Source of the DNA: Macrostomum hystrix
Lineage: Eukaryota > Animalia > Platyhelminthes
NCBI GenBank assembly: GCA_950097015.1
Contig: CATNEN010000010.1
Coordinates: forward strand, 248,001 to 312,000
Direction of reading: 5' to 3'
Length of the DNA: 64,000 bases
Of the stretch, positions 1-64,000 are shown piece by piece (the first letter of the stretch is position 1; each line of letters opens with the position of its first letter). Position numbers and translations under genes: made by a program. The notes beneath the pieces were generated by a model, which made no database searches, was not told the DNA's origin, and worked only from the letters and a program-made list of their open reading frames with translations.

Positions 1-440
1 GATTATACAATCTGCCCTGAGGCAGATCTGATCTCTAATTTATTATGCACAGCAGGGTTGAGCGTTTCATTGCAGGGCATGTCTAGCCATCATGATTGGC
101 TGCTTTTGTTAGTTCTTTTTTACAGTTGTAGCACTGAAGTATTTTTATTATCACATTTTAACTGTTGTGTGTTGCCGAATTGAGGAAGCACTTTATGTCA
201 TTGAGCCAAGATATGAGTACTTAATTTCCTATTGCTTCATATCACCCAGCTGTAAATGGTTAAAAGTACCATCTGGGTTAGACATTTTGGAGGTTGTCGA
301 TACAGTCCCGACTCCCGAGTCCAGTCAGTTTGCACAATATCTGATCAATATGAGCTCATGAAAAGGCACGAGTTATCTTTTAAGCATACGCAAAACCTCC
401 TGCTAATATGCAATGACAAACCTCCCATCCCGCTGTTAAG

Positions 441-2875
441 GACGTCTTCCTGCCACAGGGCTACCCAGACTCCGTGTCCTCTGATTACCTGACCTACCAG
501 CTGTGGGACACCGCCCAGGCATTCTGCAGCTCCGTCACCGGCGCCCTGGCCGGCCGGGCTGTCCTGACTGGCTACGGCGTCGGCGACCAGAGCGCCACGG
601 TGGCCGCCGCCACCCTCGCCTGGCTGCTGCGAGATGGCTGCGGGATGGTCGGTCGCATCCTGTTCACTTGGGCGCGCGGCGCCGCCCTCGACTGGGACTG
701 CAAGCGCTACCGCCTGCTGGCCGATGTGCTCAATGACCTGGCCATCCTGCTGCAGCTGCTCTGCCCGCTGGCCGGCTCGCCCGGCTCCGCCACCGTCGCG
801 GTCGTCTTGTGCGCGGCCTCCATGCTGCTGTCACTGGTGGGAGTCTGCGGCGGAGCCACGCGTGCTGCGCTCACCATGCACCAGGTGAGCTTTTGGCTGA
901 CTGCCTGTCTGATTTCGTTAAAACCTGCATATGACTGGTCTGGGTGTCTGTGTGAGTCTGTCTGCTCTTCTGCTGTGTGAGTCTGTCTGCTCTGTGTGAG
1001 TCTGTCTGCTCTTCTGCTCTGTGTGAGTCTGTCTGCTCTGTGTCAGTCTGTCTGCTCTTCTGCTCTGTGTGAGTCTGTCTGCTCTGTGTGAGTCTGTCTG
1101 CTCTGTGTGAGTCTGTCTGCTCTGTGTGAGTCTGTCTGCTCTTCTGCTCTGTGTGAGTCTGTCTGCTCTGTGTCAGTCTGTCTGCTCTTCTGCTGTGTGA
1201 GTCTGTCTGCTCTGTGTGAGTCTGTCTGCTCTTCTGCTGTGTGAGTCTGTCTGCTCTGTGTGAGTCTGTCTGCTCTTCTGCTGTGTGAGTCTGTCTGCTC
1301 TGTGTCAGTCTGTCTGCTCTGTGTGAGTCTGTCTGCTCTGTGTGAGTCTGTCTGCTCTTCTGCTCTGTGTGAGTCTGTCTGCTCTGTGTGAGTCTGTCTG
1401 CTCTTCTGCTCTGTGTGAGTCTGTCTGCTCTGTGTGAGTCTGTCTGCTCTGTGTGAGTCTGTCTGCTCTGTGTGAGTCTGTCTGCTCTGTGTGAGTCTGT
1501 CTGCTCTTCTGCTGTGTGAGTCTGTCTGCTCTGTGTGAGTCTGTCTGCTCTGTGTGAGTCTGTCTGCTCTTCTGCTGTGTGAGTCTGTCTGCTCTGTGTG
1601 AGTGTCTGCTCTGTGTGAGTCTGTCTGCTCTTCTGCTGTGTGAGTCTGTCTGCTCTGTGTGAGTCTGTCTGCTCTGTGTGAGTCTGTCTGTTCTGTGTGA
1701 GTCTGTCTGCTCTGTGTGAGTCTGTCTGCTCTGTGTGAGTCTGTCTGCTCTTCTGCTCTGTTAATTGTGGCGCTATCAGTCCTGTGTGTGTCTCTGTCAG
1801 TTTTGGTGATCTCTGTCTGTTTTTTGAGTGTCAGGCTGTCTGTTTTCTGTTAGTGTCGAGCTATCCTCTGTGTTTGTCTTTCCTGAGAGTCGGACTCACG
1901 CAGTGCTCAGCCTTTTTATTAAAACCAGTCAGCTGACCTTCACTGTTCACTCCATCAGTCAGCTGGTGAATTTTTTACTTTTCGAGTTTTTAGTTGCTCG
2001 AGACAATCTTTGACTCCGCTTTGCCCACCTTTTAGTTGGGTATTGCTGATCCTAATCGAATACTTCCCACTCGTGTCTCCTGACTGCATCTTGTATTTTG
2101 CAGTAATGCTTAGCAAAACATGCTTTGTTACAAGAGCTCCCCACCACAGGCCCGCAGGCACAACATGGCTGACGTGTCGGCCAAGGACGCATCGCAGGAG
2201 ACGCTGGTGAATTTGGGCGCACTGATTTTCAACCTACTGTTTGTGCCGCTCATCACTGGCGGCGCTGCCGTTGCCACCTACGCCCTGTTCACCGCCGGCC
2301 ACCTGTACTCCAATTGGCGCGCCGTGCGCTCGGTTGCCATGGAGACGCTAAATCCCAGCCGGCTGCACCTGGTGATCATTAGCTTCGTAGCCAGCGGCGG
2401 TCGCGTCTGCGCCGGCGTCGCCCAGGTGAACCGGTCCGAGCCGCTGGTCCGCCCGGCCGCCTGTCCGCTCCGCCTCGGCTGCTCCCTGTCCGACCCAGCC
2501 GCCGACATGCCACCTGGCCGCCTCCGCGAGGGCCTTCAACAACTGCGGCGACGCCGATTCACCGTCCTGGCCGGCCCCTCCGGCCGCTTCTACGCTCCGC
2601 TGTCCGAGGGCGCCACCGCGCAGGACCAGCTGAGGGCTGCGTTCGAGTCCGAGCTGCTCCACCTGGCCGCTACTCGGCCCGACCTGTTCGACGCTGTCGG
2701 CGGCTGCTTGGAGCTGCAGCAGCAGCAGCAGCAGTCTGCCCTAGAGGCCGCGGCTGCCTTGGCCGACCGGCTGATGCCGAACTTCCTGGCCGCGTTAGAC
2801 CGTGCCGGCTGGACCACCGAGCCGCTGATGCTTGGCGCAGGACAGCACCGCCTGGGCTGGGCAAAGTCCGCCTAA
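441..2875 (+). CDS. RUSF1: RUS1-family protein (root UVB sensitive 1 / C16orf58-like), 5'-partial; exons 441-884 and 2150-2875
   Basis: Exon 441-884 reads DVFLPQGYPDSVSSDYLTYQLWDT... and ends CAG|GTGAGC. The phase-0 acceptor CACAG|2150 continues ARRHNMADVSAKDASQETLVNL, both conserved RUS1 motifs. Earlier exons were not identified. Confidence 0.9.
945..1760 (+). repeat. Intronic minisatellite, 19-bp unit GTGTGAGTCTGTCTGCTCT with longer variants
   Basis: Direct tandem periodicity inside RUS1 intron 885-2149. Confidence 0.95.
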
Positions 2876-3289
2876 ATGAGCTCTGCTCACTGGCCTGACC
2901 GTTAGGCCGCTGCCTGAGTGACTGGTTGTCTTCCATCTAGCAGTGCTCCCGCTGCTCTGATCTATGCGGGCCTGGGGTCTAGTAGAAAGTTTCCATGTTT
3001 GTCTAGTCAGTCATTGTTAGTTGCCTTGATTGACTGATGCCCTCGCATTCATTGCGCGATATAATGATTATTCTCCTATGTCACAGAGAAGCTTTAATAA
3101 AATGATTTGTCTCAGTATAGACTCATAGAATTGTCTGCTAGTTGCATAGCCAAATCAAAGCTGTATCAGAGTCCAAGCTATTCCTTATCAGCTGTCACTC
3201 TTTCCTGCTGGCTCTGTTATATTTTATGTGCTCTCGCAGTTGGTTATTTACTCGAAGCATTGGCATTTCCACAGAAATCAGTGGAAAGA

Positions 3290-3497
3290 AGCCGCTGGCT
3301 GAGTGGTCTGAGGGGAGAAGCTGCTGCCTGAGTGACCTGAGGGGAGAAGCTGCTGCCTGAGTGACCTGAGGGGAGAAGCCGCTGCCTGAGTGACCTGAGG
3401 GGAGAAGCCGCTGCCTGAGTGACCTGAGGGGAGAAGCCGCTGCCTGAGTGACCTGAGGGGAGAAGCCGCTGCCTGAGTGACCTGAGGGAGAAGCTAC
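3290..3497 (+). repeat. 29-bp tandem repeat (GTGACCTGAGGGGAGAAGCCGCTGCCTGA), about 7 copies
   Basis: Period 29 seen directly (3361, 3390). Confidence 0.95.
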
Positions 3498-3618
3498 AGA
3501 AAATTTCAGCAATCCAAAGTTTATCTGTGCTGTGGATCCCAGCCTCCTGGCTGTTCTCGTACAAATTTAACGGTTCAAAATTGCAGTCCGTTAAAATTTG
3601 AGAGCCGATCAGCAGCGA

Positions 3619-4068
3619 ATGCAGAGCCAGCAGCAGCCGCCACAGCCTAAGCGGCCGGTTTCGAATCCTCGGCGTCGAGTTATATTCAAAAGCGCCGTGA
3701 CGAACAGCAACAGCGGCCTTGGCGAGCTGCTGAAGCTCCAGCTGGCTGCGGTCGTAGCCGCAGACTCGGCCGCCGTGGCTGCCACTTACGGGCCCTGGCA
3801 GCCTGCCAAGGTGCCTCTGCCGGCTTTTTACTATGTCGGTAGGCTGGTTGCGCCTTCCAAGCTGTCCGGTGGCAGCTCGAAGCCGACGGCTTCAGCGCAG
3901 AAACGCCGGCCGATGGTGCAGCTGAGCATCACCGAGTCCTTCCAGCACGCCAGGAAGCGGCGCCCAGCTACCGGCGCTGACTGCTGCCAGGAGAAGCTGC
4001 GCCGGCCTGAAAGACCGCGGCGTCAGCAGCAGCACCTTCTCATGACGGAAACAGGTCCCGGGAGCTGA
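3619..4068 (+). CDS. Divergent Cip/Kip-like CDK inhibitor candidate with a C-terminal PIP-degron-like motif
   Basis: RRVIF (RxL-like), YGPWQPAKVPLPAFYY (compare p27 YEWQEVEKGSLPEFYY) and QLSITESFQHARKRR (compare p21 QTSMTDFYHSKRR). The central WNFDF motif is not recognisable. Confidence 0.5.
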   Translation: MQSQQQPPQPKRPVSNPRRRVIFKSAVTNSNSGLGELLKLQLAAVVAADSAAVAATYGPWQPAKVPLPAFYYVGRLVAPSKLSGGSSKPTASAQKRRPMVQLSITESFQHARKRRPATGADCCQEKLRRPERPRRQQQHLLMTETGPGS

Positions 4069-4221
4069 GTAGACTTTGAGTAGACTCTTCTTTAACGTTG
4101 GCTGAGCCTGCGTTCTTTATTTCATGCCAGGTCTTCATTTTTGCCCATCATTGTTTACTCTGATCTTCGGCAGCTTACCCATGCTGCTCAAAACTTAAAC
4201 TGTGTCTGCCGCCAGATGTCT

Positions 4222-4445
4222 AGTTTGTCTACCCCAGCTGTCTACTCTGTCTACCCTAGCCTTATACACCCAGCTGTCTACTCAGCCTACCCCAGCTGTC
4301 TACTCTGTCTACCCCAGCTGTCTACTCTGTCTACCCCAGCTGTCCACGCTGTCTACCCCAGCTGTCCACGCTGTCTACCCCAGCTGTCTACTCTGTCTAC
4401 CCCAGCTGTCTACTCTGTCTACCCCAGCTGTCTACTCTGTCTGCC
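4222..4445 (+). repeat. 22-bp tandem repeat (CTACCCCAGCTGTCTACTCTGT)
   Basis: Period 22 seen directly. Confidence 0.9.
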
Positions 4446-5472
4446 GCAACTGTCTTCTCCTTACGAATACATATTACATCTGCTACTGAGTTCTGTATCA
4501 AATAGTTTACTCTTATCTAGTTGCCTGGCGGTTTGTTCAGTACTATTTCAAGTTTCTGTTTCCGCATTTGTTCAATCGGCCTTTTTCGCCAACTCGTCAG
4601 TCTGCCGGCTTGTTTTCGTTTTGAATTCGAAGCCTCGTTATTTTCTTGTTTGTGGTGTCTTTTATACACATTTTTGTTTTTTATGCTATATTTTTTTCTA
4701 ATTTCGCTCGAAATTATGTAGCAGAACGAAGGACTACATGTAGAAGCTTACTAGACGTAAAATGCGTCTCAACACAACACTCACGCTCTGTCTCGAATTC
4801 TGCTTGAGAATACATTGAGTACATGGCGAGTTGCGTTGTCAGTGTTAGGATGTGTACTTTTTGCGATGTTGTTTTTGATGTGCCTGACAGGTCTCACAGT
4901 TGAGCCATTTACGTCAGTGAATTTTCAAAGCAAGTACAGCACTCAATGAAATTGTCGCAGAGCGAAGCGTCCTTCTACCACTGATGGTCCTGCTTAGAAT
5001 TCTTGTATCATTTTTACCCGGCCAGAAGCAAATTTTTCCTTAGTTTTCCGGTTTATCAGTTATTTACATTTTTTGTCGTCCGTGTTATTCAGTTTTTTTC
5101 TGGCTAGCCAGGAACCAACTCCACAGCGCGCCGCAAGTGTTTTGGATTCTTTTTTTTTGTATCAAATAGTTGCGCTTTTGTCTTGTCTTTTTTGTTGATA
5201 TCTGGAATTCATTTCGATGTTAGACTAGGGTACACTTCCGCTCAGGTAGATGTGGTTTTATCTCTATGCCCTTGATATGTTGATACTGTCATTGTAACTT
5301 GGAGGTTGGAACTCACGGGCGTAATTTGCACGACAGCCCCAAGCCATCTCTACGCGGCTGCGCCCCAATTACGCAGCCTCGCTGCGTACTTGAGCTCAGA
5401 GACGACACTTGGTGAGAGGGGCCAACGCGTTAGACCACTCTGATACTCTCGTCCTCTTCTAGGACGCGATAT

Positions 5473-7250
5473 TGTGTCAGGAATAGCAATTCTCACTATA
5501 TTCTGGGTCAGGAATAGCAATCCTCACCATATTCTGGGTCAGAAATAGCAATCCTCACTATATTCTGGGTCAGGAATAGCAATCCTCACTATATTCTGGG
5601 TCAGGAATAGCAATCCTCACTATATTCTGGGTCAGGAATAGCAATCCTCACTATATTCTGGGTCAGGAATAGCAATCCTCACTATATTCTGGGTCAGGAA
5701 TAGCAATCCTCACTATATTCTGGGTCAGGAATAGCAATCCTCACTATATTCTGGGTCAGGAATAGCAATCCTCACTATATTCTGGGTCAGGAATAGCAAT
5801 CCTCACTATATTCTGGGTCAGGAATAGCAATCCTCACTATATTCTGGGTCAGAAATAGCAATTCTCACTATATTCTGGGTCAGGAATAGCAATTCTCACT
5901 ATATTCTGGGTCAGGAATAGCAATCCTCACTATATTCTGGGTCAGGAATAGCAATCCTCACTATATTCTGGGTCAGGAATAGCAATCCTCACTATATTCT
6001 GGGTCAGAAATAGCAATTCTCACTATATTCTGGGTCAGGAATAGCAATTCTCACTATATTCTGGGTCAGGAATAGCAATCCTCACTATATTCTGGGTCAG
6101 GAATAGCAATCCTCACTATATTCTGGGTCAGGAATAGCAATCCTCACTATATTCTGGGTCAGGAATAGCAATCCTCACTATATTCTGGGTCAGGAATAGC
6201 AATCCTCACTATATTCTGGGTCAGAAATAGCAATTCTCACTATATTCTGGGTCAGGAATAGCAATTCTCACTATATTCTGGGTCAGGAATAGCAATCCTC
6301 ACTATATTCTGGGTCAGGAATAGCAATTCTCACTATATTCTGGGTCAGGAATAGCAATCCTCACTATATTCTGGGTCAGGAATAGCAATCCTCACTATAT
6401 TCTGGGTCAGGAATAGCAATCCTCACTATATTCTGGGTCAGGAATAGCAATCCTCACTATATTCTGGGTCAGGAATAGCAATCCTCACTATATTCTGGGT
6501 CAGGAATAGCAATCCTCACTATATTCTGGGTCAGGAATAGCAATCCTCACTATATTCTGGGTCTGGAATAGCAATCCTCACTATATTCTGGGTCAGGAAT
6601 AACAATCCTCACTATATTCTGGGTCAGGAATAACAATTCTCACTATATTCTGGGTCAGGAATAACAATCCTCACTATATTCTGGGTCAGGAATAGCAATC
6701 CTCACTATATTCTGGGTCAGGAATAGCAATCCTCACTATATTCTGGGTCAGGAATAGCAATCCTCACTATATTCTGGGTCAGAAATAGCAATTCTCACTA
6801 TATTCTGGGTCAGGAATAACAATTCTCACTATAATATGGGTCAGGAATAGCAATCCTCACTATATTCTGGGTCAGGAATAGCAATCCTCACTATATTCTG
6901 GGTCAGGAATAGCAATCCTCACTATATTCTGGGTCAGGAATAGCAATCCTCACTATATTCTGGGTCAGGAATAGCAATCCTCACTATATTCTGGGTCAGG
7001 AATAGCAATCCTCACTATATTCTGGGTCAGGAATAGCAATTCTCACTATATTCTGGGTCAGGAATAACAATCCTCACTATATTCTGGGTCAGGAATAGCA
7101 ATCCTCACTATATTCTGGGTCAGGAATAGCAATTCTCACTATATTCTGGGTCAGGAATAGCAATCCTCACTATATTCTGGGTCAGGAATAGCAATCCTCA
7201 CTATATTCTGGGTCAGGAATAGCAATTCTCACTATATTCTGGGTCAGGAA
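5473..7250 (+). repeat. 31-bp minisatellite (CAGGAATAGCAATCCTCACTATATTCTGGGT), about 57 copies
   Basis: Highly homogeneous period-31 array with no spacers. Confidence 0.97.
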
Positions 7251-7543
7251 AAACAAAATTTAAATCACTTTTGCTGGTTGACGCGCTTACACCGGATGAG
7301 GCGGGCTGTCTCTCCGAGCCGACATCACAGCCCATCCGTCGTCCGTCTCCTGTCATCCCGCCCACTTTGCCGCCCATCCTCCGTGCGCTGCACCCTTTCC
7401 CCAGGTCAGGTGAAATGCAGCCAATAGCCTATTTCTATTCATTAACGCCACATCCGGCGCAGAAATAAAACTCTACAAAAATGGTTTTCACAGCTGCGCT
7501 GTTAATTCGAAGCGGCAAGCAGGCTCCAGTTTACTCACTAACA

Positions 7544-9729
7544 ATGTCTGCAACTGAGCAGAGCTACCTCTGCTCAGTGTGCTCATGCACCTGGCCGGCC
7601 GGCTATCACTACGGCGCCATCACCTGCCACGCCTGCAAGTCGTTCTTCTAGCGCACGGTGCAGTTCTCGCTGTCCTATTCCTGCATGCGCAAGCCGCGCC
7701 ACTGCTCGCTCAGCTCCGAGAAGAACTGCTCGTGTGGCTTCTGTCGCTTCCGTCGCTGCCTGGAGGTTGGCATGCGGCCCGCTCTGGTCAAGTCGCTGGC
7801 GCCCGACCTCGAGGGCCATCGGTCAGTCGTAGCGGTTGCAGCTTGTTCAAGATCTCCGGTAGCTTATCCCATGAGGTATGAAACATTCAGCGGGCTAACC
7901 CTGTATTGTCGGCTGCCACAATTGTGATATTTCTCAGCTTGCAATGCCTTGCAGCTCTGCTGATCGGCAAGCCGGAGGTTCTCAGCAGTCGCTTGTGCCA
8001 TTCAGCTCTGCCCGAGCCACCGTTACCTTGGTGCTGCCTGCCGGCCTGTCGCCGCAGCTGCCTCAGCTGCACCAGCAGTTCACCCAGCAGCAGCAGAGTC
8101 TCATAGGTCCGCCCTCAGCCCCGCCGCCTAAGAGGCTCCGCCGGCTGCTGCCGCGACTCCCGGAGATCCCAGTCGAGCATCACTGTCTGCGGTCGCAGCA
8201 AGCGGCGAGCAGCAGCGCCGGCAGTCTGACCCCAGACCAGCAGGCTGGCGACTTGCCGGATCTGGAGTCTGTGCGCATCGACCTCAGCGGCATGGCTGGG
8301 GTGCATGACCTGAGGATGATCATGTCCAATGGGATCTTCCTCCTCATTGAGGGCTACCTGAGCTCCATGTTGCGCTGGGTCAAAAAGCTGCCAGGCTTCG
8401 CCCGACTCCACATCAAGGACCGCGTGGCGCTAGTTCAGCGGCACTGGACATCATCGTCCTGCAGGTCCGCGGCAAATCTTGTTGTTATATGGGAAATAAT
8501 GGACATTGCTTGTCACTCCGACTTAGCCGATTCAAAATCGCCGCGACTCACCTCGCTTACCCACCCGGGTGGCCTGGAACTCGCAGCCCTACACTGGCAC
8601 TCTGCCACCCCGCTTACCCACTCAGGTGGCCTACTGGCACTCTGCCACCCCGCTTACCCACTCAGGTGGCCTACTGGCACTCTGCCTCCCCGCTTACCCA
8701 CTCAGGTGGCCTACTGGCACTCTGCCACCCCGCTTACCCACTCAGGTGGCCTACTGGCACTCTGCCACCCCGCTTACCCACTCAGGTGGCCTACTGGCAC
8801 TCTGCCACCCCGCTTACCCACTCAGGTGGCCTACTGGCACTCTGCCACCCCGCTTACCCACTCAGGTGGCCTACTGGCACTCTGCCACCCCGCTTACCCA
8901 CTCAGGTGGCCTACTGGCACTCTGCCACCCCGCTTACCCACTCAGGTGGCCTACTGGCACTCTGCCACCCCGCTTACCCACTCAGGTGGCCTACTGGCAC
9001 TCTGCCACCCCGCTTACCCGCCCAGGTGGCCTGGAACTCGCAGCCCTACACTGGCACTCTGCCACCCCGCTTACCCACTCAGGTGGCCTACTGGCACTCT
9101 GCCTCCCCGCTTACCCGCCCAGGTGGCCTGGAACTCGCAGCCCTACACTAGCACTCTGCCTCCCCGCTTACCCGCCCAGGTGGCCTGGAACTCGCAGCCC
9201 TACACTGGCACTCTGCCACCCCGCTTACCCACTCAGGTGGCCTACTGGCACTCTGCCTCCCCGCTTACCCGCCCAGGTGGCCTGGAACTCGCAGCCCTAC
9301 ACTGGCACTCTGCCACCCCGCTTACCCGACCAGGTGGCCTGGAACTCGCAGCCCTACACTGGCACTCTGCAGTTCTGCGAAGGTTTCAGCCTGCACGAGT
9401 CGCAGGACTCGCGCTCGCCGCAGCCGCCCCGCATCAGCCGGCACACCCGCTGCCTGGCGCAGAGACTCAGCCAGCTCAGCCTTAGCCACGCTGAGCTGCT
9501 CCAGCAGCGCATCGTCTTGTTCCTTGAGACCGCCTGCTGGACCGACTGGATCGATGCGGACAGCATTGATCAGATACAGAGGCGCCACCTGCGGGCTCTG
9601 ATCCGCCTCTGCCCTTGCCAGCTCCGCCGGGCCCGCCTCCTGCAGCTGAGCAGTCACGTGACTGCCAGCCGCCTGCTCACGCTGGCCTACCTGGACCAAG
9701 CTGCGAATGCTGCGAATCTCCCTGGCTGA
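7544..9729 (+). pseudogene. Nuclear hormone receptor (C4 DBD + LBD) with in-frame TAG; exons about 7544-7821, 7955-8464, 9373(or 9390)-9729
   Basis: ATG7544 reads CSVC...HYGAITCHACKSFF*RTV...C...C.CGFCRFRRCLEVGM, with TAG at 7649-7651. The LBD signature WVKKLPGFARLHIKDRVAL is in exon 2, and helix 7-10-like LSQLSLSHAELLQQRIVLF...IDQIQ is in exon 3. Confidence 0.75.
8545..9372 (+). repeat. Intronic minisatellite of mixed 40-bp and 57-bp units, ending at the exon-3 acceptor of the nuclear receptor
   Basis: TCTGCC recurs at 8641/8681 (40 bp) and 9001/9058 (57 bp). The last partial unit ends CTCTGCAG|. Confidence 0.92.
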
Positions 9730-10370
9730 TGGTGCGCCCAGAGAGCTGCAGCCACTGTTCTGAGCTCACAACTCCCCACTAAGCCACTCCATTTTTGTTG
9801 TTGTCCGTCGTCTGCCGTTGCCAAGGCTGCATCTTTTTGTTGCCTATAGCTACATTCTCGTCAAATGACATTTTATCAACTTGCTTTAAGTTGATATCCC
9901 TTTATTTAGCTTTTCTATACTGGTATATACACCAAATGTACAAATTTACATTTTTATATCAGTTTTCTAGACAATTTATTTGCTCCTTTGTTGTATTTTG
10001 ACGCCTGACCTCACGCTGGTTCATTTCTGAGCTCATTCTCTTCTTAAGTATATTCTATTTCTGAGCAGATTACCTTCAATCTCATGATTTCCTTCGGCAC
10101 CCAGCAACCGCGGCTTATGTCTGTCCGACTGCCACTGAGACAATCTTGTTTGAGGAAATTTGTTTCCGGACCATCAGACTCACATCTTGAAAGATTCTGT
10201 GTGCGAGTTTGGTCTATTGTTTTATTTATCTCCCCTAAAAGCCTTGCACATTCAGCTTATCAGGAGCCACTTTTCCTGATTTACGAGTAATTAGCTTTTA
10301 ACAGTTTTTTAAATAAACCGCTGTACAAACCGACTCTCAGGGTTTTGTTCTTTTCGTTTCCCATGTGGAT

Positions 10371-10890
10371 TATTCGCATTTCCCATGCCACGGAGGGGAT
10401 TATTTGCGTTTCCCATGCCACAGTGGGGATTATTCGCATATCCCATGCCACAGTGGGGATTATTTGCATTTCCCATGCCACAGTGGGGATTATTCGCATC
10501 TGCCATGCCACAGTGGGGATTATTCGCATCTGCCATGCCACAGTGGGGATTATTTGCATTTCCCATGCCACAGTGGGGATTATTCGCATCTGCCATGCCA
10601 CAGTGGGGATTATTCGCATCTGCCATGCCACAGTGGGGATTATTCGCATCTGCCATGCCACAGTGGGGATTATTCGCATCTGCCATGCCACAGTGGGGAT
10701 TATTCGCATCTGCCATGCCACAGTGGGGATTATTCGCATCTGCCATGCCACAGTGGGGATTATTCGCATCTGCCATGCCACAGTGGGGATTATTCGCATC
10801 TGCCATGCCACAGTGGGGATTATTCGCATCTGCCATGCCACAGTGGAGATTATTCGCATCTGCCATGCCACAGTGGGGATTATTCGCATT
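10371..10890 (+). repeat. 30-bp minisatellite (TGCCATGCCACAGTGGGGATTATTCGCATC), about 17 copies
   Basis: Exact period 30, which explains the six overlapping repetitive ORFs here. Confidence 0.97.
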
Positions 10891-11028
10891 TCTTATGTAA
10901 GAGTGGGAATCGCACACCGCACTTACTTATTTTTAATTTCAGCTCTGCTGAGTGGCATTCCTTGGCCTGCAAAGTCTCTACCTGGTGAATCTGTGCTAGA
11001 ACTGATATCTCTGAGCAGCAGCAGCAGG

Positions 11029-12440
11029 ATGTCCGCAAACCAGGATCACTGGGAGGCCAGCAGACGGGAGCGAGTGTTCGCCAAGAAGGCATTCGAGCAG
11101 CTGCAGCGGCAGTCGGGGGTCAGTTCCGGTCATAGGGTTTCTAGCTCACATCTTTCTAGGCAGTGCGGGGTAGCCGATAGTTGTCGAATTTCATTCTGCC
11201 GGGTTCTGGCATAGTCTCCCGCAGCAATGGCTTGCTTGGCTTGCCTTTTGTTTTGTTGGCTGCGATTTTCTCTGCTTCTCTTCTTTCACAAAGAGAAGGA
11301 CGCGAGTCGCGGGCAGGAGAGAAGTTGGGCCTGCCAGGTGCAAAGCCTCTGGATAAATAAGAATCTAGATTTTGTTTTACTACTTACAGTAGGCTGCTGA
11401 ATCAGTCAGTAATACAAATTCGTGTATCCAGGCCGCTGTCGGACCGCCCGCCTCGGTTGCCGCTGACTGCGCCGAGCTGGACAGCCGCAAGGCCGCCCCG
11501 CCCTCGGACCCGCCGCACGTGGCCTCCGTACCAGCCTGCGACGAAGGGTGAGCGCCGGCTAACACTGGGGCTTGGTAAAGCTTTGATGAGATAATTATCC
11601 CGCTGGTAGGCCATCGAGTACTTCAAAGACTCTCCCTTCACCTGCAGGGTGTGGCGCGCGACCTACACGGGACTGAGCAGTGATGAGCGGTGAGATCTAA
11701 GCACTTGTTTAATCTGGGCTGTAAACACTGAGCACGCATGTGCTGTACAGTCCAGCTTATACCCTGACGCCCTACCGCCGCAGGCAGCGCAGGACCGCCC
11801 GCTACCAGCAGGAGATGGACGAGCGTTACTCCGCTAAACTGCCCAACCGCTTCTCGGTGAGTCCTCTGGTCTGGTTGACCTTCTCCTCAGCTATATTCTG
11901 ACGTTTGAGGCGGCCAGCCAATCTAAGCAGCCAAATGTTCCCAGATCCCAAGCTGAGCAGCCAAATGTTCCCAGATCACTAGTTGAGCAGCCAATCATTC
12001 CCAGATCACTAGTTGAGCAGCCAATCATTCCCAGATCACTAGTTGAGCAGCCAATCATTCCCAGATCACTAGTTGAGCAGCCAATCATTCCCAGATCACT
12101 AGTTGAGCAGCCAATCATTCCCAGATCACTAGTTGAGCAGCCAATCATTCCCAGATCACTAGTTGAGCAGCCAATCATTCCCAGATCACTAGTTGAGCAG
12201 CCAAATATTCCCAGATCACTAGTTGAGCAGCCAAATATTCCCAGATATTCCCAGATCACTAGTTGAGCAGCCAAATATTCCCAGATATTCCCAGATCACT
12301 AGTTGAGCAGCCAAATATTCCCAGATCCCAAGCTGAGCAGCCATATATTCCCAGATCCCTAGTTGAGCAGCCAAATGTTCCCATATCGCTAATTCAGCCC
12401 TCCCGCATTGCAGTCGGTGAACTATGCTCAGCAGTGGTGA
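11029..12440 (+). CDS. Unknown small protein (about 127 aa); exons 11029-11118, 11432-11547, 11648-11689, 11751-11856, 12414-12440 (alternative acceptor 12398, stop 12472)
   Basis: Four consecutive GT-AG introns (GTCAGT, GTGAGC, GTGAGA, GTGAGT donors) with compatible phases 0, 2, 2, 0 give an open frame MSANQDHWEASRRERVFAKKAF...YSAKLPNRFS. No family was recognised. Confidence 0.65.
11915..12380 (+). repeat. Intronic 30-bp minisatellite (CCAGATCACTAGTTGAGCAGCCAATCATTC)
   Basis: Period 30, inside intron 4 of the 11-kb gene. Confidence 0.95.
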
Positions 12441-13740
12441 GTCGGCGCGGCTGTGTGGCTCATGGCTGCTGATCTGAGTTGTTTCTGAAACTCGGACTTT
12501 TCCTTCTGAACGCTGTCAGCTTTCTGTTCCGTCCTGATTTTCTCTAGCTTTAGGATTTTTTTCAGCATGCTTTTAGCCAGGCTACCTATTGTAATTCCCG
12601 TTGCCATTTGTCACGCGTTTCCCGCATGGAATAATTATCTGTTGTGATTAAACTTCTGTGCCTCTGCGCTTTCCGCCTCTGTGCCCTGTTCCGGATTGTG
12701 GGTTTCAGGGTTATCCGCCATTGATAGATTGGGCGGTCTGAATGGGCACCTTTTTACCCAACACTTCTCACAGGTTCAGTTTAGTCTATGGCCTCTCAGT
12801 GTAGTTTAGTCTAAGGACACTCAAATAAAGTTTATATAATCTCCACTAAGGTGAAGTTTAGTCTATGGCCAGACAGGGATCAAGGTTCTGCCAAGTTTTG
12901 GGGGCTTAAGGGTTTCTTTCTCAATAGCTGCAGATTATCCGGTAGGCTTTCCTCTCGGCTCACCCTGCGCTTCTGTATTTTCAATTCTACAAACCAAAGC
13001 AAACAATGCGCTTTCACTGCTTTAACTTATCGATGCGTCTATTTTTTTATTTCTCTTGGTCCGCTTCAGATTTATTTGTTTTCCTATTTTCCAATTGGTC
13101 AATTTCTTGAGTAGTTTTTTGTTTAGCGAGCTATTCTGTGTCACCATAACTCGTTGTGGATCTCTGCTTTTTGTTATTGCTCAAAGCCTGAAAAATACAA
13201 GCCGACAGAAAAGCCTACTTTTTACTTTCCGTTCAACCAGCCTTGAAGCTTTACCTGCTAAGAAATTGGCGGACTTCAGTCACCACTGTTTCCTTTTATT
13301 TTGTGGGTAGGGTCACTTTCTATGAAAATAGATTAAGTCGAATCTGACCTTCAGGAGCGCGTGTCACGCAGCAGGCACATGATTTTGCTATTTTTAGCAT
13401 ACCATCATGCGCCATTTGCTGCCAACCGCTAAAATGAAGAAAAAATAAGCACACAAGAAGCGTTTGACCCAAGCAAGGTCTTCTTCTGGGCTTCTTCTAA
13501 ACTGCTCATGCGCTTAACTTACCGCGCATGGGTTAAACTAACTTCTGGGCACGTGCTGGTCGAAGCTGTTTTAATCAAGATTTATACTGGCACCCAAGTT
13601 GATCGCACTCAAAATCGATGGGGGGGAGAAAGTGACATGCTTCGTCTGATCATTTGAAATTGGAGAATCAGTGAATTCCATTAATGGGGTGCTAAATAAT
13701 TAAGCCCATCCCAATTACCTTATTCACTTTATTCGGGTCC

Positions 13741-14015
13741 ATGAGAATTTCCCGCCGAGCTTTCCCCACACGAGATTTTCCCGCAAGAAGTTTCTCGTGA
13801 TTGTCAGTTTATCTTCCTACCTTTCTCTCTGCCTGGCTGGCTACCTGTGTCGACAGACAGACAGACAGGTAGGATGGTAAACAGGCAATCACGAGAAATT
13901 TCTTGCAGGAAAAAGTCTGTGCGGGGAAAATTCGTGCGTGAAAATCTCAGCGGTAAAAGCTCGGCAGGAAAATCTCGGCGGGAAATTTCCTGCGGGAAAA
14001 CTCGCTGCGGGAGAA
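13741..14015. mobile_element. Imperfect long inverted repeat (foldback/MITE-like) with GCGGGAAAATCTC-type sub-repeats
   Basis: 13787-13803 GAAGTTTCTCGTGATTG pairs with 13886-13902 CAATCACGAGAAATTTC (1 mismatch). The outer arms TTTCCCGCCGAG / CTCGGCGGGAAA also pair, and the centre is the palindrome GTCGAC at 13849-13854. Confidence 0.55.
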
Positions 14016-14059
14016 TCGTTGAATTTAGCTAAATCTAAAAACAACAAAGAGTCCGGTAG

Positions 14060-14536
14060 GTGCTGAAGTGGATTCCTCAGCGTGACGGGCGAGAAAACCC
14101 TCAGAGTGGATCAGCGCTGGGCGGCCTGCAGCGCCAGTGCGCGGCTGCCTCTGATCGGTCGGGAGATTCACAAAATATCCTGTCTCAGTTTCTAGCGAGC
14201 ACCGACTTAGTGGCCGTCAACTCGTTCTTCTTCATTGCCAAGACGCTCAACAAACTGGGATACCTGACGAGCTCCGTGCCCGGCCGTGCGACCTTCGCCG
14301 AATTTTCCAGCGCGATTCGCAGGGCCTGCCTGAAGCCGCGGACTGTGGGAAAATTCGAGCCTTTCGTGTGCATGAGCGGCGCCTACATGTACAGTCTGCT
14401 GCGGAACGGCTGCGGCATGGAGGACCGGCGGGGCATTCTCTTCCTGGACAAAATCGACGGCTACTCGATCGGCTGGCAGCTGGGGCTGGCGCTGGATTTC
14501 GTGATCTCACCTGACGGAGAGCTCAAGCTTTCCTGA
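14060..14536 (+). CDS. GDA1/CD39 (E-NTPDase/apyrase) C-terminal fragment or last exon
   Basis: FVCMSGAYMYSLLRNGCG...ILFLDKIDGYSIGWQLGLAL matches the C-terminal ACR5 region (GWxLG). N-terminal ACR1-4 exons were not found. Confidence 0.6.
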   Translation: MLKWIPQRDGRENPQSGSALGGLQRQCAAASDRSGDSQNILSQFLASTDLVAVNSFFFIAKTLNKLGYLTSSVPGRATFAEFSSAIRRACLKPRTVGKFEPFVCMSGAYMYSLLRNGCGMEDRRGILFLDKIDGYSIGWQLGLALDFVISPDGELKLS

Positions 14537-14799
14537 GCCGAGCCAAGCTGCTCAATGTGGACGCTTTTCTGAATCGGCTCTGACTCTGCTAACCTGGAAA
14601 ATAAGAAAGACCTTAGAAATGAGAATTTACTCAAACGCATAATTTTGGCGGAGACTCCAGTCTAGCCGAATTCCATGCTTTTCCCTGACTTTCTTTGGTC
14701 CGCCCAATTTTATTGGCCAAACTAAATTACTAATTTTTCTTGGCAGTGGGGAGGTCCCGGCAAACAGAAATGAATGCACTGGTGATAGTTGGATGGAGG

Positions 14800-15500
14800 A
14801 AGATGAGCGGATCGAAGGGAGGAAAATGAGGGGATTGGCGGAAGAAAAAAGAGCGGATTGAAGCGAGGAGAAAGGGTGGATTGGAGGAAGGAGGAAGGGG
14901 TGGATTTGCGGAAGAAAAACGAGCGGATTGGAGCGAGGAGAAAAGGGTGCATTGAAGGGAGGAGGAAGGGGTGGATTGGAGCGAGGAGAAAGGGGTGCAT
15001 TGAAGGGAGGAGAAAGGGGTGCATTGAAGGGAGGAGGAAGGGGTGGATTGGAGGGAGGAGGAAGGGGTGGATTTGCGGAAGAAAAACAAGCGGATTGGAG
15101 CGAGGAGAAAGGGGTGCATTGAAGGGAGGAGGAAGGGGTGGATCGGAGGAAGGAGGAAGGGGTGGATTGGAGGAAGGAGGAAGGGATGGATTGGAGGAAG
15201 GAGGAAGGGGTGGATTGGAGGGATGAGGAAGTGGTGGATTGGAGGAAGGAGGAAGGGGTGGATTGGAGGGAGGAGGAAGGGGTGGATTGGAGGGAGGAGG
15301 AAGGGGTGCATTGAAGGGAGGAGGAAGGGGCGGATTGGAGGGAGTAGGAAGGGGCGGATTGGAGGGAGGAGGAAGGGGTGGATTGGAGGAAGGAGAAAGG
15401 GGTGCATTGAAGTTAGGAGGAAGGGGCGGATTGGAGGGAGGAGGAAGGGTGGATTGGAGGAAGGAGGAAGGGGCGGATTAGAGGGAGGAGGAAGGGGCAG
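14800..15500 (+). repeat. Purine-rich 24-bp minisatellite (GGATTGGAGGGAGGAGGAAGGGGT)
   Basis: Period 24, strongly G/A-skewed strand. Confidence 0.93.
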
Positions 15501-15739
15501 TCGTACGAGTTAATAGTAAAATGTACTTTTTGTTAAAATGCGTCATAAATTTAGGCGAATATCAATTGTAATATTAAAAAATCTGGTTGTACACAATGCA
15601 CGTAAACGCACGAAAATCTACAACCACAAAGAAAATGAAATTTTAATGAGAATAGGAGAACGGAGGCTGCAGTAATGGGTTGCCAGGTGTAAGTTTTCTG
15701 AGATGAGCCATCCAACCTCCAGCCGAGCGTCAAGGCGCA

Positions 15740-17458
15740 TCACCGAAGGCTGACGATGCCGACAAACTCAGCGAAGGAAACGCGCCCATCTCCATCGCTG
15801 TCGGCGCCGCGGATCATGTCGTCCACGAGACGATCTGTGACCTCGCCAGGGCGCAGCAGGCGGCGCATGGCGGCCCGCAGCTCTGCTGGCCCGATGAAGC
15901 CGTCCCTGTCGGCGTCGAAGAAGCGGAAGGCCCGCGCCAGCTGCCGCTCTGTCTGCAGCCGCTGCTTGAGCTGCCGGCGGCCGACGAGGCCCAGGAACTC
16001 CTGCAGGTCGATGAAGCCGTTGCGGTTCTGGTCTACGCTGGCAAACATCTCCTGTCGTGAGGAGGTCGGGAGGCCGTGTGATCCCTCTGCTCAGAACTCT
16101 TGGTACTTGTACAAGACCTAGCTCTGCCGCAAGCCTCCGTTTCCATCGCCTTTCTAAAAACTTCTCCTAAGTGCATGCGACTGGAGCATGCAAGCCAGGC
16201 AAAGCTGGTTTCTATGCGCAACTTTCTCTCTCGCCCTCAGCCAGCAAGCCTTTCATTGGCTAGCCAGGCCTGGGCAAAGAGGGTGGCGGACCCCAGATGC
16301 CATTTTTAGCCTGGAGCTTTGCTCAGCCCAGGACTCCAGTTCTCACAGGTTGAACCCAGCCGCGCCCAGCCGCAGGTCTCCCTGCTACCTCAAGCCCGCA
16401 CGGCACGGATCGCCCCTGCCCGCACCAGCCGGCCCCGCGGGGCCGCACCGTGCTGGTCCCGGTGGACGACACCGACCAGACCGACGCCGCGCTGACCTGG
16501 TTCGCCGCCAATCTCAACCGCCGCTCCGACCGCCTGCTTCTGGTCCACATCTTGGATGGCCGGTGCGCAGCGGCTGATCGGGTCGACCGACTGTCCCAGC
16601 GGCTGGGCTTGGCGATTCGGGCCAGTTACTTGGAGAGGCCGGCCGCGGGGATCGGTCAGTCGCTGGTTGAGGCCGCCGATGACGCCGACGTTGACATAAT
16701 CCTGATGGCCAGTCGCGGTCTCGGCTCAGTGGGTCGCGTCGTGCTCGGCAGCGTCTCCGACTATGTGGTGCGCCACGCCCGCCGGCCGGTTATCGTGGTG
16801 CCGCCCGTGGCGGCCCAGCGGCTTCTTCTGACGTCGCCGATGCGGCTGTCGGCTGCCGGATCGGCTCATCGCCGGTCCAGGTCCGCTGACTGCCTGACCA
16901 GCCGGATCTGACACGCTTGACCATGCAGGGACTGCGTGACCACTCAATGAGTTTTCTACAGTTATCCCTCATGACTAATATGGCGCTAATGTTTGACTTG
17001 ACAAGTATTCGAGCGTACGCTCGAGGCGTTTTAATCTCGTTGCCGATCTCACAAAAACTGACCAAACTACACATTTATGATAGTACGAGTATTTATGAAC
17101 TTTCCTAAACAGAAAACTTATTTGTTGTGTTTGCTTTACATTTTTATAATCAGCTGAGCGGATGATAGAAGCAGCAGGTCAGCCAGCAACCCACCTTGAG
17201 CTCGGCCTTGGAGAAGCCGTATCCCAGACAGCGCAGGATGTTGCCGAGCTCCTTCACGCTAATGCGACCGTCGCTGTCGTAGTCGAAGGTGTTGAAGGTC
17301 TGTACACACTCGGCGATTTCCTCATCTGCTAGAGCGTCGGCCAGGTCGGTGTCCTTCTGGACGGAGGCGGAGCCGGGTGGTTCGACATTCTCGACGACCT
17401 GTGGCTTCCCCTGTGGCTTCTTGGAGCCGCCGCAGCTCAGTAAAGTCCGCAGCGGCAT
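15740..17458 (-). CDS. Calmodulin-like 4-EF-hand protein; exons 17458-17195 and 16051-15740
   Basis: EF loops DYDSDGRISVKE, DQNRNGFIDLQE, DADRDGFIGPAE and DSDGDGRVSFAE. Phase-0 donor AAG|GTGGG and acceptor CAG|GAG. Confidence 0.88.
16297..16911 (+). CDS. Universal stress protein (USP) family, nested antisense in the calmodulin-like intron; 5' end uncertain
   Basis: RTVLVPVD...LLLVHI...DIILMASRGLGSVGRVVLGSVSDYVVRHARRPVIVVPP is the USP signature. In-frame ATG16297 is followed by a TGA at 16351-16353. Confidence 0.8.
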
Positions 17459-17510
17459 GGGCAAGGTTCGCTGAGGTTTTCGGTCTGCCGAAGTCACTGC
17501 GGCCAGAGGG

Positions 17511-17517
17511 TATTTAA
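17511..17517 (-). promoter_or_regulatory. TATA-like box (TTAAATA) upstream of the calmodulin-like gene
   Basis: AT-rich heptamer in GC-rich context about 53 nt before ATG17458. Confidence 0.35.
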
Positions 17518-18316
17518 GGGATCAGGAAGCGCAGGGAAGTGCTTACGGGCGCCAAGGCACTCTCTGTGTTTGATAATAGGCAGGGGACGAGTGGGGGTGC
17601 AGAAAAGTGCAGCTGGCGCACAAATCCTCCCATTTTGGGATCAGGCGGTGGGGATCTGGGCCGGGAAGGGCTGGGAAAAGTGCGAAGACTGCAGTTCTGG
17701 CGCCAGGCAGCTGTTGCGCGGATTTTCCTAGTGTTTAGGAGGCACTGGCTGGAGGAAAAGGCGAACGCAAGGACTGGCGGAGATTTGGAAGTTTTCTGCG
17801 CAGATCCGGTTTAGGAGCGGACAGGAAAGATGCATTTGAAAGAAAGTTGCCGCCTTCTTCACCCCCCGCACAATTTCCGTCATCGGTGATGCGACAATCA
17901 GACAGTTCCGCATTTCTATTTTAATCTCTGATTGATTCCACAAGCATTTGATTGCTGCTATACAGAAATAGGGGCATCTGCCAGTCACCATTTTTTATCA
18001 GCCAGTAACTATATTAACTATTAGTTAGTTATAAAATATCAACTATTTTCCTGCCACTCAGGATGTTTAACGATCGATCCACGCATTCTGTCCCGCCTTA
18101 TCGTGTCCCGTATCCTCTGATCTCTAAACTCATTTTCTGACCTCATTATTTACTTAATTACTGCTCATCGAGAATGCAACATGGTGGCAGCGGTGGGATA
18201 GGAATCTGCACCCTTTTGAATTGGGGACTCAAACCAGCAAGACTTTCGTCTGATACGAGTTAACTATGCAATCGGTTCTTAGATGAAAATCAAATACTCT
18301 ACTCCATGAAGCTAAG

Positions 18317-18603
18317 AGGTTGTAGCCTAGTGGTTAGGGCGTCGGACTCACGACTTGAAGGTCGGGGGTTCGATTCCCGACTCCACTGGAACAATTTGTG
18401 TCCTTTAGCAAGATACTTAAATCTGCATTGCTTTAGTTAACCCAGCTGTTAAATGGGTACCAGGTGGGTGTGGCGTCCCCCGAGTCCATGGACTGAACAG
18501 CTGTACGCAGCCTTCAGATGCGCCGCGCATTAGCTGCGGCTGTGCTGTCTGCTGCACATCTGACCCAATTGGGGCAGGTGTAATCAAATATAATTATAAT
18601 TAT
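18317..18603 (+). mobile_element. tRNA-derived SINE with 11-bp target-site duplication
   Basis: A-box TAGCCTAGTGG, B-box GGTTCGATTCCC, a central GTGTCCTTTAGCAAGATACTTAA...AAATGGGTACC block and an (ATAATT)n tail. ATGAAGCTAAG flanks it at 18306-18316 and 18604-18614. Confidence 0.88.
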
Positions 18604-19058
18604 ATGAAGCTAAGCTTGTTACTTACTTCTGTAAAACCTCTGTTTTATTGGACAAAAATGCACAAACCTCACTGAACTGTATGAAGCCCTTCTTCTTATT
18701 AGAAACCCGCGGGCAATATTTCTCTAAAGAAAGCCCCATCATGACAGCAGAAATTCTCTAATGTTCTTAATGCAGTCCTGGGTTGAACCAGCAAAAACTG
18801 GCTGTGCCAGCAGCGGAATGAACTCGTTTTAAGCGCTCACCCCAGACGCAGCTGCCTCAACCTGAGCAGCAGTGGTTTGAAAAAAAACTGTACAAAGCCA
18901 CTACTACTACGAGTATAAAGGCAGTGGTTCACACAGTCATAGAGGCTAGAACACAATTCGCGCATTCTTCTTTATTTATCTGGTCATTTATTTCATTATC
19001 GAATAGTGCGTACGGTGTGTCTAAAACGCTTAGTGCGTGTCCAACAAGTTTAGTGCGC

Positions 19059-19316
19059 GTCTAACAGGATTACTATATGTCTAACAGGATTACTATATGT
19101 CTAACAGGATTACTATATGTCTAACAGGATTACTATATGTCTAACAGGATTACTATATGTCTAACAGGATTACTATATGTCTAACAGGATTACTATATGT
19201 CTAACAGGTTTACTATATGTCTAACAGGATTACTATATGTCTAACAGGTTTACTATATGTCTAACAGGATTACTATATGTCTAACAGGATTACTATATGT
19301 CTAACAGGTTTACTAT
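19059..19316 (+). repeat. 20-bp tandem repeat (GTCTAACAGGATTACTATAT), about 13 copies
   Basis: Period 20 seen directly. Confidence 0.95.
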
Positions 19317-19644
19317 GCAGTGTTGATATCGAAGACCCTGCCAAGAGAAATTTCCACTGTTATATACTTGTAGATTATTGACAGAAAAAATAAAAGCACA
19401 CCCATTGATGAGCTGTATAAGAAGATCGAATGTTTTACAAAAATCGAAAAGAACGTATACAAGAAGAGCAGACATCAAATGTAGCCTTTCCATAGAGGGC
19501 AAATTCTCCACTGCATTTGTCCCTTAAACAATCGGGCAGACACAAGCTCATTTCAAAAGGATGATGAAATATAAAATTATTTCTCATTATCCGGGCATGG
19601 ATCAAAAGTGCATGAAAAGACGCGCGAGTGCAGCCAAGCCTGCA

Positions 19645-22580
19645 TCACTGGACCTGCAGGAAGTCGTGTCGCAGAAGCTCTGTTGTGTCCGCCCGCTCTG
19701 CCGGCTCCATGGCGATGCAGCGTTGATAAAATAGAATCAGCCTGCTGGACGCACCCGCTGGAAGCTGTGGCATCCCTTGAGTCGTCACCCGGTGTGGGAT
19801 CCGCGTCCAGAACACGTGACTGTTCGGGGGCTTCATGTCCAGCATCTCGAACACGGTGCAGCCGAACGCCCAGACGTCTGTCTTTGGAGTGTACATCAGC
19901 CGGCCATCTTCAGAGGTCAGCAGCTCCGGAGCCATGAAGTGAATCGTTCCCTCAGTGCAACAGCTGTGGCCCTTTGTGGTTGTGACGATTTCCTTAGCGA
20001 GGCCAAAATCGATAAGCTTGATGACACCTTCGTTAGTGAGCATGATGTTTGAGCACTTGATGTCTCTGTGCACAATGGCCGGTTTGCGACAGTGCAGAAA
20101 GTTAAGTGTTGAGCAGATCTACAATTTCAATTTTGAGCTGGTATTGTCCGTTGAACCAGCCAACTTGCGGAAGCAACTTACCTGTTTAGAGAAGCTCTTG
20201 ACAGAATTTTCGCTGAACGGCTTGCCTTGCTGCCTCATCAGGTCAGAGAGGCTGTGACCCGCGACGAGCTCCATGAAGATGCAGAACTCATTTTCCAATG
20301 TGGTTTCCGACTTCAGAAACTGCACGACATTGTTGTGCCTGATGCTCCTGAGGATGCCAATGCCTTTCATCTCCTGTTTAATGATTTTCTCCGAGCGAGC
20401 GGGGTCGCTGCTGAAGTCGGTCCGAATCACTTTGACTGCCACAGTCTGGTGCTTGTCAGTGAATGCCTTGTACACGGCGCCGAAACCTCCACTGCCAAGG
20501 AACTGCCTCTGACCATTTGAGTTCTTGAGATAATCCCAACGAGTGAAGCCGGGATCCAGCAACGAGGGCTGAACTCTGAAATGAAGGAGGAAGGGTCCTG
20601 CTTTCATGCCTTCAACGTACCCCAGAGCCCCGACCCGTGAATGAATACACTCAAGCACATGAATACAACCACAGGCACACTCCCACAGGCGTGAAACATC
20701 TGCTCTTCATTTCTCATCGTTCGGCAGTGTACACTCTCATTGTGCTTTAGGCTTTCGTCGACGCAAATTACGCGACGAGCCCCCGAGATTTCACGCGGCG
20801 GCTGCAACCCCTGATAAGATTAGGCCCGCCATTGATTCGAGCTCGGGGACTTCGGTGGCAGAGTTGGACGCCTTCGTGCTCTGCCAGTCAATTTCGGGGT
20901 TACATGGAAGAGTGATTAAAAACTTCATTGCATAGTTACCGGAAGCACTCACGTCTCACAGAAAGAAGGCGACGAAGGGTGCATAGGAGAGACGCCCATC
21001 TCGCTCTCCTGCCTTCGCCTGTCCAGCTCTTCCCGTTGCTCGGTGATCCACTGCTGAATCTCAGCTCCGTGCTTTTTGTTATTTCGCGCGTAGTCCGTCA
21101 CCGACCTTTTGTAAGCGTCCTCCAGCTCGATAGTGCAGTCGCCCAAGCGGTCCCAGATGAGGCGCAGCGATTCCAGGCCCTGGTGCTGAGCCGCCAGATG
21201 AACAGGGGTTCGACCTTGACTGTCCTTTTCTAGAAAACATGTCGGGCTAAGTTCATTAGCGAACCATTGCAAGGCGGAACCGCTGACTTGATTATTGGCG
21301 GCCATGTGAACAGCGGTTTGCTGGTTCTTGCCCTGCTGTAGGAAGCAGTCGTCTCCCAGCTTCGCCTTGATGAACTGCATCGAGTCCGAGCCCTGTCGCA
21401 TTGCGGAAAGGTGGACCGGAGAGTTTCCATTTGTGTCGCTCTGGGTGAGGGACCTCGGTCCGCACAGGTCAACCAGGAACTTAAAAGCGGAATTGCTGAC
21501 AGTATTCATGGCTGCCATGTGCACCGCAGTGCGCTGGCATTGTCCCGTTCGATAAAAGCAGTCGAGCCCAAGCCTTGCGCTAATAAACTGCATTGTTTCC
21601 GAGTCTTGGTATGCTGCGGCAAGATGGACGGCCGTGTTGCTTTGCTCGTCAACCTGCAAGAGGACATAGTCCCCGCACTCTTCGATGAGCCACAGCAGAG
21701 CGGAGCGGTCAGCCGCATTTATCGCCGCACAGTGAACGGCAGTGCGTTGCAACCGGCCTTTTTCGTAAAAGCAGTAAGAGCCAAGTTGCGTCTTGATGAA
21801 TCTCATCGACTCAGAACCCTGAAACTGAGCAGCAAGATGAACTGGCGTGTCGCCGAATCTGTCAGTCACTAGAAGGGTGTCTTTTCCGCGATTTTTGACG
21901 AGCCACTCGAGTGACGAATTGCTCAGAGTGTTCATCGCTGCACAGTGCACCGCAGTGCGCTGGTGTTGTCCGCGCTGATGGAAGCAACGTTTTCCCAGCT
22001 GTTTCTCGATGAATATCATGGAGTCTGAGCTCTGCTTCCGTGCGGCGAGGTGGACGGGTGTGTCGCCGAATTCATCCGTGGCTGTGAGTGCGTCACGTCC
22101 AAACTTTTCGACGAGCCACTTTAGAGCGGAATTGCAGGTCGCATTCTCCGCGGCACAGTGAAGGATGGTTCTTTGAAGCCGGTTTTTCCGCTGGAAGCTG
22201 TCACCGTCGAGAGCATTGAAAATGAGCTCCACACATGAGGCGTCTTGTGCCACCGCCGCACAATGAGCAGGAGTGTTTTCGTCAGTGTCTACACACGTGA
22301 GGCACTCAGGTCCGAGTATCTCGACCAGCTTTTTCAGGCACTCCGGGTTTTTAGCTTTGTAAGCCACATGGTGAGCCACAGACGCGGTGTAGTGGCCATT
22401 TTTATAGCCGCCCACGGTGATTGTGAGGTTGGCATCGAGCCTGCTGCAGAGCTGCTGCAACCTGTCGGTGTCACCGGCCTCGAGAGCGGCGGCAAGTTGT
22501 TTCTGAATTGAGTCGACAGTCGCCATATAGTTTTGGCGAAAAATGCAGCTTCTGATTTTTCGCCTCTTTTCACAGGACAT
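19645..22580 (-). CDS. Ankyrin-repeat + STE11/MAP3K-like Ser/Thr kinase; exons 22580-20953, 20575-20182, 20118-19645
   Basis: About 12 TPxHxAA ankyrin repeats. Donor AC|GTGAGT (phase 2) matches acceptor CCTTCATTTCAG|A (phase 2), then a 63-nt intron follows. Kinase motifs GSGGFG, VAVK, HRDIKCSN, DFG and APE are intact. Confidence 0.8.
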
Positions 22581-23146
22581 TAAAAACAATTTTGACTATT
22601 CTTCTGCAGCGCAGAGCTGTGCAGTAGCAACAGAGGCCCTCCTCAAAATTGCTGTGCTTGGTGGGGCGGGGGGCAGAAAACATTTGTAGCCACCATCCAA
22701 TGCGAGAATTTGGTGGGTAGAAGGGCAGAGTGAGTGGGTAGAAAGGCAGGGTGAGTGGGAAGGTAGGCGTGACTGAGTGGGTTGAAGAATTGAATTGTTG
22801 ATGCAGTATTTCCTGAGTAGCCGGAATGAGTGCCGATATGAGGAGAAATATTTTATTGAGAGAAGAACGCAGCGAGCCTGTGTCAGGCTACGCAGCATCC
22901 ATGGAATGCTTACTGGCTAAGGAACGCCTTCTAAGCAAGGAAATGCGCGTTAGAAACGTTGGCTACCCCGAGTGCGTCTCCATTATTGTCTATGGCAAAC
23001 TCTGATCTGAATAGAGCAGTATTTTAATTTTGGAATGATTATCATAGCACTACATTTTAGGAATCAAGGAGTGTCGGCAATCTGATGGCCATGCTGGCTA
23101 GTTGAGAATTGCTCTTAGACTCAAAGCCCGCTAGACCGGCCTCTCG

Positions 23147-26100
23147 ATGGCCAGCCTGCTGGAAACCCTGTGGGAGGCCATCCGGCCGAAACTGACCTGC
23201 CAGTCGCAGCGGCCGGAGCTGCGCACTGTGTACATCAACCACCGCAACTTCGACCATCCCAGCCCGGACGGCCAGCCGACCATCGGCCAATTGGAGAGCT
23301 TCCGCAGCAACTCAGTCTGTACCGCTCGCTACAGCATCGTCACCTTCCTGCCGCTGAACCTGCTGGAACAGTTCAGCCGCCTGCCAAACCTCTTCTTCCT
23401 GACTGCCTGCATCATCCAGCTATCCACCGACACACCAGTTAGCGAGATGGCCTCCATCTTGCCGCTTACCTTCGTTATTCTTGTCACCATGGTCAAGCAG
23501 GGTTACGAGGACTTGCTGCGACACCTGGAGGACCGCAAGGTGAACAAGACCCAGGTGTGGGTGGTGCGCAACGGCGAGAGCCAGCTGGTGAACTCTGAGC
23601 AGCTGCACGTGGGCGACCTGGTGAAGGTGTTCTGCAACGAGAGCTTCCCGTGCGACATGCTGCTTCTGTCCAGCTCGCAGCACTCCGGCGAGTGCCTCGT
23701 CACCACCGCCAACCTGGACGGCGAGACCAATCTTAAGACCTTCTGGGCCGCGGAAGCCACCAAGCAGCTGCGGAATGCCGGGAGTCTGTGCCACGACCTG
23801 CTGGGCAAAGTGGTCTGCGAGCAGCCCAAGCCGAACCTGTACAGCTTCGCGGGCATGCTGCACCTGGTGAAGCCGCACGCCAAGGAGTCGATACCGCTGA
23901 ATGCCAGCAACTTGCTGCTCCGCGGAGCCGTGCTGCGCAACACCAGCTTCGCGTACGGATTGGCCATCTTCACCGGCTCGGAGACCAAGGTGGGCCTGAA
24001 CTCCCGGGGCTCGCGGACCAAGAGGTCGGTGGTTGACTCCCGGCTGAACAGCTTCGTACTGGTACTGATTGGCGTGCTGCTGCTGCTCATCGCCCTGCTG
24101 CTGATCGGCAGCGTCATCGCTGCTCGCATGAAGCCCATCGCAAACGCCTGGTTTCTTCCTGGCGAGCTAAATAGATTCAAAATGCAGGCTGCGCTGAACG
24201 CCTTCATCCTCCTACAATCCATCATCCCCATCTCCATGCTGGTCACCATCGAGGTGCAGAAGTTCTTCTGCTCCATGTTCATCGACCACGACCTGGAGAT
24301 GTTTAACTGGATGTCAGACGATGACCAGAGCAATTGGGCCAAGTCAAACACCTCCGAAATCATCGAGGAGCTTGGCATTGTTGATCATTTGTTCTGCGAC
24401 AAGACCGGCACCTTGACGGAGAACATAATGACCTTCCGCGGCTGCTCCATTGCCGGTGTGAAGTACTTCCTGAAGGGTAGTTCACTGATTGCCACCCAGA
24501 ACAGCATGCCGCAGCTGGGAGCGGCACAGCAGGAGTTCCTCGCGCACCTGGCCCTGTGTCACACCGCTCGGGCTGAACATTCGGTGAATAGCGGCCGTCT
24601 GATGTATTACGCTAGCTCGCCTGACGAGAAGGCGCTGCTCGACGGCTGCAAGAAGTTGGGCGTCATCTTCAGGGGACAAACTGACAAGCGTTTGACGGTC
24701 ACTGTCGGCGGGCGAAGCGTGTCCTACGAGGTAAGAGAGCACTGGTTTGACAATTTTTACTGATGAAAAGGTACTGAATTGACATGTCAGGCATTGACTT
24801 GATTGACACGGTAAGTCTTTGACACTGCAGACACTGACACTGCAAAATCTGCCGCAACCCGCCACCACCGCAGCTGCTTCACGTATTAGATTTCGACTCA
24901 GACCGCAGGCGCATGTCAGTGGTCGTCACGGACCCGTTTGGCGTGGCCTGGCTCATCACCAAGGGTGCTGATATGGCCATTCTGCCACGCTGCATCAGCG
25001 GCAGCCAGGAGCAAACTGTCAAGCACGTCGCCGACTTCTGCGCCGAAGGCCTCCGCGTGCTGGCTGTCGCCCGGAAGCAGCTCACGCAGGCGGAGACCAG
25101 AGACATTGCGGCGCAGCTGCACGCCGCTTCGGCCAGCCTGACCGACCGGGAAAGCCGCTTGTCGCAGGTGGCGGATGCGGTCGAGAATGGCCTTCATCTG
25201 CTCGGCTGCACGGCGGTGGAGGACCAGCTGCAGGCTGGCGTGACCGAGTGCATCCACGACCTTCGAAAGGCCGGCATTCGTGTCTGGATCCTGACTGGAG
25301 ACAAGGTGAGTTGGAAGGGGAATCAATCAGTTTATTGCTTGTTGAAAGATTTTCCTTGAGTTCGCTAACCGCTAAATCTGACGCAGATGGAAACTGCCGA
25401 AAACATCAGCCTGGCAGCCGGTCACGCGACAATCGGTATGCCCCGCATCCGCATCATCGGCTGCCGCAACCGCGATGCTGTTGTCTCCGCTGTCTCCGCC
25501 GCAGAGGAGACCGCGGCAAGGTCCGGACCCGGTGACTCCGGTTATTGCCTGGTGCTCGATGGCGACTCTCTGCAGCTGCTGACCGACTGGGCTGACGACC
25601 GCGACCTCTGCCTGCGATTTCTACGCCTGGCCAACAACAGCCCGGCGGTGCTCTGCTGCCGCTGCACGCCGCTGCAGAAGTCGCGCACCGTGGCCGCAGT
25701 GAAGCTCGCCGCCGAAGCCGCCGGCCGCTGGCCGCTGGTCACCTGTGCCATCGGCGACGGCGCTAATGACGTCAGCATGATCAAGGAGGCCCACGTGGGC
25801 GTTGGCCTCTACGGGAAAGAGGGCCGTGCGGCTGCGCTTAACTCAGACTACTGCATGGGCAGGTTGGGTCTCCTGTGTGTCTGTGACAACTTGAAATGCT
25901 TGAATATGTGTAGTCAAGCTTTTTGTAGCTCTAAATCATTTACAAGGTTTACCTACAGAGAATGCAGGTGAAAGTTGATAGAAGAATAGCACAAGACTTG
26001 TCTCATATTTGCACACCAATTACTTCGAAAAGCGGCAGCGCACGAGCGTAGCGCTCAAGCAGCCACCACAACCCCATGACCACCCCAAACCAGTCCAAAC

Positions 26101-27568
26101 ACTCCGGCCAATCACCGCCGCGTGAGGATAGAGAACGAGGAAGAGATTTGAAAAGTGAACGACTGTCCAGCCAATGTGAGCTAGGAGACAAGAGGCGGAT
26201 GAATTCTCTTAAAAAATGACCCGCTTCAAAGGAATGCTTTTTTTCCTGTAGAACATCTGAATTTCTGATTGCAGATTCCGCTTCCTTCGCAAGCTGCTGC
26301 TGTTTCATGGCCATCTGTTCTACTACCGGCTCAGCATGCTAATCAAGTACTTTCTATACAAGAACATCGCTTTCACGCTGCCCCAGTTTTATTACTCGTT
26401 TTACACCGGCTTCAGCCTGATCAGCCTGTATGACTCCTTCTACATAGCGGCCTACAACGCGTGCATGACCGCTTTGCCCATACTAATCTACGGTATCTTC
26501 GAGCAGCACCTGCCAAGGCCGCGTCTCTACCGCGAGCCCCGCCTGTACGCCTCCACCAAGGCAGCCGAGTCGCTTTCCTGGCGCCTGTTCTTCGCCTGGC
26601 TAATTGCTGCCGTCTGGCACAGCCTGGTCTGCTTCTACGCCAACGCGGCCGTGTTCTGGTCTAACAACGACATCGGCAGGCCGGGCATCACCGGCTTCGG
26701 GCAGAGTGCGCTGGGCACCCTGGTAGTGGAATGTCTGGTGATTGTGGTACACGTCAAGCTGCTGATGTGCACCCACTTCTGTCACGTCATCGTTCTGTTC
26801 AGCTTCCTGGTGTCGCTGCTGAGCTACCCAGTGCTGGTAGGCTGCGTGCTCTGCTGTGCTTCAGTCTTTTGAGTTTCTGAAGCAAAAATAGACGTCCCGA
26901 TAGTGACGGTGCCTCCAAATCCCACGGAATGTGTTGTTGGGTCGGGCCAGTTGGCAAGAAGCTCCATGAGACCCCAGTGCCCAAATGTGCGGCCGCAATT
27001 CTCACTGATCAGATTAGCTCCGGCTATACCAAAGGCTTGTCAGGTTTGTAGCTCGCAAAACAAAACTATTGATAGATCGGAGTCTGTCTAGTAGAATTGA
27101 GCTGGTGGAATCCCTGACCACCAAAATGGGATTTCGTGGCGTTGCTAGGGCAACAAGCGAGCAGTTCCATAAGGCTTGGCCTGACATTATACTGAAAGTC
27201 ACCATCGAAGTCTTCTGACTTTGTCCTCGGGGCCATTGTCTCACTCCCAGATCAGTTTCTACAACTCGTCGGTCACGCATATTTTCGAGGAGAACTTCGC
27301 CTTTTTCTGGATGTTTTTCGAGCTGCACTGCCAGCCGTCCGTCTGGCTGCTCATTCCGACGGTGTCGCTGCTGTCGCTGTCGCCCGACGTGGCCGTCATC
27401 ATCTGGAGGCGTGGGCTGCTGGACGATGAGGAATCGCTGGCTGATGGCAAAGCTGACGATGCTCAGAGCTCAAAGGGCAGCGCTGCCGCTACGGCGGGCA
27501 GTCAGAATCAGACCGGCAGCAACAGCCGACGCGCCCGCGCCCGGGCTTCTCGACTGGTGCGCGCCTAA
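23147..27568 (+). CDS. P4-type ATPase phospholipid flippase (ATP11/ATP8-like), about 1123 aa; exons 23147-24730, 24874-25305, 25387-25862, 26275-26836, 27251-27568
   Basis: LDGETNLK, IIPISMLVTIE, DKTGTLT and GDGAND motifs. All five exons are phase-compatible with GT-AG introns. Confidence 0.93.
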
Positions 27569-27925
27569 GCCTCCTGTCGGATTGGCTGCGCTTTCGTGTT
27601 GCCATGCCAACCCTTAACTTCCTCTGGAAGCTTGTTTTAGACTTTAGGGCTGCTTCCTTCTGTTCGGGAGGCACCCAGAGCCGCGAGCAGAAACTTGCTC
27701 ATGCTCACTATCACTTGCTTTGTGACAATGGCCTAGCTTATCATCCGAGACTTCCTTATATAGGATATCCATTTAGGACAGAAAGAACCTTTTAGATTAC
27801 ACAGGTAGATTTCTGTAAGCCTTAGCAATAAAATAAATTCACAGATTGCAATGAAGCCTGATTAAAATCAAATCGACGGATTATAAGTGATTAATTCTTT
27901 ATAATCCACAATTCTCGCAATCCCG

Positions 27926-28835
27926 ACTACTCGCTTCTTCCTCCCTACAATCCGCTTCTTCCTCCCTACAATCCGCTTCTTCCTCCCTACAATCCGCTTC
28001 TTCCTCCCTACAATCCGCTTCCTCCTCCCTACAACCTGCTTCCTCCTCCTTACAACCTGCTTCCTCCTCCCTACAACCTGCTTCCTCCTCCCTACAACCT
28101 GCTTCCTCCTCCCTACAATCCGCTTCTTCCTCCCTATAATCCGCTTCTTCCTCCCTACAACCTGCTTCCTCCTCCCTACAACCGGCTTCCTCCTCCCTAC
28201 AACCTGCTTCTTCCTCCCTACAATCCGCTTGTTTCTCCCTACAATCCGCTTCTTCCCACCTACAATCCGCTTCTTCCTCCCTACAATCCCCTTGTTTCTC
28301 CCTACAATCCGCTTGTTTCTCCCTACAATCCGCTTCTTCCCACCTACAATCCGCTTCTTCCTCCCTACAATCCGCTTGTTTCTCCCTACAATCCGCTTGT
28401 TTCTCCCTACAATCCGCTTCTTCCCACCTACAATCCCCTTCTTCCTTCCATACAATCCGCTTCTTCCCACCTACAATCCGCTTCTTCCTTCCATACAATC
28501 CGCTTCTTCCTCCCTACAATCCGATTGTTTCTCCCTACAATCCGCTTGTTTCTCCCTACAATCCGCTTATTCCTCCCGACAATCCGCTTATTCCTCTCTA
28601 CAACCCGCTTGTTTCTCCCTACAATCCGCTTCTTCCCACCTACAATCCGCTTGTTTCTCCCTAAAATCCGCTTATTCCTCCCGACAATCCGCTTATTCCT
28701 CCCTACAATCCGCTTGTTTCTCCCTACAATCCGCTTGTTTCTCCCTACAATCCGCTTGTTTCTCCCTACAATCCGCTTGTTTCTCCCTACAATCCGCTTG
28801 TTTCTCCTACAATCCGCTTGTTCCTCTCTACAATC
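27926..28835 (+). repeat. Pyrimidine-rich 21-bp minisatellite (CTACAATCCGCTTCTTCCTCC)
   Basis: Period 21 with variant blocks. Confidence 0.95.
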
Positions 28836-31800
28836 GGAGTGAAGTACATAAAGTACATTCATTGGATATGCGCATTGGCTTTTAACACGGTGATTTTTTA
28901 AAAAGTCAACAAGAAAGACTTTTGTTGATTTCTGGCCTTCGTAAACTAAATTTTGTCTCAAAGTTTCCCTAACTTTTAGGCTGTATATTTTTTATGTTTC
29001 TTCGCCTCTTTTCTAAATTTAGTTTGCCTTAAGTCTAATGAAATTATAACAAATAAGCTTTCGCGAAATGGTTTATATGTTTGATAAAAATTCAATTGAA
29101 CGTAAAAAAACCCATGATTTCATATCATTTAATATATGCGTACTAGTTGTAAGTTGTGGCTAAGAATACTACCTACTTTACCTAGTATTAGTGGTATTAC
29201 CAGTAGCAGTTGGTACACAACTAAGTTGTTATAAAAGCAGTAAATATAGTTGGTACAAATATGTGGTAAAAAGTTGTATTATAATGAAATTGCTCGTACT
29301 TTTACTTGCAGTAGTAGCTGTGCATCATACTATACTTTTTTATAATGTAGGAAATATTTTAATAGGCAATTGCAAAATGATTCCGCGAGCCGGCTACCCA
29401 ACCCCAACTCCTTGCTCGTTGCCTTACTGACTGTTTTCTGACTGTGCAAGGAGGGGGAGGTAGGTTTGCCCGAACTGCTCTGACCGGAGGTGACGGTGTT
29501 GTCTCACCGTTGCAATCAACTTGCCAAGAAATGCTAATTCAAGGTTAATATAAATTTAAATGAGAAAAAGTGCTCCAATTAGGGCTTGGAGCTAGACAAG
29601 CATTGCCTCTATGCTGTCTATGGCTTATTTATCTGTCGATGATCACGAAAGTCACGTGACATCGTTTATTCAAGTTCTGCCAATGGTTGACGGGCCACTC
29701 GGATCGGGCGGCATCCCTCTGGGCTGGGCCCTGATGACGCAACACTGAAATTATTCGAGCATCTGGAGCGGTTTGGGATAAAAGTATATATGCAATCGAT
29801 ATCTGGAACTATATTTAGGCCGTAATATGTTTATATGAAAGACGAAAAGCGAATTTTAACGATAAAAGACTTATTGAGTACTGTTATCCTGAATATTCAT
29901 ATTCATATTGAGATACAACATTTCCGAGATCCAAAAGCTAGTTCCTCGCATAAATATTTAAGAATGAGGTCTGAAAGTTAGTGAATTTTTTATCACTTTC
30001 GAAATGACAATTTTTTGTTTTAATTTTATTTTTCATAAGCTTTTTTTTCTGAGAAATGAAGCACTGATCCAAGTGATTAGAAAATTCTGTACAAAAAGGC
30101 ATGGTGTCAAATTTTCTACCACGCCTAATGCTGGACGCAATTTTTTTGGCTGGGTAGACCAGAAATCAAGGGGCAGACTTATAAACAATTAAAACAAGAA
30201 AGCACAAAAGCTCCATAAAATGGAGTAATGTAATTTATTTGAGATCCTGCTGCATTTGCCATTCGTTGGTCACTGCCGCATACGCACGAGAATACTGCCG
30301 AATTTAAGCTGCGAGTTTTTACATATTTTATGTAAACCGAGCAAAGACTCGCCTTTCGCCACTATAAATCCTAATTTGCAAATGTGGTGCAATCCTGATT
30401 GCACAATAAAATTTTGAAAAATATCGGAATCTATAGTTTCAATGATGAAGTATTTACTGACTAGCTATGTTTCTTCGCGGCCGCAAAATAAAAGTTTTAT
30501 TAACTTAAGCAAGCTTTCTTTTTGAAAACTTTATTAGTAAGCATTTTATTTACATTTGTTTTACCTATTTAAATCTAAAGTAAAAAAACACCGGAAAATT
30601 TAAAATATTTTTACTGTGAGTCATACCAAATTTAAAGCGCAACGCCATTAAACGGGTGCTTCTTTATTTTTTCGATTATTGACAATTTGACATCTTTGTT
30701 TTTTAAATCAAAGTTAAAAACGACAATATTTTTTGAATTGCAAAACGAATATATTAATATACCGCAAAAGAAGAGAAAACTCATGAAAAAAGACAAGGAA
30801 AAATAAAGATACTAATCGCACGGAAAATTTAACCAAAAGGGAGAAAAGACTGCATATTTTATTTTCAAGTGATTGAGCAACTTTTATTTATTAAAATTGT
30901 TGCTTGGCTACCTAGGCCTCAGGGCAGCTGCGTGCTGTTCTTGCTCTGATTATAGATAACTTTTGTGATATACTAGTAATTCTAGAGCTTCAGTGCATGG
31001 TTTCCAGTGATCTTGTGCCATTAAGTGCCATTGTGCCTCAAAGATGTTTGATTTATCTCCTGCAGTAAGAAACACAAAATAAGGAAATTTCTCGGAAATT
31101 TTCTTTTCGAAATTTACAATAGTATTGTAATGGTTTTTATTCCTGGCCTTTGAGGCAGTTTTTGAATGGTAACATTGTAGGAATATTTCTAATAATTTGC
31201 TGAATCATTCTATCGTATTTACTGTTCGTTCGTTTAACATCGTTCATTTACTGTACATCGCTGATTACGTAATCGCAACTGACATAAATACAACTAGCAC
31301 GGCCTCATGGGGCCTTCGTAGAATCTGGTTTCACACCGCCAAACACCGCGTGTTACAGTATTCTAGTAGTCTTTCGTAGTTAAGTCTTCTTGTCTATATT
31401 TTTGATTGATACAACAGCTGCTGCGTAACTATATCAAAGATAGTTCTTAACTTCAGGCGTCATTGCGGCAGCCACGAATGAAATTTTACCACAAAATCTA
31501 TTTGGTATATATTTAATTTTCTTTTAGTTCGTAATGTAATGTTACGGTAAAGAAATCTTTGTCAGTTGGTTTAATGGCTTCATTGTTTCAGAAGAACGGT
31601 GCAGTACGTCATTGTACACCCTCTAGTTACATACCAGTCAGCACCATTCATGGCCGAGTTTTCCTTTCCGTGAGAACTTTGTCGGTCAAATTTTGGGACA
31701 GCTTTTTTCAATTAGAAAATTCCACTGGACTGAGCGCCAGGCATGATGCCGAGGTTAGTGCTACTGTGATGCACACTATCACAGAGACTTGTACTGTACT

Positions 31801-32597
31801 CACCGTGCACCAGCTTGTGTGAAGCAGTGGAATTTCCACACTCCTATAGCCAGGGCCGCTTAATGGAAAATTATGCTAACAAATTGAAGGTTGAATTCCG
31901 GAATAGAAGCTATAAGCTATCCGTTCACAGCGGAGTGGAGGGTCTCTTGCAGGTCACGTGACCTGGTCTGGCACAAGTGAATGGCAGAACAATTATGTAG
32001 AGTGAATCCACGGCCCAGTGTACTCTCTCAGATCCAGTCCATGCTGGTTTAGCTGCTGTGAGTGCGTGTCGTGAGGTTCTGCCGAGAAGGATCATTGTGC
32101 TTTGTTCTATGATGCATGTATACAATGGCATGCTGTATTTAGCATTTTTGCTGGCATTTGACTCCATTGCACAAAATATCAGTTAACAGGCAAATCACTG
32201 AGAACTCGACTATTTTGCTGCCGCAGCGATAATTAAGCGCATAAGAAGGCCGAGAAACAAGCGAAATCAAATCGAATCATCGGACTGCGAATTTTCCACT
32301 CAGCTCTGTTCCCAGCTCAACGAACTCATGAATTGACGACATGGAAAGGGGGAATTTCTGGACCACATAAGACGGCTTGGTCCAGAGCCAAGATCAGGGC
32401 AGCCGAACAGGCCGGGTATACAGAGGGTGCAGCCAAGCACTACAACTTACAACTTCAGCAGCCACGCGGGCCGAGCGTGACAGGGGTTTCTCCGCTCTCA
32501 GCCCCAGCAACCTCAAGCTAAAATTGAGTGGCTGGCTGTACAGCCATGCAGGCAGTCAAACCCAAGCGGCGGAGGGGCGGACAGCGCCCTTGGCAGC

Positions 32598-32604
32598 ATA
32601 AATA
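32598..32604 (+). promoter_or_regulatory. TATA-like box (ATAAATA) upstream of PHGDH
   Basis: AT-rich heptamer in GC-rich context about 100 nt before ATG32702. Confidence 0.4.
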
Positions 32605-32701
32605 GACACGGGCCGTGCGCCCCGGTGTCTCCTCTCGTCTCTAAATTCTCTACAGTTCTCTCTTATCTGGTGTTGGTAAGTGCATCTGATCCAAACCGAC
32701 C

Positions 32702-34264
32702 ATGTCGTCTGAGTCTGTCCAGTTCCCTCTGCGCCGCGTACTGCTTAGCGATGACGTTGATCCGCGCTGTGTTCAGCTCCTGGCCGAGGCCGGCATCGAC
32801 GCCAAGCTTAAGGTTGGCCTCGCCCCGGGGGCCCTAATTGCCGAGCTGACTAGCGGCGGCTATGAAGGCCTGGTGGTCCGATCTGCCACCAAAGTCACCC
32901 GCCAGGTGCTCGAAGCTGCTACTTCGTTGCGTGTTGTTGGTCGGGCCGGCACAGGCGTCGACAACATCGACCTGGACGCGGCCAGTGAGCGCGGTGTCCT
33001 CGTGCTGAACGCCCCCGGCGGCAACACAGTTTCTGCCGCGGAGCACGCCTGCACCCTCCTCCTGGGCCTGACACGGCGCGTCCACCTCGCCGACGCCTCC
33101 ATGCGTGCCGGCCGCTGGGACCGCAAAAATTTCACTGGCACAGAGCTGCACGGCAAAACGCTGGCCGTGGTCGGCCTGGGGCGTATTGGACGCGAGGTTG
33201 CAAATCGGATGCGCGCATTCGGCATGCGCACCATCGGCTTCGACCCCATCGTGACGCCCGAGCAGGCTAAGGAGTTCGGCGTCGAGTGGATGGACCTTGA
33301 CAAGCTGTGGCCCGAGGCGGACGCCGTAACGCTGCACGTGCCGCTGCTGCCGCACACGGAGAACCTCGTCAACGCCCGCGTGCTTGCTAGCTGTAAGCGC
33401 GGTGTCTTCATTGTAAACGCTGCTCGCGGTGGCCTGGTGCAAGAAGAGGACCTTCTTGAAGCGCTGCAGTCCGGTCAGTGTGGCGGTGCTGGCCTAGACG
33501 TTTTCGCCGTCGAGCCACCGAAGGACGCTCGTCTGCTACAGCACGAGCGAGTGCTGACCACGCCTCACCTGGGTGCATCCACAGTGGAGGCGCAGAGCCG
33601 AGTCGCGGTGGAGATCGCCGAGCAGTTCGTTCGTTTAGCTCGCGGTGAAGGCGTTCACGGCGCCGTCAACGGCGAAGGCCTCGCGACTACGCCGGAGGCC
33701 GCTGCCTGGCAATTGTTGGCTCGACGACTGGCTCAGCTGGCAGCCGCTGGCGTCGCCGCCGGGCTCGCTGGTCCCAACGGAGATCGGCTTCACCTGCGTT
33801 TGCGCGCTCCTGCCGCACTGGCCCGTCTGGCTCGGCCGTTGCAAGCTGCAGCCGCTGCCGGCGCCCTGACAACCCGAGGAGAGGCGCGTGGTTTGGTCGG
33901 CGCTCTCGCCGCCGCGAACCGCCAGGGCATCGACATTAACTTCGAGGTGGCGTCAGCTACTGCCGAGACGACAAAGTCACCAGCGACGCTGACGCTGGAA
34001 GTCGACTGTCCAGACCGTCAGCCAGGCTGGTCCGTCGCTGGTATCAGCGTCGGGCCTTCGCTGACCCGCTGCTGCGGTCATGAGTTCTCGCAGCCGCTGA
34101 TACTGGAGGGCACAGTGGCACTTCTGCCGCCCGGAGCTCAGCAGCTGCCGCCAATTCAGCACCTCCTAGCAGCCGCTCGCTCCTCCGATGGTAGCTGCGT
34201 GGCCTGCCGGTTGGACGGTCCGGCTGCAATCGACGGCTGCAAACTGAGTGTGACCTTCAGCTGA
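32702..34264 (+). CDS. PHGDH: D-3-phosphoglycerate dehydrogenase (single exon, 520 aa)
   Basis: VRSATKVT, GRAGTGVDNID, NAPGGNT, GLGRIG, NAARGG and TPHLGAST motifs. The C-terminal regulatory region is divergent. Confidence 0.95.
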   Translation: MSSESVQFPLRRVLLSDDVDPRCVQLLAEAGIDAKLKVGLAPGALIAELTSGGYEGLVVRSATKVTRQVLEAATSLRVVGRAGTGVDNIDLDAASERGVLVLNAPGGNTVSAAEHACTLLLGLTRRVHLADASMRAGRWDRKNFTGTELHGKTLAVVGLGRIGREVANRMRAFGMRTIGFDPIVTPEQAKEFGVEWMDLDKLWPEADAVTLHVPLLPHTENLVNARVLASCKRGVFIVNAARGGLVQEEDLLEALQSGQCGGAGLDVFAVEPPKDARLLQHERVLTTPHLGASTVEAQSRVAVEIAEQFVRLARGEGVHGAVNGEGLATTPEAAAWQLLARRLAQLAAAGVAAGLAGPNGDRLHLRLRAPAALARLARPLQAAAAAGALTTRGEARGLVGALAAANRQGIDINFEVASATAETTKSPATLTLEVDCPDRQPGWSVAGISVGPSLTRCCGHEFSQPLILEGTVALLPPGAQQLPPIQHLLAAARSSDGSCVACRLDGPAAIDGCKLSVTFS

Positions 34265-35047
34265 ACCTTCGTGTTGCTCCGAAGGTCTTCTAAATGACCA
34301 TAAACTGCGCGGCACAATGGGTTTCAATTTATTCGTTGACTCGTGTGCCAAATAGTGAACAACTTCGATCTCAATGTCTCGAAGCAAACCAAGCCACGAG
34401 TGCTTTTCCCACTCTGGCTTAGTCTCTGTCTCTTGTTTTTGCTTCTGTAACGGCATCCACCGGTCCTCGTGTACCTTTGGCTCCTGAATCGATTCTCTGT
34501 TGCAGCCATGCAACCTGCGGTTCTACATTTGCCGCCTTTAATCCATTCACTAATGTGGTTTTATGCCCAGCTTTTTCCGTGTTTTTTTAGTTTCCCGCGG
34601 TTTGGCAAGAGACACTAGTCGGTGGAACGGGGAGCTAATCTGTCACGCTGCATGGCCTCAATCCGGCTAAGTTAAGCAGCTTTTGGGACTCCGGAATTCG
34701 ACTATTTTCCCTTGAATTTTAGTTGAGTCCATGTGAAGCTAGCGCAGAAATTTTAGCTTATTTCTTGTATATGGCGGAGCGGCGGAATGAATGCAGTGAA
34801 AGCCACTAGATTGTTGTCTATCATTTAATAAAATTTTGATCAGGGTTCAGTAAGTCGTGCTGTTTTTACGTCGTAAGTAAGTAGCTAGCAGTTTTATAAA
34901 CTGTTATTGGCAGGCTGTTTGTAAGTAATGGCTCTACTTTAGAATTAACTGATCGCTTAAGCTGCACATTAAAAAATAAATTACAAAAAAACTTCTCTTT
35001 GTTTCGTGCTCAGTAAATTGAGTATAGATTTCTTATTTTATCTCGTA

Positions 35048-35248
35048 CACTGCTTCCCGCTGTGAGTCATAAGTTGGCTATAATCACATTTGAGTAGATT
35101 TCTTATGTTCCACTGCTTCCCGCTGTGAGTCATAAGTTGGCTATAATCACATTTGAGTAGATTTCTTATGTTCCACTGCTTCCCGCTGTGAGTCATAAGT
35201 TGGCTATAATCACATTTGAGTAGATTTATTATGTTCCACTGCTTCCCG
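35048..35248 (+). repeat. 63-bp tandem repeat, about 3.2 copies
   Basis: CACTGCTTCCCGC starts at 35048, 35111, 35174 and 35237. Confidence 0.95.
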
Positions 35249-37044
35249 CAACTTTTTTAGAAAGCCTGGGAGCCAGGGACTGCGCAATAGCGAAAAGCAC
35301 TAGATTTATTGTCTTCATCACAACAAGGACATTTGATGATAAGTTAGATTGAAAACAATCACTTACTAGCCCCCCAAAGGGGAGGGCGAAATTAACAAAT
35401 ATACTTTTTACACCTAGGAGTAAAAGATACACAAATTAATAAATGAAGAATTTCTTCAACAACCAGTCGCAAATAACTATTTGACTATCACTTACTCTCT
35501 TTTGCCTATAAAAATCAATTCAAGGGCCTGTCTTATGTCGTCTTCAGTCAACATTACATTACATATAACATTACATTTATTCCTACACAATCAGCTGAAC
35601 AATGTCCCCCAGAAACGAGAACCAATGACCCCATATAGAAGAGCGCTCCCATGCCATTTAGCAGACCTAACCAATGAACCCCGTTAGCAGGTAACCAATG
35701 ACCCCTTTAAGCAAATAACCAATGCCCGGCCATGGAGTGGAGGTTCAATGCCACTGCAGTTAAGCAAAGCACCAATGCCCTTCTTTAGCAGCTAGAGAAC
35801 CAAGGACCCTCTTTAGCTCTCAATGCTTAGTTCCTTTTAATACAGGCAACCATGCAACGCCACCCATCTCCTTATTCATCGAATTATCCCTCATCAGCTC
35901 AGGCTAATATACCCTCTCATGAGAGGACAATGAGAGGAAAATTAGCTTAATGAGGTATTATTCGGATAGTGAGTAAATAAGCGACAAATTTGTTTTAAGA
36001 ATATTTTTAACATTTTAATGATGGCAAGTCAATTGGACTAGAAATGAGCTTTATGAAGCTTAAGTTAATAAGGGATTTTAGGCTATTCGATCGCAGGTAC
36101 AGGTAGCTTAATATCGAATACAATTCACTACTTTATTAACATTCCTAAGGATCAGTTTGCTGAATTAGAGGAAAACGGTGGTGAATGAGTTTACCCACAT
36201 GGGATAATAGTCGCCGTGTAATTTAATGTACCAAGAAAGTTGATTAGGAACAAAATTTTGAAAGTAAAAGTAAAGCATATCAAAGTTGTTCTCTGAAGAT
36301 AGTTAGAAAATAGTCACTTAGCATTGTCGATCACCTACTTTTAGAAAAATTGTATAAACAATCAGATCATTGCAGGGTCGAAGAAGGGACAGCCTACCCT
36401 AGCCTAACCTATTGCCTAGCATCGGCTCTTCTGGCTGTTGAGTTAAGGGAAGGGTTTAAAAATGAGCCTTATAAAATGGAGTCTCTCAGTGTTGGCTTGT
36501 GTTGGCTCTAATTATAAAATAAGAATCTCAGTGAGTACACTCAGTTTAGAGAATTAAAATAAAAAATCTGCAGTATGCACTAAAAAAGATCGCTCCCAGT
36601 ACCAACACGTTCAGTTTCTCAGCATAGCCAACCTCCCCATTCAGACAATCTCGCGATGTTCCGTAACTTTTATTCCGTAACTTAACGGTAAATTTAGTTT
36701 GCCTGCCCTATGCATTTCATCAGAGCTGCGCTTTTCCCAGGCAATGATACCAAGAAAGCGGGAAAGCGCAGCTTTTGCCAGGCAAGCCTGGAGATATTTT
36801 GATCTTTTTCCCAGTCTAGCCTATTGCCGTCGGGTGTTGCCTAGCATTTTACCTTTAATTGAACAACCCATTTAAAACAAGTTTTCCTAATAATTTCCCC
36901 CTTAATATTCGAATTTTGAAATGCAACTTGACACCTAGCAAAGCCTTAAAATTTCATTTTTTAATAAAAAATAGTTAGGCTGTTTTTTAAAAATCACAGA
37001 AAAATCATCCATCATACAGATCCATCACACAGATGAAATTAAGT

Positions 37045-37330
37045 TTGTCACTAGATAGCTCTCAAGTAGCTATTTTGCTTCAAAATAAATAAAGTAAAAA
37101 TACGAAAGAAAGTTTTTTACGAAGAAGCTTTATGAAATTCTATAAAGCAACATTTTAAATAATATGTAATAATAGTACAGCTTTGGATCTGCTTCCAATA
37201 AAAATGTATTAACACTTTAATAAGAAAAAGTGAAAAGTTCCTATCTCGCCAGAGCATTTTTCTGTGAAAATCATTCTGTAATTTTTTTCCAAGAAACAAA
37301 GTTTCCTGTCCTTCTACTCCTAGTGGTTTA
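37045..37330 (+). repeat. Dispersed repeat, copy A (homologous to 63012-63310)
   Basis: Shared collinear blocks TCACTAGATAGC, ATCTGCTTCC, AAAGTGAAAAGTTCCTATCTCGC, TTTTCCAAGAAAC and CTAGTGGT. Confidence 0.75.
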
Positions 37331-37624
37331 ATAGACTGCTAACTCATTGTAACATGAGGCCTATTGCACTTGTGAAATAAACTCATAGTTTCATACTTTC
37401 TTTTTGTAGGCCTAATGCCTATATTATTATTCCTGAACTTAGTGGCATGGCACTGGCAGCCATGTCCATAGGCCTAAGGCATAAGCAAGCCCTGACCCCT
37501 GACTCCATATTAAAGACACTGCGGCAATGTCCTAGTTTACCACATTAAATTATTTTGAGTTCAAAACCAGAAAAAGCAAAGTAAAACAAGTCAGTCCATG
37601 GTAGTCAGCAGTCACATTACCATC

Positions 37625-37882
37625 TTAAATGCCATAAGAATGGGCAACCCAGTCGAGAAAGTTTCTGAAGGTCTTCTCCAGATAGAGGCACCACCAGAGG
37701 TACTTGCTAAGGTGTGACTCAAACAGGCCATTGCTGGTGCCATGCATGCCCTGGAACTTTGGAACAGTACTAGTTCAGGCAGGTTGACATTCAGGTCACA
37801 TAGGTTAGTGGCAAGCAGTAAATCCATAACAGGAATGATTGTTGTTGGCACTCTAGGTTGGCCAGCCATGCCAGATATGCTG
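37625..37882 (-). mobile_element. Decayed Merlin/ISXO2-like transposase C-terminal fragment
   Basis: Minus frame 37759-37625 reads KFQGMHGTSNGLFESHLSKYLWWCLYLEKTFRNFLDWVAHSYGI*. Upstream, shifted frames give AY..LANL and NHS. Confidence 0.5.
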
Positions 37883-38459
37883 AAATGAAAAAAATTCAAG
37901 TCAAAATAACTCAGAAACTAGGACATTTCCGACACTGCAGCTAGCTATCTTTACCATTGAGGCATGGCAGTTATTGCTACAGCCAAGTTTAGGGATCTTA
38001 GTTCTTAAAAGGGTCAAAAATTGTACAATTGAATTGAAATCTTGAAGATCACCATATTTAATTATTTTACATGTTTATGTGCAGTTGTACCTAGTTTGGT
38101 AACAATGGTACAGAACAGGCTTTACTGGCAGTGGCACTGTTTGGTAACTGTAACAACTTGTAATTGTAAATGGTAAAAATGAGGATAGCTACCAAGTTGA
38201 ATAGGCCTAGTATTTTTGTGGGCTAAATGTGTAGAAGAAAATTATATAATACAAAAATGAAGTGCAAATTTAGAAATGTTTATAACACATACTGCAATCA
38301 TACTGATAAATGAAATAACTCAATTTTTTGTTACAATGGATTGTAGAGTTCCTTAGACAACAAAATCTTTGACAAGACTTTATAAGGCAAATAGCTTTGA
38401 ATATAGTGAATATATTTCATATAATAATATAGAAAGCTAGGGTATAGCTATTGCACACT

Positions 38460-38765
38460 AGGGTTTTAGCATAGTGGTTAGAGTGTTGGACTCACAACTT
38501 AAAGGACAGGTTTGATTCCTGACTCCATTGGAAAAATTTGTGTCCCTTAGCAAGACACTTAACTATGCATTGCTTCAGTTCACTCAGCTGTTATATGGTT
38601 ACCAGCATTAGCTAGCATATTTGAGGCTATGTGTGACATCTCCTAGTCCATGGACTGAGCTGCTATATGCGGACTTCAGATGCACTGCAATATTTGCAGC
38701 TATGCTGTTAGCTGCACATCTGGCCCAATGTAATGCAAAGTAGGCACATCATTTAATCATTTATT
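38460..38765 (+). mobile_element. Older, CpG-decayed copy of the 18.3-kb SINE
   Basis: Collinear with 18317-18603 through head, central block and GTCCATGGACTGA...GCTGCACATCTG tail. No TSD visible. Confidence 0.85.
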
Positions 38766-39025
38766 ATTTTTTTATAAAACTACAACTTTAACAACATGTC
38801 GTTTTTATAGTCTTTGTTTTATTTTTGTTAGACATAAGAAGTTGTTATTCTAGCTGCTTGGCTTTAAATAAAATTACATTTCTATTATATTATGTAAAGC
38901 CCAAATATATTTTCAGTCTAAATATCTAAACTAGCTAGATATTATAACTATTATGCTTAACTACTCCTATCTGGCTTAAATGGCTTGACTATCTTCTAGT
39001 TGTATTTTGAACTCAAAACTGTCCA

Positions 39026-42000
39026 ATGAAATTTCAGGCACTTCATCAGCTGCTTCGAAGCCCAGCAAAGTCAGTGGCTTTGCTGGCCGCGGCATTCAGA
39101 ACAGCTGGTGTCAGCAGCTGCAGCTTGCACACCACCCCCAGCCTGGCCAACATCAGCTGGTACCGGCTGCGCCGCGGCCTGCCACCTTCGGGCAATGAGC
39201 GCGGGCCGCTCACTGACCTGCCTGACTGGACTTTTGCTGGTGCGTCCGGACTGCGAATTATTCATTGGCCGGGTTGCAACTGCTTTAAGATGAGCGGGGA
39301 GGCAGATTCTACTCACTGATGCATCAGCTAGCAGATCAGGTGGCAGATTTCACTCACTGATGCATCAGCTAGCAGATCAGGTGGCAGATTTCACTCACTG
39401 ATGCATCAGCTAGCAGATCAGGTGGCAGATTTCACTCACTGATGCATCAGCTAGCAGATCAGGAGGCAGATTCTACTCACTGATGCATCAGCTAGCAGAT
39501 CAGGTGGCAGATTTCACTCACTGATGCATCAGCTAGCAGATCAGGTGGCAGATTCTACTCACTGATGCATCAGCTAGCAGATCAGGTGGCAGATTTCACT
39601 CACTGATGCATCAGCTAGCAGATCAGGAGGCAGATTCTACTCACTGATGCATCAGCTAGCAGATCAGGTGGTAGATTTCACTCACTGAAGCATCAGCTAG
39701 CAGATCAGGTGGCAGATTTCACTCACTGATGCATCAGCTAGCAGATCAGGTGGCAGATTTCACTCACTGATGCATCAGCTAGCAGATCAGGTGGCAGATT
39801 TCACTCACTGATGCATCAGCTAGCAGATCAGGTGGCAGATTTCACTCACTGATGCATCAGCTAGCAGATCAGGTGGCAGATTTCACTCACTGATGCATCA
39901 GCTAGCAGATCAGGTGGCAGATTTCACTCACTGATGCATCAGCTAGCAGATCAGGTGGCAGATTTCACTCACTGATGCATCAGCTAGCAGATCAGGTGGT
40001 AGATTTCACTCACTGAAGCATCAGCTAGCAGATCAGGTGGCAGATTTCACTCACTGATGTATCAGCTAGCAGATCAGGTGGCAGATTTCACTCACTGATG
40101 CATCAGCTAGCAGATCAGGAGGCAGATTCTACTCACTGATGCATCAGCTAGCAGATCAGGTGGCAGATTTCACTCACTGAAGCATCAGCTAGCAGATCAG
40201 GTGGCAGATTTCACTCACTGAAGCATCAGCTAGCAGATCAGGTGGCAGATTTCACTCACTGAAGCATCAGCTAGCAGATCAGGTGGCAAATTTCACTCAC
40301 TGAAGCATCAGCTAGCAGATCAGGTGGCAGATTTCACTCACTGAAGCATCAGCTAGCAGATCAGGTGGCAGATTCTACTCACTGATGCATCAGCTAGCAG
40401 ATCAGGTGGTAGATTTCACTCACTGAAGCATCAGCTAGCAGATCAGGTGGCAGATTTCACTCACTGATGCATCAGCTAGCAGATCAGGTGGCAGATTTCA
40501 CTCACTGATGCATCAGCTAGCAGATCAGGTGGCAGATTTCACTCACTGAAGCATCAGCTAGCAGATCAGGTGGCAGATTTCACTCACTGAAGCATCAGCT
40601 AGCAGATCAGGTGGCAGATTTCACTCACTGATGCATCAGCTAGCAGATCAGGAGGCAGATTCTACTCACTGATGCATCAGCTAGCAGATCAGGTGGCAGA
40701 TTTCACTCACTGAAGCATCAGCTAGCAGATCAGGTGGCAGATTTCACTCACTGAAGCATCAGCTAGCAGATCAGGTGGCAGATTTCACTCACTGAAGCAT
40801 CAGCTAGCAGATCAGGTGGCAGATTTCACTCACTGAAGCATCAGCTAGCAGATCAGGTGGCAGATTTCACTCACTGAAGCATCAGCTAGCAGATCAGGTG
40901 GCAGATTCTACTCACTGATGCATCAGCTAGCAGATCAGGTGGTAGATTTCACTCACTGAAGCATCAGCTAGCAGATCAGGTGGCAGATTTCACTCACTGA
41001 AGCATCAGCTAGCATATCAGGTGGCAGATTTCACTCACTGAAGCATCAGCTAGCAGATCAGGTGGCAGATTTCACTCACTGATGCATCAGCTAGCAGATC
41101 AGGTGGCAGATTTCACTCACTGATGCATCAGCTAGCAGATCAGGTGGCATATTTCATTCACTGATGCATCAGCTAGCAGATCAGGTGGCATATTTCATTC
41201 ACTGATGCATCAGCTAGCAGATCAGGTGGGAGATTTCACTCACTGATGCATCAGCTAGCAGATCAGGTGGCAGATTTCACTCACTGAAGCATCAGCTAGC
41301 AGATCAGGTGGCAGATTTCACTCACTGAAGCATCAGCTAGCAGATCAGGTGGCAGATTTCACTCACTGATGCATCAGCTAGCAGATCAGGTGGCAGATTT
41401 CACTCACTGATGCATCAGCTAGCAGATCAGGTGGCAGATTTCACTCACTGATGCATCAGCTAGCAGATCAGGTGGCAGATTTCACTCACTGATGCATCAG
41501 CTAGCAGATCAGGTGGTAGATTTCACTCACTGAAGCATCAGCTAGCAGATCAGGTGGCAGATTTCACTCACTGATGCATCAGCTAGCAGATCAGGTGGCA
41601 GATTTCACTCACTGATGCATCAGCTAGCAGATCAGGTGGCAGATTTCACTCACTGATGCATCAGCTAGCAGATCAGGTGGCAGATTTCACTCACTGAAGC
41701 ATCAGCTAGCAGATCAGGTGGCAGATTTCACTCACTGAAGCATCAGCTAGCAGATCAGGTGGCAGATTTCACTCACTGAAGCATCAGCTAGCAGATCAGG
41801 TGGCAGATTTCACTCACTGAAGCATCAGCTAGCAGATCAGGTGGCAGATTTCACTCACTGAAGCATCAGCTAGCAGATCAGGTGGCAGATTCTACTCACT
41901 GATGCATCAGCTAGCAGATCAGGTGGTAGATTTCACTCACTGAAGCATCAGCTAGCAGATCAGGTGGCAGATTTCACTCACTGAAGCATCAGCTAGCATA

Positions 42001-42739
42001 TCAGGTGGCAGATTTCACTCACTGAAGCATCAGCTAGCAGATCAGGTGGCAGATTTCACTCACTGATGCATCAGCTAGCAGATCAGGTGGCAGATTTCAC
42101 TCACTGATGCATCAGCTAGCAGATCAGGTGGCATATTTCATTCACTGATGCATCAGCTAGCAGATCAGGTGGCATATTTCATTCACTGATGCATCAGCTA
42201 GCAGATCAGGTGGCATATTTCATTCACTGATGCATCAGCTAGCAGATCAGGTGGCAGATTTCACTCACTGATGCATCAGCTAGCAGATCAGGTGGCAGAT
42301 TTCACTCACTGATGCATCAGCTAGCAGATCAGGTGGCAGATTTCACTCACTGATGCATCAGCTAGCAGATCAGGTGGCAGATTTCACTCACTGAAGCATC
42401 AGCTAGCAGATCAGGTGGGAGATTTCACTCACTGAAGCATCAGCTAGCAGATCAGGTGGCAGATTTCACTCACTGAAGCATCAGCTAGCAGATCAGGTGG
42501 CAGATTCTCAGTCGCCCCACCTGCACACTCCCACAGACGGCCGGCCCACGCCGTTCAGCACGTCGGGCCAGCAGCGGCGCCACGCGGCCAACAAGGCTCT
42601 GGCCGAGCAGGCTGTGGCCGCAATGCAGAGCGTGGACCTGGCCAAGCAGGCCCACCAGCTGCGTCAGCGAGTGGCGGAGGCGGAGGCGGAGCAGCGCCGG
42701 CCCCTGCTGCGGCCCAAAGGAGACGCACTGCTGGCCTGA
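39026..42739 (+). CDS. MRPL52: Mitochondrial ribosomal protein L52; exons 39026-39239 and 42537-42739
   Basis: The spliced product reads [30 protein letters not shown]...LLRPKG, matching the mL52 motif GPLTxLPDWSxADGRP. The phase-1 junction G|AC is in frame. The start could instead lie in an upstream exon (acceptor at 39037). Confidence 0.9.
39300..42510 (+). repeat. Intronic 41-bp minisatellite (GATTTCACTCACTGATGCATCAGCTAGCAGATCAGGTGGCA), about 78 copies
   Basis: Period 41 (39721, 39762). It fills about 97% of the MRPL52 intron. Confidence 0.97.
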
Positions 42740-43478
42740 TGCTTCTGTTTAGATTATCGGCTCTTTCCATTGGAGCAGAGAATACATAAGCCTGTATTTA
42801 CTATCTGTAAGAGTGCAAGTAACTCAACTAGGGTTGAATATCCCTTCGATTGCGAACTGTCACTTTGGGTTCAAGTGTGTGCTACTTCTAGTATTGTGTA
42901 GAATTTATCAGTGAGTTCAGCCTAAAATCGTGCACCTGCTTGCGCATTTTCTGTCCAACTTTAAATAAATTTGACCCAGGTGGTTTTTTCAGTGCCAGTG
43001 ATTGGCTGTTGTTGCTTTTCTGTATATTTCTGGCGCCATTAAAAGTTCAAGTGCTGCGCTGCCCAATCCCAAGCAAGTGCTGCTTTGTCTTAATTGCTTT
43101 ACTAGTTGCCGGGCTGGTTGTGCACTTTTGCTGGGTCAAGGCAGGCATTGAGGCCAGCTGGATTTTTGTCCATACTCTGAGCACTGCATGCTTTGTTACC
43201 TGCTGAGCAGCAGAGCTGTGAGCGCATGTGAGTGCACTGAGAAGAGTCCGGGGTTGACGGGTCGTCTATGCGATTCAGCCAGCCAGTACAGACAGCCCAG
43301 CCCCTGCTCAGCACATGAGAAGCACAAGAGTGAGGCAAGCTGTGCCTGGGGTGGGTGCGGGCAGTATTCAGCCCTCTTATCTGGTGTCGCGCATGCTTCA
43401 CGATCTGCTCAGATAGCGCCTCCGACCTACGGAGAAGAGATCGCTCGCAGAGAGCTGACTGCAGACAGTTTTGGAGCC

Positions 43479-46393
<2,915 letters not shown>

Positions 46394-47624
46394 TTAAACT
46401 CAGTTGCCTAAGTTTGTGATAAGAACTTGTACAGGACCTTCTTTTTAACTTGGGCGCGAGCTTTTTGTCGTCTTTTGTTTTAAAAAAACAGAGAATTGTT
46501 CTTTTCAGCCTTCATTCTTGCGTCGCGCACGAGGGATGCCGTTGCTATTTTTAGAAAAAATGTAGGAATTTTGACCTTGCTTGGCTCCAACCATTCGCGT
46601 GACACAGTCAGTCATAAATCACGAATATTCAGAATTTCATTGGAGTCGGATCATTTTTCTTACTCTGAACCTATATGGCCCCTACAGCTCATATAGGCTT
46701 TCATTTGGGAAAGATGCACGACTATCCTGTGCGCACTACTTCCACTTGTCAGTAGCGTGTAACAGATTTTTTAAAATTCGTGGTATTAGACTTTAATTTA
46801 GCCAAAAAGACAAATTTCGCTGTTTCAAAATCTTTCCTGTTTGCTAATATATATATATATTAGTTTTTGCATGTTAAGTGAGACTTTCTCCTAGCAATCT
46901 GAGACTGAATAGCAAAAAGCTTTATAGTCTTTATAGTTATGGCCAAACCTCGTTTCAGCGTATCATTTTAGGCACGCCTTGAAAGAAGTCTCACTTGGAG
47001 CAGCAAAAACTATTACCACATGTATGTGAATAAGCTTCTACACAGAGAATACAATTGGCTCGTATTTTATCGAGATTATACTCGATAATAATAATAAGCC
47101 TTTTTATGAGCTTGTTGACTTCTTGGCCACAATGTGGTCTGATGAGAACAGCTGCGTCCTGATTGCATTCAAAGGCAGTCTGGTCCGACTCAGGTTATGT
47201 AAAACGTTCTCTGCGAATTCTTGGCGACACTGCTGTCACTGAGAGAGGCCGAGACCTCCCTCCAATGCTTGCCCGCCAAGGAGCTAGGCCCACTTATCCT
47301 GACTTAATCCGCGATCACAAGATCCCGGATCTTCTGGGATCTGAGCTGAGGCGAGCCTTGATCCCTAATCCCCAGTGTCAGAATTCCACTAACACAATTG
47401 GGCGCGACAAATAATATTATTTAATCCTCGGCTCAGACTTGCCAGTTACGAACTTCTGTCTTCTCTTTTTCTGTTAAAAGCAATGTAGAAAAGCAATTTA
47501 GGCATGACATTCTGCTTGGTATTTGCTGCACTGTAGAACAGCTTGAAACTACGGCTTCAAGTTAGCTGTATTGACTGACAGACAACAGGCTGTAGGCATT
47601 TCTCTGGGCGAAACCAGACAGTAG

Positions 47625-48168
47625 CACATCTGTCTGTACACAACAGGCTGTAGCACATCTGTCTGTATAGAACAACAGGCTGTAGCACATCTGTCTGTAT
47701 ACAACAACAGGCTGTAGGACATCTGTCTGTATAGAACAACAGGCTGTAGCACATCTGTCTGTATAGAACAACAGGCTGTAGGACATCTGTCTGTATACAA
47801 CAACAGGCTGTAGGACATCTGTCTGTATAGAACAACAGGCTGTAGCACATCTGTCTGTATAGAACAACAGGCTGTAGCACATCTGTCTGTATAGAACAAC
47901 AGGCTGTAGGACATCTGTCTGTATAGAACAACAGGCTTTAGGACATCTGTCTGTATAGAACAACAGGCTGTAGCACATCTGTCTGTATAGAACAACAGGC
48001 TGTAGCACATCTGTCTGTATACAACAACAGGCTGTAGGACATCTGTCTGTATAGAACAACAGGCTGTAGCACATCTGTCTGTATAGAACAACAGGCTGTA
48101 GGACATCTGTCTGTATACAACAACAGGCTGTAGGACATCTGTCTGTATAGAACAACAGGCTGTAGCAC
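47625..48168 (+). repeat. 32-bp minisatellite (TAGAACAACAGGCTGTAGCACATCTGTCTGTA)
   Basis: Period 32. Confidence 0.95.
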
Positions 48169-48732
48169 CAGGGGCATTGACAGTGGATCTGCTCAACTCA
48201 AGAAAGCCAAGTTGGCTCTCCAAGAAGCATTTGACCAGTTCGTTAAAATATAAATTAGAGTTAGTTAAATATTGTATGCACGTATTTAGAAAAATTCCTA
48301 GAAGCATTTCACAAGGGCAGACAGGCAGACGACAGACAGGAAGAGACAACAGAAAATGTAAACTAATCACGAACTCAGTTCTCAGCAATTCCCATTTACA
48401 TTCATTAATATCTTGAACAGATTAACTGTAGCTATTAAAGGCAGTGGTGGACAACGTAGGCAAGGTAACAACACAAGGGCATTGTCTTGAGAATCAGGCC
48501 TAAATTGAAACTGAACACGAATCGCACAAGCCGCACATTTAACAGCGCACTGCACCCTGGCCCAATGTCAGGCAGATTTGATCGACTTTCAGGTACAGGA
48601 AAATCCCCACCTCCAGCCAATCGGGATGCCCGCACGGAAGGGGCATAGGAAGGGATAAAACTCCCACCAGGCTGCGAGACCCTCAGAGCCCATGAGAGCT
48701 GCAGCGAAACTGACAGGAGCGGCCGACCCACA

Positions 48733-50571
48733 ATGAACCCGGCAGCTGGGAGCAAGCCGTTCTGCAGCTTCCTGCTCAACACATTCATCGACAACACCAG
48801 CATGCGCGGCTTCCGCAAGTGCAGCAGCAGCCCGCACGCCGTCCTCCGGCTGCACTGGCTCTTCTACATTGCCAGCATGGCCGTCATCCTGGGTTACGGC
48901 TCCTACAACTTGTTCGCCGAGTTCTTCTCCTACAACAAGTCCTACCAGATCGAGGAGCTGCTGAACGACCCGACGCCGTTCCCCAGCCTGACCATCTGCT
49001 CGCTGAACCCGTTCTCGCCAGAGGCGTCTAGCCTGTGGCGCTCCGGCCAGGTTCCCAGCCCCGCCAAGTTCTCCCGCGACCTCCGCCAGGGCATGGGGCA
49101 GCTGGTGCGACTGGGCCGCTACGCCGATGCCGCTAGCCTGTTCCGCAGCGACAAGATGGTCACCTACTTCCAGTTCATCAGCGAGGCGCAGGCTACCCTG
49201 CTGGGCCACCAGCTGTCCGAGCTGGTGCCCTTCTGCGTCATGCGGCACAGCAACAACGCCAACCCCAGCGTGGCACACGAGGAAAAGTGCAACTTCAAGG
49301 TCACTGGCGCTCGCCTGCACCACCCGGAGTACCTAGTCTGCTACGACCTCGAGCTGGAGGACTCAGAGTCTAATTACGTGAGCAGCCTGTCCCTGATCCT
49401 GTCCAACGCGCACCTCACCGAGTACCTGCTGCACAACATCAACTCCTCGGCCTCCGCCGAGCGCGGGGAGTCGCGGGACCACGCCAGGCAGGAGCACGTG
49501 TTCGACATCTTCAACCAGGGCGCCGGGTTTCGCATTGTGCTGCACGAGCCAGGCACGCACCCCCTTGCTGACACGGACGGCTTCAGCGTCCAGATGCAAA
49601 CCTCGACACTGATCAAGTACAAGGCCGTGAAGGTGCAGAAGCTGGACTATCCGGCCGGCGAGTGCGCTGACAGTGACCGCCTGCCCCACATTCTGGACGA
49701 CGACAGCCGCTACAAGTACACTTTCGCAGCCTGCCTGAGCAGCCAGATTGGCTGGCTGATACGGCGCCAGTGTAACTGCACATCCGCCTTCCACGTGCGA
49801 CCGCCGGCAGCGGAGCCGTCGGCACCGTACTGCGGCCACTACAGCACCCACAGCCCGCTGGAGTTTGTGCGCCGGCTGGAGTGCGTCAGGAACCTCAACC
49901 TGAGCGAGCTAACTGCCACCGTCGCCCACACCACCTGCCAGAAGCCGTGCACCTTCTTTCACTACGAGAGCCATCTGTCCTCCTCCAACTGGACTCCGCA
50001 GGTGTGGCAGATTCACTGGATGATGCACATCTCCAGCGCGCTCAAGCAGGTAATGGACAACCCGCTGGATCGGCATTTCAGCGAGCAGCTGCAGCGCCTC
50101 ATCAACTTCACGGATCTGGAGTCTGTGGCCGGTGCGCCGGAGGTCGAGGCCTTGAAGGTTTTCGAAGCAGACCTGGCTCAGAAGATGGCGCTGGTGACAG
50201 TCAGCAGGATGAGCTACAACACCCTGGTGAACCAGGAGACGCTGCAGATCACGCCCAGCGCCCTGATGAGTCGACTGGGCGGCCTCGGCAGCTTGACCAT
50301 CGGCGTCACCCTTACCTGCGCTTTTGAGGTGATTGAGCTGCTCTACCTCACTGCCCGCCGGCTGCGGCAGCAAGACCGAACGGCGGACGACGGCGAAAAC
50401 AGCGCATCCGGCGGCAGGAGCAGCAACGGCCCGACGCAGCGGCAAGTGAATGCGGATCCGGCGGCCGCACTCACAGTGGAACTGCTGCTGCAGCAGCGGG
50501 AAGCCGTGGCGGAAGCTCAGACGATCCACGCGCCCCAGGGTTCCTACTATGACAATTGTCCCACAAGCTGA
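48733..50571 (+). CDS. DEG/ENaC (degenerin/ASIC-like) channel subunit, single exon, 612 aa
   Basis: TM1 (LHWLFYIASMAVILGY), FPSLTICSLNP, GFRIVLHEPG, a Cys-rich thumb (C...CNC...C...C) and TM2 (LGGLGSLTIGVTLTCAFEVIEL). Confidence 0.92.
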   Translation: MNPAAGSKPFCSFLLNTFIDNTSMRGFRKCSSSPHAVLRLHWLFYIASMAVILGYGSYNLFAEFFSYNKSYQIEELLNDPTPFPSLTICSLNPFSPEASSLWRSGQVPSPAKFSRDLRQGMGQLVRLGRYADAASLFRSDKMVTYFQFISEAQATLLGHQLSELVPFCVMRHSNNANPSVAHEEKCNFKVTGARLHHPEYLVCYDLELEDSESNYVSSLSLILSNAHLTEYLLHNINSSASAERGESRDHARQEHVFDIFNQGAGFRIVLHEPGTHPLADTDGFSVQMQTSTLIKYKAVKVQKLDYPAGECADSDRLPHILDDDSRYKYTFAACLSSQIGWLIRRQCNCTSAFHVRPPAAEPSAPYCGHYSTHSPLEFVRRLECVRNLNLSELTATVAHTTCQKPCTFFHYESHLSSSNWTPQVWQIHWMMHISSALKQVMDNPLDRHFSEQLQRLINFTDLESVAGAPEVEALKVFEADLAQKMALVTVSRMSYNTLVNQETLQITPSALMSRLGGLGSLTIGVTLTCAFEVIELLYLTARRLRQQDRTADDGENSASGGRSSNGPTQRQVNADPAAALTVELLLQQREAVAEAQTIHAPQGSYYDNCPTS

Positions 50572-50799
50572 ACTCCGCTCAGCCCGACCCATTTCCCTTC
50601 ACCGCCAAATTCAGTCTGAGCCATTGTGCACTCCTGGCTCTCGGATTGTCCCTGTCTACAGCAGGGTTCTAGTAACAGATGCTTTAGAAATTAACTTTTG
50701 TTGCTTTCCTATATGTTCTCAGCTCTTCGCTGTGCTCTCAAGTACAGGCAATAAAACTTATTTGAATTTATTTAAAAGTATATCGAACATTATCTTCGC

Positions 50800-51050
50800 T
50801 GTGTCCATGGTCTCTGAGCCTATGTGTCTTCATGGTCTCTGAGCCAAGGTGTGTCCATGGTCTCTGGGCAAGGTGTGTCCATGGTCTCTGGGCCAAGTTG
50901 TGTCCATGGTCTCTGAGCCAAGGTGTGTCCATGGTCTCTGAGCCAAGGTGTGTCCATGGTCTCTGAGCCAAGTTGTGTCCATAATCTCTCAGCCAAGGTG
51001 TGTCCATGGTCTCTGTCCCAAGGTGTGTCCACGGACTCTGAGCTAAGGTG
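50800..51050 (+). repeat. 25-bp minisatellite (GTGTCCATGGTCTCTGAGCCAAGGT)
   Basis: Period 25. Confidence 0.93.
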
Positions 51051-51829
51051 TCCTTATCCTTGTCAAGCCAGAGCCAAACTACCAGGCTTGTTAGATTATC
51101 GATGTGGCACTCAATATTATTGAAGCCATTTCTAACGTCATCAATTTGTGTTATATTAAGTCAGGAAAGTGGATTTTTTTAATTCGAGGCAGGTTTTAGT
51201 TTCAAATTCCTCTCGTGAAGTGAACGCGAATTTCAAATTGAAAATCGTGGGACGATAAAAAAGCTTCTGGAATTCATGTCGCTCTGCACAACAGCGATTC
51301 ATCCGGAATTCAACAAGAACGCGCGAAAGTATTAGTCGAAGTCATTAACTTGCGCAGTTTTTCAGAATGTCGACAATTTTTTGAAGCAAGGTGAGCCACG
51401 GCCCATCAGTCACTTGTGCGACAGAGGCCTGGACAGAGCCGGGGTTCCCGGACTGGCTGCCTGACTTTGATTACAGTTGGCCCCTCGGCTTGTCACTCAG
51501 CAGCGATTCAGTAGCCAGGGTGGCCAGGTGCGGAAGCTGCTTTAAGAGGCGCAATTGCGCCTGCGCGACTACTGGGAACGTCCGGCGGGCAGTCTGGGCT
51601 GTTGGTGGCAAACTGAGTGCTGGGTCTGGCGCCGGCGGCGCACTTTTTGTGTTCGCTGATCGGCGAAGAGAACAGAAAAACGTGGATTTGCGGCAGGGGA
51701 CGGGCGAATCAGAGATTTAATCGATTGAACTGAAAGCCAGCGACACAGACGCACTTCTAGCTATTGCCGATGCTGAGATACTATGGCGATTCACAAGCCT
51801 TTTACGAACAACTAAACAGCCAAGTGCTA

Positions 51830-51995
51830 ATCTAGGACAAGAACTGGAAGGACAGACGAATGGACACCAGCAAACTGGAAGGACAGACGAATGGACACCA
51901 GCAAACTGGAAGGACAGACAACTGGACACCAGCAAACTGGAAGGACAGACAACTGGACAACTACGAACTAGAAGGACAGACAACTGGACAAGAAC
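51830..51995 (+). repeat. 31-bp tandem repeat (AACTGGAAGGACAGACGAATGGACACCAGCA)
   Basis: Period about 31, about 5 copies. Confidence 0.85.
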
Positions 51996-52934
51996 TGTGG
52001 CGCCGTTTAAACTATGTTTAACTATGTTCTATGTAACTAAACAATGTCCATGACCATTAACCATATCTGCGGTACTTACGTGTTTGCCAAACTAATGTAC
52101 TTATGGTTTGTAATTTCCACGTGCGGCACGTTACTCTGGTTTGTTGCTCTATATGAACATCATGTTGTGGGCGGGACGTTGCCGCCAGGCATGTCCAATA
52201 ATAATATAAAGGGCAGAGTGGCCATCAGCTAAGTTTGAGTTTCGGCTGAGCTATCTCCTAAAACAAGAGTTCACTTCGTTACAAACGGCACGACAATGGC
52301 GTCGCAAGAAGGATCCGAACCTGTGCGGGGAAACCCCATTGGGTTACAAACGGCACGACAAGAACAAATAACGGGACAGCCCCATAAATTAGCCGGAATG
52401 TTTGGAGAGAAAGGAAATAATTTGGGACTTAGCGGCACCGAACGGGCGGTGGTACGCCATGAATGGGATTGCAGCCGCCGAAGTGTAAGAGGATTAATTC
52501 CTGCCAGGCCAAACACTTCCCGAGGCCTATCAGGCGCCGGTCCAAAGCTGCGCACGCGCAGTGTTAATGATGCCTTTTCGGCGCTCTTCTGCAGCAACCG
52601 CGCGCTGCCGATGGGAGATTCCAGCCATAAGGAGGGGAGATAAACAATCATTGTTTCCGGGTCCCGCAGACACATAGTATTGCGGGCCAACCGTGTACTG
52701 CATTTTATTCAAACAGCGATCCCCATTCATTCAGACAAAATATAGTTGCACGGATCGGCTGTCAGGTTTGGCTGCACTTCTGCCAGGGAAATCTCGGTAA
52801 GGAGCGGAACCTCAGGTGCATTGCACTAGGCTTTGCGGGTTGGCTCCTTCCAGATTTCGGCACAAAAGGCACTTCAAGATCTCACGCGGACTTTCTGCGG
52901 AGCGGAGAGCTACACATTCTGTGGCACTGATTCA

Positions 52935-53335
52935 CAGCCAGTGTGACATCACTGATTCACAGCTTCAGTCTACTGTCAGTGCAGGACTCTACGCCCCACC
53001 ACACCCTGGCTTGTCCTAGCTGTGACATCACTGATTCACAGCCAGTGTGACATCACTGAATTACAGCTTCAGTCTACTGTCAGTGCAGGACTCTACGCCC
53101 CACCACACCCTGGCTTGTCCTAGCTGTGACATCACTGATTCACAGCCAGTGTGACATCACTGATTTACAGCTTCAGTCTACTGTCAGTGCAGGACTCTAC
53201 GCCCCACCACACCCTGGCTTGTCCTAGCTGTGACATCACTGATTTACAGCCAGTGTGACATCACTGATTTACAGCCAGTGTGACATCACTGATTTACAGC
53301 CAGTGTGACATCACTGATTCACAGCCAGTGTGAGA
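52935..53335 (+). repeat. Compound repeat: 104-bp unit x3 plus 24-bp subunits (CAGCCAGTGTGACATCACTGATT)
   Basis: CAGCTTC at 52960, 53064 and 53168; subunits at 53248 and 53272. Confidence 0.9.
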
Positions 53336-54794
53336 TCGCTGATTATAATGACCAGTAAAATCACACAGCTTTATAGTCCATGTTACAAATCTGCGAAATC
53401 ACACTGGTTCACAGACAGCAGTGATATTGTCAAATTATCCATTAGATAGAGCTTTTGCTACAGTCCTGAACTCAATTCCGAAAGCAAGCCAGATGTCAGT
53501 AATAAATGGACTCCAAGCTAGATTTCGGGGAAGTTGAAGGCGAATTAAAGATTCACAGGTTTAACAGTCTGCACCTTGTGCAGGACTTCAGGTGTAATTC
53601 TTAGACACACTTAGAACACTCAAGATTCCCATAATCTTAGGGCGTTAAAGATGGGAACAGGTGCCTTTGTAGTGTCTGCCTGGTAAGTTGTTCCTTATAT
53701 TTGAACAGGCCTCGCCAGTTTGAACACCAAGACTGCATCTTTGCCCCAAGCGACCCGTAGGTGGGGTTTGGGATCAGCTGAAGGAATGCAAGCAAAAGCT
53801 GTGCGGCGGTGCAGCTACCGCACACTCCCCTGCTACATTCTTCCTTTGCTTGCTTAATCCCCATCGCAAAAGTGTGTTTGGCGGGGTGTGGTGTCGGACC
53901 CTTCAGGGGCGAAAGCGGATCTCGGCATGGACTGACTCGTGCCCGCACCGCCGAAGAAGGCTCTCGTCAATTCTGGAAGATCTTTTGAGGCAAAGAGGGC
54001 ACAGGCAGTTTTGGTAGGCTGAGGTCATTGTTTGGCCAGTGCCAGCCACAGCTGGGTCTGTCCATCGCTTGGATGCAAAGTGCCCTCAAAATATGTCGGA
54101 GGTTCAAGGGGATAGTACCAACAACCTGTCAGTCAGGACGCTGACAAACTCAGAGTTCATAGGTGAACGAATTAGGCCTTGAATAGTACTTTCGAGTTTG
54201 ATTCTGATGTGCAGGCATCACCGGCGCTAGCTAGCATTGTAGGGGCACTACTGCAAGTAGAATGCTTAATATTTTGAAGCTATATGAAATTGTATTGCAA
54301 GACTTCAAAATGATTTGCTGTTTCGATTAGAGTACCGAATCTTGTAACTGGCAAACACGAGAACAGATCGAATTTCGGTACAGGAAGTACATTTCAGATA
54401 ACCAGTTAGCAGTACAGACAAGATAAGAGTAAAACTAAAATTTTGAGCAAATTTGTAGTTTACTTTCTAAGTAGCCTCCATAATGAACCGACAAATAGCA
54501 CGTTACCAGAGCTAAAAATTCATTTCTGACACAAATGCCATTCTTGGTTGCAACTAGCAGTGACCCAATTATGATGGACTCAATCTGCAAAGATCTGAAG
54601 GGCCAAAGCATGATCCCGATTCACTTCGATTAGTTGCTTCATTAGTTGGATGGCTGTGCACACGACTGCAGGGCATGACTAGAAATAATGGTTAAATAAC
54701 AATTTCCTAAAATAAGTAACATACCAGATAGCAAAACGGCTACTAATTGTCAATAAAGCTAAATGTTTTGCGCGCCCACAGGTTCAATGCAAGC

Positions 54795-55661
54795 TCAAAC
54801 AATGACACAGAACCACCGGCTGGTCTCGCCAGCGGCGTCATCTGCACCGCCTGCAGACTCCACTGCATCGGCAAAATCGGACTCTACCTCCATTGCGGAC
54901 CCGACACCATCGGAATCAGCTTCATCGGTCGACCCACAGCGTTCAACAGTCTCGACTGCATCCTGGAACTTCTCCTCAGACGCTGGCTCTTCAGATTTCG
55001 CATCCTCTCGCGCCTCTCCATCAGGAAGCGAGGCCATCTGCCGGCTGAGGGCCAGCCAGGCCGCACCCAGGCGCTCCGTCATGCTTTCATGCGCCAGGCG
55101 CCGGCACCGCTGCTGCTGCTCCTGGGCCGACTGAGACTCGGCATCTGCGACCTCGCCAACTTTGGCCTGTTCTGCGTCATCCTCGCCTTCGACCTCGTCC
55201 AGCGGCCGTAGACGCCTCCAGGCGTCCCGCAGCCGGAGCAGCGCTCCGTCCAGATTCCGCTCCTGACAGGCTGCGCCGCCATCGCCGAAAGCTCCAAGTC
55301 CAAGCTCTTCGTCCAAGACCTCCGCGCTTGGTCGTCGGCGCCACATGTCGAGCACCAAGCCGCGCCAGTGGGCCTTCTCAGCATCGGAAAGACTCTTCCG
55401 GCCGCCCTGCCGCTGCAGGAGCAGCAGCTGCTTGGTGTGCTCGCTAATTTCGCTGTCCGAATCGCTGGGCAGTGGGGCCCTGGCTAGGTACAGTCTGCAC
55501 AGTCGGGCCACGACAAGGCCCGACAGGGCGGCGCCCGCCATGATGACAGTCGTCAACAGCAGCCGGAGCGACGCCGCGGCGTTATTCTTAGCCGGCGCAG
55601 CAGCTGTGGAGCTCAGGAGCCAGCTGCTGCCGTTGACAGCGTCACCAATGAACAGCTCCAT
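54795..55661 (-). CDS. Unknown protein (about 288 aa) with an N-proximal transmembrane helix and an acidic C-terminal region
   Basis: Long GC-rich ORF with hydrophobic LLLTTVIMAGAALSGLVVARLC followed by Glu/Asp/Ala-rich sequence. No family was recognised. Confidence 0.55.
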   Translation of the reverse strand: MELFIGDAVNGSSWLLSSTAAAPAKNNAAASLRLLLTTVIMAGAALSGLVVARLCRLYLARAPLPSDSDSEISEHTKQLLLLQRQGGRKSLSDAEKAHWRGLVLDMWRRRPSAEVLDEELGLGAFGDGGAACQERNLDGALLRLRDAWRRLRPLDEVEGEDDAEQAKVGEVADAESQSAQEQQQRCRRLAHESMTERLGAAWLALSRQMASLPDGEAREDAKSEEPASEEKFQDAVETVERCGSTDEADSDGVGSAMEVESDFADAVESAGGADDAAGETSRWFCVIV

Positions 55662-56562
55662 CACAAAAGCAACGCTAAATAATTCTGAAAGGACTGCCCC
55701 TGAGCAGAGCTCTTTCTAATTTTTGAGTATAAATCCGCGCTCGCGAAGCGACACTCCCTGCCCCTCGCTATGGGGTCATCGTAAGCGAAGGCAGCGGCAG
55801 CTGATAAGTCAGAGACAATGGTTAACGCGAGCATTGAGCGATGCTAGAGCCTGCAATGAGCACTCAAAGTTTCTAACTGCTCCAGAACAGCCCGAAAAAC
55901 AGAGCGCAGAAAGATATTTAAAAAAAGACTACTGTTAGTGCAGGACTGTACGCCCCACCACACCCTACCTCCTAAAAGGTACGACATGCACTGGGAAGGC
56001 GTCTAGTGTCTAGTAAAAGTATTAACAGTGCAGACAGAGAAATATTTCAGCGCTTACTGACACAGCCTGCCGACTTTTCATTGGCATTTTACATGCAGTT
56101 GGTATGAAACTGAGTTGTCCTGTGGCTGAAGCAAATAATTAAAAAATGAGCAATTCAGTGACAAACATTTGATTAATTCCAAAAAGTATATTATTTTTTT
56201 GTGAAAAGTAACAGAAAACATCGGTAACAAAAGTGAAACAACGCTGCTTTTATTCGAGTTCAAAAAGATGTTCTTTAGCCAACTCGATATAGCAAAGCGC
56301 AAATCTGAACGCCGGTGAAACTGAAGCTACGGCGCTAGAATTCTGACGAAAAATGCGCAGCGAAAGCTAAATTTTCTGAGCACAAGCCGCTTGCGCGCAA
56401 TCGGACAAAGTCAATCCCGACACGAAGGGGAAGGCAGCGATGAAGCAGGGGAAGGATAACATAACCGGATTAGAAAAACGCAGGAATATGCGAAACGGAA
56501 AAAACTAGTAAAAATCCAATCTCAGATCTCTCAGTTCCTGAACGGAAAGCTGGCTCAAGCTT

Positions 56563-57624
56563 TCAAGCGGAATCTCCGCTGCCGGCTGCGCCCTTCGAGG
56601 CCTCCTCCTTCTTCACCGGGTTGATGTTGCGGAACGAGAAGGTGTAGCTCGTGCGACGAGCCATGGGGTCCTTGGGGATGCGATGAACCCACAGCTCCTC
56701 GATGGCGCCCTCCGTGATCACCAAGTCACCGTGGGCAGAGCGCAACCTCACGTAGCGATCGTCGCGGCCCTTCCTCAAGAACTCCACGTACCTGGCCTGA
56801 CCGAGGGTCACTGCAGCGATGTAAGGGTGATCACCCAGAGGCTTCTCAGTCTCAGAATGCCAGCCAAGGCTGTCCCTGCCGTTGCGGTACATGTAGCAAA
56901 TTACTGCGTTGAACTCGCGACCAACCGCCTTCTCCACGAGCTCCTTCAGCTCCTTCAGCTTCGGGTTCCACTCGTTGCAGTTCTCAAACTTGTTGCCACT
57001 GTACTCAAAGTCTGGCCCGATGTAGCATGTCAGACGAGGCTCCTGACGCTCTTTGCCGTCCTTCGTAGTGGAGGTCAGCTGCTTCCACGAAAGGTTCTGC
57101 TTCAGAGAATCCATGAACATTTCTGCGACAGTCTTGTTCAAGAAGCTCGGCATGAACGAGATCGCAGCGTGCACGCCGTTCTTCGTACGATCCAACTGGT
57201 ACATGCCGGGCAGGTTGATCTCCACCGGTCCGTGGGCCATGTACATCAGCTGCAGCAGGTTTATCTGCGGCAGTCCAGCCACACTCGACCTCGGTGCCTG
57301 CTGCGTCCTCTGAACATCGCCGCCAGCTGTTGGCGCCGCCTTGGCGGTCGGAGCGGGCTTGTCCTGGTTGTACGTCTCGTCGAACACAACAGTCACATTC
57401 TCCTTCACGTCCTTGCTCGGGTGCCAGATCTGGACGTGTTCCTCAATCACCTTCTCGGAGTTGGTGATCATGCCGCACTGCTTGCACTTGTTCAGCTTCA
57501 CCTGGATCTTGCAGTCGTGCTCCTTCAGGTGGGCGTCCAATGATGCTACCTTCAGCGTCATGAACTGGCACTGGGGGCAGGCCAGGATCAGGATCTCGGA
57601 CGCGTCGATCGGCACTCGATTCAT
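56563..57624 (-). CDS. C2H2 zinc finger x2 + ALKBH2/3-like 2OG-Fe(II) dioxygenase domain, copy A (353 aa)
   Basis: CPQC...HLKEH and CKQC...HVQIWH fingers; QEPRLT, YRNGRDSLGWHSE, HGDLV and WVHRIPK AlkB motifs. Confidence 0.88.
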   Translation of the reverse strand: MNRVPIDASEILILACPQCQFMTLKVASLDAHLKEHDCKIQVKLNKCKQCGMITNSEKVIEEHVQIWHPSKDVKENVTVVFDETYNQDKPAPTAKAAPTAGGDVQRTQQAPRSSVAGLPQINLLQLMYMAHGPVEINLPGMYQLDRTKNGVHAAISFMPSFLNKTVAEMFMDSLKQNLSWKQLTSTTKDGKERQEPRLTCYIGPDFEYSGNKFENCNEWNPKLKELKELVEKAVGREFNAVICYMYRNGRDSLGWHSETEKPLGDHPYIAAVTLGQARYVEFLRKGRDDRYVRLRSAHGDLVITEGAIEELWVHRIPKDPMARRTSYTFSFRNINPVKKEEASKGAAGSGDSA

Positions 57625-58695
57625 GTCTTGTTTGCTCTGAAAAAATTATCGGTCGGAAAACAAAACTATTTTCGTGCAAAAGGGATTCATTTTTACGTTT
57701 TTGATGGCAAAGTCCGCATCAGTTCATCAAAAGCCGGCTGTCTATCTCTAGTCGTGAAAAACCTTTTTTTATTCACCTAAATTCCTGAGTTTTATAAGAC
57801 TGAAGGCTATGTTACTGACATTTTTAGAAAACAAAATTAAATGAAAAAAGGGAAAAATCGTAATATAAACCAGGACTGTTAGAATTTATTATTGCTTGTA
57901 TCCAACTGCTTTTAGGCAACGTGTCCATAAAATTCTGCCAACGCGATAAAGAGGGATTAAAGATAGGCGCTGGACAACCTGTAGGGTGCCATCGCTGATC
58001 TCACACAAGCCGGGTTCCGCTTCAGCAGATCAGTTTTAGAGAACAATGTGGGGAAACAGACTCGCGTACGACCGAGAACATGCGACCGCCACTGCGCTTT
58101 AGTAGTCGTTTACTTTAGTGATAACAGGAAACCGTCGCAGTGGGGTGCTAGGTGGAGCCTGACCCAGTATGCGGTCAAGCATCTATACTGTGGATTGCTA
58201 TTGTGCTACACTTATGAATATATTTATTACTGTCCAAGCGAACAACACGGGCGCTAGGGGACTAGCTATCCGAGCTGGAGACCAGAGCACGGGCTACTGG
58301 CAGCGGTATTATACCTAACACAGAATGAGACTATATGGTTTTCTTATTTAGCGCAGAGAAGTACGTTGGAGTAGCAGCAGCGACGCATAGGTGGCGAGAG
58401 AACAGTCCTGCACTTTTGACTAGCCAGACAACAAAATGTGTGTGACCTAGCTAATGCGGCTATGAGTGGGTAAACAATAAATAAACTCGGATCGAAAAAT
58501 GGGGCTACTAGTAGAAAAGCGTATAAAGAGAAAAACAAAGATTGCTTTGAATATTTAATAATTTTGAGGATTTCTTCGCGTCTTTGTTCAACAAAAATTT
58601 CACTTTTTAAAACAGCAACAGCTGCAAAGTTGCAGCGAACACACAGAGTGGGTGGCGGACACACTCGGCGCCTACGAAACTCGACGCCCGAGGCC

Positions 58696-59958
58696 TCACT
58701 TCTTCTTTCCCTTGCCGCTGCCCACCGGGCCGGGACTCTTGCCCTTCTTACCAGCCGGGGCGGCCGCGGCGGCCGGGGTGGCGGCGGCGTCGTCGGCGGC
58801 GGCCGGCTCTGCCTTCAAGGCAGGAGCCTCGCTTGGTTTCTCGGCGGGTGTGTCAGCTGCGGGCTTGGCGACTGCCTCAGCGGTGGGGGCGGCGGCGGCA
58901 GCAGCGGCGGGGGCTGCGGAGGGCTTGTTGGGCTCGGCTTTTTTCTTCACCGGGTTGATGTTGCGGAACGAGAAGGTGTAGCTCGTGCGACGAGCCATGG
59001 GGTCCTTGGGGATGCGATGAACCCACAGCTCCTCGATGGCGCCCTCCGTGATCACCAGGTCACCGTGGGCAGAGCGCAACCTCACGTAGCGATCGTCGCG
59101 GCCCTTCCTCAAGAACTCCACGTACCTGGCCTGACCGAGGGTCACTGCAGCGATGTAAGGGTGATCACCCAGAGGCTTCTCAGTCTCAGAATGCCAGCCA
59201 AGGCTGTCCCTGCCGTTGCGGTACATGTAGCAAATTACTGCGTTGAACTCGCGACCAACCGCCTTCTCCACGAGCTCCTTCAGCTCCTTCAGCTTCGGGT
59301 TCCACTCGTTGCAGTTCTCAAACTTGTTGCCACTGTACTCAAAGTCTGGCCCGATGTAGCATGTCAGACGAGGCTCCTGACGCTCTTTGCCGTCCTTCGT
59401 AGTGGAGGTCAGCTGCTTCCACGAAAGGTCCTGCTTCAGAGAATCCATGAACATTTCTGCGACAGTCTTGTTCAAGAAGCTCGGCATGAACGAGATCGCA
59501 GCGTGCACGCCGTTCTTCGTACGATCCAACTGGTACATGCCGGGCAGGTTGATCTCCACCGGTCCGTGGGCCATGTACATCAGCTGCAGCAGGTTTATCT
59601 GCGGCAGTCCAGCCACACTCGACCTCGGTGCCTGCTGCGTCCTCTGAACATCGCCGCCAGCTGTTGGCGCCGCCTTGGCGGTCGGAGCGGGCTTGTCCTG
59701 GTTGTACGTCTCGTCGAACACAACAGTCACATTCTCCTTCACGTCCTTGCTCGGGTGCCAGATCTGGACGTGTTCCTCAATCACCTTCTCGGAGTTGGTG
59801 ATCATGCCGCACTGCTTGCACTTGTTCAGCTTCACCTGGATCTTGCAGTCGTGCTCCTTCAGGTGGGCGTCCAATGATGCTACCTTCAGCGTCATGAACT
59901 GGCACTGGGGGCAGGCCAGGATCAGGATCTCGGACGCGTCGATCGGCACTCGATCCAT
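58696..59958 (-). CDS. C2H2 zinc finger x2 + ALKBH2/3-like domain, copy B (420 aa) with Ala/Pro/Lys-rich tail
   Basis: Near-identical to copy A up to RNINPVKK, then a distinct AKP-rich tail ending GKGKKK. Confidence 0.88.
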   Translation of the reverse strand: MDRVPIDASEILILACPQCQFMTLKVASLDAHLKEHDCKIQVKLNKCKQCGMITNSEKVIEEHVQIWHPSKDVKENVTVVFDETYNQDKPAPTAKAAPTAGGDVQRTQQAPRSSVAGLPQINLLQLMYMAHGPVEINLPGMYQLDRTKNGVHAAISFMPSFLNKTVAEMFMDSLKQDLSWKQLTSTTKDGKERQEPRLTCYIGPDFEYSGNKFENCNEWNPKLKELKELVEKAVGREFNAVICYMYRNGRDSLGWHSETEKPLGDHPYIAAVTLGQARYVEFLRKGRDDRYVRLRSAHGDLVITEGAIEELWVHRIPKDPMARRTSYTFSFRNINPVKKKAEPNKPSAAPAAAAAAAPTAEAVAKPAADTPAEKPSEAPALKAEPAAADDAAATPAAAAAPAGKKGKSPGPVGSGKGKKK

Positions 59959-62900
59959 CGTTCAGTGCTGAAGTTGTGAGAACGAAATCGTTAAATTTAC
60001 ATGATTTAGAATTAAGTACTACTGCTTACCTAATACTTAAGGTCTACTAAATAGGACTATTCATAAAGCTGTGATACTGAAGGCATGATACTCTTGTAAA
60101 TAGATTGTGTTAATTGAGAAAGTTTAATAACTTAGGTATGCTTTTAGGTTTATGCTGCAAAAAAGATACTTTTACGTTTCACAGTCAATTAGTAAAAAAC
60201 ATACATGACATACATTAGACTTAACAGTTAGCTAGAACTATTGTGAGTATCTAGGGTATATGATTTCAAGTATATATATAGAAATCTTGATAGTCTTGAA
60301 ATCAAAAGCTACATGTCAGTCAGTAATAATATATTACCAAATCTAGCCTGACATAAATGATACAGAAATATGCTAAAATTAAAAATTAAAACACTTTTCA
60401 TAGGACTATCTAATACAAAAATGACAACTTCCAAAATCTTAAAACAATTTTATGTAATAAAGCTTATTCAGGCATTGCCATATTTAGCCCAACATCCTCA
60501 GCATAAAGAGAGGTTGATTTATTAGGAAATTTCATAAAAAGTAGTTTGGTACTACTATTATATATATCATATACTTAGTAAGTAAAATTCAAAATTTGAT
60601 TCAAAATAGTAGACATTTGACAATAGAAAACGAAATTCATAGTATAATATTATCAATATTCATAGTATCAGCCTATCTGCTCCAAATTTCTTGGGTTGGG
60701 CAAGCTTGGAGCTTCAGCTAGCAGCCTGTCAGCTTTGTCAACTGACAACTGTCAACTGTCAATTCATTATCAACAATGGTACTAGTAGGCTCAAACAGAT
60801 TGGCACAAAACCTGTCTTTGATTTGGACCTTCATTGACATGACAAACTGATTCTCCAAGGCTATCATGAATGTGGTCTTTTCAATTGCTAATAAACATTC
60901 CATTTTGTTCTTTAACTGTTACTGGGCAAACCTGACCTACCTTTGGATTATGCTTAGAGCAGCGCCAGTAAGTAATATTTGTCCTTGGATGATTCTTAAC
61001 TATGAAGGCAAATCTATCTGACAAGATCAGCCACTGTTTCTCAGTTTGTCCAATGTAGCATTATTATGCTCATTCAGCTTTTGGCTGAAACAGCTATGGC
61101 CAAAATGGCTTTTGGCCAAAGTGGCTATGGCCAAAACTGCATATGGCCGAAACGACCGGAATTCATTCATACATCGGAAATTATTTTAAATTCAAATTGC
61201 CCTAAATGTCAAAATAGAAAACTTAAGCATTTAGTAGGCCCTAACACAGAACTATGTGGATAATTTCTGAACTATTGGCATGGCATATATATATTTATTA
61301 TTATTAATTTGACATACATAACTTGCGTCGACTTTAATGTTTTACTTTCAGGCAAAAACTGTTCTTATCATGAAATAATACAAACACAAAATACAAAAAA
61401 TTGTATTGTGAATCTGAATATTGCAACTACGATTGCAATGTAATTTTAATCAGAATTTAAATTTTGACTTTGGGAAATCATTCGGCATGTCAATCACCGT
61501 GTATTTAAATGCGTATTTAAATTAAAACAGTAAGATCTTAGTAATAAAAAAACAGCGATAACATTTCGGTTCGGATTTCTAGTACGACGCATTACACGAA
61601 AAATGACTTCAATTAGAGTTCAAATTTTCGTTTTCGAAGGCGTCAAATTTAACGAAACGGCTAAAGTAAAATAAACATAGTAACATTAATTCTTGAAACA
61701 GAAAAGTTTTGTTGATAATTTGAAAGTTTCAAATATATTTTAAAGATTTAGTACGCAGAAATGCAGCAAAATAGTTCCTTGAAAAATGTACACTGGCTTA
61801 TTACAGTTAGTAACAAAATTTAATTGGGGAGACTAAACTATATCCGAAAACTAAAGTGTCATGGTTTTGGTGTTCTTGGATCACTAGTAACTTCATAATT
61901 CTTGAAAAGTAGTTTTTGCTGCCCATAGATTTGAATCAGAAATTAAACTAGCAAAAGAGCCCAAATTATATTAATTTGCGGTAATTAAATTTTATGACTG
62001 GCAAATCAAAGTCAAATAAGAGCGATTTCAAATTTGCAACATTTTTTTTCAGATTGGGATATTTGAACACTGTATAAAACACAGGGACTACTATAACGTT
62101 TGATTTGTGCAGAGACAGCTTCAAGGACATTTCTGGAGAACATTTGATGCTATACCCCTAATTCAGCGGAACATTTTGGAAGAAAATTTTACTGGCATCG
62201 GCATGTTTGCTTGTATTTCAGTAACAAAAGATTTAATACAGCAAAACGCAACAATTGGTAAACAAACAACATCAGATATCTCTCATCAATGAGTTAAAGT
62301 TATTGGATGAATGGGTAATGGGTAATAAGACAACACCATGTAACAGTACAGACTAACAACGAAATGTGCAAAAACAAGACAAAGGCGGCATAAAATATGA
62401 AGTGGACCTGCGTATTACGAAAGTTTAAATTAAGCACGATGCTCAAATCCGCGCTTTACGGCGCAGTTTTGTCAGCTGGCGTTAACTTGCGCCACTGGGC
62501 TGTTGGGCAGTTTTGCAGCTCCGGATCAGAGTTTTAAAAAAACAATTTCAACAGACGGCGCGCTGCGGAAGCGCAAGCAGAAGAGATAAAATAGCCCGCA
62601 ATTGCAGGCTGCTGAACTCGTGATGCACAGCTCAGCTAGTGCGAGGTAAAGCTGGCGCAGCATTAAATGTTTTCCATAAATTTCGTTAAAGCTTCTCGAG
62701 AAAAATGAACTTCAGAAAGTAAAAGAGGGATAAGTTCCGAAAAATGGTAAAAGTTATGACATTCTTTGAGCGAATTTGAGACCAGAAGGAAACTTTGGTC
62801 GGACTCATTCGTGAATAATAAGTCTTCGCTTTATTTTCGCTTTTTTTACCATGAAGGACAACAGAAACCAATAAGAAATAAAATTAGCATATATCTTGGC

Positions 62901-63011
62901 CTTCAGATTATTTAATGAAAACTTTCTACGTAATTCTCGTAATACACTACTTTATTGAAGTATCATCAGTAATACACTAATACTTTATTGAAAAGTGACT
63001 GTAAAACTGAG

Positions 63012-63310
63012 ATTTTCACTAGATAGCTTTTGACTAGTTTTTGTGCTTCATGATAAAGAAACTAAATTACAATGAAGATCAATTATTCACGAATGAAGTT
63101 TTATAAAATTCGTCGAAGCAACATGTTTTTGCTAGATATTAAATATTAAATATTAAAAGAACAGCATTGTATCTGCTTCCAGATACAACATTTATGTGTG
63201 AAAAAAAGTGAAAAGTTCCTATCTCGCTTGTGAATTTTTTCGTGAAAAGCAGCCTTTAATACATTTTCCAAGAAACGAAGTGTCCCGTCCTTCTCATTCT
63301 AGTGGTCCTT
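63012..63310 (+). repeat. Dispersed repeat, copy B (homologous to 37045-37330)
   Basis: Same collinear blocks as copy A, with CpGs retained (AAACGAAGTGTCCCGTCC). Confidence 0.75.
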
Positions 63311-63799
63311 GAGTGCATCTTGCGGAGTTGACCAGTGGCCATGTCTTGGCTTGTAACTAAGTTTCTGGCGCGTTGTGATTGGCTGTTAACTTTTTTTCGC
63401 TTGCTCTCTTTTCTATCCTTTCTATCCACCCGACCGCGCGCCTCGTCTCGCTGCCCGCTACCGGGCTTAATTGTACGCACGCTCTCAGCACCTCTTATAT
63501 CTCAGCACCCGCCACCCCAAAAATTCAAATCAATAAATCAGCTAGAACAACTAGGCCTAGGACAAGGCCTCGTGTGACGCCTGTTTTTGTCATAGTACTG
63601 CTTAAAAAGCATTGAATTAAAAAAACTAGAGAACTAGCCGCTGACTCATCATTTGAACCACCCCATCGAATCGACATCGATGATCCGTTCTAAATTGTTG
63701 TACTTTTCTAATTAGAATCTAATCAAACATTTTTGAGCGGGGCATGTTTGATTATGTACACGTGAAGGCATTCAATAAATTATCTGATTTAATTTGCTC

Positions 63800-64000
63800 T
63801 CAAAGTTCGTGATGTTCCCATCGGCGCCCCTCTTGAAGCTTGCGGCCTCTCTTCGATGCCAAGAAGTAGCGCGCTTCCACGTCACTTTCTACCGTCCGGT
63901 CGATGCCAAGCAGGTGCTGTGTTGCGCCAGCCAGGTTGCCCAACTGTCCAACAAACTCTGCCCCTTCCTCGGGTCCAACGGCCACGGCGACGCGTTTCTT
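63800..64000 (-). CDS. 3' end of an unidentified gene running off the window
   Basis: Open GC-rich frame from the window edge, KKRVAVAVGPEEGAEFVG...WEHHEL*. Confidence 0.45.
   Translation of the reverse strand, partial: KKRVAVAVGPEEGAEFVGQLGNLAGATQHLLGIDRTVESDVEARYFLASKRGRKLQEGRRWEHHEL

Follow-up and report, generated by a model that had tools for sequence, protein, structure and literature searches.

Two tandem genes lie on the minus strand of the window, the 64,000-nucleotide stretch of the Macrostomum hystrix assembly that we analysed (contig CATNEN010000010.1, positions 248,001–312,000). Both are intronless open reading frames with Pfam and PDB matches, the short paralogue at 56563..57624 (-) encoding 353 residues and the long paralogue at 58696..59958 (-) encoding 420, with 96% protein identity between them. 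In the short paralogue two C2H2-pattern zinc fingers (aa 16–36 and 47–68) are followed by a linker (approximately 76–125), an ALKBH3-type domain (approximately 126–340) and a tail ending in GSGDSA; the long paralogue likewise has two C2H2 fingers, a linker and a rewired ALKBH3-type domain, and closes with an Ala/Pro/Lys-rich tail ending in KKGKSPGPVGSGKGKKK. Both genes are transcribed and trans-spliced to a spliced leader, and their RNA contigs contain no joints. The cag acceptor of the short copy (57637..57639, (-)) places the exon start at 57636, 12 nt ahead of the ATG, and that of the long copy (59968..59970, (-)) places it at 59967, 9 nt ahead of the ATG. Short-copy RNA contigs from four runs end at the acceptor in letters matching nt 11–34 of the Macrostomum spliced leader, the sequence of which was taken from PMC8629364. 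The 3' UTR of the long copy (57870..58695, (-); approximately 830 nt) is covered by contig pieces that span 57870–58972 without joints, and its end sits approximately 230 nt upstream of the short-copy acceptor, with no RNA contig coverage of 57638–57869. The 3' UTR of the short copy (56212..56562, (-)) measures approximately 260–350 nt, contig pieces spanning 56212/56303–56638. Plus-strand open reading frames at 56683–57543 and 58564–59877 were rejected as mirror ORFs of the GC-rich coding region, the spliced leader setting the minus strand as sense.

Pfam, phmmer and fold comparison all place the window proteins in the AlkB/ALKBH2-3 dioxygenase family. PF13532 (2OG-FeII_Oxy_2) matches aa 156–319 (E 1e-13; 52 bits, cutoff 31.2), the match ending at profile position 173 of 194, ahead of the RxxxxxR region, and the top PDB match in phmmer is human ALKBH3 (E 1.5e-33, aa 130–338, approximately 33% identity in a gapless alignment). 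An AF2 model of the short paralogue has pLDDT above 95 over approximately aa 115–340, consistent with the double-stranded beta-helix fold and nucleotide-recognition lid of the family, and Foldseek matches it to the ALKBH3 fold with a TM of 0.90–0.95 and rmsd of 1.3–2.3 Å, ranking ALKBH3 above ALKBH2; comparison of a predicted structure with human ALKBH3 had been proposed with the original prediction, and here gives a TM of 0.95 (8JNK). Human ALKBH3 (PDB 2IUW, 8JNK, 8JNR, 9NCZ), an Fe(II)/2OG-dependent m1A/m3C demethylase acting on ssDNA and RNA, is thus closest by sequence and fold, although it has a disordered N-terminus where the window pair has two C2H2 fingers, and the Ala/Pro/Lys tail of the long copy is a further addition. 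The window AlkB domain is of the ALKBH3 rather than the ALKBH2 subtype: the hairpin residues T187-K188-D189 align with R122-E123-D124 and are hydrophilic, not VFG, and R197 and Y208 are equivalent to R131 and Y143, whose base-contact roles in ALKBH3 are described in PMC10816986. Read from the sequence, finger 1 of each copy is C16-x2-C19-x12-H32-x3-H36 and finger 2 is C47-x2-C50-x12-H63-x4-H68, both fitting the classical C-x2-4-C-x12-H-x3-5-H spacing. Scores on the fingers are sub-threshold for the Pfam C2H2 models (12–14 bits, cutoff 27) and for CEP104_ZnF (20 bits, cutoff 27.4), and the AF2 model shows strand-strand-helix twice in this region, though with pLDDT of only 31–68.

The active site differs from that of human ALKBH3 at several positions. 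In ALKBH3 numbering, the window pair has D193 replaced by Glu, N179 by Tyr, R269 by Ser and N271 by Thr, with the further changes T273S, L177I, Q252E, M247T and L239S, so that WHSD reads WHSE, CNLYRN reads CYMYRN and REPRVNLTFR reads RRTSYTFSFR (phmmer). The putative iron triad is H256-x-E258...H314; the N-x-Y pair, which hydrogen-bonds 2OG in the canonical enzymes, reads Y244-M-Y246, with Tyr181 retained and Asn179 replaced by Tyr; and the strand equivalent to RxNxTxR is S326-Y-T328-F-S330-F-R332, where five of the seven residues are altered and only the final Arg of the motif is retained. Kept with respect to ALKBH3 are H191, H257, Y181 and R275, as well as R131, Y143 and E195 of the base pocket. 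The spacing from His to the final Arg is 18 residues in the window pair, human ALKBH3 and the nearest relatives, which means that Ser truly occupies the R269 position, and the same spacing rules out a register that aligns R324 with R269, in which phmmer local alignments put some bacterial RxNxTxR motifs two columns earlier. In AlkB the C5 carboxylate of 2OG is salt-bridged to Arg204, the homologue of R269 (PMC7467159), and the iron motif of the superfamily has been worded to admit Asp or Glu (PMC10816986). The substitutions recur in both window copies, both M. lignano orthologues, a third M. lignano locus and RNA-derived contigs, and are therefore not sequencing noise. The original prediction, made from the letters alone, had described two C2H2 fingers joined to an ALKBH2/3-type domain in both paralogues, which ligand spacing, PF13532 and the ALKBH3 match bear out. 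It had also named three key differences, all of them real: HxD to HxE and Asn to Tyr stand in the gapless ALKBH3 alignment and are present in orthologues and RNA contigs, and the first Arg, given as ‘Ser or shifted’, is Ser and not shifted. The distal His and terminal Arg that it listed as kept are the H257 and R275 equivalents, but the remodelling is wider than it had recognised, N271T, L239S, M247T, Q252E and others having been missed.

Comparison with 101 other ALKBH2/3-type homologues indicates how unusual these residues are. Asp occupies the D193 position in 99% of them and Glu in none (0/101), Asn is found at the N179 position in 96% of other homologues, and Ser at R269, Tyr at N179 and Glu at Q252 are each absent from all 101; the Q252 position is an invariant Gln in 100 other homologues and Glu in the window family. 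Fifty-six columns are at least 75% conserved in the 101 homologues. The window family retains 35 of them, among which are H191, H257, Y181, R275, R131, Y143 and E195, and 13 positions show clear changes particular to the family, concentrated in and around the 2OG strand.

The same architecture, sought elsewhere as had been suggested, was found in the M. lignano PAA75158.1 group (P0007, 467–484 aa) and in two ENA assemblies (P0004/L002 and P0005), in each of which a linker joins an ALKBH3-type domain to between one and three C2H2 fingers at the N-terminus. Unlike the window pair, these relatives retain HxD and R-x-N-x-T-x-R, with the N179 position already Ile or Thr, and their database names are automatic only (Fe2OG dioxygenase or C2H2-type domain-containing protein). 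All eight finger ligands of the window pair are identical in M. lignano, those of finger 2 are invariant across P0004, P0005 and P0007, and finger 1 is shared with P0007 and with exon 1 of L002. The finger-bearing relatives and the window proteins form one clade (SH-aLRT 86–95), and the rewired family is nested within the relatives with a canonical site. Three related finger lineages retain normal HxD and RxNxTxR; the finger-AlkB fusion predates the rewiring, and the two are separate events. The window proteins belong to a lineage-restricted ALKBH3-type clade that gained two N-terminal C2H2 fingers. Within it, the side of the active site that holds the co-substrate was remodelled on one stem branch, of approximately 0.5–0.7 substitutions per site, and strong purifying selection has maintained the outcome since; 13 otherwise conserved positions are altered on this branch, with Y181, R275 and the H-E-H triad kept throughout. 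Among 150 representatives from an exhaustive search of 1.8 billion proteins, the rewired residue set was confined to the window family. This search replaced a word-index protein search (single query and profile), which returned M. lignano entries only and missed P0004–P0007; an ESM Atlas feature search gave just generic algal 2OG clusters (0.83–0.85). Fusion and rewired site had originally been described together, but finger relatives with a canonical site exist; the residue set is unique to the family among the close homologues sampled. In the literature searched we found no description of a finger-AlkB fusion, an HxE AlkB, a Macrostomum AlkB or the M. lignano gene ids.

Other members of the family help to place the window pair. 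M. lignano also has a finger-less canonical ALKBH3-like gene (PAA75878.1/PAA53807.1; P0006, P0154), which shares the ALKBH2/3 superclade and carries the full N, Y, HxD, H and RINLTFR set, but differs from the window pair in having no fingers, a canonical cofactor site and a position outside the finger-bearing clade. The same species keeps ALKB2 and retains its DNA-methylation machinery (PMC9246332). Real decay within the family is exemplified by P0003, whose first AlkB-like domain, in contrast to the window pair, lacks all three residues of the H, D and H triad.

A syntenic tandem pair is present in M. lignano on L001, with the long-copy orthologue at 6007-7200, its tail matching that of the window long copy, and the short-copy orthologue at 9474-10535; an extra M. 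lignano paralogue carries the rewired set at 78–84% identity. The NCBI gene model in M. lignano is a chimera joining both copies. Between species the AlkB genes are 84% identical, compared with 41% for the neighbouring gene, and at a dS of approximately 0.7 the overall dN/dS is 0.14, with values of 0.08 for the fingers and 0.12 for the AlkB domain, the domain value fitting any constrained function and being neutral between oxygenase and reader. Between the window copies, blastn delimits a tract at 56609..57624 (-) in the short copy, from the ATG to approximately codon 339, and at 58943..59958 (-) in the long copy, starting at the ATG, with 99.7% DNA identity (3 mismatches in 1016 nt) and unrelated flanks. 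The M. lignano pair shows an equivalent tract of 1041 nt at 99.1% identity. The tails of the two copies, unlike the homogenised cores, are orthologous between species. The coding cores have thus been homogenised within each species by gene conversion, from the ATG onward, making the locus a clean case of gene conversion limited to the coding region and kept in two species.

The original prediction had offered altered chemistry or a catalytically weak reader; we lean towards a finger-AlkB oxygenase with non-canonical co-substrate binding over a metal-binding reader. In full, the account is of a metal-binding oxidative demethylase that accepts a flipped-out base, has a non-canonical 2-oxo-acid site and is tethered to nucleic acid, and we give it about equal measures of belief and doubt. 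Metal would still be bound via His256, Glu258 and His314, and a flipped-out base would still be accepted owing to the retained R197, Y208 and E260. The usual Arg salt bridge would have been lost from the 2-oxo-acid site; Arg324 or Arg323, which precede Ser326 by two or three residues along the same strand edge, could take the C5 carboxylate, or alternatively a different 2-oxo acid may be used. The protein would most likely remain an oxidative nucleic-acid demethylase, and the fingers, plus the Lys-rich tail in the long copy, would serve as its anchor on nucleic acid. That the H-E-H triad, Y181, R275 and the base pocket persist speaks against simple decay, with triad conservation being statistically weak as the rewired set is limited to two species and one extra paralogue. 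The replacements are also conservative: Glu, like Asp, offers a carboxylate for metal binding, and Tyr, Ser and Thr can all form hydrogen bonds. JmjC demethylases and clavaminate synthase have a His-x-Glu...His triad, so that a Glu ligand is compatible with catalysis, and in these enzymes a Lys or Arg still binds the C5 carboxylate of 2OG. Both belong to other subfamilies of the fold, and we liken the window pair to them by the HxE triad only, claiming no membership.

The alternative that survives best, which we regard as possible rather than probable, is a pseudoenzyme unable to turn over 2OG, in which the ALKBH3 fold and base pocket persist, perhaps with a metal in a structural role; together with its fingers it would bind methylated or single-stranded nucleic acid without catalysis, or act as a scaffold. 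A canonical family member deprived of the Arg that contacts C5 would be expected to bind 2OG very poorly, and here four 2OG-holding residues are altered together (R269S, N271T, N179Y and D193E), the salt-bridge Arg included, the otherwise invariant Gln has become Glu, and the bulky Tyr244 might occlude the cofactor site. A fully dead AlkB-like domain has a precedent in the same gene family (P0003), and with canonical P0006 and ALKB2 in M. lignano (PMC9246332), repair would not depend on the rewired paralogue. Against such a reader, the H-E-H triad, Y181 and R275 were all retained across the stem, and the changes are chemically conservative, not random.

We consider it unlikely that the pair represents an ALKBH3-derived oxygenase that has abandoned 2-oxoglutarate and is directed by its fingers to particular DNA or RNA. 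A pocket of uncharged Ser, Thr and Tyr, combined with the longer Glu ligand, would accommodate a 2-oxo acid lacking the distal carboxylate, or some other reductant, and, if true, this would be a natural co-substrate switch within the AlkB family, in a flatworm retaining DNMT1/3. Less probable still is an ordinary ALKBH3 repair enzyme with normal activity and co-substrate, in which the substitutions are neutral lineage noise: the overall fold and substrate-pocket residues are ALKBH3-like, HxE triads function in other 2OG oxygenases and the Asn179 position varies (Ile, Thr) in otherwise canonical finger relatives, but the residues at D193, R269, N179 and Q252 have no counterpart in the 101 homologues, five of seven residues of the RxNxTxR strand are altered, and the changes arose jointly on one branch and then froze, unlike neutral drift. 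That the copies are artefacts of assembly or annotation, or functionless retrocopies in decay, could be suspected from the intronless window genes beside the intron-bearing nearest outgroup gene L002, a 12-mer with weak resemblance to the end of the spliced leader ahead of the M. lignano short copy, and the chimeric NCBI model, but is refuted to our near-complete satisfaction by both ORFs being intact in two species with distinct orthologous tails and synteny, by the dN/dS of 0.14 and by transcription and trans-splicing of both copies. Retrocopy origin from a spliced-leader mRNA was likewise rejected, the 12-mer being not significant (p ~0.08) and missing from the other three copies.

AlkB-family enzymes serve as the model for how methyl groups are directly removed from nucleic acids, and the HxD...H and RxNxTxR motifs of the family are treated as near-invariant. 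The window pair is a natural, expressed and strongly constrained AlkB member in which the salt-bridge Arg is gone and a carboxylate ligand is swapped, while the putative iron ligands and base pocket remain, and finger relatives with a normal site allow both states to be compared directly. RNAi knockdown is reportedly used in M. lignano (PMC12732829), and a putatively zinc-finger-targeted AlkB is available in this flatworm model. The pair offers a ready test of the limits of 2OG-site rewiring, and could be a natural reader or an enzyme using a different co-substrate.

The two zinc-finger AlkB genes occupy the minus strand in head-to-tail order as ORFs of 420 aa (58696-59958, the long copy) and 353 aa (56563-57624, the short copy), and their products share 96% identity. 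Both proteins carry two fingers of the C2H2 pattern (C16-x2-C19-x12-H32-x3-H36 and C47-x2-C50-x12-H63-x4-H68), matched by the Pfam C2H2 models below threshold only, followed by a weakly conserved linker (~aa 76-125) and a 2OG-FeII_Oxy_2 domain (PF13532, E 1e-13). The long copy has an extra Ala/Pro/Lys-rich tail, with the C-terminal end KKGKSPGPVGSGKGKKK. Contigs of four public RNA runs, aligned to 56000-60400 and informative on presence rather than levels, cover only 56212/56303-57637 and 57870-59968, without joints. At 57637 and 59968 they extend into letters whose reverse complement, CTGCGAAGACTCAATTTATTGCAT, corresponds to nt 11-34 of the 35-nt Macrostomum lignano spliced leader (PMC8629364), and genomic cag acceptors sit exactly at both boundaries. 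Given the leader letters, the acceptors and the lack of joints, both genes are transcribed as minus-strand, intronless, trans-spliced mRNAs. The leader's own 3' end is ATG. Once trans-spliced onto the short copy (57625-57639, minus strand), this codon reads into the ORF in frame without meeting a stop, so that MSKQD would be added to the protein; on the long copy (59959-59970, minus strand) it is followed by TGA after two codons. Some 230 nt (57638-57869) between the end of the long-copy 3' UTR and the short-copy acceptor have no RNA contig. The two copies may form an operon-like unit.

Among all PDB sequences, phmmer returned human ALKBH3 as the top match (E 1.5e-33, aa 130-338), with ALKBH2 much weaker (E 4e-9). 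An AlphaFold2 model, with an alignment of 106 homologues as input, reached pLDDT >95 across ~aa 115-340, and its Foldseek comparison with ALKBH3 structures (target-normalised TM 0.90-0.95, rmsd 1.3-2.3 Å) shows that the domain has the ALKBH3 fold. We derived human ALKBH3 numbering from the chain offset of the PDB alignment and mapped the cofactor site onto the 353-aa copy. Within the ALKBH3 iron triad H191/D193/H257 (PMC10816986), both histidines are kept (H256 and H314) and D193 is changed to E258. Y181 (Y246), E195 (E260) and R275 (R332) are also kept, and L177 (I242), N179 (Y244), R269 (S326), N271 (T328) and T273 (S330) are changed. The distal His and the last Arg are separated by 18 residues in the window protein, human ALKBH3 and the nearest relatives alike, so the gapless register is correct and Ser326 truly replaces Arg269. 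In AlkB the corresponding residue, R204, forms a salt bridge with the C5 carboxylate of 2-oxoglutarate (2OG) (PMC7467159). Arg324 and Arg323 lie two and three residues upstream of Ser326, and in the nearest outgroup the Arg324 position is likewise occupied by Arg. The original prediction of an active site altered at its cofactor residues is therefore borne out by the PDB alignment, the residue mapping and the conserved spacing.

We refer to Macrostomum zinc-finger AlkB proteins with the D193E/N179Y/R269S/N271T set as the rewired family. We searched 1.84 billion representative proteins exhaustively with phmmer and obtained 4427 matches, only 6 of them with E <1e-30. When domains from the best 150 matches and their cluster members were aligned (168 domains), Glu at the D193 column was found in 7, all from Macrostomum and all in the rewired family, and R-x-[NS]-x-[TS]-x-R was present in nearly all homologues with a complete C-terminus. 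Motif departures also occur in a few ALKBH3-like representatives outside the family. The R269 position is Leu in the otherwise canonical P0073, neither H191 nor D193 survives in P0059, and in P0071 H191 is kept but D193 is replaced by His; P0038 is another such case. Compared column by column with 101 other homologues, the rewired family keeps 35 of the 56 positions that are at least 75% conserved in them, including R131 (R197) and Y143 (Y208), proposed base contacts in ALKBH3 (PMC10816986). A clear family-specific residue occupies 13 columns (L177I, N179Y, D193E, S to A271, F to V280, L239S, M247T, Q252E, R269S, I270Y, N271T, L272F and T273S). Most of these changes fall on the 2OG strand or at adjoining positions, and Gln252, replaced by Glu, is 100% conserved among the 101. 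Judged from these columns, the co-substrate half of the site was rebuilt, with the metal ligands and base pocket left alone.

A maximum-likelihood tree of 106 domains, with which an earlier tree agrees, unites the finger-bearing proteins in a single clade (SH-aLRT 86, 94, 95, 99). Its members diverge in the order P0007 group (M. lignano, 467-484 aa; two fingers, HxD, RINLTFR, Ile at N179), P0005 (ENA assembly, 373 aa; one finger, HxD, RVNFTFR, Thr at N179), P0004 (HxD, RINFTFR, Ile at N179) and rewired family. The M. lignano proteins P0006 and P0154 have no fingers and a fully canonical cofactor site. The rewired stem measures 0.5 substitutions per site, and the internal branches are very short. 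From this order, the finger fusion predates the rewiring: the fingers were gained once, Asn179 was lost early, and the D193E/R269S/N271T package was acquired on a single branch and then frozen. The P0004 gene, our nearest outgroup (L002, 2554-4259 of ENA ERZ25070786 ctg135792l), has introns and three fingers; the stored protein is without the last exon, which encodes HRVPKDHYTQRCRINFTFR. Retrotransposon ORFs (RVT_1, rve) surround this gene. A third locus (L004, M. lignano NIVC01000499.1, 3001-7139; P0003/P0152) encodes a degenerate AlkB-like domain lacking the whole His/Asp/His triad, followed by a rewired domain, both in one exon (5457-7136) that the gene model places downstream of a two-finger exon.

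The most similar protein in the databases is a partial M. lignano entry (84% identity); at its locus (L001, NIVC01000625.1) the tandem pair recurs in unchanged order: a 397-aa long copy with a tail as in the window, and a 353-aa short copy ending GASGDSA. These intact ORFs are not annotated as such, the NCBI model BOX15_Mlig024840g2 (L001 6001-10347, 292 aa) being a chimera in which the first copy is spliced onto the second with an out-of-frame end. Downstream of the window pair, a 289-aa ORF (54795-55664, minus strand) with no Pfam match has its orthologue at L001 12074-12865; the two are only 41% identical, so this neighbour evolves fast relative to the AlkB genes. Together, these comparisons place the window in a Macrostomum species other than M. 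lignano. Between window and M. lignano, dS is ~0.7 and dN/dS 0.14 (fingers 0.08, linker 0.30, AlkB domain 0.12); the rewired domain is under strong constraint. Differences between the window and contigs of closely related samples (56724-57335, 58827-59334) are mostly non-synonymous, in contrast to the long-term dN/dS; in run X2 this holds for 6 of 7 short-copy differences (T273A, S209C, N177D, S114N, T107M, A97V), which are small numbers. Every active-site residue is spared.

Within the window, 56609-57624 and 58943-59958 are 99.7% identical in DNA (3 mismatches in 1016 nt). This tract runs from the first base of the ATG to near codon 339, and the 5' flanks and 3' ends of the copies are unrelated. 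The M. lignano core tracts (L001 6005-7045 and 9472-10512) are 99.1% identical over 1041 nt. The C-terminal tails nevertheless pair across species, although the cores are near-identical within each, and promoters and UTRs are likewise distinct between copies and orthologous across species. The pair has undergone concerted evolution via gene conversion that, in both species, reaches no further than the coding core (ATG to ~codon 339-346). The long copy's final 66 nt (window 58695-58760, L001 7136-7201), encoding PAGKKGKSPGPVGSGKGKKK and the stop, show 95.5% DNA identity between species versus ~84% in the rest of the gene and appear, on this comparison, unusually constrained. A 37-nt minisatellite (33.5 copies, L001 8089-9322) lies between the M. 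lignano copies; no comparable one was found between the window copies. L001 9450-9473, upstream of the short copy in M. lignano, contains ATTCATTGCATG, which differs at a single position from the 3'-terminal 12 nt of the spliced leader (shuffle p ~0.08). This leader-like 12-mer and the lack of introns hint weakly at a retrocopy origin.

Because the long stem replaced 13 conserved residues and spared the metal ligands and both remaining 2OG contacts, metal binding would have been kept under selection, and 2-oxo-acid binding probably too, though a set known in two species and one paralogue gives little statistical power for single-residue conservation. The only change among the three metal ligands is from Asp to the other acidic residue, leaving an H-E-H triad intact. 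Our preferred reading, to which we give an even chance, is an oxygenase that is still catalytic but binds its co-substrate in a non-canonical way. Arg324 or Arg323 may stand in for the lost Arg at the C5 carboxylate, or the enzyme may work with another 2-oxo acid. The main rival, a metal-binding but catalytically inert reader, draws its strongest point from the loss of the C5-binding Arg, which is normally disabling; we regard it as possible but less likely. The original prediction had proposed altered chemistry or a weak reader; the altered site is confirmed, and this interpretation of it is supported in part. The fingers and Lys-rich tail would plausibly serve as a nucleic-acid tether. M. 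lignano retains DNMT1/3 and ALKB2 (PMC9246332). A canonical ALKBH3-like gene is likewise present in this species, which left the rewired paralogue free to specialise. We found no prior description of the finger-AlkB fusion in open-access papers. The family is a lineage-restricted variant of ALKBH3, of moderate interest, chiefly for the natural experiment that it offers on the co-substrate site of AlkB.
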